From Methyloligellaceae bacterium (GTDB lineage: Bacteria; Pseudomonadota; Alphaproteobacteria; Rhizobiales; CBDCYM01), in assembly GCA_965224165.1 (NCBI GenBank), contig CBDCYM010000011.1, forward strand, positions 1,522,877-1,586,876: a stretch of DNA of 64,000 nt, read 5' to 3'. Positions 1 to 64,000 of the stretch are shown here, piece by piece; within the stretch, counting starts at the first letter, position 1; every line of letters begins with the position of its first letter. The position numbers were made by a program, and so were the translations under genes. The notes beneath the pieces are model-generated. The model was not told the origin of the DNA. It saw nothing but the letters and a program-made list of their open reading frames with translations, and made no database searches.

Positions 1-1
1 C

Positions 2-637
2 ATTGATCTTATTGGCTATGCGGGGCACTCGGAAGGTGGCTATATAGCGCCACTGGCAGCTCAGGAAGAGGTCCCCGGTTTCATAATCTTGTTGGCCGGT
101 CCAGCACAAAAACTCTCTGACGTCATTCTTCAGCAGCAAATTGATATTGCGAAAGCGCATAACAAAGACGAAGCCGAGTTTAAGAAAATCCATGTGGTGA
201 TCGGCGGGTTGGTTCGAATTCTGAAGTCTTCATCGACCCCAGAGGAAGCAAGGAAAAAACTTCAAGCCTTTCTGAAAAAAAATGATCTTTCACGCGAACA
301 GATCGATGCGACCATTGATTTGTTTGCGACAAAATGGGGGTTATGGATCATCGACCGTGACCTTATGCCATCCATCAAAGCCTATAAGGGACCCGTCCTC
401 GCGGTTTTTGGTGGGAAGGATTTGCAAGTCTCAGCCGAGATAAATGCGCCGATCATAGAAAAAGCCCTATCTCACAAAGCCTCCCAAGTGGTGACGTTTC
501 CTGAGTTAAACCATCTTTTTCAACCAGCAAAAACGGGTTCCCCGGAAGAGTATGTTTGGATAGAAACAACCTTTGATGAAAGCGCGCTAAAGGTAATTGC
601 TGATTGGTTGAAAGGTGTTATCGCGCGGGGTCGGTAA
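2..637 (+). CDS. alpha/beta hydrolase, 5'-partial; the reading frame is open from window position 2
   Basis: The frame of ORF 89..637 stays open back to nt 2. The upstream translation contains GHSEGG, a GxSxG nucleophile elbow. The C-terminal part resembles an alpha/beta hydrolase fold. Confidence 0.55.
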   Translation: MDLIGYAGHSEGGYIAPLAAQEEVPGFIILLAGPAQKLSDVILQQQIDIAKAHNKDEAEFKKIHVVIGGLVRILKSSSTPEEARKKLQAFLKKNDLSREQIDATIDLFATKWGLWIIDRDLMPSIKAYKGPVLAVFGGKDLQVSAEINAPIIEKALSHKASQVVTFPELNHLFQPAKTGSPEEYVWIETTFDESALKVIADWLKGVIARGR

Positions 638-720
638 AAGCAGTAGCGATAGCTGTGTCAATTATATCTTTAATCATTTCGGGCATACCATTGTATTGTG
701 TTGAGTAGAATTTTGAGACA

Positions 721-1103
721 GCATTAGGTCACGAACTCATAAATGTGGTTAAAAATGGTATGAGTCAATCTGTTCGAATACAAGAAGCAAAGGTGCAGGA
801 AATGTGGTGCATTTTCTAACCTTTGCGACGCTGTAGTTGGACAGATTGGCCATATCCTCCGGACGCTGAAACGGCTTCAATCTGCAGCGTCGAAGCGCTT
901 GAAAAGGGAAACAACCCTTGTCTGCACGCTTCTCCTAGATCAACCCACGTTCAAGTAAATTCACTTGAACGTGGTAAAGTTGATCGATATCAAAAAATGA
1001 GAGCATCCAAGCGATTCCATCTAAACGCAGGATGCTCTAGCATCCTTTTGCCGTTTCTAGCGCCATTTTCAGCGCATTTATGAGTCCGTGACCTAGCGTG
1101 GAT
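721..1103. mobile_element. MITE-like unit of about 380 bp bounded by imperfect 20-22 bp inverted repeats (726-745 aggtcacgaactcataaatg; 1076-1095 catttatgagtccgtgacct)
   Basis: The reverse complement of the right end matches the left end at about 19 of 20 positions. The unit encloses the two-hairpin repeat copy A. No credible coding sequence lies inside; ORF 823..1083 is composed of repeat sequence. Confidence 0.4.
947..1056. repeat. Two-hairpin intergenic repeat, copy A. Hairpin 1 is 956-985 with a 12-bp stem. Hairpin 2 is 1011-1049.
   Basis: About 75% identical to 29341-29450. Both hairpins are kept in the second copy through compensatory substitutions. Confidence 0.7.
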
Positions 1104-1209
1104 AATGTGATGATAAATCATCGTTGGGGCTGAGTTTTCTTGTCATATCCATCGCTATTATTCAAACTGCCGAGGCATCGAAACAAATTGATTACTTCGG
1201 GGAGAGGGC

Positions 1210-2466
1210 ATGGAGGCGTTAGGGCATCTGGCATTGATTTGGGCAGCGGTGTTTGTCGCCAACGTCTTGGCGCAGAGGACTAGGCTCACCTCAGTCCTCT
1301 GGTTCCTGGGCCTGGGTGCCGTCATGGTCAATGTCGGTCTGATGCCTAAAACCAGCGATCCGTTTATCTCTGGTCTTGCGAACCTTGGCATCATCCTGGT
1401 TATGTTTGCGTTGGGTTTTGAGGAAAAGACCAACAACTTCATCCAAAGCATAAAGAAGAGTTGGGGCATTGCCTTATTTGGTGCCGGTGCACCATTTCTC
1501 GCGGCTTTCTTGGTGGCAGAATATTTCTGGAATGATGTAAATGTCGCGCTGATGTGTGGTTTGACAATGGCAGCTACCGCCGTATCGCTGACCATGGTAT
1601 CTCTGAAAAGTGTGGGGTTGCATCACTCACGTTCCGCCACGCGCATTATGACGTCGGCAGTTCTGGACAGCATTACATCACTTACACTGGTGGCAATTCT
1701 CGTGCCGCTTGCGACCGGCCAAGGTCCGTTAGACATCAAGCAGCTTGCCACGATTCTCGGCAAGGCTATCGCCTTCTTCCTGGTTGTCACGGCGCTTGGG
1801 GCTGCGTTACTGCCGCACGAGGCTCGCGGATGGTTGCGGCATATACCACTGGTTAGGAGCTACGGCATGCGGCATCTGCTGGCATTCGGCCAGCATTCGA
1901 CGCTGACGGTTCTATTGCTTGCCGTGCTGGTCGGTCTGCTCGCCCATGAATTCGGTTTGCATCCAGCAGTCGGTGCTTATATGGCGGGATTGATCATCAA
2001 GCAGGAATATTTCCAGCGTAAAGATGAAAAAGGTTCCTACGAAGATACAAAACGCATTATTGATAATGTGGCCTTCTCATGGATCGGTCCGGTGTTCTTT
2101 GTCACGCTTGGCACCAAGCTCGTGTTTGACTGGCAAATTCTGATTTCGGTAATCCCGCATATCGCTATAATGGTGACGAGCGTGGCCGTGGCACAAATCA
2201 CTTTCGCGACACTTGCCGCCCGCTTCACGGGCGGGATGGACTGGCCGGGCAGTATTTTGATAGGCTTTGGAATGCTTGGCCGTGCTGAATTAGCGTTTGT
2301 GGTTATGGATATCGCTTACGTGCAGAATTCAATTTTGAACACTCAAGCCTTCTACACCTTAATGGCGACGGCGTTCATCCTAAACATTTTGGTTCCAGTT
2401 ACGATTACGCTTTGGAAGCCCTATTATTCTGTATCGCACGCGCCGGGTTCTGCACCATCGCATTAG
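1210..2466 (+). CDS. cation:proton antiporter (CPA/Na+-H+ exchanger family) membrane protein
   Basis: 418 aa with about 11-12 hydrophobic helices and a glycine-rich transporter-like composition, typical of the Na_H exchanger family. Family assignment is by overall resemblance only. Confidence 0.5.
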   Translation: MEALGHLALIWAAVFVANVLAQRTRLTSVLWFLGLGAVMVNVGLMPKTSDPFISGLANLGIILVMFALGFEEKTNNFIQSIKKSWGIALFGAGAPFLAAFLVAEYFWNDVNVALMCGLTMAATAVSLTMVSLKSVGLHHSRSATRIMTSAVLDSITSLTLVAILVPLATGQGPLDIKQLATILGKAIAFFLVVTALGAALLPHEARGWLRHIPLVRSYGMRHLLAFGQHSTLTVLLLAVLVGLLAHEFGLHPAVGAYMAGLIIKQEYFQRKDEKGSYEDTKRIIDNVAFSWIGPVFFVTLGTKLVFDWQILISVIPHIAIMVTSVAVAQITFATLAARFTGGMDWPGSILIGFGMLGRAELAFVVMDIAYVQNSILNTQAFYTLMATAFILNILVPVTITLWKPYYSVSHAPGSAPSH

Positions 2467-3095
2467 CTATGTCGGCGCTGTCCGATAACAGAAATGGCAG
2501 GTACGGGTTTTAAGAAGAGTTCCTCGGTGCGAAGGACCTTAAATCCAACATCTTTCATACTTTTTGTCACATTTTCAGCCATTCGCAGGGCGTCATTCCG
2601 TTTTGGATTTTTGTGTCTTGGTTGGTAGGTTGTTGCACACATGCCGCCTTCTGTGAGGTGATTATAGACGCATGTAAAGAAAACATTCATGTCAGGAAGA
2701 AACTGGATGACGTTAACAGAAAAAATTCGGTCAAATTGGATATCAAGGCTTTCAATTCTATCAAAGCTACCATGATACAGCGCAACCTTATTCGCTTGGA
2801 TTTCTTCGGAGAGGCGCTTCTGTGCCTGCGTAATCATAACCTTTGAATGGTCTACACCGATTGCGCACCCTGTCATCAGTTTTGAAGCGCATGCCTTCAA
2901 GGAAAGGCCTGGACCACAACCAAGCTCCAATACGTGGTGACTGGGATCTAAGTCAAGAAGATCAACAGTCCATAAATTCCGTGCACGGTTGGAACCGCGG
3001 CTGGCCATGATAAAACCAGCCACATGGCCCAGAAGACCATGTGGCTGTTTGAACTGGCCTGTGATTTTAGAGTGTATGGTCACTACGGTCCTCAC
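2463..3095 (-). CDS. class I SAM-dependent methyltransferase
   Basis: Contains VLELGCGPG, the SAM-binding motif I. The 210-aa length fits small-molecule or RNA methyltransferases. Confidence 0.7.
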   Translation of the reverse strand: MRTVVTIHSKITGQFKQPHGLLGHVAGFIMASRGSNRARNLWTVDLLDLDPSHHVLELGCGPGLSLKACASKLMTGCAIGVDHSKVMITQAQKRLSEEIQANKVALYHGSFDRIESLDIQFDRIFSVNVIQFLPDMNVFFTCVYNHLTEGGMCATTYQPRHKNPKRNDALRMAENVTKSMKDVGFKVLRTEELFLKPVPAISVIGQRRHS

Positions 3096-3340
3096 GGGGC
3101 GTGATGGCGTGTGTGACCCGATGATAACCGCAAAGTCAGCCCGAATATCGCTGCTATAGATGCAGCTAATAATTCAATGGCAAGGGCGTGGCGGAATTGC
3201 ATTTTTGGTGCTTGGAATAGATCTACTGCAAAGGTGTTCCAAGACCATAAAATCAGCACGCCGCTGACAAACAAAACGCCTATCGCCACAAGGATAGCTA
3301 TTGTCATCTTATAACCCTTATTATCAGTTTCTTCAGTCAT
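3092..3340 (-). CDS. small hypothetical membrane protein, 82 aa, two predicted TM helices
   Basis: The ORF shares start and stop overlaps with its neighbours, an operon-like arrangement, and is hydrophobic. There is no recognisable motif. Confidence 0.35.
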   Translation of the reverse strand: MTEETDNKGYKMTIAILVAIGVLFVSGVLILWSWNTFAVDLFQAPKMQFRHALAIELLAASIAAIFGLTLRLSSGHTRHHAP

Positions 3341-3794
3341 CTTGAGGTCCTTTCTCCTGTTCCTTAATAAGACTGTGGTTCAAAGTCGTGAGCGCCAATT
3401 CTGCCGCTTTTAGTGTTTCAAGCGGCAGCTCTTCAGCCAGCCGTTCAAGCACTTTGATTTCTCGTTTACGAATTGCAGCAAATGTATTTTTGCCCTTTTG
3501 TGTCAGGGCATAGAGCGGCGATCTTTTATGAGCCGGGTTTTGCAGGCGCTTGACAAAACCGCAGCTAAACAACTCGTCCATGTTGACTTGGATATGCTGA
3601 CGCGAAACGCCTTTGGGCCGAGCGATGTCAGGAACAGTGTGAGGCCCATCTTCCGCCAAGAACTCCATCACAGCTCTCATTGAAGCGCTTACGCCGATAT
3701 CCCTATGCATTTCGTCAGCAATGTTCTTGAGCCGATTAAAGCTTGTGCGGATCCGTGCAATGACGGCATATAATTTTTGTGCTTTCGGCGACAT
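3333..3794 (-). CDS. MarR family transcriptional regulator
   Basis: 153 aa with a winged-helix region (…VSRQHIQVNMDELFSCGFVKR…) typical of MarR, and a palindromic operator-like sequence immediately upstream. Confidence 0.75.
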   Translation of the reverse strand: MSPKAQKLYAVIARIRTSFNRLKNIADEMHRDIGVSASMRAVMEFLAEDGPHTVPDIARPKGVSRQHIQVNMDELFSCGFVKRLQNPAHKRSPLYALTQKGKNTFAAIRKREIKVLERLAEELPLETLKAAELALTTLNHSLIKEQEKGPQDD

Positions 3795-3810
3795 GACACA
3801 TCAGCCTCCT

Positions 3811-3857
3811 TATTGACAACAAGATTGTCATATATAAAATGACAACTTAATTGTCAA
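3811..3857. promoter_or_regulatory. Two adjacent inverted repeats of the form TGACAA-N4-TTGTCA (ATTGACAAcaagATTGTCAt and ATGACAACttaATTGTCAAT). These are candidate MarR operators in the marR promoter region.
   Basis: Read directly from the sequence 17-60 bp upstream of the marR start codon on the - strand. Confidence 0.4.
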
Positions 3858-3963
3858 TATGTGTGGAGTAACTATTTTGTCATGACCGTGAATTATCTAA
3901 GCGTAGATGAGACGACAGATATTTAGTGAGCAGAAAATTTTTGGCTATAATTATCGCTAATCG

Positions 3964-6900
3964 CTAATCGCTAAAAATGAATTCTTCTTCAGGCTCCGGC
4001 TCGCGTTTACGACGAGGAGGTCTCCGCCGGCGCTGAGTTGGTTGTTCAATAGTAATTGCATCCGCTGGTGTTTCAAGCAAATCCGTCGGCAATTTTTCTG
4101 GCGCTAAAATAGAATTTTCCGTCAAACCAGTTGGTGGCAACACCCCTTGAGGGAGGGGGTCTGCAGATTGTCCCGCACCTGTATTGGCGGGCTGTTGCTC
4201 GAATGTGGGCTGGCCGGTATTTGATTGTCCGGGAAGAATAAAACCACCTTGTCCGTTGCGTGGCGCTTCTTGCGGGATGCGTGGTATCTCTTGTGGGATA
4301 CGCGATGTCTCTTGTTGAATGCGCGGAGGTTCTTGAGGAATGCGAAGTGTTTCCTGTTGGATGCGAGGTGCCTCTTGCGGTATGCGTGCGGCGACCCCAT
4401 CTTCACGCAAAGCTTTCTGACGCTTTTCGCGTTGGCGTTGGCTCCAGTATTGTTGTTCTTCCCGTTCCTGCTTTTCTAAACTTTTTTGGATCTGTTCCAA
4501 TTTCTGAACATTTTGCTCTATTTTGCGGACGGTCAAAAAGCGTTCCAATGGTTTGGTATCGATTTGAGGTGTGAGTTGGCCAAATTGTGATAGGGGACCT
4601 GAAAAGGCGAGTGTGACAGGAGGTAGCTTTTCTGCACCTCCGGGAAGTGGCGCCAAGAGTTGCCAATCGCTACTAAGTTTTAGATTGGGAAGTTCCAAAG
4701 AACTTTTCACTTTCAGGTCTGTTTTGGCGGCGGTTAATTTGATCTGTTGCAACCGGATAACGCCATCGCGGATGACAAATGTTGTATTAAACGGTGATAC
4801 AGGAAATGTTCCGTCTTTGAATTTCTGAGGGAGGCGTGTCGATAAGTTCGGAGATTTATCTTTTGGGTCCCCCATGCTTTCCGCGGCGAGTTTGGATATG
4901 GCATAAGGTGAAAATCTCAAAATCTGGCCTTGACCGACAGAAAGTTTCCCTTTGCCCTGCAAAACAGATATGAGTCCGTGGGGGCTAAGCCCTTCACCAT
5001 TGACCGAAAAATCTAAATTGACAGTGCCGCGTGCCAAGGCTTTCCCTTGGTTGCCTTGTGTCAATGTGCCGAGTTTCGCCTGTTTGATGTGCCCAGCTCC
5101 AGTAAGCTTAAATCTGCCATTAGCGCGCATGAGCTGTCCGGTGGCGGAGAAATCGCCTCCATGTAATTTTCCCTTTAATGTTTTGAGATATAGCCCCCCT
5201 CCTGCAAGTTCGGCTGCTAAGGTACCACCTTTCAATTTAAGACCGCCACCGATATCAAATTTTTCGGCGTTCACGGCAATACGCCCCTGATATCCCTTCA
5301 GGACTTCTTTATCAAAAGGCTGGTTTGGCCAAAATGATGCTGATTGGTTGGCAACGGCGTTTGAAGCAATTTCCAATATGGATTTGTCTTTCCACTGAAC
5401 GACAAAGCCCAGAAGCGTAGGTAATGCCGCCTCGGTAGAGGTCATCGAAACATCAATACGGGCGGGGGTGGAGCTTGAATCAACGACTGCATTTCCTTGG
5501 AGACTGCCAGCCCCCAAACGTCCAGAAATATTGCTTAAACGGTAGGTATTCTTTGTCTTGTTTAGATCTGCCCGGATATTAAGAGCATCTTTCATATCAT
5601 TTGATGTATTGCCAAATCCAATCAAAGCCAAAGGAACCGCTGCCGTTTTTGATGAGACTTTTACGGTGCCGTCCATCTCTGTTATGTCACCGTCATCTGA
5701 CATTTGCACAAGCCCGTCAAAGTTGAACCGGGTGTCTGCGGCATCAAGGGAGAGAGTTGTTTTTACGCCTTTGTTTGGTACTCCATGCCCATGGAAGACG
5801 AGTCTTCCCGCACTCGAAGCCAGAGCATTTTTAGAAAGCGAAGCGGACGCCATTTGCCGGATCAGTTCTGCCCCTTTGGGGTTTTCAGCCGTCATGGAGA
5901 TATTTAAGGGCTTTGCACCCAAATCAGCAAACCTGCCTTCATGATGCATTTTGAGTGAAATATGGCTATCGGCCGCCATGCCATCGACTTTGAATTCAAA
6001 GCCAGAGCGTGTTTGGTTACCTGTATTGAGAGATCCAGCCAGTCTAAGAGGGCTAAGGGTTCTAAGGCGTTTTGGATTCTTTAAGAGAGCGCTCGGCAGT
6101 GCGATCATTTCACCAAGTTGATGAAGGGCTACCGCGCTCTCCGCCTCAACCATAAAATTAATGGCGCCTTTAGAGGCTGCATTTGATTGATCAATCTGTC
6201 CATCTGCACGGATTAAAATGCCATCCTCCGATGCCAGATGAAGCTTATTGATGGCAAGCCTGCCATCCTTCATTTGTAAGTCGGCATCCAAGTCGCGCCC
6301 ATTAAAGCCGGACATCAAAAGATGGCCTACCCGAAGTTTGATACGCGCATTAGCTTGATTTAGAAAATCCGCCGTGGAATTGCCATCTATAGTTGCTGCC
6401 CTTGCATTGGTAATCAGTTGGCGTTTTGATTGTTTTTGAAGCTGTTGCCCCCCGGTGTCGAGATATTTCTTAATGAGTTCCCGCGGTGAAGATTGGGGGC
6501 CCAATATATCGACAAGATTGAAGCGATCACCGTCAAGCGTGAGTTCGAAGTTTTTCTTATCACCAAACTCATAGTGTAAGGCGGCCGAGAAGGCTGATCC
6601 GGCGGCCTCCCCACGCAATTGTTTGACCCGAAGTGCGTTTGGCCTGAGGGTCAAATGCCCTTGTGCAAAATAATGCTCACTGCGCACTGCTTGGGGCTTT
6701 TCCCTTCGAGAAAGCGCCCAACGTGTCAGTAGTCCAAGGTTGCTCCCTCTCAAGGAAAACGGTCCTGAAAACGCAATGCCCTTCTCTCCGGCTTGAAGTT
6801 GACCATTTAAGTTCAACTCGCTAGCACCCGGAAGACCGGCACGCATGTTAGTAATCTTAAAAACATCGCCAGTCTTGGTCAGGCGTAGTTTAAAATTCCT

Positions 6901-8016
6901 CACAAGTTCGCCGCCTAGGCTAGCTTGCTCCACACTGGCTTGAAGTGATCCACGAGAAATAGCAGGTGCCAGGTCATGCAACGTCCAAGCGAACAATTCA
7001 AATGCTTCTTGAGGAGCGCCTTCCCCGGTTTCGCCACGGCCAAGGGATTGGTCGAGATCAAGCCAACGTGCCTGAACCTGAGCATTTACATTGAAGCCGT
7101 CGTTCCAATCGACCGCTGCTTTGCCTTGGAGGTTTTGCGGTCGGTTTTTACTTTCAAAAGCAATTGTTAGGTCATCAAGAACAGCCTGTTTCAGTGAGGC
7201 GTTCACTTTTGCTTTCATTTCAACCGGACGGATATCTTTTCCAATGGGAATTTCCGCAGTTAATTCTCCGGTAAGTCGAGGGGCCTTATTGGGTGTGCTG
7301 AGATGCCCATCAAATGTGTAAACGTTGCCGGATTGCGTGATTTGAACCACGGACTTTACGCGCATTACGCCGCCTTTTTGCCAGCGTCCTGTCGATAAGC
7401 GAATCTCACGCCGTTTGCCTTGTCCATTGACATGACCGGTAAATTTGTAGGGGCCTTCTAGGGTACCTGCAGAAAGCGTTCCGTTGAAATCATTCAAAGT
7501 AAATGTTTTCTTGCTACCGATTTGACGGAAGAGTAATCGGCCATCAGTAATCTTAACTGAATTAAGCGCGACTTCTTTGGGCATAAAGGGGACGTTTGCA
7601 TTGGGGTTTCCAATGCCGTGCCAATTTCCCGTGCCGTTTTTTTGAACGTCTAAGCGAATTTCCGGCCGAGTTATCTCAATTTCTTTGGCTACAACCGTCC
7701 CCCTCAGGAGCGGTGAAATCGAAAGCCAAATGGTAAAATCATCTGCTTCGAGGAAGGGGTTCTGAATACCCCCTCGTTTCAAATCGGCAATGCGAACTTT
7801 CTGAAAACGCATAAAGGGAACTGGCAAAAGCCTCATGCTGACCGAGCCGTCGACTTTCACAGTACGGCCAATCAATTTTGAAGCGTGGGCCTCGAACACA
7901 TGGCGATAATTGTTCCACTCTACAAAGTGAGGGACTGCAAAAAGGACGCCGACCACAAGGATGAGAAGGCCTGCCAGAATATTTAGGAAGGAGTTCAAGG
8001 GGCTCTCCACCTCCAT
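3964..8016 (-). CDS. AsmA family outer-membrane biogenesis protein, 1350 aa, with a C-terminal proline/glutamine-rich 7-aa repeat region
   Basis: N-terminal signal-anchor (LILVVGVLFAVPHFVEW), very large size, and AsmA-like beta-rich composition. C-terminal repeats read RIPQE(A/P)PRIQQET. Confidence 0.75.
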   Translation of the reverse strand: MEVESPLNSFLNILAGLLILVVGVLFAVPHFVEWNNYRHVFEAHASKLIGRTVKVDGSVSMRLLPVPFMRFQKVRIADLKRGGIQNPFLEADDFTIWLSISPLLRGTVVAKEIEITRPEIRLDVQKNGTGNWHGIGNPNANVPFMPKEVALNSVKITDGRLLFRQIGSKKTFTLNDFNGTLSAGTLEGPYKFTGHVNGQGKRREIRLSTGRWQKGGVMRVKSVVQITQSGNVYTFDGHLSTPNKAPRLTGELTAEIPIGKDIRPVEMKAKVNASLKQAVLDDLTIAFESKNRPQNLQGKAAVDWNDGFNVNAQVQARWLDLDQSLGRGETGEGAPQEAFELFAWTLHDLAPAISRGSLQASVEQASLGGELVRNFKLRLTKTGDVFKITNMRAGLPGASELNLNGQLQAGEKGIAFSGPFSLRGSNLGLLTRWALSRREKPQAVRSEHYFAQGHLTLRPNALRVKQLRGEAAGSAFSAALHYEFGDKKNFELTLDGDRFNLVDILGPQSSPRELIKKYLDTGGQQLQKQSKRQLITNARAATIDGNSTADFLNQANARIKLRVGHLLMSGFNGRDLDADLQMKDGRLAINKLHLASEDGILIRADGQIDQSNAASKGAINFMVEAESAVALHQLGEMIALPSALLKNPKRLRTLSPLRLAGSLNTGNQTRSGFEFKVDGMAADSHISLKMHHEGRFADLGAKPLNISMTAENPKGAELIRQMASASLSKNALASSAGRLVFHGHGVPNKGVKTTLSLDAADTRFNFDGLVQMSDDGDITEMDGTVKVSSKTAAVPLALIGFGNTSNDMKDALNIRADLNKTKNTYRLSNISGRLGAGSLQGNAVVDSSSTPARIDVSMTSTEAALPTLLGFVVQWKDKSILEIASNAVANQSASFWPNQPFDKEVLKGYQGRIAVNAEKFDIGGGLKLKGGTLAAELAGGGLYLKTLKGKLHGGDFSATGQLMRANGRFKLTGAGHIKQAKLGTLTQGNQGKALARGTVNLDFSVNGEGLSPHGLISVLQGKGKLSVGQGQILRFSPYAISKLAAESMGDPKDKSPNLSTRLPQKFKDGTFPVSPFNTTFVIRDGVIRLQQIKLTAAKTDLKVKSSLELPNLKLSSDWQLLAPLPGGAEKLPPVTLAFSGPLSQFGQLTPQIDTKPLERFLTVRKIEQNVQKLEQIQKSLEKQEREEQQYWSQRQREKRQKALREDGVAARIPQEAPRIQQETLRIPQEPPRIQQETSRIPQEIPRIPQEAPRNGQGGFILPGQSNTGQPTFEQQPANTGAGQSADPLPQGVLPPTGLTENSILAPEKLPTDLLETPADAITIEQPTQRRRRPPRRKREPEPEEEFIFSD
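4255..4400. repeat. About seven tandem 21-bp repeats (cttgNgggatgcgNNgtNtct) encoding the heptad RIPQExP in the asmA C-terminus
   Basis: Periodicity is visible in the nucleotide sequence and in the translation RIPQEAPRIQQETLRIPQEPPRIQQETSRIPQEIPRIPQEAPR. Confidence 0.8.
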
Positions 8017-8176
8017 CCAAAAAGTTTTACCACTGATGCGAACTTAACACGTAGTGTTATCAACGCCTCAGTTTTCCCCCCTATTCCATATTTTGGAATA
8101 TTTAATCAGATTATTCGTTTATTTTTGGTATTTAGGAGCTTTTTGTAACAAGCTTTTGATATTTAATGCAATTATT

Positions 8177-9589
8177 TCAGGATACAGATACCACTTTTCC
8201 AGGATTGAGGATATTGAGAGGATCAAGCGCCTTTTTTATGGCAATCATAACATCAATGCCATCACCGTGCTCAGCCCTCATATATTTCAATTTCCCATGT
8301 CCAACCCCATGTTCGCCTGTACATGTGCCATCCATTCGCAAAGCACGATCAACCAGCCTATCCAAAAATTCATCTATAATGGCTCGTTCAGCCTCATTAT
8401 CCATATCGATCATCGCCTGAACATGAAAATTGCCATCACCTACATGTCCGACAATCGGGGCTACTATGTCCAATCTTTTAATATCATCATGAGTTTCAGC
8501 AACGCATTCTGCAAGACGCGAGATCGGTACGCAAACATCCGTGACCAGTGGTTTTGCACCAGGCCTTAATTCACGAGCCGCCCAATAGAAATGATGTCGT
8601 GCAGCCCAGAGACGATTGCGCTCTTCATGATCTGCCGCCCAATGCAGATCGCCACTGCCTTGCTCTCGGGCCAGCTCCTCAAAAATCTCGACCTGCTCCT
8701 TAGTCCCGCTTTTTGTTCCATGGAATTCTAGAAACAGTGTCGGCGTTTCTTCAAGCCCAAGGTTTTCTGACATATTGGCAGCTTTGATGCTTAAAGGGTC
8801 CAATAACTCAATGCGTGCCGGGCTAAGGCCCATTTGGATGACGGAAATGACCGTGTTACAGGCACCGTCAAGGGTCTTAAAGGGACAAATAGCTGAAATG
8901 ATGGAATCTGGAACGCCGTGTAATTTGAGCGTTAACTCAGTGATAACACCAAGCGTGCCTTCCGAGCCAATAAGCAAATGAGTAAGGTCGTAGCCTGCAG
9001 CCGACTTTTTTGCCCGTCTTGCGGTTCGTACAATCTGCCCATCAGCCATGACCGCGGTGAGGTTCAAGACATTTTCGCGGATTGTCCCGTATTTAACTGT
9101 GGTGGTACCTGAAGCTCGAGTGCTGGCCATGCCTCCAAGCGTGGCATCCGCACCAGGATCGACTGGGAAAAAGAGCCCTGTATCCCTTAGGTGTTCATTA
9201 AGCTGTTTGCGGGTGACGCCAGCTTCGATAACGCAATCAAGATCCTCGCTATTCACAGACAAGATATTGTTCATACGTGTCATGTCGATAGTGATCCCAC
9301 CCAATGGCGCATTAAGATGGCCTTCGAGGGAGGTGCCTGCCCCAAATGGAATAATCGGAACATGATGATGCGCGCAAAGCCTTACGACCTCGGCAACTTC
9401 GTCGGTTGTTTCTGGGATGATAACCGCGTCGGGCGGTTCGTTTGGTAGCCATGTGAGCGTGTGTCCGTGTTGTTCCCTCACGGTTTGGCTGGTTGAAATC
9501 CGATCTCCGAAACGCTCCTTAAGTTTTTGAATTGCCGAATCATAAGCCCCGGTCGTTGTGTGCCCAATATTTTCCTTAGCAGTAGCCAC
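8177..9589 (-). CDS. FAD-linked oxidase (GlcD / D-lactate dehydrogenase family)
   Basis: 470 aa with an FAD-binding PCMH-type N-terminal domain (…IPFGAGTSLEGH…) and a C-terminal oxidase domain with a conserved HGVG motif. Confidence 0.8.
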   Translation of the reverse strand: MATAKENIGHTTTGAYDSAIQKLKERFGDRISTSQTVREQHGHTLTWLPNEPPDAVIIPETTDEVAEVVRLCAHHHVPIIPFGAGTSLEGHLNAPLGGITIDMTRMNNILSVNSEDLDCVIEAGVTRKQLNEHLRDTGLFFPVDPGADATLGGMASTRASGTTTVKYGTIRENVLNLTAVMADGQIVRTARRAKKSAAGYDLTHLLIGSEGTLGVITELTLKLHGVPDSIISAICPFKTLDGACNTVISVIQMGLSPARIELLDPLSIKAANMSENLGLEETPTLFLEFHGTKSGTKEQVEIFEELAREQGSGDLHWAADHEERNRLWAARHHFYWAARELRPGAKPLVTDVCVPISRLAECVAETHDDIKRLDIVAPIVGHVGDGNFHVQAMIDMDNEAERAIIDEFLDRLVDRALRMDGTCTGEHGVGHGKLKYMRAEHGDGIDVMIAIKKALDPLNILNPGKVVSVS

Positions 9590-9864
9590 TATCTGGCCTC
9601 TCCTTCACTATGCATATACTAGGAGATGTCCATAATATTCGAATAGATTCTTGGGCTGCAATGGCATCCCACCATATAATCATATTCGATGGATAAGTTT
9701 AGCAAACTAAGCTCCTATATCCATCCTATACCAAAGAAAAAAAGACTTTATTTTAAATGTTGCATATCTGGCCTTGGAGCGAGCGGCACTGCCGACTACT
9801 TTATTAATCAGATCAAGATATGATCTTACTATATGCAAACCCATAGAAGACTCTTAGGAAGACT

Positions 9865-11598
9865 ATGTCCGCTGACCGGAGACCAGCACCCCCGAATAAG
9901 AAGGGAAATATGGTTCCTCAGTATGAGAGAGATGTTCCCACGATATCGCTGAAGCTAAGCTCATTAAAAGCCTTTATTGTCTTGGTGCGCCACGCCATTG
10001 AAGAGCGTGTTGTCCCAAATCTCAGAGCCTTCCTAAAAGACCGTCAACCGTTTGTTTGGCTGCTCGCCGTGCTTATTGGCTTTGGCGTTGCCTATTTTGC
10101 AATTGCGTTCCGAAAGCTAATCGGTTTTTGTCAATATTTTTGGCTAGGCATAACATCAGAACGTGTTTATGAAGCCGCCGTCACGCAGGCTTGGTGGGTT
10201 CTTTTATTTGCACCTGCTATCGGGGGGCTTTTGGTTGGTTTGCTTTTACATCATTTCATGCCTGGCCGACGGGCTTATGGCGTTGCAGATGTTATTGAGG
10301 CCCGTGCCATAAAGGGATGTAAAATCCCGGCAAAAACAGGCTTTTGTAGCGCCATCGTTTCCGCAGTTTCTCTCGGCTTTGGTGGAAGTGCAGGCCGCGA
10401 AGGCCCCATGGTGCATTTAGGCGCCATGCTTGCCTCACTCATTGAGGACCTCTTTAATCTGCCCAAGAGTGCACGCCGTACATTACTTGCTTGCGGGGTG
10501 GCTGCTGCTGTATCGGCTTCTTTTAATGCGCCTATTGCCGGTGTGCTATTTGCCCATGAAGTCATTCTCGCTCATTATGCTTTGAGTGCTTTTGTGCCAA
10601 TTGTTATTTCGAGTGTGATTGGGACAGTGATTGCCCGTATTCATTTTGGCGATTTTCCAGCCTTCATTATTCCACAATATCAAATCACGTCTTATTGGGA
10701 GTTTCCGGCATTTGCACTTCTAGGCCTTACTTGCGCCGCTGTAGCGATTATTTTCCAATTCTCTATCATCACAACAGATCGGGTCGCGCGCAATATTCCA
10801 ATGCCTCTTTATATACGGCCAGTGATTGGAGGTTTGATGATTGGGGGCATCGCCGTTTTCTTTCCGCAGATTTTGGGTGTTGGCTATGATTCAACGGATG
10901 CCGCCCTCAAGCAGCAGTTTTCGCTCGAAATTCTTTTTGCACTTCTCTTTGCGAAAACAGCTGCTACCGCCATTACCTTGGCAAGCCGTTTTGGCGGCGG
11001 TGTTTTTTCACCGTCCCTTTACCTTGGCGCCATGACCGGTGGTGCTTATGGCATGATCGCCGCAATGGCGTTCCCTGAAATTGCTTCGAGCCATGGTCTT
11101 TATGCTATTATCGGTATGGGAGCTGTCTCTGCGGCGGTCCTTGGAGCGCCAATTTCGACAACCCTCATTGTCTTTGAGCTAACCGGTGATTATGAGGTAA
11201 CAATCGCGCTGTTGCTTGCGGTCTCCATGTCATCCGGATTTACGCAGGCCATACATGGCATGAGCTTTTTCCATTGGCAGTTGTCAACGCGTGGTCTTTT
11301 CTTACAAGAAGGTCAGCACAAACAAATTTTGCGTTCTCTTTGTGTGCGAGACTTTCTCACCCCCCTGGATCCGGACGAAGAACCTGAACAAATTGATATG
11401 GAAAATGGCGCTCCATGGCTTACACCTGAGGACACGCTTGAAACAACTCTGCGAACTTTCGATAAGTATGGTTGCCATAAAATCACAGTTGTTGATGCTA
11501 AAGATGTCAGCAAAATCATTGGTTGGGCGGATCATTGGGCCGCGCTTGATGCGATGAACAAGGCCCTTATTGAAGTCCATGTGGAAGAGCATCGGTGA
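9865..11598 (+). CDS. ClC family voltage-gated chloride channel / H+-Cl- antiporter with a C-terminal CBS pair
   Basis: Selectivity-filter motifs GSAGREGP and GGVFSPSL, about 10 TM helices, and CBS-like C-terminal domains. Confidence 0.85.
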   Translation: MSADRRPAPPNKKGNMVPQYERDVPTISLKLSSLKAFIVLVRHAIEERVVPNLRAFLKDRQPFVWLLAVLIGFGVAYFAIAFRKLIGFCQYFWLGITSERVYEAAVTQAWWVLLFAPAIGGLLVGLLLHHFMPGRRAYGVADVIEARAIKGCKIPAKTGFCSAIVSAVSLGFGGSAGREGPMVHLGAMLASLIEDLFNLPKSARRTLLACGVAAAVSASFNAPIAGVLFAHEVILAHYALSAFVPIVISSVIGTVIARIHFGDFPAFIIPQYQITSYWEFPAFALLGLTCAAVAIIFQFSIITTDRVARNIPMPLYIRPVIGGLMIGGIAVFFPQILGVGYDSTDAALKQQFSLEILFALLFAKTAATAITLASRFGGGVFSPSLYLGAMTGGAYGMIAAMAFPEIASSHGLYAIIGMGAVSAAVLGAPISTTLIVFELTGDYEVTIALLLAVSMSSGFTQAIHGMSFFHWQLSTRGLFLQEGQHKQILRSLCVRDFLTPLDPDEEPEQIDMENGAPWLTPEDTLETTLRTFDKYGCHKITVVDAKDVSKIIGWADHWAALDAMNKALIEVHVEEHR

Positions 11599-11697
11599 GG
11601 TGAAAGATAGCGCTTTTTGTGTTCTTTTGAGTGCTATACTCCTTATCCATGAAGAAGATTCGTAAAGAGGCGGTTTCTCTACGCAACCGAGTGTGCT

Positions 11698-13992
11698 GTG
11701 TCTGAGCCTGCGGAAAAATTACCATTGTCAGCGCGGGCATCAGCCAGCCCTTCCTATTTGGAGGCGCTGAATGAGGAACAGCGGGCGGCTGTTGAAAGCC
11801 TTGATGGCCCTGTTCTTGTGCTGGCAGGCGCGGGTACGGGTAAAACCCGGGTCTTAACTACACGCATTGCTCATATTCTTGCGACACGGAGTGCGCGCCC
11901 ACATCAGATTCTCGCGGTCACTTTTACCAATAAAGCGGCTCGTGAGATGAAGGAGCGCGTTGGCGAACTCGTTGGCGGGGCGGTCGAGGGGATGCCTTGG
12001 CTGGGTACGTTTCATTCCATCGGTGTCAAAATTTTGCGCCGTCACGCGGAGCTTGTCGATCTAAAATCCGGTTTCACCATTCTCGATTCCGATGATCAGA
12101 TCCGCCTTTTGAAACAACTCATTCAAGCGGAAAATATTGACGAAAAGCGTTGGCCCGCACGTCAGCTTGCTACTTATATCGATGGGTGGAAGAATCGTGG
12201 CCTTGTACCTGAAAAGGTTTCAGGTGAAGATGCTTTTGCTTTCGCAAATGGCCGAGGGGCTGAGCTTTATGCGGCTTATCAATGCCGCCTTAAGGACTTG
12301 AACGCGGCAGATTTCGGAGACCTCCTCCTTGAGTGTCTGAGGCTTTTTCAGAACAACCCCGATATTCTCAACGAATATCATGATAGGTTTGCTTATCTTC
12401 TGGTAGATGAATATCAGGACACCAATGTAGCTCAATATCTGTGGTTGCGGTTGCTTGCCCAAGGGTCAAACAATGTTTGTTGTGTGGGGGATGATGACCA
12501 GTCGATCTATGGATGGCGGGGGGCAGAGGTTGATAACATTCTGCGCTTTGAACAGGACTTTGCTGGCGCCAAGGTCATTCGTCTTGAACGCAATTACCGC
12601 TCAACCGGACATATTCTCGGGGCAGCCGCAGGATTAATTGCTCATAATGAGGGGCGGCTTGGCAAGACATTACGCACGGATGGTGAGGAGGGGGAAAAAG
12701 TTGTTGTTCAGGGAGCATGGGATGACGAAGAGGAAGCCCGGCTTATTGGTGACGATATCGAGCAGTTGCAACGCCAAGAGCATCCTCTAAACGAGATTGC
12801 GATTTTAGTGCGCGCAAGCTTTCAGATGCGTGCATTTGAGGACCGCTTTGTCACCCTTGGCCTCGATTACCGGGTAATCGGTGGCCCGCGTTTTTACGAA
12901 CGCCAAGAAATAAAGGATGCCATTGCCTATCTGGATGTGACGCTTAATCCTGCAAATGATCTGAAATTCGAGCGGATTATCAATACACCAAAGCGTGGCC
13001 TTGGTGATGCAACCCTCAAGCTTGTTCACGGCCATGCCCGTTCACGTGGCGTTCCCTTACTGCAGGCTGCACGCGAGTTAGTTGAAACAGAAGAGTTGAG
13101 ACCTAAAGCTCGGAAATCACTTTCAGATGTTATTGCCATATTTGACAGATGGCGTGCGCAAATTGACGCCATGCCACACACGGAACTCGCGGAGATGATT
13201 TTGGATGAGTCCGGTTACACAGCCATGTGGCAAAACGATAAGAGCCCGCAAGCCCAGTCTCGGCTTGAAAACCTGAAAGAGCTTATCCGTTTCATGGGGG
13301 ATTTTGAAGGTTTGGCGGAATTTCTAGAGCATGTTTCTCTCGTAATGGATACTGAAACAGACGAAGCTACGGATAAGGTCAATCTGATGACACTCCATTC
13401 AGCCAAAGGCCTCGAGTTTACGACGGTATTTTTGCCAGGTTGGGAAGAGGGTGTTCTACCTCATCAGCGCCATTTGGATGAAGCCGGACAAGCCGGTTTG
13501 GAAGAGGAGCGGCGCCTAGCTCATGTGGGTTTAACGCGTGCAAAAAAGCGCGCCAAAATCACGTTTACACAGAACCGACGCATTCATGCGCTTTGGCAGT
13601 CAGCTATTCCATCCAGATTTATTGACGAATTACCGGAAGGGCATGTGGAATTGGCTGAGGGGCAAAGTCAATATGGCGGTTACGGCATAAGCCGTTTTGA
13701 TAAACAAAAAGCTGCTTTCTCGGGAGCCTATGACACCCCCGGTTGGCAACGGGCAAAACGTAACCAGCGCGAAAAGGCAGCTCCTCGTAAAGTAAGTCCT
13801 CCTCTCACGATCGAAGGTGAGATTGTCAGCTCTGACACCGCACAGAATTCAGGCTTCTCGATAGGGGAACGCGTTTTTCATATCAAATTCGGCTATGGTC
13901 ATATCGCACAGATTGACGGTGATAAACTTACTGTCGATTTTGAAAAGGCCGGTCGTAAGAAGGTTGTTTCTTCATTTGTCGAGCGGCATTAA
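11698..13992 (+). CDS. uvrD: ATP-dependent DNA helicase of the UvrD/PcrA/Rep family (GTG start)
   Basis: Walker A GAGTGKT, helicase motifs (VDEYQDTN, TLHSAKGLEF), 764 aa. Confidence 0.88.
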   Translation: MSEPAEKLPLSARASASPSYLEALNEEQRAAVESLDGPVLVLAGAGTGKTRVLTTRIAHILATRSARPHQILAVTFTNKAAREMKERVGELVGGAVEGMPWLGTFHSIGVKILRRHAELVDLKSGFTILDSDDQIRLLKQLIQAENIDEKRWPARQLATYIDGWKNRGLVPEKVSGEDAFAFANGRGAELYAAYQCRLKDLNAADFGDLLLECLRLFQNNPDILNEYHDRFAYLLVDEYQDTNVAQYLWLRLLAQGSNNVCCVGDDDQSIYGWRGAEVDNILRFEQDFAGAKVIRLERNYRSTGHILGAAAGLIAHNEGRLGKTLRTDGEEGEKVVVQGAWDDEEEARLIGDDIEQLQRQEHPLNEIAILVRASFQMRAFEDRFVTLGLDYRVIGGPRFYERQEIKDAIAYLDVTLNPANDLKFERIINTPKRGLGDATLKLVHGHARSRGVPLLQAARELVETEELRPKARKSLSDVIAIFDRWRAQIDAMPHTELAEMILDESGYTAMWQNDKSPQAQSRLENLKELIRFMGDFEGLAEFLEHVSLVMDTETDEATDKVNLMTLHSAKGLEFTTVFLPGWEEGVLPHQRHLDEAGQAGLEEERRLAHVGLTRAKKRAKITFTQNRRIHALWQSAIPSRFIDELPEGHVELAEGQSQYGGYGISRFDKQKAAFSGAYDTPGWQRAKRNQREKAAPRKVSPPLTIEGEIVSSDTAQNSGFSIGERVFHIKFGYGHIAQIDGDKLTVDFEKAGRKKVVSSFVERH

Positions 13993-14030
13993 ATTGGGCT
14001 CAAACTAAATTGAATGATGTGAGAACCAAG

Positions 14031-14372
14031 CTACCAGCCTGGCCTTGTCCTGATTTTGCAAGGCTTGGAGGGTTCTAACGCGTCACAAGAATCGCATTTT
14101 CTCAAATCAATCGGATCTGAAATACAAATTCCCCAGGTCGAGGTCGGCGGAGTCGTGATGATATTTTTGTTGCGGCTGGTAAAGAACAGTCTTCCGGCCA
14201 CGCATCGCCAAGCTTGAATGCATCCTGTATTGATAATATGAGAAAAATTATCTTTTACCCAGTAGCCCTTATATTCTGACACACGCTTCTGCGCATGAGC
14301 ATTTTCAAAATCTGCAATAAAATGCATTGCAAAAAATAAGAAAATAGTTGTGAGGAAGTGACGATGACACAT
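14031..14372 (-). CDS. hypothetical small Cys-rich secreted protein (113 aa), doubtful
   Basis: Signal-peptide-like N-terminus (…FLFFAMHFIADFENAHA), 7 Cys, AT-rich codon usage, sitting in an 890-bp gap. No homology is recognisable. Confidence 0.25.
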   Translation of the reverse strand: MCHRHFLTTIFLFFAMHFIADFENAHAQKRVSEYKGYWVKDNFSHIINTGCIQAWRCVAGRLFFTSRNKNIITTPPTSTWGICISDPIDLRKCDSCDALEPSKPCKIRTRPGW

Positions 14373-14881
14373 GCTATATCATTACTTGAACAAAAATCCC
14401 CATCTACTAGTAATAGCAGAAAATTCTTATTTCAGAAAGAATTCCGTTAGCTGTTTGGATGCGGGTGTAAAATGCCCCATAATCATGTTTTATATTGGAT
14501 AGCATGAGCACTCGAAGGCCAAACCAACAAAAGAGTTCTTGCTCGCGGGCTCACCATCAAACTCCTGCCGAATTTCGCCCTATCCACACCCCTTAATCGA
14601 TCGATTGATTGACGGCAAACGTGAACAGTAAGATTGTGATAGTGCGGTTTGTTAAATTGGAGGTTTCTGTTCTAATAAACATTCCGACGAAATTCTAAAA
14701 ACGCTAACTAACGAAATCTAAGCTGTAGCAAAGTATTTTACTAACCATAAGGATCAAAATCCGGCCACAGGTTCAGTTTAATGGGTAAACGTCATCTCTG
14801 AGACTTGACAAATTTCAACAAGTTCCAGAGCCATACGCGGGTATAAGATTGTTCTTTTGATATTTCTCGGAATTTCTCACA

Positions 14882-16270
14882 ATGAGTCAAACTGCTGCGT
14901 TAGAAACATTACAAGATTCAGACTCGGTTTCAGAAGCGACTGCAAAAGATGTCGCTGCGCCCACGCCTGTGGCTGAGCCTGCTGCAATCTCTACGACAGA
15001 AAAAGAGAAATTCATCCCCGTCACCCGTTTTGCGATTTTGGATAGGCTTGATCGTGAAGAGGTTTGGCGTGAGGGGGAGTATGAGTCGATACGCACGTTT
15101 TTAGCTTATTTCAATGCATGGCGTCATCAAGGCTATAGCGAGCAGTTGTTGAGACTCAAGGAAGCCTACCTTCCGTTCAGTCCGGATCGCGATACCGTCC
15201 GTGTTTTACGATACACCGACAAAGAAATGGCCAAAATGCAAAAGAGGGTCACCAAAGCCATTACTGAGCTTTTGACCCAGGCCAATTATCAAGAAATTAC
15301 ACAAGATGATATCAACGCATATTTTGCAGCAAAATCACCCTACAGTCTTGAGCTGAAAGTGGATTTAAGCGAGTTCGATGAGGTTATAGTTTTTTGCCGT
15401 GGTTCAGATAACATCACACGGTACCAGCGCACGGCTAAATCGCTTTATCTAAAAAAAGAAGCGCTTGAGATCCCTATTTTTCAACGGCTTTTCCTCCTCC
15501 TTAAATTGAAGCCGGAAGAAGAGCGTGTTCGGGAGATTATGAGTGCGAAAAGCGTTAATGAGGTTCGTGCCCGTAGGATCCTTCAGAAGAACAGAAAAAA
15601 TCTGCCTAAGAATGCCTCCCCAAACCATATTTATCTCAAACTTTTTAAACGTATTCATCAATCCGACTTGGAGATGTTGTTTCCGAACACCAAGGTAGCA
15701 TTTAAGCCTTTTGACAAAATAAAATTTGCAGTTACCGCAGGTGGTGGCACGGCCACAAGCATTGTCGGTATCATGACGAAAATATTCGCCGCAACCAATC
15801 CTATCGCTCTTCTGGGAGCACTCGCCGCATTGGGTGGGCTGATCTTCCGCCAGATCATGAGTTTTTTCAACCAACGTGCAAAATATATGATGGTGCTTGC
15901 GCAAAATCTTTACTTTCATAATTTGGCAAACAATCGCGGTGTCCTGACACTACTTGTGGATCGGGCAGAGGAGGAAGACGTAAAAGAAGACCTCCTGCTT
16001 TATGCGTATCTTTCCCAATATAAAGTGCCCAAACAGTGTCTGATGCAGGCGAAAATGGCGATTGAGCAATTTCTCGAAAATGAGTTTAACGTTTCGGTGG
16101 ATTATGACATTGAAGACTCTCTCGGACGGCTTTTGCATGATGGGCTTGTTAGAGAGACGGAAGATGGAGTGCTTACGTCCTTGCGTCCTCCAGAATGTGC
16201 TAAGCATCTTGAGACGCTCTGGAAAGAATGCGTGCAGAAAAAAATAGATGAACAGAACGGAGAAGGATAA
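14882..16270 (+). CDS. conserved hypothetical protein, 462 aa, with a Gly/Ala-rich transmembrane hairpin near residues 285-330 (possibly DUF3754/TMEM143-like)
   Basis: Clean long ORF with good codon usage and a hydrophobic segment AVTAGGGTATSIVGIMTKIFAATNPIALLGALAALGGLIF. Domain assignment is from memory and uncertain. Confidence 0.55.
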   Translation: MSQTAALETLQDSDSVSEATAKDVAAPTPVAEPAAISTTEKEKFIPVTRFAILDRLDREEVWREGEYESIRTFLAYFNAWRHQGYSEQLLRLKEAYLPFSPDRDTVRVLRYTDKEMAKMQKRVTKAITELLTQANYQEITQDDINAYFAAKSPYSLELKVDLSEFDEVIVFCRGSDNITRYQRTAKSLYLKKEALEIPIFQRLFLLLKLKPEEERVREIMSAKSVNEVRARRILQKNRKNLPKNASPNHIYLKLFKRIHQSDLEMLFPNTKVAFKPFDKIKFAVTAGGGTATSIVGIMTKIFAATNPIALLGALAALGGLIFRQIMSFFNQRAKYMMVLAQNLYFHNLANNRGVLTLLVDRAEEEDVKEDLLLYAYLSQYKVPKQCLMQAKMAIEQFLENEFNVSVDYDIEDSLGRLLHDGLVRETEDGVLTSLRPPECAKHLETLWKECVQKKIDEQNGEG

Positions 16271-17159
16271 GGCCTGCACGTTGTTTAAATTAAGTCTCAT
16301 TCTAGAAAGGGATGAGGCTAGAGCTTGGCAAATTGTTGATTTTCTTGAAGAAGTAATGGTGCCTTCAGCATCGGCCATAAGTCTGTTTGAGCAGGCCGAG
16401 AGAGCAATCCAGGTGGAGGCTTATTTTGAGAAAAAACCTGATCCGATAACATTTAGCGCAGATTTGAAAAATGAGTTGGGTTTTGTTATTTCCCCTTCTC
16501 TTATCCGTGTAGAAGCAGTTAAAGACCGAGGTTGGGTCGCAGAATTTGAACGCACGTTATTTCCTGTTCGCTCGGGACGTTTTCTAATTCATGGTAGTCA
16601 TCACCGTCATTGTGTGCTTGCCCTCAGAACCAAAATCGAAATAGATGCCGCCCAAGCATTTGGTACAGCTCATCATGGTACAACACAGGGCTGTCTTTTG
16701 GCTCTTGATAGGCTCATGCATGCGCATTTTTTCGAAACGATTTTAGATATTGGAACCGGAACAGGAGTGTTGGCCATAGCTGCGGCTAAAGCTCTACCAT
16801 CAGCATCGGTCATAGCGACCGATATTGATTCCATTGCTGTCGCTATCGCCCGTGAAAATTGTAAGAAAAACCAAGTCGCATCAAATGTGACCGTCATCAA
16901 AGCTGCAAACCTTCAACATCAGATGCTTCGTGCTTTGCCTCCCCATGACCTGATAATGGCGAATATTTTGGCTAACCCACTTCGCATGCTTGCCCAGGAC
17001 ATCACTAGGAAGCTCAAACGTGGAGGTTTTGCTATTCTTTCAGGCATGCTGGATGAGCAAGCTCGCTGGGTTTTTTCAGCCTATGGTCAGTTTGGTTTTT
17101 CTATGATGAAACGCATTTCATTAGATGGCTGGACAACACTGATCATAAGAAAGCGATAG
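16248..17159 (+). CDS. prmA: ribosomal protein L11 methyltransferase
   Basis: SAM motif ILDIGTGTGVLAIAAA, PrmA-like N-terminal region, about 300 aa. The start overlaps the upstream ORF by 23 nt. Confidence 0.85.
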   Translation: MNRTEKDKACTLFKLSLILERDEARAWQIVDFLEEVMVPSASAISLFEQAERAIQVEAYFEKKPDPITFSADLKNELGFVISPSLIRVEAVKDRGWVAEFERTLFPVRSGRFLIHGSHHRHCVLALRTKIEIDAAQAFGTAHHGTTQGCLLALDRLMHAHFFETILDIGTGTGVLAIAAAKALPSASVIATDIDSIAVAIARENCKKNQVASNVTVIKAANLQHQMLRALPPHDLIMANILANPLRMLAQDITRKLKRGGFAILSGMLDEQARWVFSAYGQFGFSMMKRISLDGWTTLIIRKR

Positions 17160-17166
17160 GTGACTA

Positions 17167-17279
17167 TCTCTAAATACTCCCTTCGGACCATCCACCATCT
17201 ACCATCCCCCGCCACCCGCCATATTCTGCGATAATTAGGCGGGTGCAGGGGATGGTAGATGGTGGATGGTTTTTAGAGG
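17167..17279. repeat. Long palindromic repeat element, copy 1 (family with copies 2 and 3 at 29171-29257 and 59424-59536)
   Basis: Shares the core gccacccgcc-atattctgcgataattag-gcgggtg with the other two copies. Both arms carry the same extra 'atctacc' segment relative to the other copies. The left arm has a tactcccttcgg segment that the right arm lacks. Confidence 0.85.
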
Positions 17280-17627
17280 TATCGAGGTGCCTACCATCCG
17301 TTAATCGACCTTCGTATAAAGGATTTATAGTCGTCGAAAGTAATGCGTTGTATTTTTGCACCCATTCAAATCATATTTGTATGTTGGTGCTCCGCAAGAA
17401 CTTGTCGCCGTCTTAAAATAAAATTAAACCTCTTCATGTAATTTGATTCAAACTTTACTTGACGACTCCTGGGGGGGGAGACATGGAAAATATGACACCG
17501 GGCGAACATAGCGACTATCCTGAGCATCCACTTGACGGACCTATCCCAACGGATTGAGAACCGGATAGTTCAAAATCAGGCGCTGCTGGGAAGCAGTGAT
17601 TGCAAATTGCAATAATAAAAACGGCTG

Positions 17628-19172
17628 TCAGTTTGGCGGTCGTTTTTGCATTAATTTGGAGCGCAACTCCGTCTTTAGAACTTTGCCATAGTTATTTTTT
17701 GGCAATGTTGTTTCTTGAAGATAAGTTTTAGGTCGCTTGAACCGGGCGATGTTTTCCAGGCAAATCCTGTCGAGTGATGAAGGGTCCATATTCCGCCCTG
17801 GCTTCATCACCACAAAGGCGACTACATCCTCTCCCCAGTCAGGGTGAGGGCGTCCGACAACCGATACTTCCAGCACATCCGGGTGAAGTAGAAGAGTTTC
17901 TTCTACTTCTCTCGGATAGATGTTACTGCCTCCTGAAATGATAATGTCTTTCGACCGATCATGCAGAGTGAGGAAACCATCTTCATCGAGTGACCCCATA
18001 TCCCCGGTCCATAACCACCCCTCTCGCAAAGTGTCGGCTGTCGCTGCCGGTTGCCGCCAGTAGCCCGCCATAACAGATGGACCGCGAACCAGAACTTCAC
18101 CAATCTGTCCAGGTGATAATAATCCGCCGTCCGGATTGCCAATCTGAATTTCAACACAGGACTGAGCAATCCCAACGGATGAGAGACGCGCCTCCCAACG
18201 CGGGTGCTTCATGTCTGCATGAATGTTCCGGCTGAGTGCGGTGATTGTCATGGGCGATTCACCCTGACCATAAATCTGGACAAAGCGTTGCCCCATCACG
18301 TTCATAGCTTCTTTTATGTCAGCCAAGTACATTGGCCCACCGCCATAAACAATCGTCTTAATGCCGTCACCATAGGAGCCTTCGTTTAGAGCTTGATCAA
18401 CTAAACGGCGGACCATAGTGGGTGCGAGGAACATCGAAACATTTCTTAGTGAACGCGACAGATTAAGCAGAGTTTGAGGGTTAGAGGAGCTTTGCTCCGG
18501 CACCACGTGACGTGCGCCTTTCAGAACGAACATAAAGTTGTAAAGGCCGGCGCCATGAGACATTGGCGCGGCATAAAGTTTCGCACCATCCCTTTCAACG
18601 GTATCGACATCGGCGAAATAGCTATGGGTCATGGCGGCAAGGTTTGCGTGCGTAATCATTACGCCTTTCGGCCGCCCAGTTGTTCCGGAAGTATAAAATA
18701 GCCATGCCAAATCATTAGGACCTTTCGGACATACCTTGCTTAAAGGGTCTTCATTGTAAAGCGCGGTGAATTCAGAGCGGTCAGTAGAAATAACTTCTCT
18801 GAGTGTCTTACAGTCATCCAACTGGCCATAGAGAGCATCACCTCCATTATCGGATATGAAGGCAAGTGTGGCTTGAGCATCCTGCAAAATCCAAGCGGCT
18901 TCCTTGGGATGGAGTTTTGCATTAATGGGGACAACCGCAGCTCCGGCCCACCAAGCACCGTAAAGAACCTCTAAATATTCCGTACAGTTACTCATAAAAA
19001 GGGCGATGCGGTCTCCTTCGCGGATGCCGTAACTAGTGCGGAAGGTGGCTGCCATGGATGCGGCTCTCAGAGCAAAGTCATTATATGTTGCCTTTAACGT
19101 TTCGCCTGAGAGGAGCGCAGGCGAGTGGGGGGCTATTTTTGCCGTACGCGCCAACCATGTGCACACATTCAT
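17628..19172 (-). CDS. AMP-binding acyl-CoA synthetase / fatty-acid-CoA ligase. The likely start is the internal Met (MNVCTWLARTAK…), while the longest ORF extends to 19247.
   Basis: AMP-binding signature FYTSGTTGRPKGV, about 515 aa, ANL superfamily layout. Confidence 0.8.
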   Translation of the reverse strand: MNVCTWLARTAKIAPHSPALLSGETLKATYNDFALRAASMAATFRTSYGIREGDRIALFMSNCTEYLEVLYGAWWAGAAVVPINAKLHPKEAAWILQDAQATLAFISDNGGDALYGQLDDCKTLREVISTDRSEFTALYNEDPLSKVCPKGPNDLAWLFYTSGTTGRPKGVMITHANLAAMTHSYFADVDTVERDGAKLYAAPMSHGAGLYNFMFVLKGARHVVPEQSSSNPQTLLNLSRSLRNVSMFLAPTMVRRLVDQALNEGSYGDGIKTIVYGGGPMYLADIKEAMNVMGQRFVQIYGQGESPMTITALSRNIHADMKHPRWEARLSSVGIAQSCVEIQIGNPDGGLLSPGQIGEVLVRGPSVMAGYWRQPAATADTLREGWLWTGDMGSLDEDGFLTLHDRSKDIIISGGSNIYPREVEETLLLHPDVLEVSVVGRPHPDWGEDVVAFVVMKPGRNMDPSSLDRICLENIARFKRPKTYLQETTLPKNNYGKVLKTELRSKLMQKRPPN

Positions 19173-19820
19173 GAAACCAGTCCCAGACATCGGAAGAGTA
19201 GAGAGTAGAAACAAAGTTACGACAGAAGGTGTGCCTATGTCGAACATACTATTTATTGTCTTATACCAATGATCTTTGAGTTTGATTCATCGGTATTCCT
19301 AATGGCCAACGGCATATATGATTTTCTCGAGTTGCTGATTGCTGAATGGTTTGTGGGCGGAAATCCGCTTATAAACAAACCACAGGCCGGCCAAATCGGC
19401 ATGTTTATGTGCTGGGCGGGTTTTTCATTTATATGTAGAGAATTCTTATCAGTCGAGCTGTGCAGCGATTGAAAAGTAGCGAAGCTTGTTGCCTCTTAGA
19501 TCACAGACTTTCTGCCTAATGACGAAACATGATAGCTATTATCTCTGGAAAAAAGCTCGACCAGTTGATTACGGCCTTCAGCTCCATTTTGAATCACAAA
19601 ATTTCCCTCTTCGCCAGTAAGCAATTTTGCTGTCAGCAATAATATATCTCTCCCAGGAGGGGCGTGATGAACTTGCAGATCAGGTGAAGAAAGACCTATT
19701 AAGAGAGTGGTCCGGTATGGACCCATGAAATAATGGCGCGCCTCGAGGGAGAAACCTCGAACACAACCCAAGCTATCCCCAAGCACCCGACGTCTACCAA
19801 AATAAAGCACACGAAGTGTG

Positions 19821-19896
19821 TGGCGCCCCCAAGGGGACTCGAACCCCTGTTTCCGGCGTGAGAGGCCGGCGTCCTAGGCCACTAGACGATGGGGGC
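19821..19896 (-). tRNA. tRNA-Glu (anticodon CUC), 76 nt including an encoded CCA
   Basis: Reverse complement is GCCCCCATCGTCTAGTGGCCTAGGACGCCGGCCTCTCACGCCGGAAACAGGGGTTCGAGTCCCCTTGGGGGCGCCA. It has a 7-bp acceptor stem, anticodon stem CCGGC/GCCGG with loop CTCTCAC, and T-loop GGTTCGAGTCC. Confidence 0.88.
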
Positions 19897-19963
19897 TAGT
19901 GGATAGGATGCGATCATAATACCAACAGGTTGAGATCACCAGTGCTTTCATGGACATAAATCT

Positions 19964-20347
19964 TTATTGAGGTTTTAAACGGATCCGGCGAATGACCTTG
20001 CCGGTTTGGAGATCAAGGATCGTAATCTCATCACCTTTTTGATTTTCAAGATGCAAAACTAAGTGGGTGCCATTTAGAGACATAGCTTTGACCTTGCTGC
20101 CTTGGGGCACAGATAAGTCAATATCGCTAGTCCTGGCGTTGGCCTTAGACTTTACAATCGCAGGATGATCAGTCTTACCTTTACCGAGCTGCGCAGCCTG
20201 ATAAACAAGGGCTATAATCATGACAGTAAAACCGATGACCAAAAGGAGCCCCATGACAATGACAATAACTTTAAGTATGCCTACTTGGCGCGGGGTCATG
20301 ACGGTCCCTTCCAAGGGCTGATTATCTGCGTCGATATTCTCTGTCAT
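19964..20347 (-). CDS. hypothetical membrane-anchored protein, 127 aa, single N-terminal TM helix
   Basis: Hydrophobic segment ILKVIVIVMGLLLVIGFTVMIIALV, good coding statistics, divergent from rluD. Confidence 0.5.
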   Translation of the reverse strand: MTENIDADNQPLEGTVMTPRQVGILKVIVIVMGLLLVIGFTVMIIALVYQAAQLGKGKTDHPAIVKSKANARTSDIDLSVPQGSKVKAMSLNGTHLVLHLENQKGDEITILDLQTGKVIRRIRLKPQ

Positions 20348-20366
20348 GACCTTATATCCATAGATA

Positions 20367-21392
20367 ATGCTCCACTCCGAAAATATGACATCCGCTCGTC
20401 CAGAAAAACACGCCTTCGTAGTTGATGATCATCAACAGGGAGTGCGCCTGGATCGTTTTCTCTCAGAACAACTCAGTACGTTGAGTCGCTCGCGTGTCAA
20501 AACCCTCATCAAAGAGGGACATGTGACTATTGACGAGCGCACCATAGAAGAGCCTAATTATCGGGTCAAACCCGGTGAGACCTTCACTATTAGTTTGCCT
20601 GCCCCTGAACCGGCCATTCCGCGCGGGGAACCTATTCCACTTAATGTCGTTTTCGAGGATGACGCCATTATTGTTATTGATAAGCCTGCCGGCCTGGTCG
20701 TTCATCCTGCCGCGGGCCATTGGACCGGCACGCTGGTCAATGCGCTTATTGCCCATTGTGGCGACAGCTTGTCAGGCATTGGTGGCGTGAAACGGCCGGG
20801 CATCGTGCATCGCATTGATAAAGAAACAAGCGGGCTTATGGTCGTAGCAAAAACAGATGCGGCACATAAGGCCTTAAGCAAGCAGTTCGCTAACCATGGC
20901 CGCGATGGTCAGCTTGAGCGAACTTATGCCGCTCTCGTTTGGGGTGTCCCAGAAAGGCCCAAGGGTACTATTAGCGCTCCACTTGGTCGCAAAGTAACCA
21001 ATCGGCAGAAAATGGCGGTTGTCGCTGAAGGCGGCAAAGAGGCCATCACGCATTATCAGGTTGTGAGGCGGTTTCCTGAACCGCCAGAAGCCCCTCCTCT
21101 CGTCAGCCTTATTCACTGTAGTTTGGAGACCGGCCGCACCCACCAGATCCGGGTGCATATGGCCCATATTGGTCATCCGCTTTTAGGAGATGCAACTTAT
21201 GGTGCAGGCTTTTCCGCCAGTGCACGCAAATTGCCTCAACTTGCCCAAGATGCTCTAACGGCTCTGGGCAGACAGGCCCTCCACGCCCAAACCCTCGCCT
21301 TTGTTCATCCTATTAAAGGTGAAAGATTGAGTTTTGAAAGTGAACTACCTAATGATTTTCAGGTAGTTTTTGATGCCCTAAGTCATTTGTAG
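20367..21392 (+). CDS. rluD: 23S rRNA pseudouridine synthase, RluA/RluD family
   Basis: S4 domain at the N-terminus, catalytic motif HRIDKETSGLMVVAKT, about 330 aa. Confidence 0.85.
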   Translation: MLHSENMTSARPEKHAFVVDDHQQGVRLDRFLSEQLSTLSRSRVKTLIKEGHVTIDERTIEEPNYRVKPGETFTISLPAPEPAIPRGEPIPLNVVFEDDAIIVIDKPAGLVVHPAAGHWTGTLVNALIAHCGDSLSGIGGVKRPGIVHRIDKETSGLMVVAKTDAAHKALSKQFANHGRDGQLERTYAALVWGVPERPKGTISAPLGRKVTNRQKMAVVAEGGKEAITHYQVVRRFPEPPEAPPLVSLIHCSLETGRTHQIRVHMAHIGHPLLGDATYGAGFSASARKLPQLAQDALTALGRQALHAQTLAFVHPIKGERLSFESELPNDFQVVFDALSHL

Positions 21393-21572
21393 GCTGATTA
21401 AATATAACATTACGATATATTCATTTTATATCCCCTGGAAACTTGGATAAAATAACATATCTATATGCAGCGAAAGATTTTTTTCATCATCGCGATTGAT
21501 ATAGTTTATGCATGACGATGGACACCGATAAGGATATTTTCGCAACAGAAATGTTGCGTTGATACAGTTTTT

Positions 21573-22457
21573 ATGGCGACAAGATCTCTCCCCACCGTCT
21601 CCTCCAGCCAAGGCGGGTTGTCACGTTATCTTCAGGAAATCCGGCGTTTTCCGATGTTGGAGCCTCAGGAAGAATACATGCTGGCCAAATGTTGGCGTGA
21701 GCACGGAGACCGCGATGCAGCACATAAACTCGTGACGAGTCATCTGAGACTTGTCGCGCGTATTGCTATGGGATATCGCGGTTATGGACTTCCGATAGGT
21801 GAGGTTATCTCTGAGGGAAATGTCGGCTTAATGCAGGCTGTGAAGCGTTTTGAACCCGAAAAGGGGTTCCGCCTTGCTACCTATGCCATGTGGTGGATAC
21901 GGGCCGCTATTCAGGAGTACATTCTCCGATCCTGGAGCCTGGTAAAGATGGGCACCACGGCAAGTCAGAAAAAGCTTTTTTTTAATCTGCGCAAAATCAA
22001 AGGACAAATACAGGCACTTGAAGATGGTGACCTTAAGCCTGACCAAGTGAAACAGATTTCCGAACAGTTGGGAGTTTCCGAAGATGATGTCGTCTCAATG
22101 AACAGACGGCTCTCTGGCGATAGTTCTCTAAACGCTCCGGTCCGCAATGATAATGAAAGCGGTGAGTGGCAAGACTGGCTTGTGGATGACAAACTCGACC
22201 AGGAAACTGTGTTGGCCGAGTCGGAAGAATTAGAGCAACGTCGCGAACTTTTAAAAGATGCCATTGCAACTTTGAATGACCGGGAAAAAAGGATTTTCAC
22301 GGCGCGTAGACTGGCGGAAAGCCCGCTAACGCTTGAGCAATTGTCAGGAGAGTTTGACGTGAGTCGTGAACGGATTCGTCAAATTGAGGTCAGAGCGTTT
22401 GAAAAAGTACAGGCAGCGGTTCAGAAGGCTGCTGCTGATAGTGCCCCCGCTGAATGA
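21573..22457 (+). CDS. rpoH: RNA polymerase sigma-32 heat-shock factor
   Basis: RpoH box QEYILRSWSLVKMGTT, sigma-70 regions 2 and 4, 294 aa. Confidence 0.9.
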   Translation: MATRSLPTVSSSQGGLSRYLQEIRRFPMLEPQEEYMLAKCWREHGDRDAAHKLVTSHLRLVARIAMGYRGYGLPIGEVISEGNVGLMQAVKRFEPEKGFRLATYAMWWIRAAIQEYILRSWSLVKMGTTASQKKLFFNLRKIKGQIQALEDGDLKPDQVKQISEQLGVSEDDVVSMNRRLSGDSSLNAPVRNDNESGEWQDWLVDDKLDQETVLAESEELEQRRELLKDAIATLNDREKRIFTARRLAESPLTLEQLSGEFDVSRERIRQIEVRAFEKVQAAVQKAAADSAPAE

Positions 22458-22734
22458 TGGCTATTGATTGTTAAGTTATCCCCCGTAACCCCTGACTGTG
22501 ATTTAAGTTGTTGACCAATTGCTCCAAATCATGTGATTTGGCTTTAAATGCGGTTTTCGCCACGATCCCGCCGCCTTTGGGCTACAAAGGGGGAGTAGGT
22601 AGGTCATTCGGAAGGAATGCACTTTGTATTGCGGTGACCAACTAACAAATGAATACAACCGCAAGAAAAGTAGAAATTGAGTCTCCGTCCTCAAATTGTT
22701 TTTGTAATTGTTTGTTCGGGTTAGGTGTTATGTG

Positions 22735-23361
22735 ATGCGCATTATTTTTCTGCTTCTTATGGGGGCACTGCTGTCAGCTTGCTCTAATCAAGCAGAAACC
22801 GCTTCAAATTTTGGTCCCATATCACCTGAAAGCTCCTTTTCACTTAATAATATTTTTGGTGGATCGTCGGACAAAACCAAGAGGACCGCCAAAGGGTCAA
22901 AGCTTGCTGCTTGTGTTAATAAAAAGATATCTTCAACTAAACCAACAACACTGCTCGGGGGGCTTTTTGGCCAAATAAGCGCTGAAGGCATATCTAAAAC
23001 TGTGACGGTTGGCCCCGAAATTCTCACCGCTTATGTGACAACACTGTTCAAGGCTCATAAAGATGATCCCTCCAAAGTTCGTGCAAATATCATCAGTCAT
23101 CGAAAGATTGATAAGACCTGCTTCGACCGGCAAATCGCTTATTGGTCGTTAGAAAAAAAACAGGATGTACAGCCAACATCTGCCAGCGGACCATCCCCGC
23201 TTCTTACAGGTGTTGAAGCAGCCGAGCAATATAAGCGTTCGCAAGATTTACTAATGCAGCTTTATGATAAGCTCGTAATATATATCAGTGATTCAAATGT
23301 TAACGTGGTCTCAGAACGAATCGCTCGTGATTACGTACCAACTTTGATTGAGCTGTTCTAA
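22735..23361 (+). CDS. hypothetical lipoprotein. Start taken at MRIIFLL…, while the longest ORF begins at 22708.
   Basis: Signal peptide plus lipobox LLSAC|S. No recognisable domain. Confidence 0.5.
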   Translation: MRIIFLLLMGALLSACSNQAETASNFGPISPESSFSLNNIFGGSSDKTKRTAKGSKLAACVNKKISSTKPTTLLGGLFGQISAEGISKTVTVGPEILTAYVTTLFKAHKDDPSKVRANIISHRKIDKTCFDRQIAYWSLEKKQDVQPTSASGPSPLLTGVEAAEQYKRSQDLLMQLYDKLVIYISDSNVNVVSERIARDYVPTLIELF

Positions 23362-23502
23362 ATCCTATCCCTCACGGAAACTTTTCTTATTTACGCTTTC
23401 ACCATATAGGATGGCGCACCGTAAGCTCGAGCCTCCTATGACCACCTCATATCTAAAATATTTTCGCTTAAAGCGGAAAGCTTCTAAAGGAATAAAGTCC
23501 GC

Positions 23503-24936
23503 ATGGATACTTCTCCGGATAAAAAATCGGCAAACACCAACAATGCCAAGTTTGTGACCGGGTCCACCATGCGGCACATCTTAGTGATGACGTCAACGGC
23601 CTCGGTCGGTTTGATGGCTATTTTTCTTGTTGATTTCGCCGATATGTACTTCCTGAGTCTTCTAGGCGAGGTCGAAGTAGCCGCCGCCATTGGCTATGCC
23701 GGATCGATACTGTTTTTCACAACATCGATCGGCATTGGTCTTTCGATTGCAGCTACAGCTTTGACATCACGCTCAATTGGGGCTGGCGAGTGGGAAAGAG
23801 CTCGCCGTACGGCCGTTAATTCTCTGCTATTTGCAACCGTGACCACACTTGTTCTTTCTTTGATCATTTGGCTATTTCTGTCGGACCTTCTAAAACTGCT
23901 TGGAGCAACAGGACGGGCCCATGAATTGGCTTTAGGCTATCTCCGCATCATTGTGCCTTCTATGCCGCTTTTAGCTCTCGGCATATGTTCGTCGGCTATT
24001 TTAAGATCTGTTGGAGATGCCAAAAGATCCATGTATGTGACGCTTGCTGGTGGCATGGTGAACGCTGTCCTGGATCCTATCTTCATTTTTGCTCTTGGTT
24101 TTGGCGTTGATGGTGCTGCAATTGCCTCGGTTTGCGCACGCATTGTCGTACTTATAGTAGGTTTGCACGGCGTTATCCGTGTCCATGATCTCATTGCACG
24201 ACCGGATTGGGAAAAATTTATTGATGACATTCTACCAATTTCGAAAATAGCGTTGCCAGCAATTCTCACCAATATTGCAACGCCTATCGGTAATGCTTAT
24301 GTCACCGCCGCCATAGCTCCTTTCGGTGATAGCCCGGTCGCCGGATGGGCGATTATCGGGCGTATTATCCCTGTCGCATTCGGAACAATTTTTGCGCTTT
24401 CCGGAGCTGTAGGTCCTATTCTTGGGCAGAATCTCGGTGCAAAACAATATGCCCGCGTACGACGTACTTTAACAGATGCTCTCATTTTTACCGGCTGTTA
24501 TGTCCTTATTGCTTGGGGCGTGCTTGCCCTGATTCATACGGAAATTGCCGCTCTCTTTGGCGTCGGTGGAGAAGCCAGAGAATTGATTAGATTTTTCTGT
24601 TTGTGGCTTGTCCCAACATTTACTTTTTTGGGTGCACTTTTTGTCACCAATGCCGCCTTTAATAATTTGCACCGTCCGCATTATTCTACCATCTTCAACT
24701 GGGCCCGTGCGACCCTTGGAACAATTCCCTTTGTCTATTTCGGCGGCCAATGGTTCGGCGCGGTCGGAGTAATCGCTGGAAATATGGTGGGTGGGCTTAT
24801 CTTCGGAACCTTGGCTGTTATTGTTTGTTACCTGCTGATAGACAAGCTCGCCGTCCACCCGGAACCAATGAAGACCGATGAGATTAAGTTACAGCGCCGC
24901 TGGCCTCTTTGGCCCTTCACGACCCCCAGAGGATGA
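23503..24936 (+). CDS. MATE family multidrug/sodium-driven efflux transporter
   Basis: 477 aa, 12 TM helices in a 6+6 arrangement, NorM-like composition. Confidence 0.75.
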   Translation: MDTSPDKKSANTNNAKFVTGSTMRHILVMTSTASVGLMAIFLVDFADMYFLSLLGEVEVAAAIGYAGSILFFTTSIGIGLSIAATALTSRSIGAGEWERARRTAVNSLLFATVTTLVLSLIIWLFLSDLLKLLGATGRAHELALGYLRIIVPSMPLLALGICSSAILRSVGDAKRSMYVTLAGGMVNAVLDPIFIFALGFGVDGAAIASVCARIVVLIVGLHGVIRVHDLIARPDWEKFIDDILPISKIALPAILTNIATPIGNAYVTAAIAPFGDSPVAGWAIIGRIIPVAFGTIFALSGAVGPILGQNLGAKQYARVRRTLTDALIFTGCYVLIAWGVLALIHTEIAALFGVGGEARELIRFFCLWLVPTFTFLGALFVTNAAFNNLHRPHYSTIFNWARATLGTIPFVYFGGQWFGAVGVIAGNMVGGLIFGTLAVIVCYLLIDKLAVHPEPMKTDEIKLQRRWPLWPFTTPRG

Positions 24937-25223
24937 TGAGCGGATCTTCACTCAATGTTAAAGAATTCCATTCAATAACTTCGTTAATAATGATAAGCTT
25001 ACGCATGTTAGTTAATTTTTGAGATGCGGATTTACAGAATGTCGTGCTTCTGCCATATTACTGATTTTATAAGGTATTAGAGCGGCAATCAGAGTAGTTA
25101 GTTGTGTAGGGAGACCGGGAGAAATACCGCACTTTAATTAGGGCAGGTGTGGCGTTAGCATCGCTCTAAGTGCCGCATCTTACAAACAAAGTGCAAGAAC
25201 CGGCTCCATGAGTAGGAGCGCTT

Positions 25224-25850
25224 ATGCTCTTTGACGTTATTGCCACTGCTCAAGGTGGACGTGCCATTGTCAATCTTGGATATCATTTTGGCTTGACCGA
25301 GGCACAAGCTGCAAACGCACTTTATCATGTGGTCCCAGAAATTGAATTTGGCTTGAGGCGCAGGTCCTCAAGTGATGAAGGTCTTGTTCGTCTGCTCCGT
25401 GTTTTGGGCACTGGGCGGTATGCTCATTGCTATGACGATCATAAGATCTTTTCGGATATCCATGTGGGCTATGATGGCGGATCAATTGTTGAGAGTGTGA
25501 TAGGGCCGGAACCAATTCAAAGAAGGCTTGTCAATCGCGTATCTCAGGTTACCGCTATTCATCCCGAAACATTGATGCAAATGCTTCCCTTCATAGCAGC
25601 CCTAACCATGGGCGCGATTGACCACAAAGCTCGTGTAAAGATAACGGCTCTTCTTAGGCGAGTCACTTCGGATCCTGCTAGGCGTGGTGCACTTACTAAG
25701 GATCCGTTTGGCACTGTTGCGAATATTATTTCGAGCAATGTTATGCATCGAGCTCGTAGCCGTGGTTATAAGAGCCTTGGCAGCAGGCTTCGTGATGTCA
25801 CGCCGGAGCGTTCTGTCCCAGCACCTGTATATGAAGGCGACACAGCTTAA
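25224..25850 (+). CDS. hypothetical protein, 208 aa (possibly DUF937-like)
   Basis: Clean ORF with typical codon usage and no diagnostic motif. The domain guess is weak. Confidence 0.45.
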   Translation: MLFDVIATAQGGRAIVNLGYHFGLTEAQAANALYHVVPEIEFGLRRRSSSDEGLVRLLRVLGTGRYAHCYDDHKIFSDIHVGYDGGSIVESVIGPEPIQRRLVNRVSQVTAIHPETLMQMLPFIAALTMGAIDHKARVKITALLRRVTSDPARRGALTKDPFGTVANIISSNVMHRARSRGYKSLGSRLRDVTPERSVPAPVYEGDTA

Positions 25851-27223
25851 TATGCATAGTCTCTAAAAACTGGGTCGACATGTCCTTCCCATTCTGTGTC
25901 ATATTGGGCGAGCATCTTTTCAGCGGATGTCCGCCCATCTTTAATAATGGCCTCTAACTCAGCTAGAAAAAGATTTTCTTCCGAAGCATCATTATTGATT
26001 AGCTTACGTGCTTTTAGTCCCTCTTTGGCAAGGATGATCGAGGCCCGCGCAACATCAAGAACGGTTCCCCCTCTAAAAGGTGTTGCCAACGCCATTTTCG
26101 GAACTGTGTCTCGCAACATTTGACGCTCTTCGGCAGTCCAATCTTTTACGAGCGCCCATGTAGCATCAAGGGTCGCGCTATCATAAAGCAATCCCACCCA
26201 AAATGCCGGAAGGGCACAAAGTCGCCGCCATGGCCCACCATCCGCGCCGCGCATTTCAAGAAATTTTTTCATGCGAACTTCAGGAAATAACGTTGTTAAA
26301 TGGTCAGACCAATCCGTTACTGTCGGTCGCTCATCCTTCAACGCTTCATGCCGTCCGTCTAAGAAAGCTCGAAACGTATTACTGGTCGCATCAATATACC
26401 GTCCACCGCGGTAAAGAAAATACATGGGCACATCAAGGGCATAATCCACATAGCGTTCGAACCCCATTCCGTCTTCAAAGACAAATGGCAACATGCCTGT
26501 CCGGTCAGGGTCCGTATTGCGCCAGACCTCGCTTCGATAGGAAAGGAAGCCGTTTGGTTTGCCGTCGGTAAAAGGTGAGTTCGCAAAAAGTGCCGTCGCA
26601 ATTGGTTGCATGGCCAGGGCCACGCGGAACTTTTTGCGCATATCCGCTTCATTTGCGAAGTCAAGATTTACTTGTACAGTGCAAGAGCGATACATCATGT
26701 CCAGACCAAGACGCCCGACTTTTGGCATATGGGCCGTCATGATGTCATAACGCCCTTTTGGCATGCGCGGCGTTTCCTCCAACCGCCATTTTGGAGAAAA
26801 GCCAAGCCCGAGAAATCCGATACCAAGTTGATCACCAACCCTGCGGACTTGTGAAAGATGTTCCTCCACCTCCCGGCATGTCTCATGTAGGCTGACGACT
26901 GGGGCACCTGAAAGTTCGAATTGTCCGCCAGGTTCAAGTGTAATTGACCCCCCTTGTGGACAGTCCCGTTGTTTAAGGCCAATGATGTTTGCCCCTTCCA
27001 TGATAGGTTCCCAGCCGAAACTTTGTGAAAGCCCCTCAAGCAGGGCTCGCACACCGCGCGGTCCTTCATAGGGAAGGGGGGTTAAGTCGTCCGTATGAAA
27101 TCCGAACTTTTCGTGCTCGGTTCCGATCCGCCACTCAGGACGTGGCTTGCATGCAGCTTCAAAATAACCGACCAGTGTGTCACGTGACTCGATCGGCAGG
27201 CTTTCGCCAACGCTGTCTGCCAT
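25847..27223 (-). CDS. gshA: glutamate-cysteine ligase, plant/alphaproteobacterial GCS2 type
   Basis: 458 aa with strong overall similarity to GCS2-family gamma-glutamylcysteine synthetases (…RMPKGRYDIMTAHMPKVGRLGLDMMYRSCTVQVNLDF…). Confidence 0.85.
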   Translation of the reverse strand: MADSVGESLPIESRDTLVGYFEAACKPRPEWRIGTEHEKFGFHTDDLTPLPYEGPRGVRALLEGLSQSFGWEPIMEGANIIGLKQRDCPQGGSITLEPGGQFELSGAPVVSLHETCREVEEHLSQVRRVGDQLGIGFLGLGFSPKWRLEETPRMPKGRYDIMTAHMPKVGRLGLDMMYRSCTVQVNLDFANEADMRKKFRVALAMQPIATALFANSPFTDGKPNGFLSYRSEVWRNTDPDRTGMLPFVFEDGMGFERYVDYALDVPMYFLYRGGRYIDATSNTFRAFLDGRHEALKDERPTVTDWSDHLTTLFPEVRMKKFLEMRGADGGPWRRLCALPAFWVGLLYDSATLDATWALVKDWTAEERQMLRDTVPKMALATPFRGGTVLDVARASIILAKEGLKARKLINNDASEENLFLAELEAIIKDGRTSAEKMLAQYDTEWEGHVDPVFRDYAY

Positions 27224-27287
27224 ATAAATCTCCTTGGCATCTGCTCAGCCAATTGCACTTAGGCTTTGGCTACAGCCCCTTTAAAGA

Positions 27288-28046
27288 TTATTTCTGCCAG
27301 TCGCCTAGCACAGCATTGACAAGTGCAAGTGCTGCAACGCCGGCTGTATCTGCCCTCATGATACGAGGTCCGAGCGAAATTGCCGTTACAAACGGCAAGC
27401 CCTTAAGCCATGTCTGCTCCTCTGTTTCAAAACCGCCTTCCGGCCCTATGAGAACTGCAAGTGGTCCTGGTTTTATGTCCCGGAGCTGATCAATAGGTGC
27501 CGCAATTTCTGCGCTCTCATCGCAATAAATCAGCGGCCGTTCATGTGTCCAACCCTTTAACGCCTGGGTGAGCTTCTGAGGCTCTTCAATGTCTGGAACA
27601 TGAAGAATGCCGCACTGTTCCGCCGCCTCAATAGCATTGGCGCGCATACGTTCCAAGTTTACACGAGCAACCTGGGTGCGGCTGGTGATCACAGGGTTCA
27701 GGACAGAAACACCCATTTCAACGGCTTTTTGAACCATATAATCCATGCGTGCACGCTTTAAAGGGGCGAAAAGGTAATGGATATCCTGTCCATTTTCTTG
27801 AGGACGAATCTGAACGACAATTCTTAATCGGCAATGGCCTTTACGAACTTCAATGAGGTGAGCGCGCCACTCACCGTCTTTGCCGTTAAAAACCGACACG
27901 TCATCTCCTTCCCGCAGCCGAAGGACATTGACTAAATAATTTGTCTGGTTTGCTGTACTTATATGCTCAGCATTGGAACTAAGGGGAGTTTCCACAAAAA
28001 GCCGGGGCGCAGAAAAATCAAAGCGGGGCACTAGGCCGCTTTCCAT
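27288..28046 (-). CDS. rsmE: 16S rRNA (uracil1498-N3)-methyltransferase, RsmE family
   Basis: RsmE-like N-terminal PUA-like region and C-terminal SPOUT domain, about 250 aa. Confidence 0.75.
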   Translation of the reverse strand: MESGLVPRFDFSAPRLFVETPLSSNAEHISTANQTNYLVNVLRLREGDDVSVFNGKDGEWRAHLIEVRKGHCRLRIVVQIRPQENGQDIHYLFAPLKRARMDYMVQKAVEMGVSVLNPVITSRTQVARVNLERMRANAIEAAEQCGILHVPDIEEPQKLTQALKGWTHERPLIYCDESAEIAAPIDQLRDIKPGPLAVLIGPEGGFETEEQTWLKGLPFVTAISLGPRIMRADTAGVAALALVNAVLGDWQK

Positions 28047-28585
28047 TTTATGGAGCAGCCCATGGAAGGAATTTGTTCTTTAGGACCGATGCCGGTTTCA
28101 GCCACCTGCTTCATTGCTTCAAAAAGGTCACGTCTAACATCCGTAGGCGCGGTTTCTTTCCGGCTTGCATCAAGTCGTCCGCGATATTGCAATTCGAGGT
28201 CCTTGTTAAAACCAAAAAAGTCCGGCGTACAAGCAGCATTATAAGCTTTTGCAACAGCCTGGGTTTCATCGTGCAAATAGGGAAATGTGAAGCCGTGCTC
28301 ATCGGCAAACCGTTTCATATTTTCAAATGAGTCATCCGGATAAGCTTCCGCATCATTTGCGCAGATGGCCACAGAGCGAATACCTAATGGTTCGAGGGCA
28401 GCAACTTCCCGTACAATCCGGTCAATCACCGATTTCACATAGGGGCAATGATTACAAATAAACATGATCAGCAAGCCCCGCTCACCCAGCATATCATCTC
28501 GACGGTATATATTGCCGTCTGTTCCGGGCAAGTGAAAGTCAGGTGCTGTCCAACCAAAATCACATATCGGTGTTTCTACAGGCAT
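28031..28585 (-). CDS. thioredoxin-fold thiol-disulfide oxidoreductase (CNHC active site)
   Basis: Active-site motif ICNHCPYV within a thioredoxin-like fold, 184 aa. Confidence 0.7.
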   Translation of the reverse strand: MPVETPICDFGWTAPDFHLPGTDGNIYRRDDMLGERGLLIMFICNHCPYVKSVIDRIVREVAALEPLGIRSVAICANDAEAYPDDSFENMKRFADEHGFTFPYLHDETQAVAKAYNAACTPDFFGFNKDLELQYRGRLDASRKETAPTDVRRDLFEAMKQVAETGIGPKEQIPSMGCSIKWKAA

Positions 28586-29101
28586 CGTGTTTCCTAGCAG
28601 AATTTTTCCAGTTTAATAGGTGGATGTTGATATTTGAAGGTGAAGCTTAGGTGAGTATCACATCTAATGCAATTCAGAGTTGACGCGGAAGGGTTTTTCA
28701 TATCATAATCCAAATATAGATATGAACGGAGGTTTAAGAAAATGACCCCTCCAAAAAGGTTCGAGCTATCCTGAGCGTGCTTTATTACAGCTTTTCCTTA
28801 GGATGGCATAATATTCCATAAGAAAGATCTTTGCGAAAGTTTAACTCCGAACGTATGGTGGGAGAGTATGCTTGTGGTATAGTTCCGAATACATTCAATT
28901 TCCACCTTTTGTTTGGAGTGATGCTTGATAGACCTGATGTGATCAGGTGGGCCATATGAGGCAGTAGTTACAACGTATGCTGTGCTGACATGGGGTTATC
29001 CGGGCGGAGCAACGTAAAGGACCTGCAAAATCGCGAGAGGCCCGACATCACTGAGTTAGGACTGTATCAAACGTAAGGAATTCAGTAAAAGTCAAGGAGG
29101 G

Positions 29102-29138
29102 GGCCTCGTGAACATGGACTCACGAGGCCCTTTTCTTG
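29102..29138 (+). terminator. Rho-independent terminator-like hairpin (ggcctcgtga-N8-tcacgaggcc followed by CTTTTCTT) with no annotated + strand gene upstream
   Basis: 10-bp perfect stem plus a T-rich tract on the + strand only. It is preceded by about 500 bp with no credible ORF. Confidence 0.4.
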
Positions 29139-29170
29139 CAGTATTTTTATACGAGTTGGACATCTTTAAG

Positions 29171-29257
29171 AACCATCCACCACCCCCTGCCACCCGCCAT
29201 ATTCTGCGATAATTAGGCGGGTGGCAGGGGGTGGCCCGAAGGGAGTATTTAGAGATG
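29171..29257. repeat. Long palindromic repeat element, copy 2 (each arm differently truncated)
   Basis: The core ctgccacccgcc-atattctgcgataattag-gcgggtggcag is identical to copy 3. The right arm keeps cccgaagggagtatttagagatgccc. Confidence 0.85.
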
Positions 29258-29340
29258 CCCAGTTGATTTATACCAATCCAACCTACAAGCTTGCCGGAAA
29301 TAATTGACTATCGAGGTTATTTTGTACATTTGATCCTTAT

Positions 29341-29450
29341 TGAGAGTCACTAGATCAATCTGCGTTCAAGTGGATTCACTTGAATGCAGAAAAATTGATC
29401 GATATCAAAGAAGTAGAGCATGTTAAGCGAACTCACTTGAGCGCAACATG
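29341..29450. repeat. Two-hairpin intergenic repeat, copy B (hairpin 1 at 29350-29379, hairpin 2 at 29404-29445)
   Basis: Aligns with 947-1056. Stem differences are compensatory: ccacg/cgtgg against ctgcg/tgcag, and catcc/ggatg against catgtt/aacatg. Confidence 0.7.
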
Positions 29451-29519
29451 CTCTAGAATGTGGGATGATACTCCCCGGTGACAGTATGATGTTGGGCGAA
29501 ATATTGGAGATCATATTTC

Positions 29520-30386
29520 ATGGGTATTTCAGCCTTTATGCATAGGGGGAGGGGCGCATTTTTGTGTGTCTCTCTGATTGTCATGCAAGCATCGTTAGCA
29601 TGGGGTGAGAAGACGCCTTCCCATCCCTGGCCGACAACATCAAAGACGTTTGTTTCTCTTGCGACGCATATAAAGCCTCCCAAGGGTTACCATCGCATCA
29701 AAGCTGAACCTGGAAGTTTTGCCCACTGGCTCCGCAGCTTGCCTTTGAAGCCATCAGGAAGTTTTGTCCGCCTCTATAACGGCAGTTTCAGATTTAATCA
29801 GCTCGCCCATTATGCGGTTATAGATATGGATGTCGGTAAACGCGATTTGCAGCAATGCGCCGATGCCGTCATGCGTCTCCGTGCCGAATATCTATATGCT
29901 CAAGGGCGACGGAATGAAATTGCCTTTAATTTCACAGGCGGGTCTCGCATTCCGTTTTCCCGTTGGAGCAAGGGGTGGCGGCCGCACGTCAAAGGTAAAC
30001 GCGTGAGTTGGTCACGGCGCGGCAAAAGAGGGGCCCATTACAAGAGTTTTCGGAAATATATGGACATTATTTTTGCGTATGCGGGAACATACTCGCTTGA
30101 ACGTGAGATGATCTCGGTCTCAGTTAAAGACATGGCCATTGGAGATGTTTTTATCCAGGGTGGTTTTCCAGGTCATGCCATCCTTGTTGCGGACATGGTG
30201 AAGAACCCAGAGACAGGCGAAAAACGCTTTCTTCTGATCCAAAGTTTCATGCCTGCGCAAGATATTCATGTTTTGCGTGATCCGAAAAATCCGCTTACGC
30301 CTTGGTATGGTCTTGATTTCAGCAAAACACTCATAACACCGGACTGGATCTTCCGGGCTAAAGATTTGCGGCGGTTTAAGAATTGA
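29520..30386 (+). CDS. hypothetical secreted protein, 288 aa (possibly DUF4846-like)
   Basis: N-terminal signal peptide (LCVSLIVMQASLAWG), basic, no catalytic motif recognised. It lies just downstream of two repeat elements. Confidence 0.5.
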   Translation: MGISAFMHRGRGAFLCVSLIVMQASLAWGEKTPSHPWPTTSKTFVSLATHIKPPKGYHRIKAEPGSFAHWLRSLPLKPSGSFVRLYNGSFRFNQLAHYAVIDMDVGKRDLQQCADAVMRLRAEYLYAQGRRNEIAFNFTGGSRIPFSRWSKGWRPHVKGKRVSWSRRGKRGAHYKSFRKYMDIIFAYAGTYSLEREMISVSVKDMAIGDVFIQGGFPGHAILVADMVKNPETGEKRFLLIQSFMPAQDIHVLRDPKNPLTPWYGLDFSKTLITPDWIFRAKDLRRFKN

Positions 30387-30403
30387 AATGTGGCTTGAAC
30401 GGT

Positions 30404-31279
30404 TCAGGACGCAAATAAATAGTCTCTATACTCAGCGAAATCGGATTTAGCCGAACCACACCAAAACAAACTTGGCCAATTCACTAAGTACAGACAATTT
30501 TCACTCATAAATGACTCAATTTCTGGCTCAATCTCATCAACATTAGCGTTTTCTGCTTCCCTCAAGTTGAGGGCAATAATATTGCCGGAAACGTCTACTT
30601 GCCCCCACAACAACCAACCTGATTGCGTCTCAAGCGCAAAACCGTTGACTATAGCTGCCGCAATATTATTGAAAGCCACGCCAGAGAAAGTCCTTTTAAT
30701 TGAAAAAAGATGTTTTATCCGGTCAAAATGGAGGAACTTATCACGAAGAGGCTCTTTTATTATTTTTCGCACATGTATTTGATTAAAACCAATACCTTCT
30801 CTGTGATTTTCATATATCGACTTAATCGCTTTCATTTCCTCGTCAATTGATGAGTTAAAACTGTTGGATATAAACTCAAATTGCCTCCAATCATCTTCTA
30901 AAACAATCAAGGCATCTTCCAATGATATTTTGGCCTCCTTAACTGCTGCGATGTCATCATTTATCGTAGGCAAACTGAACAAGACTGTATTCGGGTCAAT
31001 ATCAAGGATTTCAACCTTTACGAGGGATAATTTTAGATTTCCGGATTTTATGAATTCAGATTTCTTCGGCGGCGATGCATTCAGAACACGCCAATCCTGA
31101 TCCGCCAAATTTATTGTCGTTTGAATTTCGAAGGTATCTGGAAGATCATCTACGGCAATGTTTGATACGGCAAACGGTTGAGAATTATCCCCCTCAAAAA
31201 ATTCTACTTTTATTTCATTCGGATTATTTTTAGATTCAAACATGACAGCTCCAAAAGTCAGGCATTCATAATTAAACAA
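30404..31279 (-). CDS. hypothetical acidic protein, 291 aa, AT-rich (GC clearly below the surrounding genes)
   Basis: Long clean ORF convergent with 29520..30386. Asp/Glu/Asn-rich. No recognisable domain. Confidence 0.45.
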   Translation of the reverse strand: MFNYECLTFGAVMFESKNNPNEIKVEFFEGDNSQPFAVSNIAVDDLPDTFEIQTTINLADQDWRVLNASPPKKSEFIKSGNLKLSLVKVEILDIDPNTVLFSLPTINDDIAAVKEAKISLEDALIVLEDDWRQFEFISNSFNSSIDEEMKAIKSIYENHREGIGFNQIHVRKIIKEPLRDKFLHFDRIKHLFSIKRTFSGVAFNNIAAAIVNGFALETQSGWLLWGQVDVSGNIIALNLREAENANVDEIEPEIESFMSENCLYLVNWPSLFWCGSAKSDFAEYRDYLFAS

Positions 31280-31412
31280 ATTTTGGGTTATTCCTCCGCT
31301 AGCCTGGGCCTGTAATCTGTCAATTTTACTTACGCCGCAATATCAAAAAACAGGATGTTCTTTCGTAACCGCTGGCATAAACGGTTCAGTTCGTTTTAGC
31401 AGATGCAATGCG

Positions 31413-32588
31413 CTAGCGATCTTCTTCACTTGAGGAAGCCTGATCATCTTCTTGCCTCGGTGCTTTTTCAAGGTGCAAGAGGTTATGGAGAAGACTGTCG
31501 AAACCTCGGGCTTCACCACCTGTGACCAGCTTGATCTTACCGACCTTTTCGGTCAGCTTCTCAAGCGCTTCAATTTCTTTCAGACGCAAGAGTAATGGAT
31601 TGTTTTCCATAAGCCGTGCTGTATTGAGCAGTGAGCGCGTGGCGGCTGTTTCTTCGCGGCGGCGGATCAGATTAGCTTGTGCCACCTTTTCCGCTTCTAC
31701 GACCTTGTTAATCAACTCACGCATCTCGCCGGGAAGGATAATGTCCTTCAAGCCAAGCTCGTTGACCGAGACACCTATGTCACCTAGATGCACGTCGACA
31801 TAGGTGCGAACTTGGTTGTCAACAGTCTCACGGTTATTCAGGATCTGATCGAGAGTGCGTGTCGATACGGCTTCCCGCACCGCAAACTGAGTAAGGCGAT
31901 AGATATATGTTGCATAATCAGATGTTTCCTGAACGGCCTTTTCAGGATGCGTCACCTGCGTAAAGGCTGTCAGTGTCACACGCAGTGAGACGCGGTCTTT
32001 GGTCAGGATTTCTTGCGCTGTAATTTCATGCGGGATCGGACGCAGATCTAGTGTCTCCACGCGCACTTGATGATGCACAGCCCAAAAAGCATGCCGGCCG
32101 GGGTCGAGCTCTTCCTTGAGTTCGCCATCGACAAAGAGGAGGCCGGCCTCATGCTGGTTAACCGTCACATCTTGAACAAGAGTCGTCGTGCTGGTCTGGA
32201 TCGCATTCAGATCTTCTTTTTCCACCTTGATGTCTTTTGACGTATCGATCATCTTGACCGTTACGGTGTTCAATGCTTTCCAAAAGACTCGCTTTTTCCA
32301 TGGGCCCATTAAATGAGTAGGCACACCGTCAAATGAGACAATGGCGACCTCGCCTTCACCTGTTTGAACGATTTCAAAATGTTCCTCGGCAATATCAGGA
32401 TGGTTCTTTTCAATAACGGTTGCTATCGCTTCGGGTACTTCGGCCTTCAGGACTGAATGGCGATCAATTTCAATTTTTTGCGAAAAATTAGCAAAACGAT
32501 AACGTCCCGGGCCAAGCACCCGGCTGAATTTTCCATTCTCAAACAAAAAGGCGCGTTCACCTTCGCGCACTGTAACGACGCGGTACAT
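31413..32588 (-). CDS. SPFH/band-7 (stomatin/flotillin-like) domain protein with an about 190-aa N-terminal region of unknown function
   Basis: C-terminal half shows SPFH-like features (…ILTKDRVSLRVTLTAFTQV…ILPGEMRELINKVVEAEKVAQANLIRRREE…) followed by a coiled coil. No TM helix is apparent. Confidence 0.65.
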   Translation of the reverse strand: MYRVVTVREGERAFLFENGKFSRVLGPGRYRFANFSQKIEIDRHSVLKAEVPEAIATVIEKNHPDIAEEHFEIVQTGEGEVAIVSFDGVPTHLMGPWKKRVFWKALNTVTVKMIDTSKDIKVEKEDLNAIQTSTTTLVQDVTVNQHEAGLLFVDGELKEELDPGRHAFWAVHHQVRVETLDLRPIPHEITAQEILTKDRVSLRVTLTAFTQVTHPEKAVQETSDYATYIYRLTQFAVREAVSTRTLDQILNNRETVDNQVRTYVDVHLGDIGVSVNELGLKDIILPGEMRELINKVVEAEKVAQANLIRRREETAATRSLLNTARLMENNPLLLRLKEIEALEKLTEKVGKIKLVTGGEARGFDSLLHNLLHLEKAPRQEDDQASSSEEDR

Positions 32589-32939
32589 CGGTCTATCCTA
32601 AAAACTTTTTATTTCGAGTTGAGCCATCTGGCTCACCTACCAATCACAATCAAAAGTCTTGGAGGACTGGATGGCTACCGATTTCGACGAAAACGGAAGC
32701 AATCCAACTGCATGATATGAAGCAATCCAACTGCATGATATTATGTGACAAAAGGTAGCGGCAGGTACGCGTGCTGTGTGGCGAAATAATGGCCTTAAGC
32801 AAAAAAACTGTTGTATGGATTGATAATATCTATTTTTCTTCATCTAATATCTGATCAAAATAACTCCCACCTGTTAAATGAGCCCAAGAACTTGGGCGGC
32901 AAGGATTTTATATTGATCCCTTGAGTTGAGGTTATTGCA

Positions 32940-33232
32940 CTTTCCTAAACAGGTCACCGGAGGCTTGACCTCGACACGTCATGTGCGGGCCCTTGCTTGA
33001 GGTGCTGCGAGCCCGCCCGCGCCACAAGCACCGCGAGACGAACGCACTCTGGGGCCCGAAGGCCCAGAGCCGCTCATCCGGCAGACCTGTGCGCCAGGCT
33101 TCGCGCAGCACCGGTATCCGCAAGGGCACAAAGCCCATGTCGTGCCTGCCACAATCCGGGTACTCATTTTGGCCGAAGCCGCCACGAGCACCTATCATGT
33201 GGCGTGAGCCCAAACCTCCGGCTCCCCAATAA
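32940..33232 (-). ncRNA. candidate structured ncRNA of about 290 nt. It is GC-rich with two C(UUCG)G tetraloop hairpins on the - strand. Its identity is unknown.
   Basis: GC is about 64% against a local 45-50%. No protein-like ORF is present; the six-frame ORFs here are Arg/Pro-rich and overlap on both strands. On the - strand there are hairpins gggcc-TTCG-ggccc and ggc-TTCG-gcc. The ends are complementary (gccggagg … cctccggt). Confidence 0.35.
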
Positions 33233-33279
33233 GTATTTGAGCCAGATTATCAGTCTGGTCCAGGTTATGAGCCTGGTCG

Positions 33280-33351
33280 ATCAGATAGAAGGAATCGAAC
33301 CTTCGTCCCATTGGGGGAAACCCAATTGCTCTACCTCTGAGCTATATCCGA
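33280..33351 (-). tRNA. tRNA-like cloverleaf, 72 nt, with an aberrant anticodon arm (6-bp stem with a 5-nt loop, or loop GUUUCCC reading UUC). Possibly a tRNA pseudogene or tRNA-derived element.
   Basis: Reverse complement is TCGGATATAGCTCAGAGGTAGAGCAATTGGGTTTCCCCCAATGGGACGAAGGTTCGATTCCTTCTATCTGAT. D-arm and T-arm are canonical (TAGCTCAGAGGTAGAGC; GAAGGTTCGATTCCTTC). The acceptor stem has a G3·U70 wobble and no CCA is encoded. The anticodon loop is not a canonical 7-nt loop with a purine at position 37. Confidence 0.4.
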
Positions 33352-33605
33352 GTGGCGGATCGGCACTGGAACACGGCATCCGCAGCGCGGCCCGCGCCGG
33401 AGAGGTCTCAGCGAGCCCCAACCAAAGTGCGACAATCCACCAACAGGTCTAGCTGATAAAGTAGCAAAAGCAAAGCCGCCTCTTGCACAAAAGTCCGTAC
33501 CATGCGACCAAAATAGAGGTTTAGGAGAGAGATTCGCGGATGCAGCGCAGTTGGTACCTTCTACGAAAGTCGTCATTGCGACCGAGCATTTTAGATGTGC
33601 TATCG

Positions 33606-33664
33606 GCTAACGCCTACTTGAGCACTTGATATTTTGTGCTAACGGCCAGCGCCTACTTGAGCAC
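33606..33664. repeat. Direct repeat of gctaacg…cgcctacttgagcac (perfect 15-mer at 33611-33625 and 33650-33664) in the parE upstream region
   Basis: Read directly from the sequence, about 150 bp upstream of the parE start. Confidence 0.5.
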
Positions 33665-33806
33665 AAGTGAGCGTGGCAATCCAGATGTGAGGCAAATCAA
33701 GCCTAAAACAGGATTGCGTCGTCGGCTAAAGCCTCCTCGCAATGACGGGGAATCTATTTCGTGGAGAAATCCGGTTAGGAGTAACGCTGTCTAAGATGAT
33801 GAGACG

Positions 33807-35840
33807 ATGGGAAAAGTAGGCGATCTTTTCGCAAGATTAGAAGAAAAAATGGAACAAGCTCCGATCAGCCGCCGCGGGTCGAAAAAAGGCCGGGAGGGTG
33901 AAGCAAAATATACGGCTGCCGATATTGAGGTGCTCGAAGGGCTGGAACCCGTGCGCCGCCGTCCTGGCATGTATATTGGTGGCACGGATGAAAAGGCGCT
34001 GCATCATCTCTTTGCCGAAGTTATCGATAATTCCATGGATGAAGCCGTTGCCGGGCATGCGAGTTGGATTGAGGTTGCGTTGGACAAAGACGGCTGGTTG
34101 ACGGTAACGGACAATGGCCGGGGTATTCCTGTTGACCCTCATCCAAAATATAAAAAGAAATCCGCTCTTGAAGTCATTATGACCACGCTGCATGCAGGCG
34201 GAAAATTCAACTCTAAGGTTTATGACACATCAGGCGGTTTGCATGGCGTTGGCGTTTCGGTGGTCAATGCCCTTTCCGAAAAGCTTGAGGTTGAGGTTGC
34301 GCGCGATAAGCAGCTTTACCGGCAAATCTACAGTCGTGGCAAACCGCAAGGAGCGCTTAAAAAGCTAGGATCTATAAAGAATCGCCGTGGTACCAAAATC
34401 CGCTTCAAACCGGATGAGAAAATCTTCGGCAAAAAAGCGGCTTTTAAGCCTTCGCGATTATTCCGCATGGCGCGATCCAAAGCCTATCTCTTCGGCGGTG
34501 TGGAAATTCGTTGGTCCTGTGCGCCAAGCCTCATTGACGCGAAAGATGAGACACCGCCGCAAGCGGTTTTTCATTTTCCGGGAGGTCTAAAGGACTTCTT
34601 GGCGTCGCGCATTGAAGGGCGGACATATGTTGCCCGCGATGCTTTCTTTGGCAAACACAACCAGGATGGCGGTCATGGTTCCGTGGAATGGGCCATCGCT
34701 TGGATTGGCGATGCGGACGGCTTTTTAAACTCTTATTGTAACACTGTGCCGACGGCTGACGGCGGCACGCATGAAGCCGGATTGCGCGCTGCTCTCACCA
34801 AAGGGTTGAGGGCCTATGGTGAGCTAACGGGCAATAAAAAGGCGGCGCAGATAACGGCTGATGACGTTTTGTCTTCCGCTGCGGCTATGCTCTCAGTTTT
34901 CATTCGGGAACCAGAGTTTCAAGGCCAAACAAAGGATAAACTCGCCACGCAGGAGGCGGCTCGTATTGTCGAGAGCACGCTGCGCGATGCATTTGATCAT
35001 TGGCTGACGGCGAGCCCTCAGCAAGCGAACAAACTCTTGGAATGGGTTATTGACCGCTCAGAAGAACGCCTGCGCCGCCGTCGCGAAAAAGAAGTAAACC
35101 GTAAAACCGCGGCCCGCAAACTGCGTCTGCCTGGGAAACTTGCTGATTGTTCAAAGTCGGCAAAGGATGGAACGGAAATTTTTATCGTTGAGGGGGACTC
35201 AGCTGGTGGTTCAGCCAAACAGGCGCGCAATCGTGCGACCCAAGCCGTCTTGCCTCTGCGTGGCAAAATTCTAAACGTTGCCAATGCCAGCTCCGCCAAG
35301 CTTGCGCAAAACCAGCTTTTGTCGGACCTCATTCAGGCTTTGGGCTGTGGAATGGGAACAAGTTACCGGGATGATGATTTGCGCTACGAGAAGGTTATCA
35401 TCATGACCGACGCCGATGTGGACGGTGCCCATATTGCGTCTCTACTCATCACCTTTTTTTACCGGCAAATGCCGGAACTCATCGAAAATGGCCATCTTTA
35501 TCTAGCCGTGCCGCCGCTTTATAAAATTACGCAAGGCGCTAAATCGGTCTATGCCCGTGATGATGCGCACAAAGATAGTTTGCTTGAGAGCGATTTTACA
35601 GGGCGCGGTAAGATCGAAATTTCCCGCTTTAAAGGCCTTGGTGAAATGATGCCGGCCCAGCTTAAAGAAACCACCATGAATCCGGAGACGCGCATTCTGC
35701 TTCGTGTTGAAGTGGATGAAGATGATCGCACCCAAACCTCAAAAGCAGTTGATCAACTTATGGGAAATAAGCCGGAAGCGCGCTTTAAGTTTATCCAGGA
35801 CAATGCTGAATATGTCAGTGGTGAGGAGCTGGATATTTAA
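33807..35840 (+). CDS. parE: DNA topoisomerase IV subunit B
   Basis: GHKL ATPase, TOPRIM and GyrB C-terminal motifs. The 677-aa length is the ParE size (short against GyrB, about 800 aa). Confidence 0.88.
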   Translation: MGKVGDLFARLEEKMEQAPISRRGSKKGREGEAKYTAADIEVLEGLEPVRRRPGMYIGGTDEKALHHLFAEVIDNSMDEAVAGHASWIEVALDKDGWLTVTDNGRGIPVDPHPKYKKKSALEVIMTTLHAGGKFNSKVYDTSGGLHGVGVSVVNALSEKLEVEVARDKQLYRQIYSRGKPQGALKKLGSIKNRRGTKIRFKPDEKIFGKKAAFKPSRLFRMARSKAYLFGGVEIRWSCAPSLIDAKDETPPQAVFHFPGGLKDFLASRIEGRTYVARDAFFGKHNQDGGHGSVEWAIAWIGDADGFLNSYCNTVPTADGGTHEAGLRAALTKGLRAYGELTGNKKAAQITADDVLSSAAAMLSVFIREPEFQGQTKDKLATQEAARIVESTLRDAFDHWLTASPQQANKLLEWVIDRSEERLRRRREKEVNRKTAARKLRLPGKLADCSKSAKDGTEIFIVEGDSAGGSAKQARNRATQAVLPLRGKILNVANASSAKLAQNQLLSDLIQALGCGMGTSYRDDDLRYEKVIIMTDADVDGAHIASLLITFFYRQMPELIENGHLYLAVPPLYKITQGAKSVYARDDAHKDSLLESDFTGRGKIEISRFKGLGEMMPAQLKETTMNPETRILLRVEVDEDDRTQTSKAVDQLMGNKPEARFKFIQDNAEYVSGEELDI

Positions 35841-36209
35841 CTACTGGCTCTCCGGCCCTCTATAGACGCATCCCTCCTGACAAGAATCGCGCGACACTGC
35901 AATTTCAGCTAAGCCAGGGAATTCACCTTCAAGCCTCTTCCATAGCCACTTGGTAATGTGCTCCAAAGTCGGGAGTTCAAGCCCTGGAATATCGTTTAGG
36001 TAGCGATGGTCAAGCTCTGCACGAGCCTTGTTCAACGCTTTGGTCATCTCATCGAAATGCACAATAACACCGGTTTCAGGGTCCGGTTCACCATCAATGG
36101 TAACGCGCACGCGGAATGAGTGCCCATGCATCCGGGCATTGGGATGGCCTTCCGCGGCGGTTGGCAGCAAATGGGCCGCCTCAATATGAAATTCCTTATA
36201 GATACGCAT
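35841..36209 (-). CDS. queD: 6-carboxy-5,6,7,8-tetrahydropterin synthase
   Basis: Begins MRIYKEFHIEAAHLLP… with the Zn-binding His/Glu pattern of QueD. Start taken at the internal Met of ORF 35841..36269. Confidence 0.85.
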   Translation of the reverse strand: MRIYKEFHIEAAHLLPTAAEGHPNARMHGHSFRVRVTIDGEPDPETGVIVHFDEMTKALNKARAELDHRYLNDIPGLELPTLEHITKWLWKRLEGEFPGLAEIAVSRDSCQEGCVYRGPESQ

Positions 36210-36372
36210 GGAATGCTCTTTATGCGATTTTTGCGTCCGCGTCACCCTGGCAAATTTACGCAATGACATTTATAAGACGGCAATAATCTTAGCTTATGAG
36301 CTAATGTTATAGGGTCTTGCGGACTAAGTCCTATTTGCCCGTTTCACAATTGGACGTTATTGCTGTCTGGCA

Positions 36373-37026
36373 TTACGCAATGCCGATGAGCTTATGGGTC
36401 TGCAGGCTTAAACGCCATTGGGGATGCGCAAGGCAATAGCGGATTGCAACACGGGTATTCTCTTCTTTTAAGGCGTTATCCATCGGCTGCAAAAAGAAAT
36501 GATCAAAGCTCAACGCGCTCACTTCTTCGGGGCTTATACCATCTTGAGGGTAAACAAGCTTAAGTTCATTGCCGGATGTTTGAACAAGGTCTGCTCCTGC
36601 TTTCGGGCTCACGCAAATCCAATCAATGTCACGGGGAACAGGCAATGTCCCGTTTGTCTCAATGGCAATCTCGAATCCGACGTCATGAAGGGCGGTAATC
36701 AGCTTTTCGTCAATCTGTAACATTGGCTCACCGCCAGTGAGGACGACAAAGGGCGTACCCGGCCGATCATCCCATATGTTTTTACATGCCAAAGCTAAAT
36801 CTTGGGCCGCCTTAAATTGACCACCACCCGGTCCGTCCGTGCCAACAAAATCCGTATCACAAAACGAGCAGACGGCACCTTCACGGTCTTCCTCCCGGCC
36901 TGACCAAAGATTGCATCCCGCGAAGCGACAGAATACTGCCGACCGGCCTGTATTGGCCCCTTCACCTTGCAAGGTATGATAGATTTCTTTGACTGAGTAC
37001 ATATTCTGAAACTGCAACAACCTCAC
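36373..37026 (-). CDS. queE: 7-carboxy-7-deazaguanine synthase (radical SAM); the true start may be the Met at 37002
   Basis: …LQGEGANTGRSAVFCRFAGCNLWSG… with the QueE-type Cys cluster, about 210 aa, immediately upstream of queD on the same strand. Confidence 0.8.
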   Translation of the reverse strand: MRLLQFQNMYSVKEIYHTLQGEGANTGRSAVFCRFAGCNLWSGREEDREGAVCSFCDTDFVGTDGPGGGQFKAAQDLALACKNIWDDRPGTPFVVLTGGEPMLQIDEKLITALHDVGFEIAIETNGTLPVPRDIDWICVSPKAGADLVQTSGNELKLVYPQDGISPEEVSALSFDHFFLQPMDNALKEENTRVAIRYCLAHPQWRLSLQTHKLIGIA

Positions 37027-37128
37027 CTAATAGGTAAAGGTTAAATTCTTGCCAGCCAAATTTTTTCGCCTATTGCAGCGCAGGTTGTTATTGCCGTTTG
37101 ATAAAGCACGTTATTTGACTGGCACAGT

Positions 37129-37443
37129 CTAAGTCGAAACCTCATGTAAAGGTGTCAACGACTTCTGATCGATTTTACGCTGAGCATGCCACAGATCGTG
37201 AGCGTTTTGCATTTTAAGCCAACTCTCGGGCGAGCGCCCAAAAACAATGCTCATGCGAACAGCCATTTCAGGCGTGACCGCTTGTTCTTCATTGAGCAGA
37301 TCATAGAGGGTTTGCCGCGAAACACCTAAAGCCCGCGCGATCGCTGCTTTGGACACATCAAGCGCAGGCAAAATAATTTCATGCAAAATCTTACCAGGAT
37401 GTGCTGGGCATCGATTTGGGCTTCTGAGTAATTTTTTTGTCAT
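37129..37443 (-). CDS. higA: HigA-type antitoxin (XRE-family HTH)
   Basis: HTH sequence AAIARALGVSRQTLYDLLNEEQAVTPEMAVRMS. Start chosen at the Met preceded by GGAGGTGGTG. It lies directly downstream of higB. Confidence 0.8.
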   Translation of the reverse strand: MTKKLLRSPNRCPAHPGKILHEIILPALDVSKAAIARALGVSRQTLYDLLNEEQAVTPEMAVRMSIVFGRSPESWLKMQNAHDLWHAQRKIDQKSLTPLHEVST

Positions 37444-37465
37444 GGCACCACCTCCAACACAATAC

Positions 37466-37744
37466 TTAGTGGTAGTCTTCAAGGTCGATAGCAATTGCAT
37501 CTCCATCTTCCCAGGCAAAGGTTACCCTCCAGTTACCCTGCACGTCCACAGCATAACGACCTTTCATATTACCTTTAAGGGGATGAAAATTCAGGCCAGG
37601 AACATTCATGTCTTCCGGCACGATACTTGTGTCCAACAAATCAAGGATCATTGCGATTTTATCGACCCATTCAGGGGAGAGTTTGCTGGCATCGTCTTTC
37701 TCCCAAAAACGGCGGAGACGCCGACTCTGAAACGAAACAATCAT
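37466..37744 (-). CDS. higB: HigB-type toxin (RelE/ParE superfamily mRNA interferase, 'plasmid maintenance system killer')
   Basis: 92 aa. The N-terminal RRLRRFWEK… and C-terminal …GRYAVDVQGNWRVTFAWEDGDAIAIDLEDYH are typical of HigB. It is the upstream partner of the HTH antitoxin. Confidence 0.8.
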   Translation of the reverse strand: MIVSFQSRRLRRFWEKDDASKLSPEWVDKIAMILDLLDTSIVPEDMNVPGLNFHPLKGNMKGRYAVDVQGNWRVTFAWEDGDAIAIDLEDYH

Positions 37745-37884
37745 TGTTATATTGCCCCCGCAATTCTGTTTGTGACATCGTCATCCCCATATTTCCCCAC
37801 CGTATTTCTATTTGTAAGGAGAGTCTTTACACATGTCAAGTGATGGCTGACATTGTTGTTGCTTTGAATTAGGAATAGAACCAA

Positions 37885-38604
37885 TTAGGCTCTGCTTGCC
37901 TTCGCCCCCTGCTCCCACCAAGCCTGAAACCCCTTCGCACGTAACTCGCAAGCCGGACATGTTGCACACCCATAGCCCCATACGTGGCGTTCCGTACGTA
38001 CACCATTATAGCAACTGTGGGTGTGTTCAACGATGAGATCAATGAGATCTTGCCCACCAAGTTCTTCAGTCAAAGCCCAAGTTGCCGCTTTATTGTGCCA
38101 CATCAGGGGCGTTTCGATGTGGAATTCTGTATCCGTTCCTAGATTGATGGCTTTCGCGAGAGTTAGCAAAGTATCGTTTCGGCAATCAGGATAGCCGGAA
38201 TAATCTGTTTCACACATACCGCCCACTAGGGTTTTGATATCCCGTCGGTAACCTAGCGCTGCGGCATAGGTAAAAAACAAAAGGTTTCGCGCAGGAACAA
38301 ATGTGTTGGGCAGGCCTGCTTGGCTCATCTCGATTTCAACATTCCGGGTGAGGGCGGTATCTGAAATCTGCCCTAACGCGGTCAGGTTTAATAGGTGATC
38401 CCGACCAAGCTTCGCAGTCCAGTTCGGAAATTGCTTTTTTAGGGCAGTTAAAATCACGTTGCGGCACTCAAGCTCAATCTTATGGCGTTGGCCATAATCG
38501 AAGCCGATAGTTTCAACGGCCTTATAACGGTTTAAAGCCCAAGCAAGGCATATTGTTGAATCTTGGCCCCCAGAAAAGAGAACAAGTGCCTTATCGCCTA
38601 TCAT
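37885..38604 (-). CDS. queC: 7-cyano-7-deazaguanine synthase
   Basis: PP-loop motif [14 protein letters not shown] and C-terminal Zn-binding cysteines (CATCPAC). Confidence 0.9.
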
Positions 38605-38916
38605 GGAACATTATCCTGTACTTACGAAATCCTGTACTTACGGACAATTAACTTCTATCAAGCTCATACCATATACCCGTGGTATTTCTGGTCAAAAAAA
38701 TGACCGAAGAGCATTCAAGCGCTATGCGGGCTTATACGCCAAAAGGCGCGATGTGCGGTCGACCTTGTCAATGGTTCATGAAACAAACTCAAACACCATT
38801 GGTATAAATCATATGGTTTGCAGTTTCAGGTGAGATGTTGACGAATCGTTAACTTTGAGAAGCTAGAAATAAAAAGGTTTTTTAAGTTTTCCAGTAGTTT
38901 GCGTAATTAAGAGACC

Positions 38917-39255
38917 ATGCCAGTTCAAGAGCGTTCTAAACATTTTTCAAGCATTCTTTTTCTGCTCGTTTCATTGGGGCTGATTTCCTATTTTATCTAC
39001 CATGCCCTTCAAGGGAATCACGGATTAAAGGCGCGAACACATCTCAAATGGCGTGTCGAAAGGCTAGAGCGTCAACACGCTGAGCTAAGCAAACTACGTA
39101 CGCAAATTGAACGTGATGTAGCACTCCTAAAGCCGGAAAAAATTGATCCGGACATGCTAGATCAACAAGCGCGAAAACTTCTCAATATCGTGCATTCCGA
39201 TGATATAATTATCCTGAGGCCGAGAGTGAAAAAAGAAAAGGCAGTGATGCCCTAA
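38917..39255 (+). CDS. ftsB: septum formation initiator (FtsB/DivIC family)
   Basis: N-terminal TM helix followed by a coiled coil, 112 aa. It sits directly upstream of pdhA, as is conserved in alphaproteobacteria. Confidence 0.65.
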   Translation: MPVQERSKHFSSILFLLVSLGLISYFIYHALQGNHGLKARTHLKWRVERLERQHAELSKLRTQIERDVALLKPEKIDPDMLDQQARKLLNIVHSDDIIILRPRVKKEKAVMP

Positions 39256-39454
39256 TCTTAAATCCTTAAACAAGGACTTCACTAGAACGCCCCGTCTCAT
39301 AAATTGGATCATTTTGTTTCATTTGATGAAAATGTGCGTGATAAGTGATAAATTGCCTTTGGAAAAGTGATAAAATTTGGCATGCTTAGCTGAGATAAAT
39401 TTACTACATATTGCATAAAGCAAAAAAATGGGGTGGATCGACAAAGGAGGCCTT

Positions 39455-40537
39455 ATGTCTGACAATGAGGTTAAGGCTGACAAAAAGAAGTCAGCAGATG
39501 ATAAACCGGATTCTCAGCCATCCAAAACCAAAGCAAAAACCAAAACAAATGGGAAATCTGCTGAAGTCTATTCTTTCTCCAAAGAAGAAGAGCTCTTTGC
39601 TTATCGAGAAATGCTCCTGATCCGACGGTTTGAAGAAAAGGCCGGGCAACTTTATGGCATGGGCTTCATTGGTGGTTTCTGCCACCTATATATCGGTCAG
39701 GAAGCTGTCGTGGTCGGTATGCAGATGGCCATACGGGATGGGGACCAGATCATTACCAGTTATCGTGATCATGGTCATATGTTGGCTTGCGGTATGGATG
39801 CGAACGGGGTTATGGCCGAGCTAACAGGCCGCAAAGATGGATACTCCAAAGGCAAGGGTGGCTCGATGCACATGTTTTCCGTGGAGAAAAGCTTCTATGG
39901 CGGACATGGTATTGTTGGAGCATCTGTCCCTTTGGGAACAGGGCTTGCCTTTGCCAACAAGTATCGTGGTAACGATCAGGTTTCCCTCACCTATTTTGGT
40001 GACGGTGCTTCAAACCAGGGACAGGTCTATGAAAGTTTTAATATGGCCAAGCTCTGGGGGCTGCCGGTTATTTACATTATTGAGAACAACAAATATGGCA
40101 TGGGAACAAGCGTGGAGCGTGCGTCCTCAACGACAGATCTCTCGCAAAGAGGGGTGAGCTTTGGTATACCCGGCGAACAGGTCGATGGCATGGATGTACG
40201 GGCTGTCAAAGCTGCGGCCGATAAAGCAGTGAAATCAGCACGCGAAGGTAATGGCCCGCAAATTCTTGAAATGATCACTTACCGCTATCGCGGCCATTCC
40301 ATGTCCGATCCGGCCAAATATCGATCTAAAGAGGAAGTTCAAAAAGTTCGCCAAGAGCATGATCCGATTGAGCAAGTGAGGATCCGTATTCTGGAACAAG
40401 GTTATGCGAGCGAGGATGAATTAAAAGCTATAGATAAAAGTGTCCGAGCAATCGTAAATGAATCCGCTGATTTTGCCCAAGTCAATCCTGAACCACCAGT
40501 TTCTGAACTCTATACAGATGTTCTGGTCGAAGCCTGA
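39455..40537 (+). CDS. pdhA: pyruvate dehydrogenase E1 component, alpha subunit
   Basis: TPP-binding motifs (GDGASNQG) of the E1-alpha family. Start chosen at the Met preceded by AAAGGAGG; the longest ORF starts at 39428. Confidence 0.9.
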   Translation: MSDNEVKADKKKSADDKPDSQPSKTKAKTKTNGKSAEVYSFSKEEELFAYREMLLIRRFEEKAGQLYGMGFIGGFCHLYIGQEAVVVGMQMAIRDGDQIITSYRDHGHMLACGMDANGVMAELTGRKDGYSKGKGGSMHMFSVEKSFYGGHGIVGASVPLGTGLAFANKYRGNDQVSLTYFGDGASNQGQVYESFNMAKLWGLPVIYIIENNKYGMGTSVERASSTTDLSQRGVSFGIPGEQVDGMDVRAVKAAADKAVKSAREGNGPQILEMITYRYRGHSMSDPAKYRSKEEVQKVRQEHDPIEQVRIRILEQGYASEDELKAIDKSVRAIVNESADFAQVNPEPPVSELYTDVLVEA

Positions 40538-40589
40538 TTGATTTGCGCCATAGGTTAGAGAGAAACGCCCAAATTTAAGAGATAAAGAT

Positions 40590-41966
40590 ATGGCCACCGA
40601 AGTCTTGATGCCAGCCCTATCCCCTACGATGGAGGAGGGCAAACTTGCCAAATGGTTGGTAAAAGAGGGAGATGAGATCACTGCAGGAGATGTGATCGCA
40701 GAGATTGAAACAGATAAAGCGACCATGGAGGTTGAGGCGGTGGATGAGGGGACCGTCGGTAAAATCCTCATTAATGAGGGAACTGAAAACGTTAAGGTGA
40801 ATACGCCAATCGCTGTCATCCTACAGGAAGACGAACCAAGCGATAAAACAATATCAACCGAAAAGACATCACCCACAGATGTCGTGGATGTGCCTGTCGA
40901 AAGCGACAAATCCGGTGCATCGCTCGCCAAGCCGGATTATTCAGCGTCACTAGCAGCTGAGCCTGACATTCCGGCAGGGACTCAGATGGTTAGTCTCACG
41001 GTTCGTGAAGCTCTGCGCGACGCCATGGCTGAAGAAATGCGTCGTGACGAGGATGTATTTGTAATGGGTGAAGAAGTTGCAGAATATCAAGGGGCTTACA
41101 AAATCACCCAGGGGTTGTTGGATGAGTTTGGAGACCGGCGCGTTATTGATACACCGATTACCGAGCACGGGTTTGCCGGTGTTGGGGTTGGGGCTGCCTT
41201 TGCAGGCCTTAAGCCCATCGTTGAGTTCATGACGTGGAATTTTGGTATGCAGGCCATCGACCATATCATTAATTCGGCGGCAAAAACCCTCTACATGTCG
41301 GGCGGTCAGATGCGCTGTCCGATCGTATTTCGTGGTCCAAATGGCGCTGCTTCGCGGGTGGCGGCGCAACATAGCCAATGCTATTCAGCATGGTATTCGC
41401 ATGTGCCTGGGTTGAAAGTTATTTCTCCCTTTACGGCGGCGGACCATAAGGGATTGCTTAAAGCTGCCATTCGCGATCCTAATCCGGTTGTTTTTCTTGA
41501 AAACGAAATACTCTATGGCCAAAACTTCGATGTTCCGGACATTGAGGATTGGGTTGTGCCGATTGGCAAGGCAAAAGTGGTTCGAGAAGGAAAGGACGTT
41601 ACAATTGTCTCCTTTTCCCGGGGAATGGCCTATGCGTTTGAGGCGGCTGAAATATTGACCGGTGACGGCATTGACGCTGAGATTATTGATTTGAGAACTT
41701 TGAGGCCGTTGGACATCCCAACACTTATCAATTCCGTTAAAAAGACCAACCGGATTGTAACTGTTGAAGAAGCCTGGCCTGTTTGTTCAGTCGGTTCTGA
41801 AATTTGTTCAACCATCGCTCGTGAGGCCTTTGATTATCTTGACGCCCCACCTACAAAGGTTTCTGGTGCAGATATTCCTATGCCCTATGCCGCTAATCTT
41901 GAAAAATTGGCGTTGCCATCGGCGGATCAAGTGGTCAAAGCAGTCAAATCTGTTTGTTACGTATAG
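40590..41966 (+). CDS. pdhB: pyruvate dehydrogenase E1 component, beta subunit, with an N-terminal lipoyl domain
   Basis: Lipoyl-attachment motif [10 protein letters not shown] at the N-terminus followed by transketolase-like E1-beta domains, 458 aa. Confidence 0.9.
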
Positions 41967-42078
41967 TCATTACGTGTCAGTCGAGTGTGTTATTGCGTCT
42001 ATTATTAAGCACAGAAGTTCAACCCAGATATTGCGTTCATATTAAGCGTTATATCTTGGTGATAATCGGGGAATAGAC

Positions 42079-43440
42079 ATGCCTATACCTATTCTTATGC
42101 CCGCACTTTCACCAACCATGGAAGACGGCACACTTGCCAAGTGGTATGTGAAGGAAGGTGATGAAGTGACATCCGGTGATGTCATTGCAGAAATTGAAAC
42201 CGACAAAGCCACCATGGAGGTGGAAGCTGTTGATGAGGGAACTGTGGGGAAAATTCTTATCGTTGAAGGTACGGAGGGGGTCGCGGTTAATGCACCAATC
42301 GCTGTGCTGTTAGAAGAGGGCGAAGATAGTGGTGCGCTTCAGGCTTTTAATGCCGAAGGGGCCAAACACGCGACCCCAACGGCGGCTGCGACAATTATTG
42401 AGACAACGTCTGATCAGCCAGTTGAGTCAAAAGAGGCATCTGTAGAAGTGGTAGAACAATCAACACAAACAGCGTCACTTAACGGACAAGGTGGACGAAT
42501 TTTGGCAAGTCCTTTAGCTCGAAGGATTGCCAAGGATAATGAAGTTGATATCGCGGTTGTTTCAGGCTCAGGCCCTCACGGGCGCGTGGTCAAGCGCGAT
42601 ATTGAACGCGCGGTCAAAGAGGGCGTGCAGGCTGATACCGGTAGGGCGGTGGTCGCCCCAGGTGCTGGCGACCAGTCGAAAGCAGGGCCGTCTCTTCCCA
42701 TAGGGATGAGTGATGATCAAATCATGGCTCTTTATGATTCCGGCAGTTATGAGGTCGTGCCTCATGACAATATGCGTAAAACGATTGCGCGGCGCTTGGT
42801 TGAATCCAAAATTACCATCCCGCATTTTTATCTTTCAATTGAATGTGAGCTGGATGCACTTTTAGCTGCTCGCAGGCGCATGAATGATATTGCACCTCAA
42901 GAGGGACCCAAAACCTATAAGCTTTCAGTCAATGATTTTATTATCAAAGCAATGGCGATGGCCCTGCAACAAGTGCCGCATGCAAACGCAACTTGGACGG
43001 AGCAAGGTATTTTGCGCCACAGAAGTTCCGATGTGGGTGTTGCTGTTGCTGTTGATGGCGGGTTGTTTACACCGGTTCTCCGACATGCGGAATTAAAAAG
43101 CCTTTCGGAAATCTCAAACGAGATGAAGGATCTGGCCGAACGGGCTAGAAATCGACGGCTAGCGCCACATGAATATCAAGGTGGCACGACATCAATTTCC
43201 AATCTTGGCATGTTTGGAATTAAGAGATTTGACGCGGTTATTAATCCGCCTCATGCCACCATTTTGGCCGTGGGAGTGGGCGAGCGCCGACCGGTTGTAA
43301 AAGGTGATGCCGTACAAATTGCAAATATCATGTCTGTCACGCTTTCTTGTGATCATCGTGTCGTTGATGGAGCATTGGGGGCGGAATTGTTAGGTGCGTT
43401 TAAGCGGTTCATCGAAGAGCCAGTCTCCATGTTGGTTTAG
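42079..43440 (+). CDS. pdhC: dihydrolipoamide acetyltransferase (E2)
   Basis: Lipoyl domain ([11 protein letters not shown]), E3-binding domain, and catalytic domain with the …DHRVVDGA… motif. Confidence 0.9.
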
Positions 43441-43492
43441 TATCTGGTGAAATGTTTTTGCACGTTGATTTAGATGGAGACTATAAGAAAAA

Positions 43493-44893
43493 ATGGCTGA
43501 GACTTCCTTCGATCTTGTAATCATTGGTGCAGGACCGGGAGGCTATGTCACAGCCATCCGAGCGGCACAGCTTGGCTTAAAAACGGCCATAATAGAGGAA
43601 AAGCACCTTGGCGGCATTTGTCTGAATTGGGGATGTATTCCAACCAAGGCATTGCTCAGAACCTCTGAAATTTATCACTATATGCAGCATGCGAAAGACT
43701 ATGGGTTGTCCGTTAAAAACCCTAGTTTTGATTTAAGTGCTGTTGTGAAGCGTTCACGCAAAGTATCTAAGCAGCTTAATCAGGGGGTTGCACATCTCCT
43801 GAAAAAGAACAGAGTCACCGTTATTGACGGGCGGGGAACTCTGGTAGCGCCTGGCAAGGTATCTGTTGTCAAAGATAGCAAACCTATTGGCGAATATGCA
43901 GCAAAGCATATTATTCTTGCCACTGGCGCCCGGCCGCGAGCACTTCCAAATATTCAACCTGATGGCAAACTCATATGGACTTATTTTGAAGCCCTTGTTC
44001 CTAAGGAAATGCCGAAATCATTACTTGTCATTGGATCTGGTGCTATCGGAATTGAGTTTGCTTCCTTCTATCTCACAATGGGTGCCGATGTAACGGTTGT
44101 TGAAGTAATGGATCAGATCATGCCCGTTGAGGACGCTGAGATTGCCGCTGCGGCCCGTAAACGCATGGAAAAGCAGGGCATGAAGATTATAACCGGTGCT
44201 ACCGTGAAGTCTGTAAAGAAGGAGGCTGACTCGGTAACCTCTACAATTGAAGACAGCAAAGGCAAAACCAACGAAATCACGACCGACCGGGTTATCTCGG
44301 CGGTTGGTGTCAGTGGCAATATTGAAGCGCTGGGTCTCGAGAGCCTTGGTGTGAAAACAGATAAGGGGTGTATTGTCACTGATGGTTTTGGGCAAACTAA
44401 TGTCAAGGGGATTTATGCAATCGGCGATGTTGCAGGGCCACCGATGTTGGCTCATAAAGCAGAGCATGAAGGTGTGATTTGTGTTGAAAAGATTGCTGGG
44501 CTTAATGTTCATCCATTGGAAAAAGAAAAAATCCCAGGGTGCACCTATTGTCATCCGCAAGTGGCCTCCGTTGGGCTAACAGAGGCAAAAGCCAAAGATG
44601 CCGGATATGATGTGAAAGTTGGCCGCTTTCCCTTTATCGGTAATGGTAAGGCCATTGCCCTTGGTGAGCCAGATGGTCTCATAAAGACGGTTTTTGATAG
44701 TAAGACGGGCCAGCTTCTTGGCGCTCATATGGTTGGTGCTGAGGTGACCGAGCTTATTCAGGGTTTCGTAGTTGCTATGAACCTAGAAACCACAGAGGAA
44801 GAGCTGATGCATACGGTCTTCCCGCATCCAACGCTATCTGAAATGATGCATGAGTGCGTGCTCGACGCTTATGATAGGGTTATTCATATGTAG
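43493..44893 (+). CDS. lpdA: dihydrolipoyl dehydrogenase (E3)
   Basis: FAD motif GAGPGGY, redox-active disulfide [13 protein letters not shown], 466 aa. Confidence 0.9.
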
Positions 44894-44937
44894 CGGACGT
44901 ATCCCTATATATTAAGGGAAACGGAAAGACTAAAAGT

Positions 44938-45912
44938 ATGCCAACACTTCTTGATACGGTCTCGAAAGATAAGGATACGGAGTCTGAGCGCCCGCGCCAT
45001 CCGGAAAAAGCACATCGGCCGGACAGCCCGCTATTGCGCAAGCCCGATTGGATACGTGTAAAAGCGCCTGGTTCACCGGTCTATCATGAGACACGCAAGC
45101 TTATGCGTGACAACAGTCTGCATACCGTTTGTGAAGAAGCAAGTTGTCCGAATATTGGTGAATGCTGGTCCAAAAAACACGCGACCATGATGATCATGGG
45201 TGATACATGCACGCGCGCATGCGCCTTTTGTAATGTACGCACCGGTGTGCCCGGGCCGCTCGACAGCCAAGAGCCAAAGAATGTCGGCGATGCAGTTGCC
45301 AAACTCGGCCTTGAGCATGTGGTTATTACATCCGTCGACCGTGATGATCTTCATGATGGTGGTGCCCAGCATTTTGCCAAGGTCATCCATGCCATCCGTG
45401 AAGCAACTCCGAAGACAACAATCGAAGTTCTAACACCTGATTTTTTACGCAAGGATGGTGCGTTAGAAATCGTTGTTGAGGCCAAACCAGATGTTTTCAA
45501 TCATAATCTGGAAACTGTGCCCAGGTTGTATCTGACCATCCGGCCGGGAGCACGTTATTTTCATTCTCTACGGCTTTTACAACGGGTCAAGGAGTTAGAC
45601 CCGTCCATGTTTACCAAGTCTGGTATTATGGTTGGTCTTGGTGAAGAGAGGAATGAGGTGCTCCAACTTATGGATGATCTGCGTTCAGCCGATGTCGATT
45701 TTCTCACAATTGGCCAGTATCTTCAGCCAACCCGTAAGCATGCCCCTGTCGATTGCTTTGTAACGCCTAATGAGTTTCAGGCCTTTGAGCGGGTGGCGTA
45801 CACAAAGGGATTTCTGCTGGTTTCTTCTAGTCCGCTTACGCGTTCTTCTTACCACGCAGGTGATGATTTTGAGCGGCTTCGCGAGGCACGCATGCTTAGC
45901 CTTGGACGTTAA
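44938..45912 (+). CDS. lipA: lipoyl synthase
   Basis: Radical-SAM cluster CTRACAFC and auxiliary-cluster cysteines [12 protein letters not shown]. Confidence 0.9.
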
Positions 45913-45927
45913 TATCAAACTATACTT

Positions 45928-46383
45928 ATGCCAAGTTTTCACACAACACGGCGCGTCCAACATTCCGCAGAAAATATGTTCTTTCTGGTGGCGGATATTG
46001 AGCGTTATCCGGAATTCGTGCCTTTGTGCGAGGCTTTGACAATCCGCTCAAGACAAGAAGACGCCGGTCATGAGATTCTCATTGCGGATATGACGGTTGC
46101 TTACAAGTTTCTCCATGAGACCTTTACAAGTCGGGTGAGGCTTAATCGTGCGTCTTTGGAAATTGTAAGCGAATATATTGACGGTCCCTTCCAGATGATG
46201 GAAAACCGATGGCATTTTCGAGACCTTGGTGAAAAGAATTCTGAAGTGGATTTTTATATTGATTATGAGTTTCGCTCGCGGTCTTTCCAGCTTCTTGTCG
46301 GGGCATTGTTTGACAAGGCTTTCCGCAAGTTTTCTGGTGCTTTCGAAAAACGTGCAGATGAGATTTATGGTCGTTCGTCATAA
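45928..46383 (+). CDS. SRPBCC-fold protein (RatA/COQ10-like; type II toxin RatA family)
   Basis: 151 aa with the START/polyketide-cyclase-like fold pattern. It follows lipA, as is conserved in alphaproteobacteria. Confidence 0.65.
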   Translation: MPSFHTTRRVQHSAENMFFLVADIERYPEFVPLCEALTIRSRQEDAGHEILIADMTVAYKFLHETFTSRVRLNRASLEIVSEYIDGPFQMMENRWHFRDLGEKNSEVDFYIDYEFRSRSFQLLVGALFDKAFRKFSGAFEKRADEIYGRSS

Positions 46384-46480
46384 AATTGTTTATGCTTAAT
46401 AATAATTCTTTTTTACTTGAAATAAATTTTCATAGACCAATGTTATTGTCATATTCAACGGGCTTGCTGGATCATCATCC

Positions 46481-48043
46481 ATGTTGAGGGATAATGAAGA
46501 GCTAGAGATCAAGTTTGAGCTGACGGGTGATGAATTAGAGGAAATCCGTTCAAATCAGACACTCGAAGACCTCGCGGTCAAGAAACCTATCACAAAAACC
46601 CTACACTCAATCTATTTCGATACACCTGACCATTCACTGCGCTCCCAGAGCATCTCATTAAGGGTGCGCCAAGTTGGGAAGGAGTGGATTCAGACGATAA
46701 AATCGAAAATTGGTGTGACGGCGGGCGTATCTCATCCCGTAGAATTTGAAGTGAAGGTGGAGAATTCTGAGCCTGATCTTACATCTATCTCAGATACGAG
46801 CCTGCGTAAAAAAATTACAAAGCTCACGAGTAAGGACGCGCTTATTCCGGTATTTGAAACTGTCATCCGGCGCACGACACGGCTCCTGCGAGCGCCGGAT
46901 GGGAGCGAGATCGAAATTGCACTTGATAAGGGCGATATTCTTGCTGGAAAACGTTCAGCAGAAATTTATGAAGCTGAACTTGAGTTAAAATCAGGGACGG
47001 TCCGTTCCATACTCACCCTGGCGGAAGCTTTGATGGGCAGCAAAGCAATGAAGCTTTCAAAAATGAGTAAGGCTGAACGCGGTTATCGTCTCGTCGAAGA
47101 GAGTCAGGCATTTGCAGACCTAAAACCTCAAACGTCAAAAAAGCCGAACTTGAAATCCCGGCATACCGCTGAGGAAGCTTTAAAGCATATTTTACAATCT
47201 GTTGCAGGTCAGGTGACGCATAACCTGGGCGTTACACGTCATTCGGAAGTGCCGGAGGGAGCACACCAATTGCGCATTGGCCTTAGAAGATTGCGTGCCG
47301 CACTCCGAGCTTACCGTCCAATCACAGATTGCGAAATGGTGCGCTGGCTTGGCCGCGAAGCGCGTGATTTGGCACAGCTTGTCGGCGAACAACGGGATAT
47401 TGATGTTCTCATTTCAGATATCGTAATGCTGGCATCTAAGAATGCTCCCCCAGACCTTGGCGCGGAAAAAGTTTTGAAGAAATTAGAGCGTCACCGCCAA
47501 GGCATAAGGTCACATGTTTGTCGCGCATTGCGGGATAAGCGATGGACTATGTTTGAGCTGAAGCTTGGAATGTTTATCGAGATGGCGGGGTGGCGGCTAG
47601 ATAATAATTTGAAAGCGGAGAAAGTTTTGCGGGCACCTGCCCACAAATATGCCCGTACAGCCCTTAATAAGAGTTGGCGGCGTGCGGAAAAATTGGGGGG
47701 CCGGATTTCAGAACTCAGTATTAGTGAGCGCCATGATTTGCGGAAGGCTCTCAAAAACTTACGCTATCTCGTGGAGTTTTTTTCAAGCCTTTACCCTGCA
47801 AAGAAAGTACGCCCCTTCCTCAAACAACTTAAACAGGCGCAAAACGTGTTTGGCTATCTGAACGATGTAGCTATGGCAGAGCAATTGCTACACATTTTTC
47901 AGGATGCGGATGGTCAGCTAAAAGATGCCAGGCTAACCACAGGATATGTATTGGGGTGGCATATGGCTGAGGCAGAAAATGCTTGGAAAGACGCGGTATC
48001 CCGTTGGAAATCTCTTAGCAAAGCGGAACGTTTTTGGAAGTGA
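46481..48043 (+). CDS. CYTH (triphosphate tunnel metalloenzyme) plus CHAD domain protein
   Basis: N-terminal EIKFEL… CYTH signature (ExExK) and a helical C-terminal CHAD-like region, 520 aa. Confidence 0.65.
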   Translation: MLRDNEELEIKFELTGDELEEIRSNQTLEDLAVKKPITKTLHSIYFDTPDHSLRSQSISLRVRQVGKEWIQTIKSKIGVTAGVSHPVEFEVKVENSEPDLTSISDTSLRKKITKLTSKDALIPVFETVIRRTTRLLRAPDGSEIEIALDKGDILAGKRSAEIYEAELELKSGTVRSILTLAEALMGSKAMKLSKMSKAERGYRLVEESQAFADLKPQTSKKPNLKSRHTAEEALKHILQSVAGQVTHNLGVTRHSEVPEGAHQLRIGLRRLRAALRAYRPITDCEMVRWLGREARDLAQLVGEQRDIDVLISDIVMLASKNAPPDLGAEKVLKKLERHRQGIRSHVCRALRDKRWTMFELKLGMFIEMAGWRLDNNLKAEKVLRAPAHKYARTALNKSWRRAEKLGGRISELSISERHDLRKALKNLRYLVEFFSSLYPAKKVRPFLKQLKQAQNVFGYLNDVAMAEQLLHIFQDADGQLKDARLTTGYVLGWHMAEAENAWKDAVSRWKSLSKAERFWK

Positions 48044-48094
48044 CGAGTGGTTGGTAAGATTTGTCCCAATATTAGTTCCCAGCCCCCATTCTGC

Positions 48095-49387
48095 TTAATT
48101 GAAGTTATTTTTTTGCGTCATTCGATTGTGCGAGGAATTCATGAGCCAGCGGATCAAAAAACGTCGCGTGCCAGAATAAAAAATCTCATGGCCACCTTGT
48201 TCCAGTCCAAAGGATAGTTTCTCCGGATCGTCCCTCCAAAACTTAGAGATTTCTTTCACGGCCGCTTCAGCACTGCCAGATCTTGGCTGGTCTTGTGCTC
48301 CAGCCTCAAGAAAGAATGGACGGGGTGCGATGAGCCAGGCAAAACGTTCATGATCAAATTCCGGTAAAAAGCCAAAATTATTCGCCCAAATTCCGTGAGG
48401 GAACTTCCAATATGCGTGTTTTGCATATTGGTGTTTTCTCCCTATCCATTTGTGTACGAAATTTTGGAAGAATTGGCTGACAACAACAACATCAATTGTT
48501 TTATCAATAGCTGAAAGGTAGAGGGCGACTTGGCCGCCTAGGCTGATCCCGTAAGTGCCGGTGTTTGCAGAAGGAATGTTGAGATGATTCCTTAGGGCAT
48601 TGAGAGCGCTCGAGATGGCACCGATCTCAAGCCCAATCAACCTTAGGCCGGAACTCATTATTCGGCGGTCCACCTTATCGCGGAACTCATTAGACTTAAA
48701 AACTTTGTGCCTTTTTAACTGCGTAATGATGTACGGAGCGAAAACTGTAAAACCATCCTGTACAAGTTTGCTTCCAAGTTCCTTATGGTAATCTTTAAGT
48801 TTATAATCTGAGGGTTTTTCAAGTCCGAAAAGAAACTCTGGACTCCCCGCTGTTCCATGCACAGCAACCACAAGCGGAGAGGTGGGTAAACTTTTCTTTT
48901 TATATCCGAGTAAACCAGCTAATCTGAATTGGCTCATGCAAACTTCAAATTCAAGATATTCGATTTTCACATCCTGGGTTTCATATATTTTTCTCTTTGA
49001 AATAATCCGTGCAGAATTATTATGCGCTCGTTGAACTGGTATTGATGGAATGCAAGAAGCTGGGACACCCATTCGTTTCATTAGGATTTGACGAGCATCT
49101 GTTTTCGAGCCACTAATTTTTTCCCTTTTCTCAACTTCAATCTTATTTGCTTCTTTATCCATATACTCGTGGATTGAGTCATAAAAAATGTTTGCCCCTA
49201 ATGTCATTGCAAACTCGGGCTTTTGTGGTTTTAATAGATTTCTATACTTAATTTTTTCAGTGGTGCGGCCGATGAAAAAACCGAGACAGGAACAAATGAT
49301 AAGACTCAACAATAGCCCGGCTATTTTTTTGTTACGCGGATTAATCACAATATTCTCCTGCTTTACAGGCCGGTACGATTTAATCAA
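48095..49387 (-). CDS. alpha/beta hydrolase (esterase/lipase-like) with an N-terminal membrane anchor, in an AT-rich gene
   Basis: GxSxG motif GISLGGQVAL, N-terminal TM (LLLSLIICSCLGFFIG), and low GC against its neighbours. Confidence 0.5.
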   Translation of the reverse strand: MIKSYRPVKQENIVINPRNKKIAGLLLSLIICSCLGFFIGRTTEKIKYRNLLKPQKPEFAMTLGANIFYDSIHEYMDKEANKIEVEKREKISGSKTDARQILMKRMGVPASCIPSIPVQRAHNNSARIISKRKIYETQDVKIEYLEFEVCMSQFRLAGLLGYKKKSLPTSPLVVAVHGTAGSPEFLFGLEKPSDYKLKDYHKELGSKLVQDGFTVFAPYIITQLKRHKVFKSNEFRDKVDRRIMSSGLRLIGLEIGAISSALNALRNHLNIPSANTGTYGISLGGQVALYLSAIDKTIDVVVVSQFFQNFVHKWIGRKHQYAKHAYWKFPHGIWANNFGFLPEFDHERFAWLIAPRPFFLEAGAQDQPRSGSAEAAVKEISKFWRDDPEKLSFGLEQGGHEIFYSGTRRFLIRWLMNSSHNRMTQKNNFN

Positions 49388-49573
49388 ATCCTGAATCTAA
49401 ATGCGCTTGATTGTCACTTTAAATATTAATCTAGATATTTTTCTAAATGCAACAAGATGATGAAATAAGTATATTTTATAGGATTATTATAAAATCAATT
49501 TTCTATTTTGCGAGCTTCAGGCAAATAACGATCTCGCCTATATTGATCTAAGTTTATAAGGAGGGGCGAAAGC

Positions 49574-50737
49574 ATGGTGCATTTTGCGCAAAATATGGAG
49601 CGCCTTGGGACGGAGACAGCCTTTGAAGTTCTTGCTCGCGCGGGTGAACTGGAGCGCCAGGGCCGTAGCATCATCAATCTTGGGATTGGTCAACCAGACT
49701 TCAAAACGCCGGAGCACATTGTTGAAGCGGCGGTTAAGGCTCTTCGTGACGGGCATCATGGCTATACCCCCAGTCAGGGCATTTTGCCGCTGCGCGAGGC
49801 GGTCTCTACGGATTTGCATAAGCGCTATGGTGTTGAAGTTAATCCTGACCACATTGTGATTATGCCGGGTGGTAAACCCACGATGTTTTTTGCAATCTTG
49901 ATGTTTGGAGTACCTGGCACGGAAGTCCTTTATCCCGATCCCGGTTTTCCCATTTACCGGTCCATGATCGAATATACCGGTGCTACCCCTGTGCCTATTG
50001 CGCTTCGTGAGGAGAATGGATTTTCCTTTAGTGCCGAAGAGGTGCTTGAGCAAATCACGGAAAAGACAAGACTGATTATTCTCAATAGTCCAGGAAATCC
50101 AACAGGAGGCGCTGTTCCGGAAGAAGAGATGACCCGTCTTGTCGAGGGGCTGTTAGCCCACCCGGATGTGGCTATTTTGTCTGATGAGATTTACAGCCAA
50201 ATGCTCTATGACGGACGAGAGCATGTGACCTTGCTACGTTATCCGGAAATTAGAGACAGACTGATCCTTCTCGATGGTTGGTCAAAAACCTATGCCATGA
50301 CGGGATGGCGCCTTGGTTTCAGCGTTTGGCCGCAAGCGTTGGTAGAAAAGATTGTTCGGCTTGCCGTCAATTGCCATTCCTGCATTAATGCGCCAACGCA
50401 ATATGCGGGCATTGCCGCCCTTGAGGGACCGCAGGATGAGGCCCGGAAAATGGTGCAAGCCTTTGATGAGCGCCGCCGGATCATTGTGCCGTTGCTCAAC
50501 CAACTTCCTGGGCTTAGCTGTGTCGAGCCTGGCGGGGCGTTTTATGCATTTCCTAATGTGACAGGAACAGGGTTCAGCGCAAAGGAGTTGCAGAACAAAA
50601 TGTTGGAAGAGGCTGGTGTGGCAACAGTGGCAGGCACAAGCTTCGGTGAATTCGGTGAAGGCTATATCCGCTTTTCGTATGCCAATTCGGTTGAGAGTAT
50701 CAAAACTGCAATTGAGCGTATTGGTGGGCTGCTCTAA
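49574..50737 (+). CDS. pyridoxal-phosphate-dependent aminotransferase (class I, aspartate/aromatic aminotransferase-like)
   Basis: 387 aa, fold-type I aminotransferase pattern with conserved Lys region (…DGWSKTYAMTGWRLG…). Confidence 0.85.
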   Translation: MVHFAQNMERLGTETAFEVLARAGELERQGRSIINLGIGQPDFKTPEHIVEAAVKALRDGHHGYTPSQGILPLREAVSTDLHKRYGVEVNPDHIVIMPGGKPTMFFAILMFGVPGTEVLYPDPGFPIYRSMIEYTGATPVPIALREENGFSFSAEEVLEQITEKTRLIILNSPGNPTGGAVPEEEMTRLVEGLLAHPDVAILSDEIYSQMLYDGREHVTLLRYPEIRDRLILLDGWSKTYAMTGWRLGFSVWPQALVEKIVRLAVNCHSCINAPTQYAGIAALEGPQDEARKMVQAFDERRRIIVPLLNQLPGLSCVEPGGAFYAFPNVTGTGFSAKELQNKMLEEAGVATVAGTSFGEFGEGYIRFSYANSVESIKTAIERIGGLL

Positions 50738-50797
50738 CTGTTTATTGCCGCATATCTTTTTTTCGCAAAACCAGTACCCGCTTTTGCGAGATATGCT

Positions 50798-51334
50798 TTA
50801 ATTTTTGAGAAGTTTCCAAATAAGCTTGAATGCTGTTTCGACCGTTTTTATGCGGACTTCACTTCGGCCAATATCCCCAAAGAGGCATTTACGATGAACA
50901 TATCCGCCCTTACGTGTCGCTGCGGCAATGTGCACTAAACCAACAGGCTTTTTTGCGCTACCACCGCCAGGACCCGCAACGCCTGTAACCGCAACAGTTA
51001 CATCCGCATCTGAATGAGCCAAAGCGCCTTTGGCCATAGCGCGTGCGGTTTGTGCGCTGACAGCACCGTATTTTGTGAGCATATGGTCAGGAACGTCTAA
51101 GAGGGCCATTTTTGCTGGGTTTGAGTAGGTCACGAATGCCCGGTCGACGACATCTGAGGACCCGGGAACCTCGGTTAACACGGCCGCGATTAATCCGCCT
51201 GTGCAGGATTCAGCTGTCGCAAGCTTTAGTTTAGCACGTCTTAGATCCTTAAGAAGGTATTTTGCCTGTTCTATAAGATTATCAGTCAGCACGGCAGAAT
51301 CTCTCTGAGAAAGCCTATAATTGCACCAGTTCAA
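50798..51334 (-). CDS. CinA family protein (nicotinamide-nucleotide amidohydrolase PncC-like C-terminal domain)
   Basis: …LATAESCTGGLIAA… motif typical of the CinA C-terminal domain, 178 aa. Confidence 0.75.
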   Translation of the reverse strand: MNWCNYRLSQRDSAVLTDNLIEQAKYLLKDLRRAKLKLATAESCTGGLIAAVLTEVPGSSDVVDRAFVTYSNPAKMALLDVPDHMLTKYGAVSAQTARAMAKGALAHSDADVTVAVTGVAGPGGGSAKKPVGLVHIAAATRKGGYVHRKCLFGDIGRSEVRIKTVETAFKLIWKLLKN

Positions 51335-51404
51335 ATCACATGAGGAATGATATGTAAAATAGTGTTGCCCATTGAGAGAAAAGAAAGGTTAAAGGCATAG
51401 TTTC

Positions 51405-51935
51405 TCAATGAACGGCAACACATGTACGCAAAGTGGTACGGCAAACTTCCTGAGAGACGCTGCCAAATGTCATGGCTTCAATCTGACGCAACCCGCGCAT
51501 GCCCATAATGATGGTGTCTGCATCAATTTTATCCGCGGCGGCAACAATGGCGGCCGCTGGGGGACCATCCGTCAATTCCAAAACCTCAACTGACACGTCC
51601 CGTTCAAGGGCTTGTGCCTTGGCACGTTTTAAAACATGATCCCCAATTAAACGCAGAACTTTTTCTGACACCGGCCGTTTCACAGCAAATGCCATTAACT
51701 TCTCAGCAGAAAGCTCTATTGCCGGTCCCTGCTTCAAGCTGTTTAACTTACTTACGATTTCTTCATCGGCGCTTGATACACCTGGAAGACGTAATAATTC
51801 GTCCGGCTCTTTATCGCGCAGCAAGACATGCAATAGCTTAATCTCTGCACCATGATGTTGGGCCAAATCCAACGCCAGATTAGTGGCTTTTTCAGCGGCC
51901 GCTGATCCGTCAGTAGGTACGAGAATTATCTTCAT
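51405..51935 (-). CDS. universal stress protein (UspA family)
   Basis: N-terminal MKIILVPTDGS… and C-terminal …GSVS… ATP-binding-like motif, 176 aa. Confidence 0.75.
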   Translation of the reverse strand: MKIILVPTDGSAAAEKATNLALDLAQHHGAEIKLLHVLLRDKEPDELLRLPGVSSADEEIVSKLNSLKQGPAIELSAEKLMAFAVKRPVSEKVLRLIGDHVLKRAKAQALERDVSVEVLELTDGPPAAAIVAAADKIDADTIIMGMRGLRQIEAMTFGSVSQEVCRTTLRTCVAVH

Positions 51936-52091
51936 CGGTTTCTTCGTGTTCCGTCATTTTCTTAGGTCACACCATCTTGGATATAAAGCTTTTTACAATT
52001 GGTGCATTGACATAGCTCAAGCCTACATGGCCTTTGAACACTTTTCGGTTGTCAAAATGGCTTATATGAAAAATGAAAGCATCCACAACCT

Positions 52092-52751
52092 ATGCCCGCT
52101 AATATACGTGTGCAATCGCTGCAAATAAGAGGGTACGATCCTCTATCCTTTGTCCTTGATGGTGGGACATGTCTTGCTGTGCAGGGACCATCTGGAACAG
52201 GTAAGTCCCTGCTGCTACGCGCTATCGCTGATCTTGACCCAGCCCATGGAAAGATCTTTTTGAATGGCCGAGAGCGATCAGAGGTGACTGGTCCGGAATG
52301 GAGGCGGTGTGTTCGTTACGCTGCGGCGGAGCCGGGCTGGTGGGCGGAGACGGTGCGGGCGCATTTTTCAGAAAATAATAAATCTGTGTTTTCGGAAAAT
52401 AATAAATCTGTGGGTGCTGAGACGGAAAATCTAGATGTTGAAAACATGACTACTGCACTTGGACTTTCCGTTGATTTACTTGATCGGCCGGTTAGCGAAC
52501 TCTCGACCGGAGAGCGTCAGAGATTTGCATTGATCAGAGCCGTTGCGGACTCGCCGCAGGTTTTACTACTTGATGAACCAACGGGTGCGTTGGACAGCAA
52601 GGCGGCGGCCTATGCTGAGACATTGATCAAGAAACAGCTTGAAAGAGGGTGCGCCATTATGCTTGTGACGCATGATCCAGACCAAGCTTTGCGGCTCGCT
52701 AACCGGCGACTTCATCTTGAAAACGGCATCGCGCGCCTGGAGGACATATGA
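52092..52751 (+). CDS. ABC transporter ATP-binding protein (FetA/YbbL-like putative iron exporter) carrying an in-frame 8-aa tandem duplication
   Basis: Walker A GPSGTGKS, ABC signature LSTGERQRF, Walker B LLLDEP. Partnered with a UPF0014-type permease downstream. Confidence 0.75.
   Translation: MPANIRVQSLQIRGYDPLSFVLDGGTCLAVQGPSGTGKSLLLRAIADLDPAHGKIFLNGRERSEVTGPEWRRCVRYAAAEPGWWAETVRAHFSENNKSVFSENNKSVGAETENLDVENMTTALGLSVDLLDRPVSELSTGERQRFALIRAVADSPQVLLLDEPTGALDSKAAAYAETLIKKQLERGCAIMLVTHDPDQALRLANRRLHLENGIARLEDI
52365..52412. repeat. 24-bp tandem duplication (ttttc[a/g]gaaaataataaatctgtg, two copies) inside the ABC ATPase gene, encoding FSENNKSV twice
   Basis: Read directly from the sequence. 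The duplicated segment is AT-rich and out of character with the codon usage of the rest of the gene. Confidence 0.85.
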
Positions 52752-53551
52752 GTTACGTTCAACTCTCATTGTGGGATTTGGCTCTAGCGGCGTCGCTTGT
52801 CCTACTTAACGGTGGTCTGTCGCTTGCTTTTAGTCTTGGCTTAGAGCGCACACTTGCTTGGGCGATGCTTCGCATGGCGGTGCAGCTAGGGGCTATCGGC
52901 TTTGTTTTAAAATTCATATTTGCACAGACCTCGCCACTTTGGACGGCAGGGTTGGCGTTGATCATGATTTTCATGGCTGGGTATGAGGTGCGAGCTCGCC
53001 AATCAGTGCGCTTCAAAGGTTGGCAAGCATATGGTCTTGGAACAGCGACGCTCTTTTTTGTGGGAACCGTTGCGACACTTTTTGGCGTTGGCGTTATTAT
53101 TGGCCCAGATCCCTGGTATGCGCCGCGTTATATCTTACCCATACTTGGTATGATGCTTGGCAACACGCTCACGGGCATTAGTCTTGGACTTGAAAGTTTA
53201 ACGACGTCAGCCAAGCGAGAACGCGCTGCAATCGAGGCCAGGATTGCGCTTGGAGCCGCGCGGCTTGAAGCCCTTGACCAGGTCCTAAGGCAGGCGCTGA
53301 AAACCGGCATGATGCCCATTATCAATGCCATGGCAGCTTCCGGCATTGTTGCCCTGCCGGGCATGATGACTGGTCAGATCTTGTCTGGAGTGGATCCGGT
53401 AGACGCAACGAAATATCAACTCATGATTATGTTTTTAATTGCAGGGGCAACCGCGCTGGGCGTTTTTCTTGCAGTATTTGGGGCTGTTCGGTTGTTAACA
53501 GATGAGCGCCACCGTTTGCGGTTGGACCGGTTGCTAAATAATAGCAGATGA
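52748..53551 (+). CDS. ABC transporter permease (FetB/YbbM-like, UPF0014 family)
   Basis: 267 aa with about 7 TM helices. Its start overlaps the ATPase stop, indicating translational coupling. Confidence 0.7.
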   Translation: MSYVQLSLWDLALAASLVLLNGGLSLAFSLGLERTLAWAMLRMAVQLGAIGFVLKFIFAQTSPLWTAGLALIMIFMAGYEVRARQSVRFKGWQAYGLGTATLFFVGTVATLFGVGVIIGPDPWYAPRYILPILGMMLGNTLTGISLGLESLTTSAKRERAAIEARIALGAARLEALDQVLRQALKTGMMPIINAMAASGIVALPGMMTGQILSGVDPVDATKYQLMIMFLIAGATALGVFLAVFGAVRLLTDERHRLRLDRLLNNSR

Positions 53552-53567
53552 CAAAGATAGGGTTATT

Positions 53568-54095
53568 TCAGGTGCCCACGAAGTGATGGCGGAGCCGGTC
53601 TATTGCATGTTCGACCACATCTGATGCTGTTCCGTCGGCTTTAGCGACAGTTTGGAGCATATTAATCAATTCTCTCTTTTCTCGATCAGAGCAAATCTGG
53701 TCGATGGGTGGTGTTAAACGGCGGAGAAATGACGAGATATCTCCGACATCTTTTGCAAGCCAGCGGCCGCGGGCTAGGAGTTCGCCAGCTAGTTTTTCAT
53801 CGATCTCGAAATTGTCCATCATTTGAGAGATAATGACATCCCGTTCGCGTTCACTAAGGGTTCCGTCAAACTCGGCGATGGCCATCATCATCGCGACCGC
53901 TGCTTCCCTGGGATCATCGATTGCAGCTAAAAGATCTGCATCATGTTTGCGTTGCCATCGCCAGCGTCGAAACAAACCCTTTGCATCCCGTGCTGCACCT
54001 GCAAGTTCATTTGCTGTATTTGCCGCCATATTAATCCGCCAAAGAATGACACCAATGACGCCAATAGCGCTCAATATTCCTAGAAGTATATGCAT
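53568..54095 (-). CDS. hypothetical protein with a TerB-like (tellurite-resistance/DjlA N-terminal) domain and an N-terminal TM helix
   Basis: TM helix ILLGILSAIGVIGVILW, then a helical domain with …DGTLSERERDVI… and …VAKADGTASD… patterns reminiscent of TerB. Confidence 0.45.
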   Translation of the reverse strand: MHILLGILSAIGVIGVILWRINMAANTANELAGAARDAKGLFRRWRWQRKHDADLLAAIDDPREAAVAMMMAIAEFDGTLSERERDVIISQMMDNFEIDEKLAGELLARGRWLAKDVGDISSFLRRLTPPIDQICSDREKRELINMLQTVAKADGTASDVVEHAIDRLRHHFVGT

Positions 54096-54228
54096 GGGTA
54101 AAACCCTCTAATGGGAAACCGTATTGCAAATTTCTATCGTTCACATTTGCCAATGATTTGTAGTCGTTACTAGAGCTGGAATGGTTCAGAAAAATGACAT
54201 TTCCTTTTTAAGGCAGTAGAGGAAAATA

Positions 54229-54936
54229 TCACATGTTCCAACCGAGACTCGAAAAAAGCTCAGAAAGTTTATCGAGCGTAGCAAACTCTTCATCCGGCGT
54301 ATAGTCAGGCAGGGGTTTGCGGCCGGTTCCACGGTTGATCCAAATGCAACGGAACCCCATATCACGCGCGGCGGCGAGGTCGAGGTGCGGGCTGGCGCAG
54401 ATATGAACAATATCGTCTTTGGTCACGCTCAAAGCCGAGTGGGCATGATCAAAGATTTTAGGCGACGGCTTATAGGCTTGAGCTTGCTCCGCGGTAATCA
54501 CCCGGTCAATGTATCCTCCCATTTGGTCGACATTACCGGCAATGATGTCATCATCTGTATTTGAGATAATACAAATTTTGAAATCCATCTCTTTCAGACT
54601 TTTCAGTGAAGTAATAACTTCCGGAAAAGGCGGCATCTTTGAAATGCCAGACGTCAGGGTCTCGATATCTTCGCTGGTGAATGGCAGACCAAGCTCCTCC
54701 ATTGCCATTTTGAGGGCCGTTCCGGCAACAATACGAAATGGCTGGTGAGGCTTTTTTTGCTTAAGCTTATGTTCGTGAGTATCATAGATGTTTATCAAAG
54801 TGTCTGCATTAATATCGGAACTATTGTGGCGTCCCAGTATCTCTTGCACTGCCCTAAGCAGCCCCTCATCCCATTGGATCAGAGTGCCGTAGCAGTCAAA
54901 GGTCAGCCAATCAGGTTTTGGTCCTGAGAGAGGCAT
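54229..54936 (-). CDS. HAD-superfamily hydrolase, haloacid dehalogenase type II-like
   Basis: Motif I FDCYGTL near the N-terminus and HAD motifs II-IV, 235 aa. Confidence 0.75.
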   Translation of the reverse strand: MPLSGPKPDWLTFDCYGTLIQWDEGLLRAVQEILGRHNSSDINADTLINIYDTHEHKLKQKKPHQPFRIVAGTALKMAMEELGLPFTSEDIETLTSGISKMPPFPEVITSLKSLKEMDFKICIISNTDDDIIAGNVDQMGGYIDRVITAEQAQAYKPSPKIFDHAHSALSVTKDDIVHICASPHLDLAAARDMGFRCIWINRGTGRKPLPDYTPDEEFATLDKLSELFSSLGWNM

Positions 54937-55101
54937 CTATTTCTCCATATTATCATCTGTGGTTTTTTAGAACCAAAATATCACTTTATTCCATTGTTTC
55001 TTACGATCCTATCCACATAGAGGGCGTGTATAAAAAGGTGAGGCTTGCTTGAGACGTGAGAATCATACGGATTTACCTGATAAGATATAGGACAGGATTT
55101 T

Positions 55102-58100
55102 ATGGCATCAAAAATAAGTAATCTTGGTTTTGTACATTTGCGGGTGCATTCCGCCTATTCGTTGCTTGAAGGGGCGCTACCAATTGCGAAACTGGTGGAG
55201 TTGGCGAAAGCTGACAAGATGCCAGCATTGGCGCTTACGGATACGAACAATCTTTTTGGTGCTTTAGAATTTTCAGAAGCGCTGGCAAAGTCCGGCATCC
55301 AACCCATCATTGGTTGTACTCTTGCAATTGATTTGTGCGAAGGGGAGACGAATGACCCCATTTACGACGCTGCACGCATGGGGGACGGGCCCAAGGCGGG
55401 TATCAATGGTTTAATCGCACTTCTGGCAAAAGATAAAGCAGGCTATGAGAACCTTATGTGGCTTGCGAGCCAGGCCTTTCTGGTACACAGCGATCAGGGT
55501 CAAACCCACATTAAATTGGACGAATTGAAGGACCGTAATGAAGGGCTTATTCTTTTATCAGGTGGGCCAAGCGGACCTATTAATCGTGCGCTTATTGAAG
55601 ATGGTGAGACACTTGCCCGCACACGTCTTGGCGAGTTAAAGGCAGCTTTTAGCGATCGTTTTTATGTGGAATTGCAACGCCATGGCAGAACTGAAGAGCG
55701 GGACATTGAACGCCAGCTTATCGAAATTGCCTATGATATGAAATTGCCCTTGGTTGCAACCAATGAACCTTATTTCCCCACACGTGATGATTATGAAGCC
55801 CATGATGCTTTGATTTGTATAGCGGAAGGCAGCTATGTTTCTGAGGATGATCGCCGCCGCTTAACACCGGAACATCATTTCAAGAGCCGGGAAGAAATGA
55901 TGGCGCTGTTTTCAGATCTCTCGGAAGCTTTGGAAAATACGATTGAGATTGCTAAGCGTTGCGCTTACCGACCGTTGACGCGCGGACCAATTCTGCCGCA
56001 ATCAGTGAAGGTCGCTAAAGGACAAAAGGCAGAAGAGATCGAGAAGGCGGAAGCAAAGGAGCTTAAGCGTCAAGCCACCTCCGGGCTTAAAGAGCGACTT
56101 GCCGCTCATGGCTGCGCCCCGGGTTACAACAAAAAAGATTACGAAACTCGCTTAGCTTACGAACTCGATGTTATTACCGGTATGAAATTTCCAGGGTACT
56201 TTCTTATCGTTTCTGATTTTATCAAATGGACAAAAGCACAGGGCATTCCCGTTGGACCGGGGCGCGGTTCGGGTGCCGGGTCCGTGGTTGCATGGTCTTT
56301 AACGATTACCGATCTTGATCCAATGCGTTTTGGGCTGCTTTTTGAGCGCTTCTTAAATCCTGAACGCGTTTCCATGCCTGATTTCGACATTGATTTCTGC
56401 CAAGACCGTAGAGACGAAGTCATTCGTTATGTTCAGAAAAAATACGGTACGGACCGTGTGGCGCAGATTATTACTTTTGGAAAATTGCAGGCGCGGGCCG
56501 TTTTGCGTGATGTAGGGCGGGTGCTTTCCATGCCCTATGGACAGGTTGATAAGCTTTGTAAAATGGTTCCCAATAATCCGGCTAATCCGGTTACTTTAGC
56601 GGAGGCCATAAATGGTGAACCAAAACTGCAAGAAGCTCGCGACAGCGAGCCCATCGTCGCCCGGTTGCTTGATATTGGTCAGAGACTTGAAGGGCTTTAC
56701 CGGCACGCGTCAACCCATGCGGCAGGCGTGGTTATTAGCGATCGCCCATTAACAGAGCTTGTCCCTCTTTATCGTGATCCCCGCTCAGACCTGGCTGCAA
56801 CGCAGTTCAATATGAAATGGGTAGAACCTGCCGGGCTCGTAAAATTTGACTTTCTTGGTCTTAAAACCCTCACAGTTATTGAAAAAGCCGTGCAACTCAT
56901 TGCTGGGCAGGGTGTTGAGATTGATATGGCTGCCTTGCCACTCGATGATAGTAAAACTTATGAACTTATGGCGCGGGGTGACACGATAGGCGTCTTTCAA
57001 TTGGAAGGATCGGGGATGCGCGAGAGCTTACGCAAACTCAAACCCGATCGCTTTGAAGACATTATCGCTATGGTTGCGCTTTATCGGCCTGGCCCGATGG
57101 ATAACATTGAAACCTACATAAACAGAAAATATGGACTGGAGGAGCCCGACTATCTGCATGCCCTTATTGAGCCAATTCTAAAAGAGACTTATGGGGTTAT
57201 TATTTATCAAGAGCAGGTCATGCAGGTAGCCCAGCAGCTTTCGGGCTATTCACTTGGTGAAGCGGATCTTTTGCGCCGGGCTATGGGCAAAAAGATCAAG
57301 GCTGAAATGGATAAGCAGAAAACGCGTTTTATTGAAGGGGCTATCGAGAACGATGTAGAGAAAGCGCAGGCAGAGTACATTTTTGAACTGGTAGCAAAAT
57401 TTGCAGGCTATGGTTTCAATAAGTCACATGCGGCAGCTTATGCACTATTGGCCTACCAAACGGCCTATCTCAAGGCGAATTATCCGGTTGAGTTTATGGC
57501 TGCGATTATGACCCTTGACCAGGGCAATACAGATAAGATCAATTTATTCTATCAAGAGGGGCAAAAACTTGGCATTGAGATGAAGCCGCCATGTGTGAAC
57601 GCCTCAAGGCAAGAGTTTCTGCCTGAAGATGGCGGCATTCGCTATTCTCTTGCAGCGCTAAAAAATATCGGCCAACAGGCCGTTGAGCATATTTGTGAGG
57701 AACGTGAAAAAACAGGAGGCTTTGCCAGCCTTAGTGAATTCGCCCAGCGAATTAATCCGCGTATGCTCAATAAACGCGCATTAGAGACTTTGGCCGCGGC
57801 AGGTGCATTCGATGTGCTCGAACCGGATCGGGCGGCAGTTTACGGTAACATTGATAAATTGCTAGGTGAGGCCAACAGATCATCGGAGGATCGCGCCCAC
57901 GGTCAAAGTGATCTTTTTGGAAATGGCGGTAAGCCTCCACCAATGGAACTTCGCCGAACAGAACCCTGGCTGCCCATGGAAAAACTGACGCGGGAATTTG
58001 ACGCTGTCGGGTTTTTCCTCTCCGGGCATCCATTGGATGAGTATGAAGCGGCGTTGACGCGTCTTGGTGTGGAGCACTGGGTGGACTTCGAAAATGAAGT

Positions 58101-58593
58101 GCGCTCAGGACGCACAGCCGGTGTTTTAGCAGGGACCGTGACCTATCGCCAGGAACGCAAATCAAAGTCCGGTAACCGGTTCGCTTTTGCCGGTTTTTCA
58201 GATCAAACAGGACAATTCGAAGCGGTCATTTTTTCAGATACCTTAGCTGTATCACGTGAGCTTCTTGAGCCAGGTACACCGGTATTTCTGCGCGTCGAGG
58301 CCGAGCTCGATGGTGATAATGTAAAGACCCGTGTGCAAAGTATCGACTCTCTCGACCATGCAGCCCAAGGAGTCCAAAAGGGGCTTTGTCTACGTGTTGA
58401 CAGTTCAGCCAGGCTTCAAGAGATCGCCGGTAAGATCGAAGAAAAGGGCGCTGGCGAAATTCGCTTACTCGCGACCCTGGATGATCTGGACCGAGAGGTC
58501 GAATTTACTTTACCCGGTCGTTTTAACGTATCGCCTCGCCAAGCAAGCCTATTTCGGACACTTTCTGGTGTTATATCTGTATACGAAATCTAG
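55102..58593 (+). CDS. dnaE: DNA polymerase III subunit alpha
   Basis: 1163 aa with PHP domain at the N-terminus, polymerase core motifs and an OB-fold. Confidence 0.95.
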   Translation: MASKISNLGFVHLRVHSAYSLLEGALPIAKLVELAKADKMPALALTDTNNLFGALEFSEALAKSGIQPIIGCTLAIDLCEGETNDPIYDAARMGDGPKAGINGLIALLAKDKAGYENLMWLASQAFLVHSDQGQTHIKLDELKDRNEGLILLSGGPSGPINRALIEDGETLARTRLGELKAAFSDRFYVELQRHGRTEERDIERQLIEIAYDMKLPLVATNEPYFPTRDDYEAHDALICIAEGSYVSEDDRRRLTPEHHFKSREEMMALFSDLSEALENTIEIAKRCAYRPLTRGPILPQSVKVAKGQKAEEIEKAEAKELKRQATSGLKERLAAHGCAPGYNKKDYETRLAYELDVITGMKFPGYFLIVSDFIKWTKAQGIPVGPGRGSGAGSVVAWSLTITDLDPMRFGLLFERFLNPERVSMPDFDIDFCQDRRDEVIRYVQKKYGTDRVAQIITFGKLQARAVLRDVGRVLSMPYGQVDKLCKMVPNNPANPVTLAEAINGEPKLQEARDSEPIVARLLDIGQRLEGLYRHASTHAAGVVISDRPLTELVPLYRDPRSDLAATQFNMKWVEPAGLVKFDFLGLKTLTVIEKAVQLIAGQGVEIDMAALPLDDSKTYELMARGDTIGVFQLEGSGMRESLRKLKPDRFEDIIAMVALYRPGPMDNIETYINRKYGLEEPDYLHALIEPILKETYGVIIYQEQVMQVAQQLSGYSLGEADLLRRAMGKKIKAEMDKQKTRFIEGAIENDVEKAQAEYIFELVAKFAGYGFNKSHAAAYALLAYQTAYLKANYPVEFMAAIMTLDQGNTDKINLFYQEGQKLGIEMKPPCVNASRQEFLPEDGGIRYSLAALKNIGQQAVEHICEEREKTGGFASLSEFAQRINPRMLNKRALETLAAAGAFDVLEPDRAAVYGNIDKLLGEANRSSEDRAHGQSDLFGNGGKPPPMELRRTEPWLPMEKLTREFDAVGFFLSGHPLDEYEAALTRLGVEHWVDFENEVRSGRTAGVLAGTVTYRQERKSKSGNRFAFAGFSDQTGQFEAVIFSDTLAVSRELLEPGTPVFLRVEAELDGDNVKTRVQSIDSLDHAAQGVQKGLCLRVDSSARLQEIAGKIEEKGAGEIRLLATLDDLDREVEFTLPGRFNVSPRQASLFRTLSGVISVYEI

Positions 58594-58744
58594 CGGTTAT
58601 TACCCTAATTACATGTGGAAGATTTTGCTCATACTATTGCTTCCAAGTAGGCTTTAGATGTGAGATAAACTTATATCGTTTGGTGGGGTCTAGAGTTTAT
58701 GGCTTCTTATGAAGCCATAACAGTAATTCTAAGTATAAATCAAA

Positions 58745-59272
58745 ATGAGTTCAATTGTATTTATCGGAATTTTGGTTTTACTTCTAGCTGCAGCGGATTT
58801 TTCTGGCTGGTTTTCCAGAATTGAAATCTTTTTGAACCGGCTTAGCTTGAAATCACAAGCTTTTTTCAAATGGACTAAGAGTTTTATATCTCTCATTTGG
58901 ACGAATGAATTCGGCGATTGGGTCTTCAAAATTTGGATATACGGTTTCATTTTATCAGCAATTATTATGATGGGAGTTGTCATAGTAAAAGGTCCAGTTG
59001 GAATATCATTAAATGATGACAACTCATCTTTTGTAATAAATTTGCTTATATACTTCTATTATGCATTCGGAATTTTCTTGCTGGTCAATATATACTTCGT
59101 TATTGCTGTGTATCTTTTAATCTATCCTGCGACAGTTATTCTTTCTTGGCTTGTAAAAGCGTTCCATTTTATGAGTAAAGCCCCTAGAGGAATTGTTAGC
59201 AGAGCAGCCTTAGTTTTGGCTTTGGCCGTCTTTTTAGGTCGGTTTGTTTTTAGTCAGCTAATATTTATTTGA
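58745..59272 (+). CDS. hypothetical integral membrane protein, 175 aa, AT-rich
   Basis: Four or five hydrophobic helices. GC is clearly lower than dnaE. It is followed by palindromic repeat copy 3. Confidence 0.4.
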   Translation: MSSIVFIGILVLLLAAADFSGWFSRIEIFLNRLSLKSQAFFKWTKSFISLIWTNEFGDWVFKIWIYGFILSAIIMMGVVIVKGPVGISLNDDNSSFVINLLIYFYYAFGIFLLVNIYFVIAVYLLIYPATVILSWLVKAFHFMSKAPRGIVSRAALVLALAVFLGRFVFSQLIFI

Positions 59273-59423
59273 TAGTGTGTTAAGATTGCCACGTCAGGTG
59301 TTGCAAGTGCAGAAACCTTGCTAACAGTATTGAAATCTACCACAAAAATTACTCTCTAAAACCAATTTGCCATTGATAATCAATAAGTTAGTGCTATTTG
59401 GCAATTAACAATACGATTGGATA

Positions 59424-59536
59424 CCTCTAAATACTCCCTTCGGGCCATCCACCATCCCCTGCCACCCGCCATATTCTGCGATAATTAGGCGGGTGGCAGG
59501 GGATGGTGGATGGCCCGAAGGGAGTATTTAGAGATG
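59424..59536. repeat. Long palindromic repeat element, copy 3. This is the most complete copy, with perfect 47-bp inverted arms around an 18-nt centre (atattctgcgataattag).
   Basis: The left arm tctctaaatactcccttcgggccatccaccatcccctgccacccgcc equals the reverse complement of the right arm. Confidence 0.9.
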
Positions 59537-59587
59537 CCCGATTAGACAACCCTTTACACCAAACAAGCGTTTGTTTAACATCGCTTT

Positions 59588-60265
59588 ATGACACAGCAAG
59601 CCACGGCTCGAAAAAGCATCAAGCAAAAGAATACGCAAAGGAAGCCAAATAAGAGGCCCAAACTCGGTGATGGCGCGCAAACACGCGCCTCCAACCGGCA
59701 TGCCCAACTTTTAGATGTGGCTGCGGAGCTTTTTGCGACAACCGGATTCCGAGGTACAACAATGCGGGACATTGCAGCCCGAACGAAAATGCTACCGGGC
59801 TCGATCTATTATCATTTTCCGTCAAAAGACCAGCTCCTCGTTGCCGTTTATGAGGAGGGGGTTAAGCGTCTTATGGCCCGCATTGATGAAGCCGATCCAG
59901 GGGTATCGAGCGAGCCGTGGTTACGTTTAGAGGCGATCCTTACGGCTCATCTCCAGTCTATCCTGGACGACTCTCCCTATGCACGGGTTCTTATTCGGGT
60001 CCTTCCCGATGTAACGCCAACGGTGTCTGAGCGTTTGATAGAGCTACGCGATTCTTACGAGCAAGTTATTGCTGATATTATTGCCGAATTGCCATTGGCT
60101 CCGGGATTTGACCAGCGGCTGCTTCGCCTTTTTCTTATTGGTGCTGCAAATCATGTCCACATTTGGCGACGTGAGGGACAACATTCACCTGAAAAGATTG
60201 CTGTTGAATTGGTTCGCATGTTCCGCCTGCCCGTTGGCGCGGAGGAGGGGAGATTTGAACAATGA
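59588..60265 (+). CDS. TetR/AcrR family transcriptional regulator
   Basis: N-terminal HTH LLDVAAELFATTGFRGTTMRDIAARTKMLPGSIYYHFPSKDQLL, 225 aa. Confidence 0.8.
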   Translation: MTQQATARKSIKQKNTQRKPNKRPKLGDGAQTRASNRHAQLLDVAAELFATTGFRGTTMRDIAARTKMLPGSIYYHFPSKDQLLVAVYEEGVKRLMARIDEADPGVSSEPWLRLEAILTAHLQSILDDSPYARVLIRVLPDVTPTVSERLIELRDSYEQVIADIIAELPLAPGFDQRLLRLFLIGAANHVHIWRREGQHSPEKIAVELVRMFRLPVGAEEGRFEQ

Positions 60266-60681
60266 TGGATTATCCTGAGCGGGTGCTTATCACCAAGATC
60301 GGCCTTGATGGTCACGACCGTGGCTCCCGCATCGTTGCCGCTTACCTGCGCGATGCGGGCATGGAGGTGATTTACACACCGCCCTGGCAAGCCATTGATG
60401 CCGTTGTTGCTCTCGCAATGCAAGAAGACGTGGATGTAATCGGTGTGAGTTCACTTGCCACCGACCACCTGATTGTCCCGGATCTTATGGCAGCCCTGAA
60501 AGCTGCTAAGCTTGAGCATATAGGTGTGATCGTTGGGGGTATTGTGCCGGACACGGAGCATGCCATGCTTGAACAAGCCGGCGTGCACAAAATTTTTGAG
60601 CCCGGTGTTGCCCGGAGAGAGATTGTCGAGGCTGTCCGTATGTTAGCTAAAGACGCCCGCCGCGCACGGGAATTTGCGTGA
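60262..60681 (+). CDS. cobalamin-binding (B12) small subunit of a split acyl-CoA mutase (methylmalonyl-CoA mutase family)
   Basis: B12-binding motif DGHDRG (DxHxxG) in a Rossmann-like domain, 139 aa. Its start overlaps the TetR stop and its stop overlaps the large-subunit start. Confidence 0.8.
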
Positions 60682-62372
60682 GGAGAGACCCAATGAATGA
60701 GATGCCACACCAACTTAAAGACGCGGAATTTAAGGATAGGCGGGAGCAATGGCAAAGCGACTACGATCGCCAGATTGGATCAGATAAGCAGGTGAAAAAC
60801 CGGTCAGGTTTTGAGATTAATCCGCTTTACACATCTGCTGACTGGTCGGACGCACGTTATTCCGAAGACCTGGGGTTTCCAGGTCAGGAACCTTTTACCC
60901 GCGGAATTTATCCAACCATGCACCGCGGGCGAACTTGGACACAACGCCAGCTCATCGGGCTGGGAACGCCGCAAGATTATAATGAGCGAGTTAAAAAGCT
61001 TCTCGATCTTGGCACGACGGCAATCAGTCTTATTCCCTGTAACTCAGGCTTTCGCGGTGTGGACTGCGATGAGGTTCCGACGGCGTTGCTTGGTACTTGT
61101 GGGACGGTCGTCAACACATTGGATCATATGGATCAAGCCCTAAGCGACGTGCCTATCGATCGGATCTCGACGGCCATGAATGACCCGTCTCCTTTTACCT
61201 TATTTGCGTTTCTTTTGGGCGTGGCTAAGCGGCGCGGTATTTCTTGGAACAAAGTGACAGGCACCGCCAATCAATCCGACTATATTTCGCATTTCGTCGC
61301 CAATCACATGTTTTTCCGCTTGTCATTACCGGGAGCTAGGCGCGTGTTTCTTGATCACGTTGCGTTTTGCCGGGAGCATGTGCCGGGTTGGAATCCGGTT
61401 TCAGTTGTTGGGCAGCACATGCAACAAGCGGGTGCCACACCGGCCGAGGCCATGGGCTTTGCGCTCTCAACGGCAATTCAATATGCGGGTGATTGCATAG
61501 ATCGTGGCATGGATCCCGATATGGTTTTGTCGCGTTTTACATTTTTCTTCGATATTTCGATTTCATTTTTTGAGGAGATAGCCAAGTTCCGCGCGGGGCG
61601 ACGCATTTGGGCACGCATTGCGCGGGAAAGACTTGGTGCAAAAGATCCGAAATGCTGGAGGTTCAAATTCCATGCCCAAACGTCCGGTGTGGATCTGACG
61701 CGGCAGCAACCGCTGAATAACATCGCACGCGTTACCACACAAGCCATTGCGGGGATCTTAGGCGGGCTGCAATCCCTGCACACCGACAGCTATGATGAAG
61801 TCATTGCCGTGCCAACCGAAGAGCCAGCAAAAATTGCCGTCGCAACGCAAAATATTTTGCGCGAAGAAGCCCATCTCTGCGATGTCATCGATCCCCTTGG
61901 CGGTTCCTATTATGTGGAAGCCCTGACTAATCAAATGGAAGAAAAAATTCTTGAGGTCATAGAGATAGTCGACAAAGCCGGTGGGATGTACCAGGCGGTG
62001 GAGGGTGGTTTGGTTCAGCGCATGTGCGGCGCATCAGCCCTGGCTTATCAGGAAAAGGTCGACCGCGGTGAAGAAAAAATTGTCGGTGTCAATTGTTATA
62101 CCGATACGGAGGATGAAACAGAGCCGCCGCCTTATCGACCTGACCGGCCAGCGATGGAGGCCCATGTTGCCGCCTTCAAAGCCTATAAAGCTGAGCGAGA
62201 CAACCACGCTGTAACAACAGCTATCGATGCGCTTTCCAAGGGAGCTAAGAGCGAGACGGAAAATATTTTCGCCCGTATTGTGGAGGCGGCTGAAGCAGGG
62301 GTCACACATGGCGAAATCATCTCCCGGTTGCGAGAGGATCTCGGAGACGGCCAGCCTTTGATTGTTGCTTAA
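60678..62372 (+). CDS. acyl-CoA mutase large (substrate-binding TIM-barrel) subunit, methylmalonyl-CoA mutase family
   Basis: 564 aa with the methylmalonyl-CoA mutase N-terminal-domain pattern (…[19 protein letters not shown]…). It lacks a fused B12 domain. Confidence 0.85.
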
Positions 62373-62699
62373 CCTGTGTGTGGACGGTGGAGTTGTAGGC
62401 AAGCGATGTTTCTCCGAAGTTACTACAGACCCTGGTCATCCCCACGAAGGTGGTGATCCAAATGTGAAGTTACTTTAAGAAAGAGTGTATGTTTGAGCCA
62501 AAAGGATCGTTGAAATTTGTTTGCTTAGGATGGGTATATTCAAACGAAAGAATAGAGAAGCTTGGACAGGCCGATTTAGATTCCCGCCTTCGCGCATTGG
62601 TGTCCGGGGAATTTTTAGGTGAAGGTGAAAAGTGGTTGATATAAAAAGACATAACGCTATCTTGGAGTATCGGGACTTGGTTCTGACGGTGCCACTTGC

Positions 62700-62880
62700 G
62701 CTCCTTCCCCCTCGAGGGGGGAAGGCCAAACGCCACTGGCTTAGCCCCTCAGGGCTAAGGCGCATGGTGTTTGGGATGGGGGTGACGGTGACGGAGGCAG
62801 ATTCAAGTGTATAGGTTTTCTCATGAATCCCCCCCACCCGGCACTCCGTGCCGACCTCCCCCTCCAGGGGGGAGGTTATT
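62700..62880. repeat. Cluster of four GC-rich perfect or near-perfect palindromes (cttccccctcgaggggggaag; cttagcccctcagggctaag; cggcactccgtgccg; cctccccctccaggggggagg) in the gap between the mutase and meaB
   Basis: Read directly from the sequence. The run-of-C then run-of-G stems resemble REP/MITE-type hairpins. Confidence 0.5.
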
Positions 62881-63084
62881 GGAGTATGCTGTCAAACCTC
62901 ACGACACGACAAGTGGAGATGCATTTCCAAATTTTCCCGGACAGCAGTGCGCCTTCGCGGGAATGACGAAGTTTGTGGCAAATCTGCTGATAAATTTCAT
63001 TCTGTTCTCATCTATAGCTAAGCTCAATCCTAACAAAGCAGATATAGTTTCTTATCCATATAAATCGGGTTTTCTTAGGTGGAG

Positions 63085-64000
63085 ATGGAACAAACCAAAT
63101 TAACGCCCATCGTGCGTTTGGCAGAAGCTGTTCTTGACGGTGATATTGGAGCTCTTGCCCGTGCGATTACACTTGTTGAAAACCACCAGCCAGGTTCGGA
63201 CGAGCTGTTAAGTATGCTTCGTCCTAAAGCTGAGGGGGGTGCCATCATCGGCATTACCGGTCCACCAGGTGCGGGGAAATCAACGCTTGTTGATGCTTTG
63301 ATCAAAGAGGTCCGCCAGACCGGTCGGAAAGTGATGGTGCTGGCTGTTGATCCCTCAAGTCCCATCACCGGTGGGGCGTTACTAGGCGATCGCACCAGGA
63401 TGGGGTCACACAGTGTTGATAGCGGTGTTTTTATTCGCTCTCTCTCCTCACGCGGCTATCTTGGCGGATTGTCAGAGGCTACTTTCGATGTCATTGATCT
63501 GGTGAATTCCGCCGGTTGGGATATGACGATTATCGAAACGGTGGGCGCTGGGCAATCAGAAACCGATCTCGCGGCCGTGGCGGATATTAAACTCTTGGTT
63601 TTGCCACCAGGCCTTGGAGATGAGGTTCAGGCGATCAAAGCCGGCATTCTTGAAATTGCGGATATCTTGGTGGTCAATAAAGCCGATAGAGAAGGTGCCG
63701 ATCAGTTGGTGCGTCAGCTTCAGGGCATGCTGGATCTGAGACCCGAAGATGAGCAGAGGGTTGAGATATTAAAAACTATTGCGACGGAAGGCGAAGGTGT
63801 TGCCGAACTTCTGATGGCGATTGAAGGATGTGTGTCGTCATCTGAGGAAGGTGACTTACGCAAACGCCAGATCGCCCGTACACGTGCCGCCCTGGCAGGA
63901 TTAACAGCGGATCTGGTCCGCCGCAGGATAGATGATGAAACAGATCCTGCGTTAGAAGGCGTGTTGACGGATATTGTTGATGGCCGTGTCACGCTTCGTG
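63085..64000 (+). CDS. meaB: methylmalonyl-CoA-mutase-associated GTPase MeaB/ArgK (G-protein chaperone), 3'-partial at the window end
   Basis: Walker A GITGPPGAGKST after an RBS aggtggag; MeaB-like N-terminal region. The frame is open to nt 64000. Confidence 0.85.
   Translation, partial: MEQTKLTPIVRLAEAVLDGDIGALARAITLVENHQPGSDELLSMLRPKAEGGAIIGITGPPGAGKSTLVDALIKEVRQTGRKVMVLAVDPSSPITGGALLGDRTRMGSHSVDSGVFIRSLSSRGYLGGLSEATFDVIDLVNSAGWDMTIIETVGAGQSETDLAAVADIKLLVLPPGLGDEVQAIKAGILEIADILVVNKADREGADQLVRQLQGMLDLRPEDEQRVEILKTIATEGEGVAELLMAIEGCVSSSEEGDLRKRQIARTRAALAGLTADLVRRRIDDETDPALEGVLTDIVDGRVTLR

Follow-up and report, generated by a model that had tools for sequence, protein, structure and literature searches.

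A tetR-pcmB-pcmA-meaB locus of a Methyloligellaceae bacterium that very probably encodes an adenosylcobalamin-dependent pivalyl-CoA/isovaleryl-CoA mutase

Near the end of a 64,000-nucleotide stretch of DNA from a Methyloligellaceae bacterium (the window), a TetR-family gene is followed by genes for the two subunits of a split B12-dependent acyl-CoA mutase and for a MeaB-type chaperone, and the question raised by the locus is which acyl-CoA the enzyme rearranges. The first-pass annotation had left the substrate unassigned, but comparison with the pivalyl-CoA mutase (PCM) of Xanthobacter autotrophicus Py2 suggests an answer. The four genes (Table 1) very probably form a tetR-pcmB-pcmA-meaB operon for an adenosylcobalamin-dependent pivalyl-CoA/isovaleryl-CoA mutase, and a specific and testable function would thereby replace the labels ‘acyl-CoA mutase family protein’ and ‘methylmalonyl-CoA mutase N-terminal domain’.

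Table 1. Features of the locus, in positions counted from the first letter of the window
Feature	Positions	Strand	Basis
Promoter-like site, TTTACA-17 nt-TAACAT	59553-59581	+	Consensus scan, pattern match only
Candidate TetR operator, 16-bp palindrome AAACAAGCGTTTGTTT	59561-59576	.	Conservation across related loci
TetR-family regulator, 225 aa	59588-60265	+	Pfam TetR_N and TetR_C_24; orthologue of Xaut_5045
Probable PCM small (B12-binding) subunit, 139 aa	60262-60681	+	PF02310, TIGR00640, identity to Xaut_5044
Probable PCM large (substrate-binding) subunit, 559 aa	60693-62372	+	PF01642; identity to A7IQE5
pcmA-meaB non-coding spacer, 712 nt, hairpin-rich	62373-63084	+	Fold z; no Rfam, Pfam or tblastx match
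meaB, G-protein chaperone, 305 aa visible	63085-64000, 3′ end beyond window	+	TIGR00750

The components first listed, TetR, a 139-aa B12-binding subunit, a large subunit and MeaB, are all borne out by ORF coordinates and by Pfam and TIGRFAM scores. The regulator matches TetR_N with 65 bits and TetR_C_24 with 54 bits. The small subunit scores 78.7 bits against the Pfam B12-binding domain and 120.6 bits against TIGR00640 (cutoff 57.45), and its translation contains the DxHxxG motif, as DGHDRG, together with the SxL and GG motifs; for the large subunit the scores are 548.6 bits against PF01642 and 461 bits against TIGR00641 (cutoff 303.8). Despite being cut by the window end, MeaB reaches 295 bits against the TIGR00750 equivalog, the cutoff of which is 240.75. 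Its frame is open from the ATG at 63085 to the end of the window, and alignment with Xaut_5042 reveals the P-loop GPPGAGKST and the NKAD motif that place it among the MeaB proteins. A split mutase with an adjacent MeaB-type GTPase is the architecture of a PCM.

The first-pass annotation also had a large subunit of 564 aa and translationally coupled overlaps at both of the first two gene junctions. At the first of these the overlap is real, ATGA at 60262-65 containing both the start of the small-subunit gene and the stop of tetR. The second overlap depends on a GTG start at 60678, a reading that would overlap the small-subunit stop, and translation most likely begins instead at the ATG at 60693, yielding 559 aa. 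GAGGAGAG is directly 5′ of this ATG, the 559-aa reading matches database protein P0001 at 100%, and it aligns with the Xanthobacter enzyme from the first residue of both. As the ATG is the better start, 11 nt probably separate the two subunit genes, with no overlap, in which the locus would differ from Py2.

The substrate assignment is carried by likeness to the Py2 enzyme. The large subunit is 71% identical (81% positives) to UniProt A7IQE5, the curated name of which is ‘Pivalyl-CoA mutase large subunit’, the alignment spanning 559 of 559 residues without gaps and the Py2 protein being likewise 559 aa long; the small subunit shares 70% identity with Xaut_5044, and similarity to Py2 is full-length for both. 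Orthology extends to the rest of the Py2 cluster, identity being 50% between MeaB and Xaut_5042, and 42% over 183 aa between TetR and Xaut_5045, to which the present protein adds about 28 basic N-terminal residues. PcmAB of Py2 (Xaut_5043/5044, plasmid pXAUT01) is also a split enzyme with the small subunit encoded first, and the order TetR, small, large, MeaB is common to both loci (Xaut_5045-5042 in Py2). The settings differ in that the Py2 cluster is on a conjugative plasmid, whereas here the surroundings, beside dnaE, are housekeeping and chromosomal-looking; downstream in Py2 there are a thioesterase, CoA ligases and an ABC transporter, while here no CoA ligase or transporter adjoins the operon within the window, which ends inside meaB. 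One PCM orthologue, that of Py2, was reportedly characterized in vitro by Kitanishi, Cracan and Banerjee in J Biol Chem 2015, where isovaleryl-CoA and pivalyl-CoA are said to be interconverted and isobutyryl-CoA mutase activity to be absent. The function proposed here is a transfer from that one in-vitro-characterized orthologue, with the UniProt name as its database basis.

Alignment with characterized mutases at the substrate-specificity positions, the check recommended at the outset, returned residues unlike those of canonical methylmalonyl-CoA mutase (MCM). In the multiple alignment and in pairwise PDB alignments, Leu and Asn stand at the positions that are Tyr89 and Arg207 of MCM in P. 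shermanii numbering, and Gln at that of Tyr243, the Tyr243-His244 pair becoming Gln-His, and there is therefore no carboxylate-binding Arg. The roles given here to residues at the MCM and HcmA positions are presumed ones. In the large subunit of 2-hydroxyisobutyryl-CoA mutase (HCM), HcmA, we take the specificity residues to be Ile90, Asp117 and Gln208, with Asp117 contacting the substrate hydroxyl (4R3U). Their counterparts here are Leu, Ile and Asn, and with SLIPC replacing the HcmA motif STDFD and Ile at the Asp117 position, the substrate-hydroxyl-contacting Asp is therefore absent. As a cross-check on numbering, the RQ[Y/F]AGF motif reads F in the Y89F mutant structure 5REQ, and the positions of HcmA Ile90 and Asp117 agree with each other once a tag offset of 11 residues in the PDB numbering is allowed for. 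Py2 PCM has the identical Leu, Asn and Gln-His at the specificity positions, and a signature unlike that of MCM or HCM (RQL-IGL, SL(I/L)PC, ANH and GQH) is common to the two enzymes. The full PCM set, Leu, Asn, Gln-His and (I/L)PC in place of AFD/DFD, is thus present. Among the best 120 homologues Leu is found in all, Gln-His in 118 and (I/L)PC in 117. By its sequence, then, the enzyme is a close relative of the Py2 pivalyl-CoA/isovaleryl-CoA mutase and not a methylmalonyl-CoA mutase, in keeping with the initial suspicion that a split mutase with MeaB was probably not canonical MCM, and identity, signature residues and gene order are what allow a presumptive substrate, pivalyl-CoA/isovaleryl-CoA, to be assigned by orthology.

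The alternative that survives best leaves the enzyme in the PCM clade and gives it another physiological substrate, a different branched or quaternary acyl-CoA such as 2,2-dimethylbutyryl-CoA or a natural neo-fatty-acyl-CoA, with pivalyl-CoA merely an in-vitro proxy and the biosynthetic direction perhaps applying. Pivalate is mostly anthropogenic, members of the clade abound in marine and soil Proteobacteria and Actinomycetota, and the neighbours of the genes in relatives vary, including thiolases, acyl-CoA dehydrogenases and CoA ligases from several different families, all of which count for this proposal. The active-site signature, however, scarcely varies across the clade and exactly matches that of the named PCM, and no particular alternative substrate is indicated by the present data; we consider such a substrate improbable.

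A split (archaeal-type) MCM, or an isobutyryl-CoA mutase (ICM), is very improbable, notwithstanding the generic database name quoted above for MCM and the matches to Pfam and TIGRFAM subfamily-domain models. The PF01642 fold family, the cofactor motif and a MeaB/MMAA partnership are held in common with MCM (P. shermanii MutB, 1REQ; human MMUT, 2XIJ), but MCM has its large and B12-binding domains fused, unlike the split enzyme here, identity is 32% to the P. shermanii protein and 34% to the human one, and against the MCM equivalog NF006944 the large subunit reaches 404 bits, well below the cutoff of 876. Tyr89, Arg207 and Tyr243 are replaced, as described, and the Phe/Gln pair that ICM presumably has at the Tyr89/Arg207 positions is also absent. 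A propionate-utilization context, named at the start as a mark of canonical MCM, was not found, as there is neither an epimerase nor a propionyl-CoA carboxylase among the annotated ORFs of the 64-kb window. IcmF belongs to the same superfamily and has side activity on pivalyl-CoA and isovaleryl-CoA (PMC10481361; PMC9974510), but it is one fused polypeptide of ~1100 aa that includes a G-protein domain, whereas the proteins here are unfused. The alignment to IcmF 4XC6 covers the C-terminal half of the barrel only (134.7 bits), and against the IcmF equivalog the large subunit scores 181 bits where the cutoff is 1500.

Least probable of all is a 2-hydroxyisobutyryl-CoA mutase of the HCM/RCM type: HcmAB is the closest solved structure (HcmA in 4R3U, 390 bits, E 1e-115) and, like the present enzyme, is split, B12-dependent and partnered by a MeaB-like chaperone, but identity to HcmA is 38% as against 71% to PCM, and the Ile90 and Asp117 expected of such an enzyme are both replaced. 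Ethylmalonyl-CoA mutase, which fuses its large and B12 domains and acts with crotonyl-CoA carboxylase/reductase in the ethylmalonyl-CoA pathway, was compared by description only and drops out of the relatives initially suggested, of which pivalyl-CoA mutase stands, as the polypeptides here are not fused and no ccr or related gene is among the annotated ORFs of the window.

For a pivalyl-CoA/isovaleryl-CoA mutase, the features of the family suggest how the parts would work together. The 139-aa subunit would hold cobalamin base-off/His-on via the DxHxxG histidine, the 559-aa TIM-barrel subunit would bind the acyl-CoA, and Co-C homolysis would lead to a radical 1,2-shift of the CoA-carbonyl group, by which pivalyl-CoA (2,2-dimethylpropionyl-CoA) and isovaleryl-CoA (3-methylbutyryl-CoA) would be interconverted, while MeaB would load and guard the cofactor using GTP. 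An active site with neither the Arg/Tyr that holds a carboxylate nor the Asp that holds a hydroxyl, and with Leu, Asn, Gln and Ile/Pro/Cys, would suit a bulky and apolar tert-butyl group. Carboxylic acids with a quaternary carbon, once activated by a CoA ligase, would feed into leucine/isovalerate catabolism, and a PCM would imply breakdown of such acids by a poorly sampled Hyphomicrobiales-like bacterium. In biotechnology, PCM has some appeal as a means to produce or break down C5 branched acids; what is known of B12 mutases is unchanged by the assignment.

The TetR-small-large-MeaB order is kept in most of 80 genome loci, and the neighbours in relatives include acyl-CoA ligases, branched-chain-type ABC transporters, acyl-CoA dehydrogenases, thiolases and enoyl-CoA hydratases. 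Elsewhere the window carries housekeeping genes, among them lipA, dnaE and those for pyruvate dehydrogenase. An AMP-ligase encoded at 17628-19247 is unsupported as the cognate CoA ligase, its identity to PCM-adjoining ligases being ~30% with the sole exception of 53% in locus L062.

Control by TetR, proposed in the first-pass annotation, gains from conserved synteny, the TetR gene being directly 5′ of the small-subunit gene in most related loci, and from a conserved palindrome at the promoter that is a candidate operator. The palindrome AAACAAnCGnTTGTTT (59561-59576), symmetric at 7 of 8 positions, overlaps the promoter-like site between its −35 and −10 hexamers, and that site ends 6 nt 5′ of the TetR ATG. 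The palindrome has no other zero-mismatch match in the 64-kb window, and the palindrome scan of the window gave no second operator 5′ of meaB. Related loci totalling 1.34 Mb contain 47 sites that deviate at no more than one of the 12 half-site bases, of which 38 are 300-1400 nt 5′ of a large-subunit gene. Relatives among the alpha-, beta- and gammaproteobacteria keep the palindrome 5′ of the TetR gene, as does Xanthobacter Py2 in the related form TAAACGATCGTTTA, and the arrangement from TTTACA through the palindrome is identical at 25 of 25 nt in locus L002. Judged from these sequence features, a TetR_N helix-turn-helix with a ligand domain and a palindrome at its own promoter, the protein resembles a TetR repressor and the palindrome is likely its operator. 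TetR would bind AAACAAGCGTTTGTTT inside its own promoter and repress the operon until released by a ligand, probably the acid or the CoA ester thereof, and the conserved operator lends itself as a candidate part of a genetic switch that responds to pivalate or acyl-CoA. A palindrome with 60-nt arms at 59416-59542 was rejected as the TetR operator, being one copy of a dispersed intergenic repeat that recurs at 17165-17283 and 29173-29260. The sole Rfam hits (59427-59531) are spurious miRNA-precursor matches below the gathering cutoff on the long hairpin, and in neither intergenic region did Rfam give a cobalamin riboswitch or any other RNA already known.

The hairpin-rich gap of some 700 bp seen before meaB measures 712 bp and is indeed structured: its RNA fold is more stable than that of shuffled versions (z = −4.8, none of 20 shuffles being as stable), and it contains perfect GC-rich hairpins, for instance TCCCCCTCGAGGGGGGA at 62706 and TCCCCCTCCAGGGGGGA at 62857. 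The corresponding spacing is 10 nt in Py2, and among 69 relatives the median is −1 nt, with 66 of them within −28 to +43 nt, a comparison by which the spacer is a lineage-specific insertion and not a family feature. It could decouple meaB from the mutase genes; a consensus scan of the spacer gave nothing terminator-like on the + strand. The idea that the gap contains a gene or pseudogene was rejected, its four ORFs being without Pfam match and without tblastx similarity to 81 loci, and there was no match to it in Rfam or in blastn against plasmids. We know of no published description of a tetR/palindrome/pcmBA/meaB regulon. It is conceivable, if rather doubtful, that these elements form a widespread regulon for which, in marine and soil bacteria, natural quaternary-carbon (‘neo’) acids rather than man-made pivalate are both inducer and substrate, and in which, in this lineage, the 712-nt insertion is a functional RNA that uncouples meaB dosage from the mutase; such an RNA might serve in processing or stability, or be a control point of its own. 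The sole blastn match of the gap to the related loci is a 45-nt segment, 80% identical, in locus L061.

Judged by orthology, the substrate that the first-pass annotation had left unassigned is settled, and the end of the window carries a predicted pivalyl-CoA/isovaleryl-CoA mutase operon with a MeaB chaperone and a TetR repressor. Four genes on one strand close the window, as read from the ORF list and the sequence, and what had been described there (TetR, small B12 subunit, large subunit, structured gap and meaB) is all present. Of the translationally coupled overlaps that had been proposed, that of the TetR stop with the small-subunit start stands (ATGA), and meaB has a ribosome-binding site of its own, GGTGGAG. 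The large-subunit gene is likewise present, but for its start ATG 60693 is better than GTG 60678, from which the earlier 564-aa reading was taken. ATG 60693 has GAGGAGAG just 5′, and the 559-aa product is 100% identical to a database protein (P0001) and matches the 559-aa Xanthobacter enzyme residue-for-residue. With this start the genes for the small and large subunits would be 11 nt apart, and an overlap is the less likely reading of their junction.

Positions of the operon genes and of other features of the window
Feature	Position	Length	Details
TetR-family gene	59588-60265	225 aa	TetR_N, TetR_C_24 (Pfam)
B12-binding small subunit	60262-60681	139 aa	PF02310; TIGR00640 120.6 bits (cutoff 57.45); DxHxxG motif is DGHDRG
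Large acyl-CoA mutase subunit	ends at 62372		PF01642 548.6 bits; TIGR00641 461 bits (cutoff 303.8)
meaB	ATG 63085, still open at 64000		TIGR00750 295 bits (cutoff 240.75)
Candidate TetR operator	59561-59576		AAACAAGCGTTTGTTT
dnaE	55102-58593		
Low-GC island	58600-59400		35-38% GC, against ~50% elsewhere
Orphan hydrophobic ORF	58745-59272	175 aa	no Pfam or NCBIfam match
Dispersed palindromic repeat	59416-59542, 17165-17283, 29173-29260	~115-125 nt	copies 84-97% identical
Second dispersed repeat	935-1006, 29350-29421	72 nt	82% identical
Tandem duplication	32696-32741	23 nt x2	exact
Tandem duplication	52365-52412	24 nt x2	96% identical
ABC ATPase ORF	52092-52751		
CYTH-CHAD protein	46481-48043	520 aa	
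ORF on the opposite strand to CYTH-CHAD	48095-49387	430 aa	no Pfam or NCBIfam match

Among solved structures the best match of the large subunit is that of 2-hydroxyisobutyryl-CoA mutase (HCM; 4R3U, 390 bits), followed by the methylmalonyl-CoA mutases (MCM) of human, M. tuberculosis and P. shermanii at 258-297 bits. The best 120 non-self matches in a large protein collection have 70-77% identity, and two of them bear the name 'pivalyl-CoA mutase large subunit'. One of the two is UniProt A7IQE5 (ABS70241, Xaut_5043) from Xanthobacter autotrophicus Py2, whose curated record is titled 'Pivalyl-CoA mutase large subunit; PCM large subunit', to which the window protein aligns over 559 residues with 71% identity, 81% positives and zero gaps. 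A7IQE5 is the enzyme studied by Kitanishi, Cracan and Banerjee (J Biol Chem 2015), who reportedly found Py2 PCM by bioinformatics and are said to have observed that it interconverts isovaleryl-CoA with pivalyl-CoA, without isobutyryl-CoA mutase activity. Identity is 71-72% to members of the PCM clade, as against 38% to HcmA of HCM, 34% to human MCM and 32% to P. shermanii MCM, and scores with the equivalog models stay well below cutoff for MCM (404 bits, cutoff 876) and for the isobutyryl-CoA mutase IcmF (181 bits, cutoff 1500). Isovaleryl-CoA/pivalyl-CoA interconversion is also a side activity of IcmF (PMC10481361; PMC9974510).

The specificity positions, which the first-pass annotation had pointed to as informative, were compared by alignment; the residues differ from those of MCM and HCM and match those of PCM, the one departure from the Py2 enzyme being Ile for Leu at the position of HcmA Asp117. 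The closest 120 homologues share this pattern, with Leu in 120/120, Gln-His in 118/120 and (I/L)PC in 117/120.

Residues at the substrate-specificity positions
Position	MCM	HcmA	Window protein	Py2 PCM
MCM Tyr89	RQYAGF (RQFAGF in the Y89F mutant 5REQ)	Ile90	Leu (RQLIGL)	Leu
MCM Arg207	FMVRN	Gln	Asn (FVANH)	Asn
MCM Tyr243-His244	GYH	GYH	GQH	GQH
HcmA Asp117	SVAFD	STDFD	Ile (SLIPC)	Leu (SLLPC)

Taken with the identities and equivalog scores, these residues therefore argue that the enzyme is not MCM, HCM or isobutyryl-CoA mutase, each of which is ruled out by the residues that define it, and by all of the testable sequence criteria the mutase is a PCM.

On the Py2 plasmid the order is TetR (Xaut_5045), B12-binding subunit (5044), large subunit (5043) and MeaB-type ATPase (5042), and there follow a PaaD-like thioesterase, two CoA ligases and a branched-chain-type ABC transporter; the window proteins are 70% (small subunit), 42% (TetR) and 50% (MeaB) identical to their Py2 counterparts. 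Roseovarius and Sulfitobacter resemble Py2 in having a PaaD-like thioesterase, CoA ligase and branched-chain-type ABC transporter downstream. The TetR-small-large-MeaB order recurs in most of 80 loci sampled at one genome per species and covering Alpha-, Beta- and Gammaproteobacteria, Actinomycetota and others. Genes that vary around this core are those for AMP-forming CoA ligases (in three clusters), ABC-transporter components, acyl-CoA dehydrogenases, thiolases, enoyl-CoA hydratases and SDRs, and this fits a four-step route in which a carboxylic acid would be taken up, converted to its CoA ester, rearranged in its skeleton and then broken down in a beta-oxidation-like or leucine-type manner. 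The 60 kb upstream of the operon is housekeeping in character (dnaE, pyruvate dehydrogenase E1/E2/E3, lipA, an aminotransferase, fetAB, uvrD, a gyrB/parE-type gene, a sigma factor and others). As neither methylmalonyl-CoA epimerase nor propionyl-CoA carboxylase was found in the window, a standard propionate context, which would have spoken against the earlier non-MCM reading, is not seen there, and that annotation was sound overall in observation and interpretation.

Beyond what is known of PCM there are two small additions, a conserved candidate operator and an odd spacer. In blastn against related loci, the region upstream of TetR is identical at 25/25 nt to a Thermohalobaculum MAG (L002) and matches Mameliella over 20 nt, in both cases directly before TetR genes there, and the core common to all three is a palindrome that is the sole exact site within the window. 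With at most 3/16 mismatches it occurs in TetR upstream regions of 45/62 loci, including some with divergently transcribed TetR. A control scan of all 1.34 Mb of loci for AAACAA-N4-TTGTTT, allowing one mismatch, gave 47 sites, of which 38 lie upstream of the large-subunit gene within a zone of 1.1 kb; here the consensus by position counts is the perfect palindrome AAACAAAC/GTTTGTTT. The Py2 version, TAAACGATCGTTTA, is 15 nt before the TetR start. The palindrome lies within the spacer of a promoter-like TTTACA-17-TAACAT whose end is 6 nt before the TetR ATG, from which we infer that repression would work by occluding the promoter and that the transcript may be leaderless. The nearest solved TetR structures, at modest scores, are the 'I2' regulator, DarR and the acyl-CoA-sensing fatty-acid/steroid regulators FadR and KstR2; an acyl-CoA or the free acid would be a guess at the ligand.

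The claimed hairpin-rich gap of some 700 bp that separates the large-subunit gene from meaB is borne out, at 712 nt and with a fold more stable than that of shuffled sequence (z = -4.8). It is longer than in all 69 relatives compared, in 66 of which meaB starts between -28 and +43 nt from the large-subunit end (median -1). Three Burkholderiales MAG loci (L063, L067 and L048) have a spacer of ~440-450 nt. The window's spacer gave zero Rfam matches, zero Pfam matches for its ORFs, no tblastx similarity to other loci, no plasmid match and no terminator-like site on the + strand, and its sole blastn match among the loci is 45 nt, 80% identical, in the related locus L061. It holds two near-identical C5/G6 hairpins that are absent elsewhere in the window, and we read it as structured non-coding DNA whose insertion is lineage-specific.

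The host, judged by DnaE, is a Hyphomicrobiales-like alphaproteobacterium, the best named matches being from Methyloligellaceae, Methyloceanibacter and Rhodomicrobium. In a collection of 5.8 billion proteins the nearest non-self DnaE relatives reach 70% identity and none exceeds it, so that the genome stands for a sparsely sampled lineage of that kind; the host PcmA, at 77% identity to its nearest relative, is the better conserved of the two proteins.

Between dnaE and the operon lies the low-GC island with its orphan ORF. The adjoining copy of the dispersed palindromic repeat (59416-59542) has 60-nt arms that are 90% complementary, with the inner 35 nt pairing perfectly. The similarity of the three copies, all intergenic, gives the repeat a REP- or MITE-like look; it yields spurious miRNA-precursor Rfam matches under the gathering cutoff, and an exact search of JGI metagenome contigs gave no copy of its 33-nt centre. 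The 72-nt repeat has an internal inverted repeat, GTTCAAGT...ACTTGAAC, and one copy is ~90 nt from the palindromic repeat at 29173-29260. The CYTH-CHAD gene adjoins the 430-aa ORF, and the second of the two tandem duplications falls within the ABC ATPase ORF.
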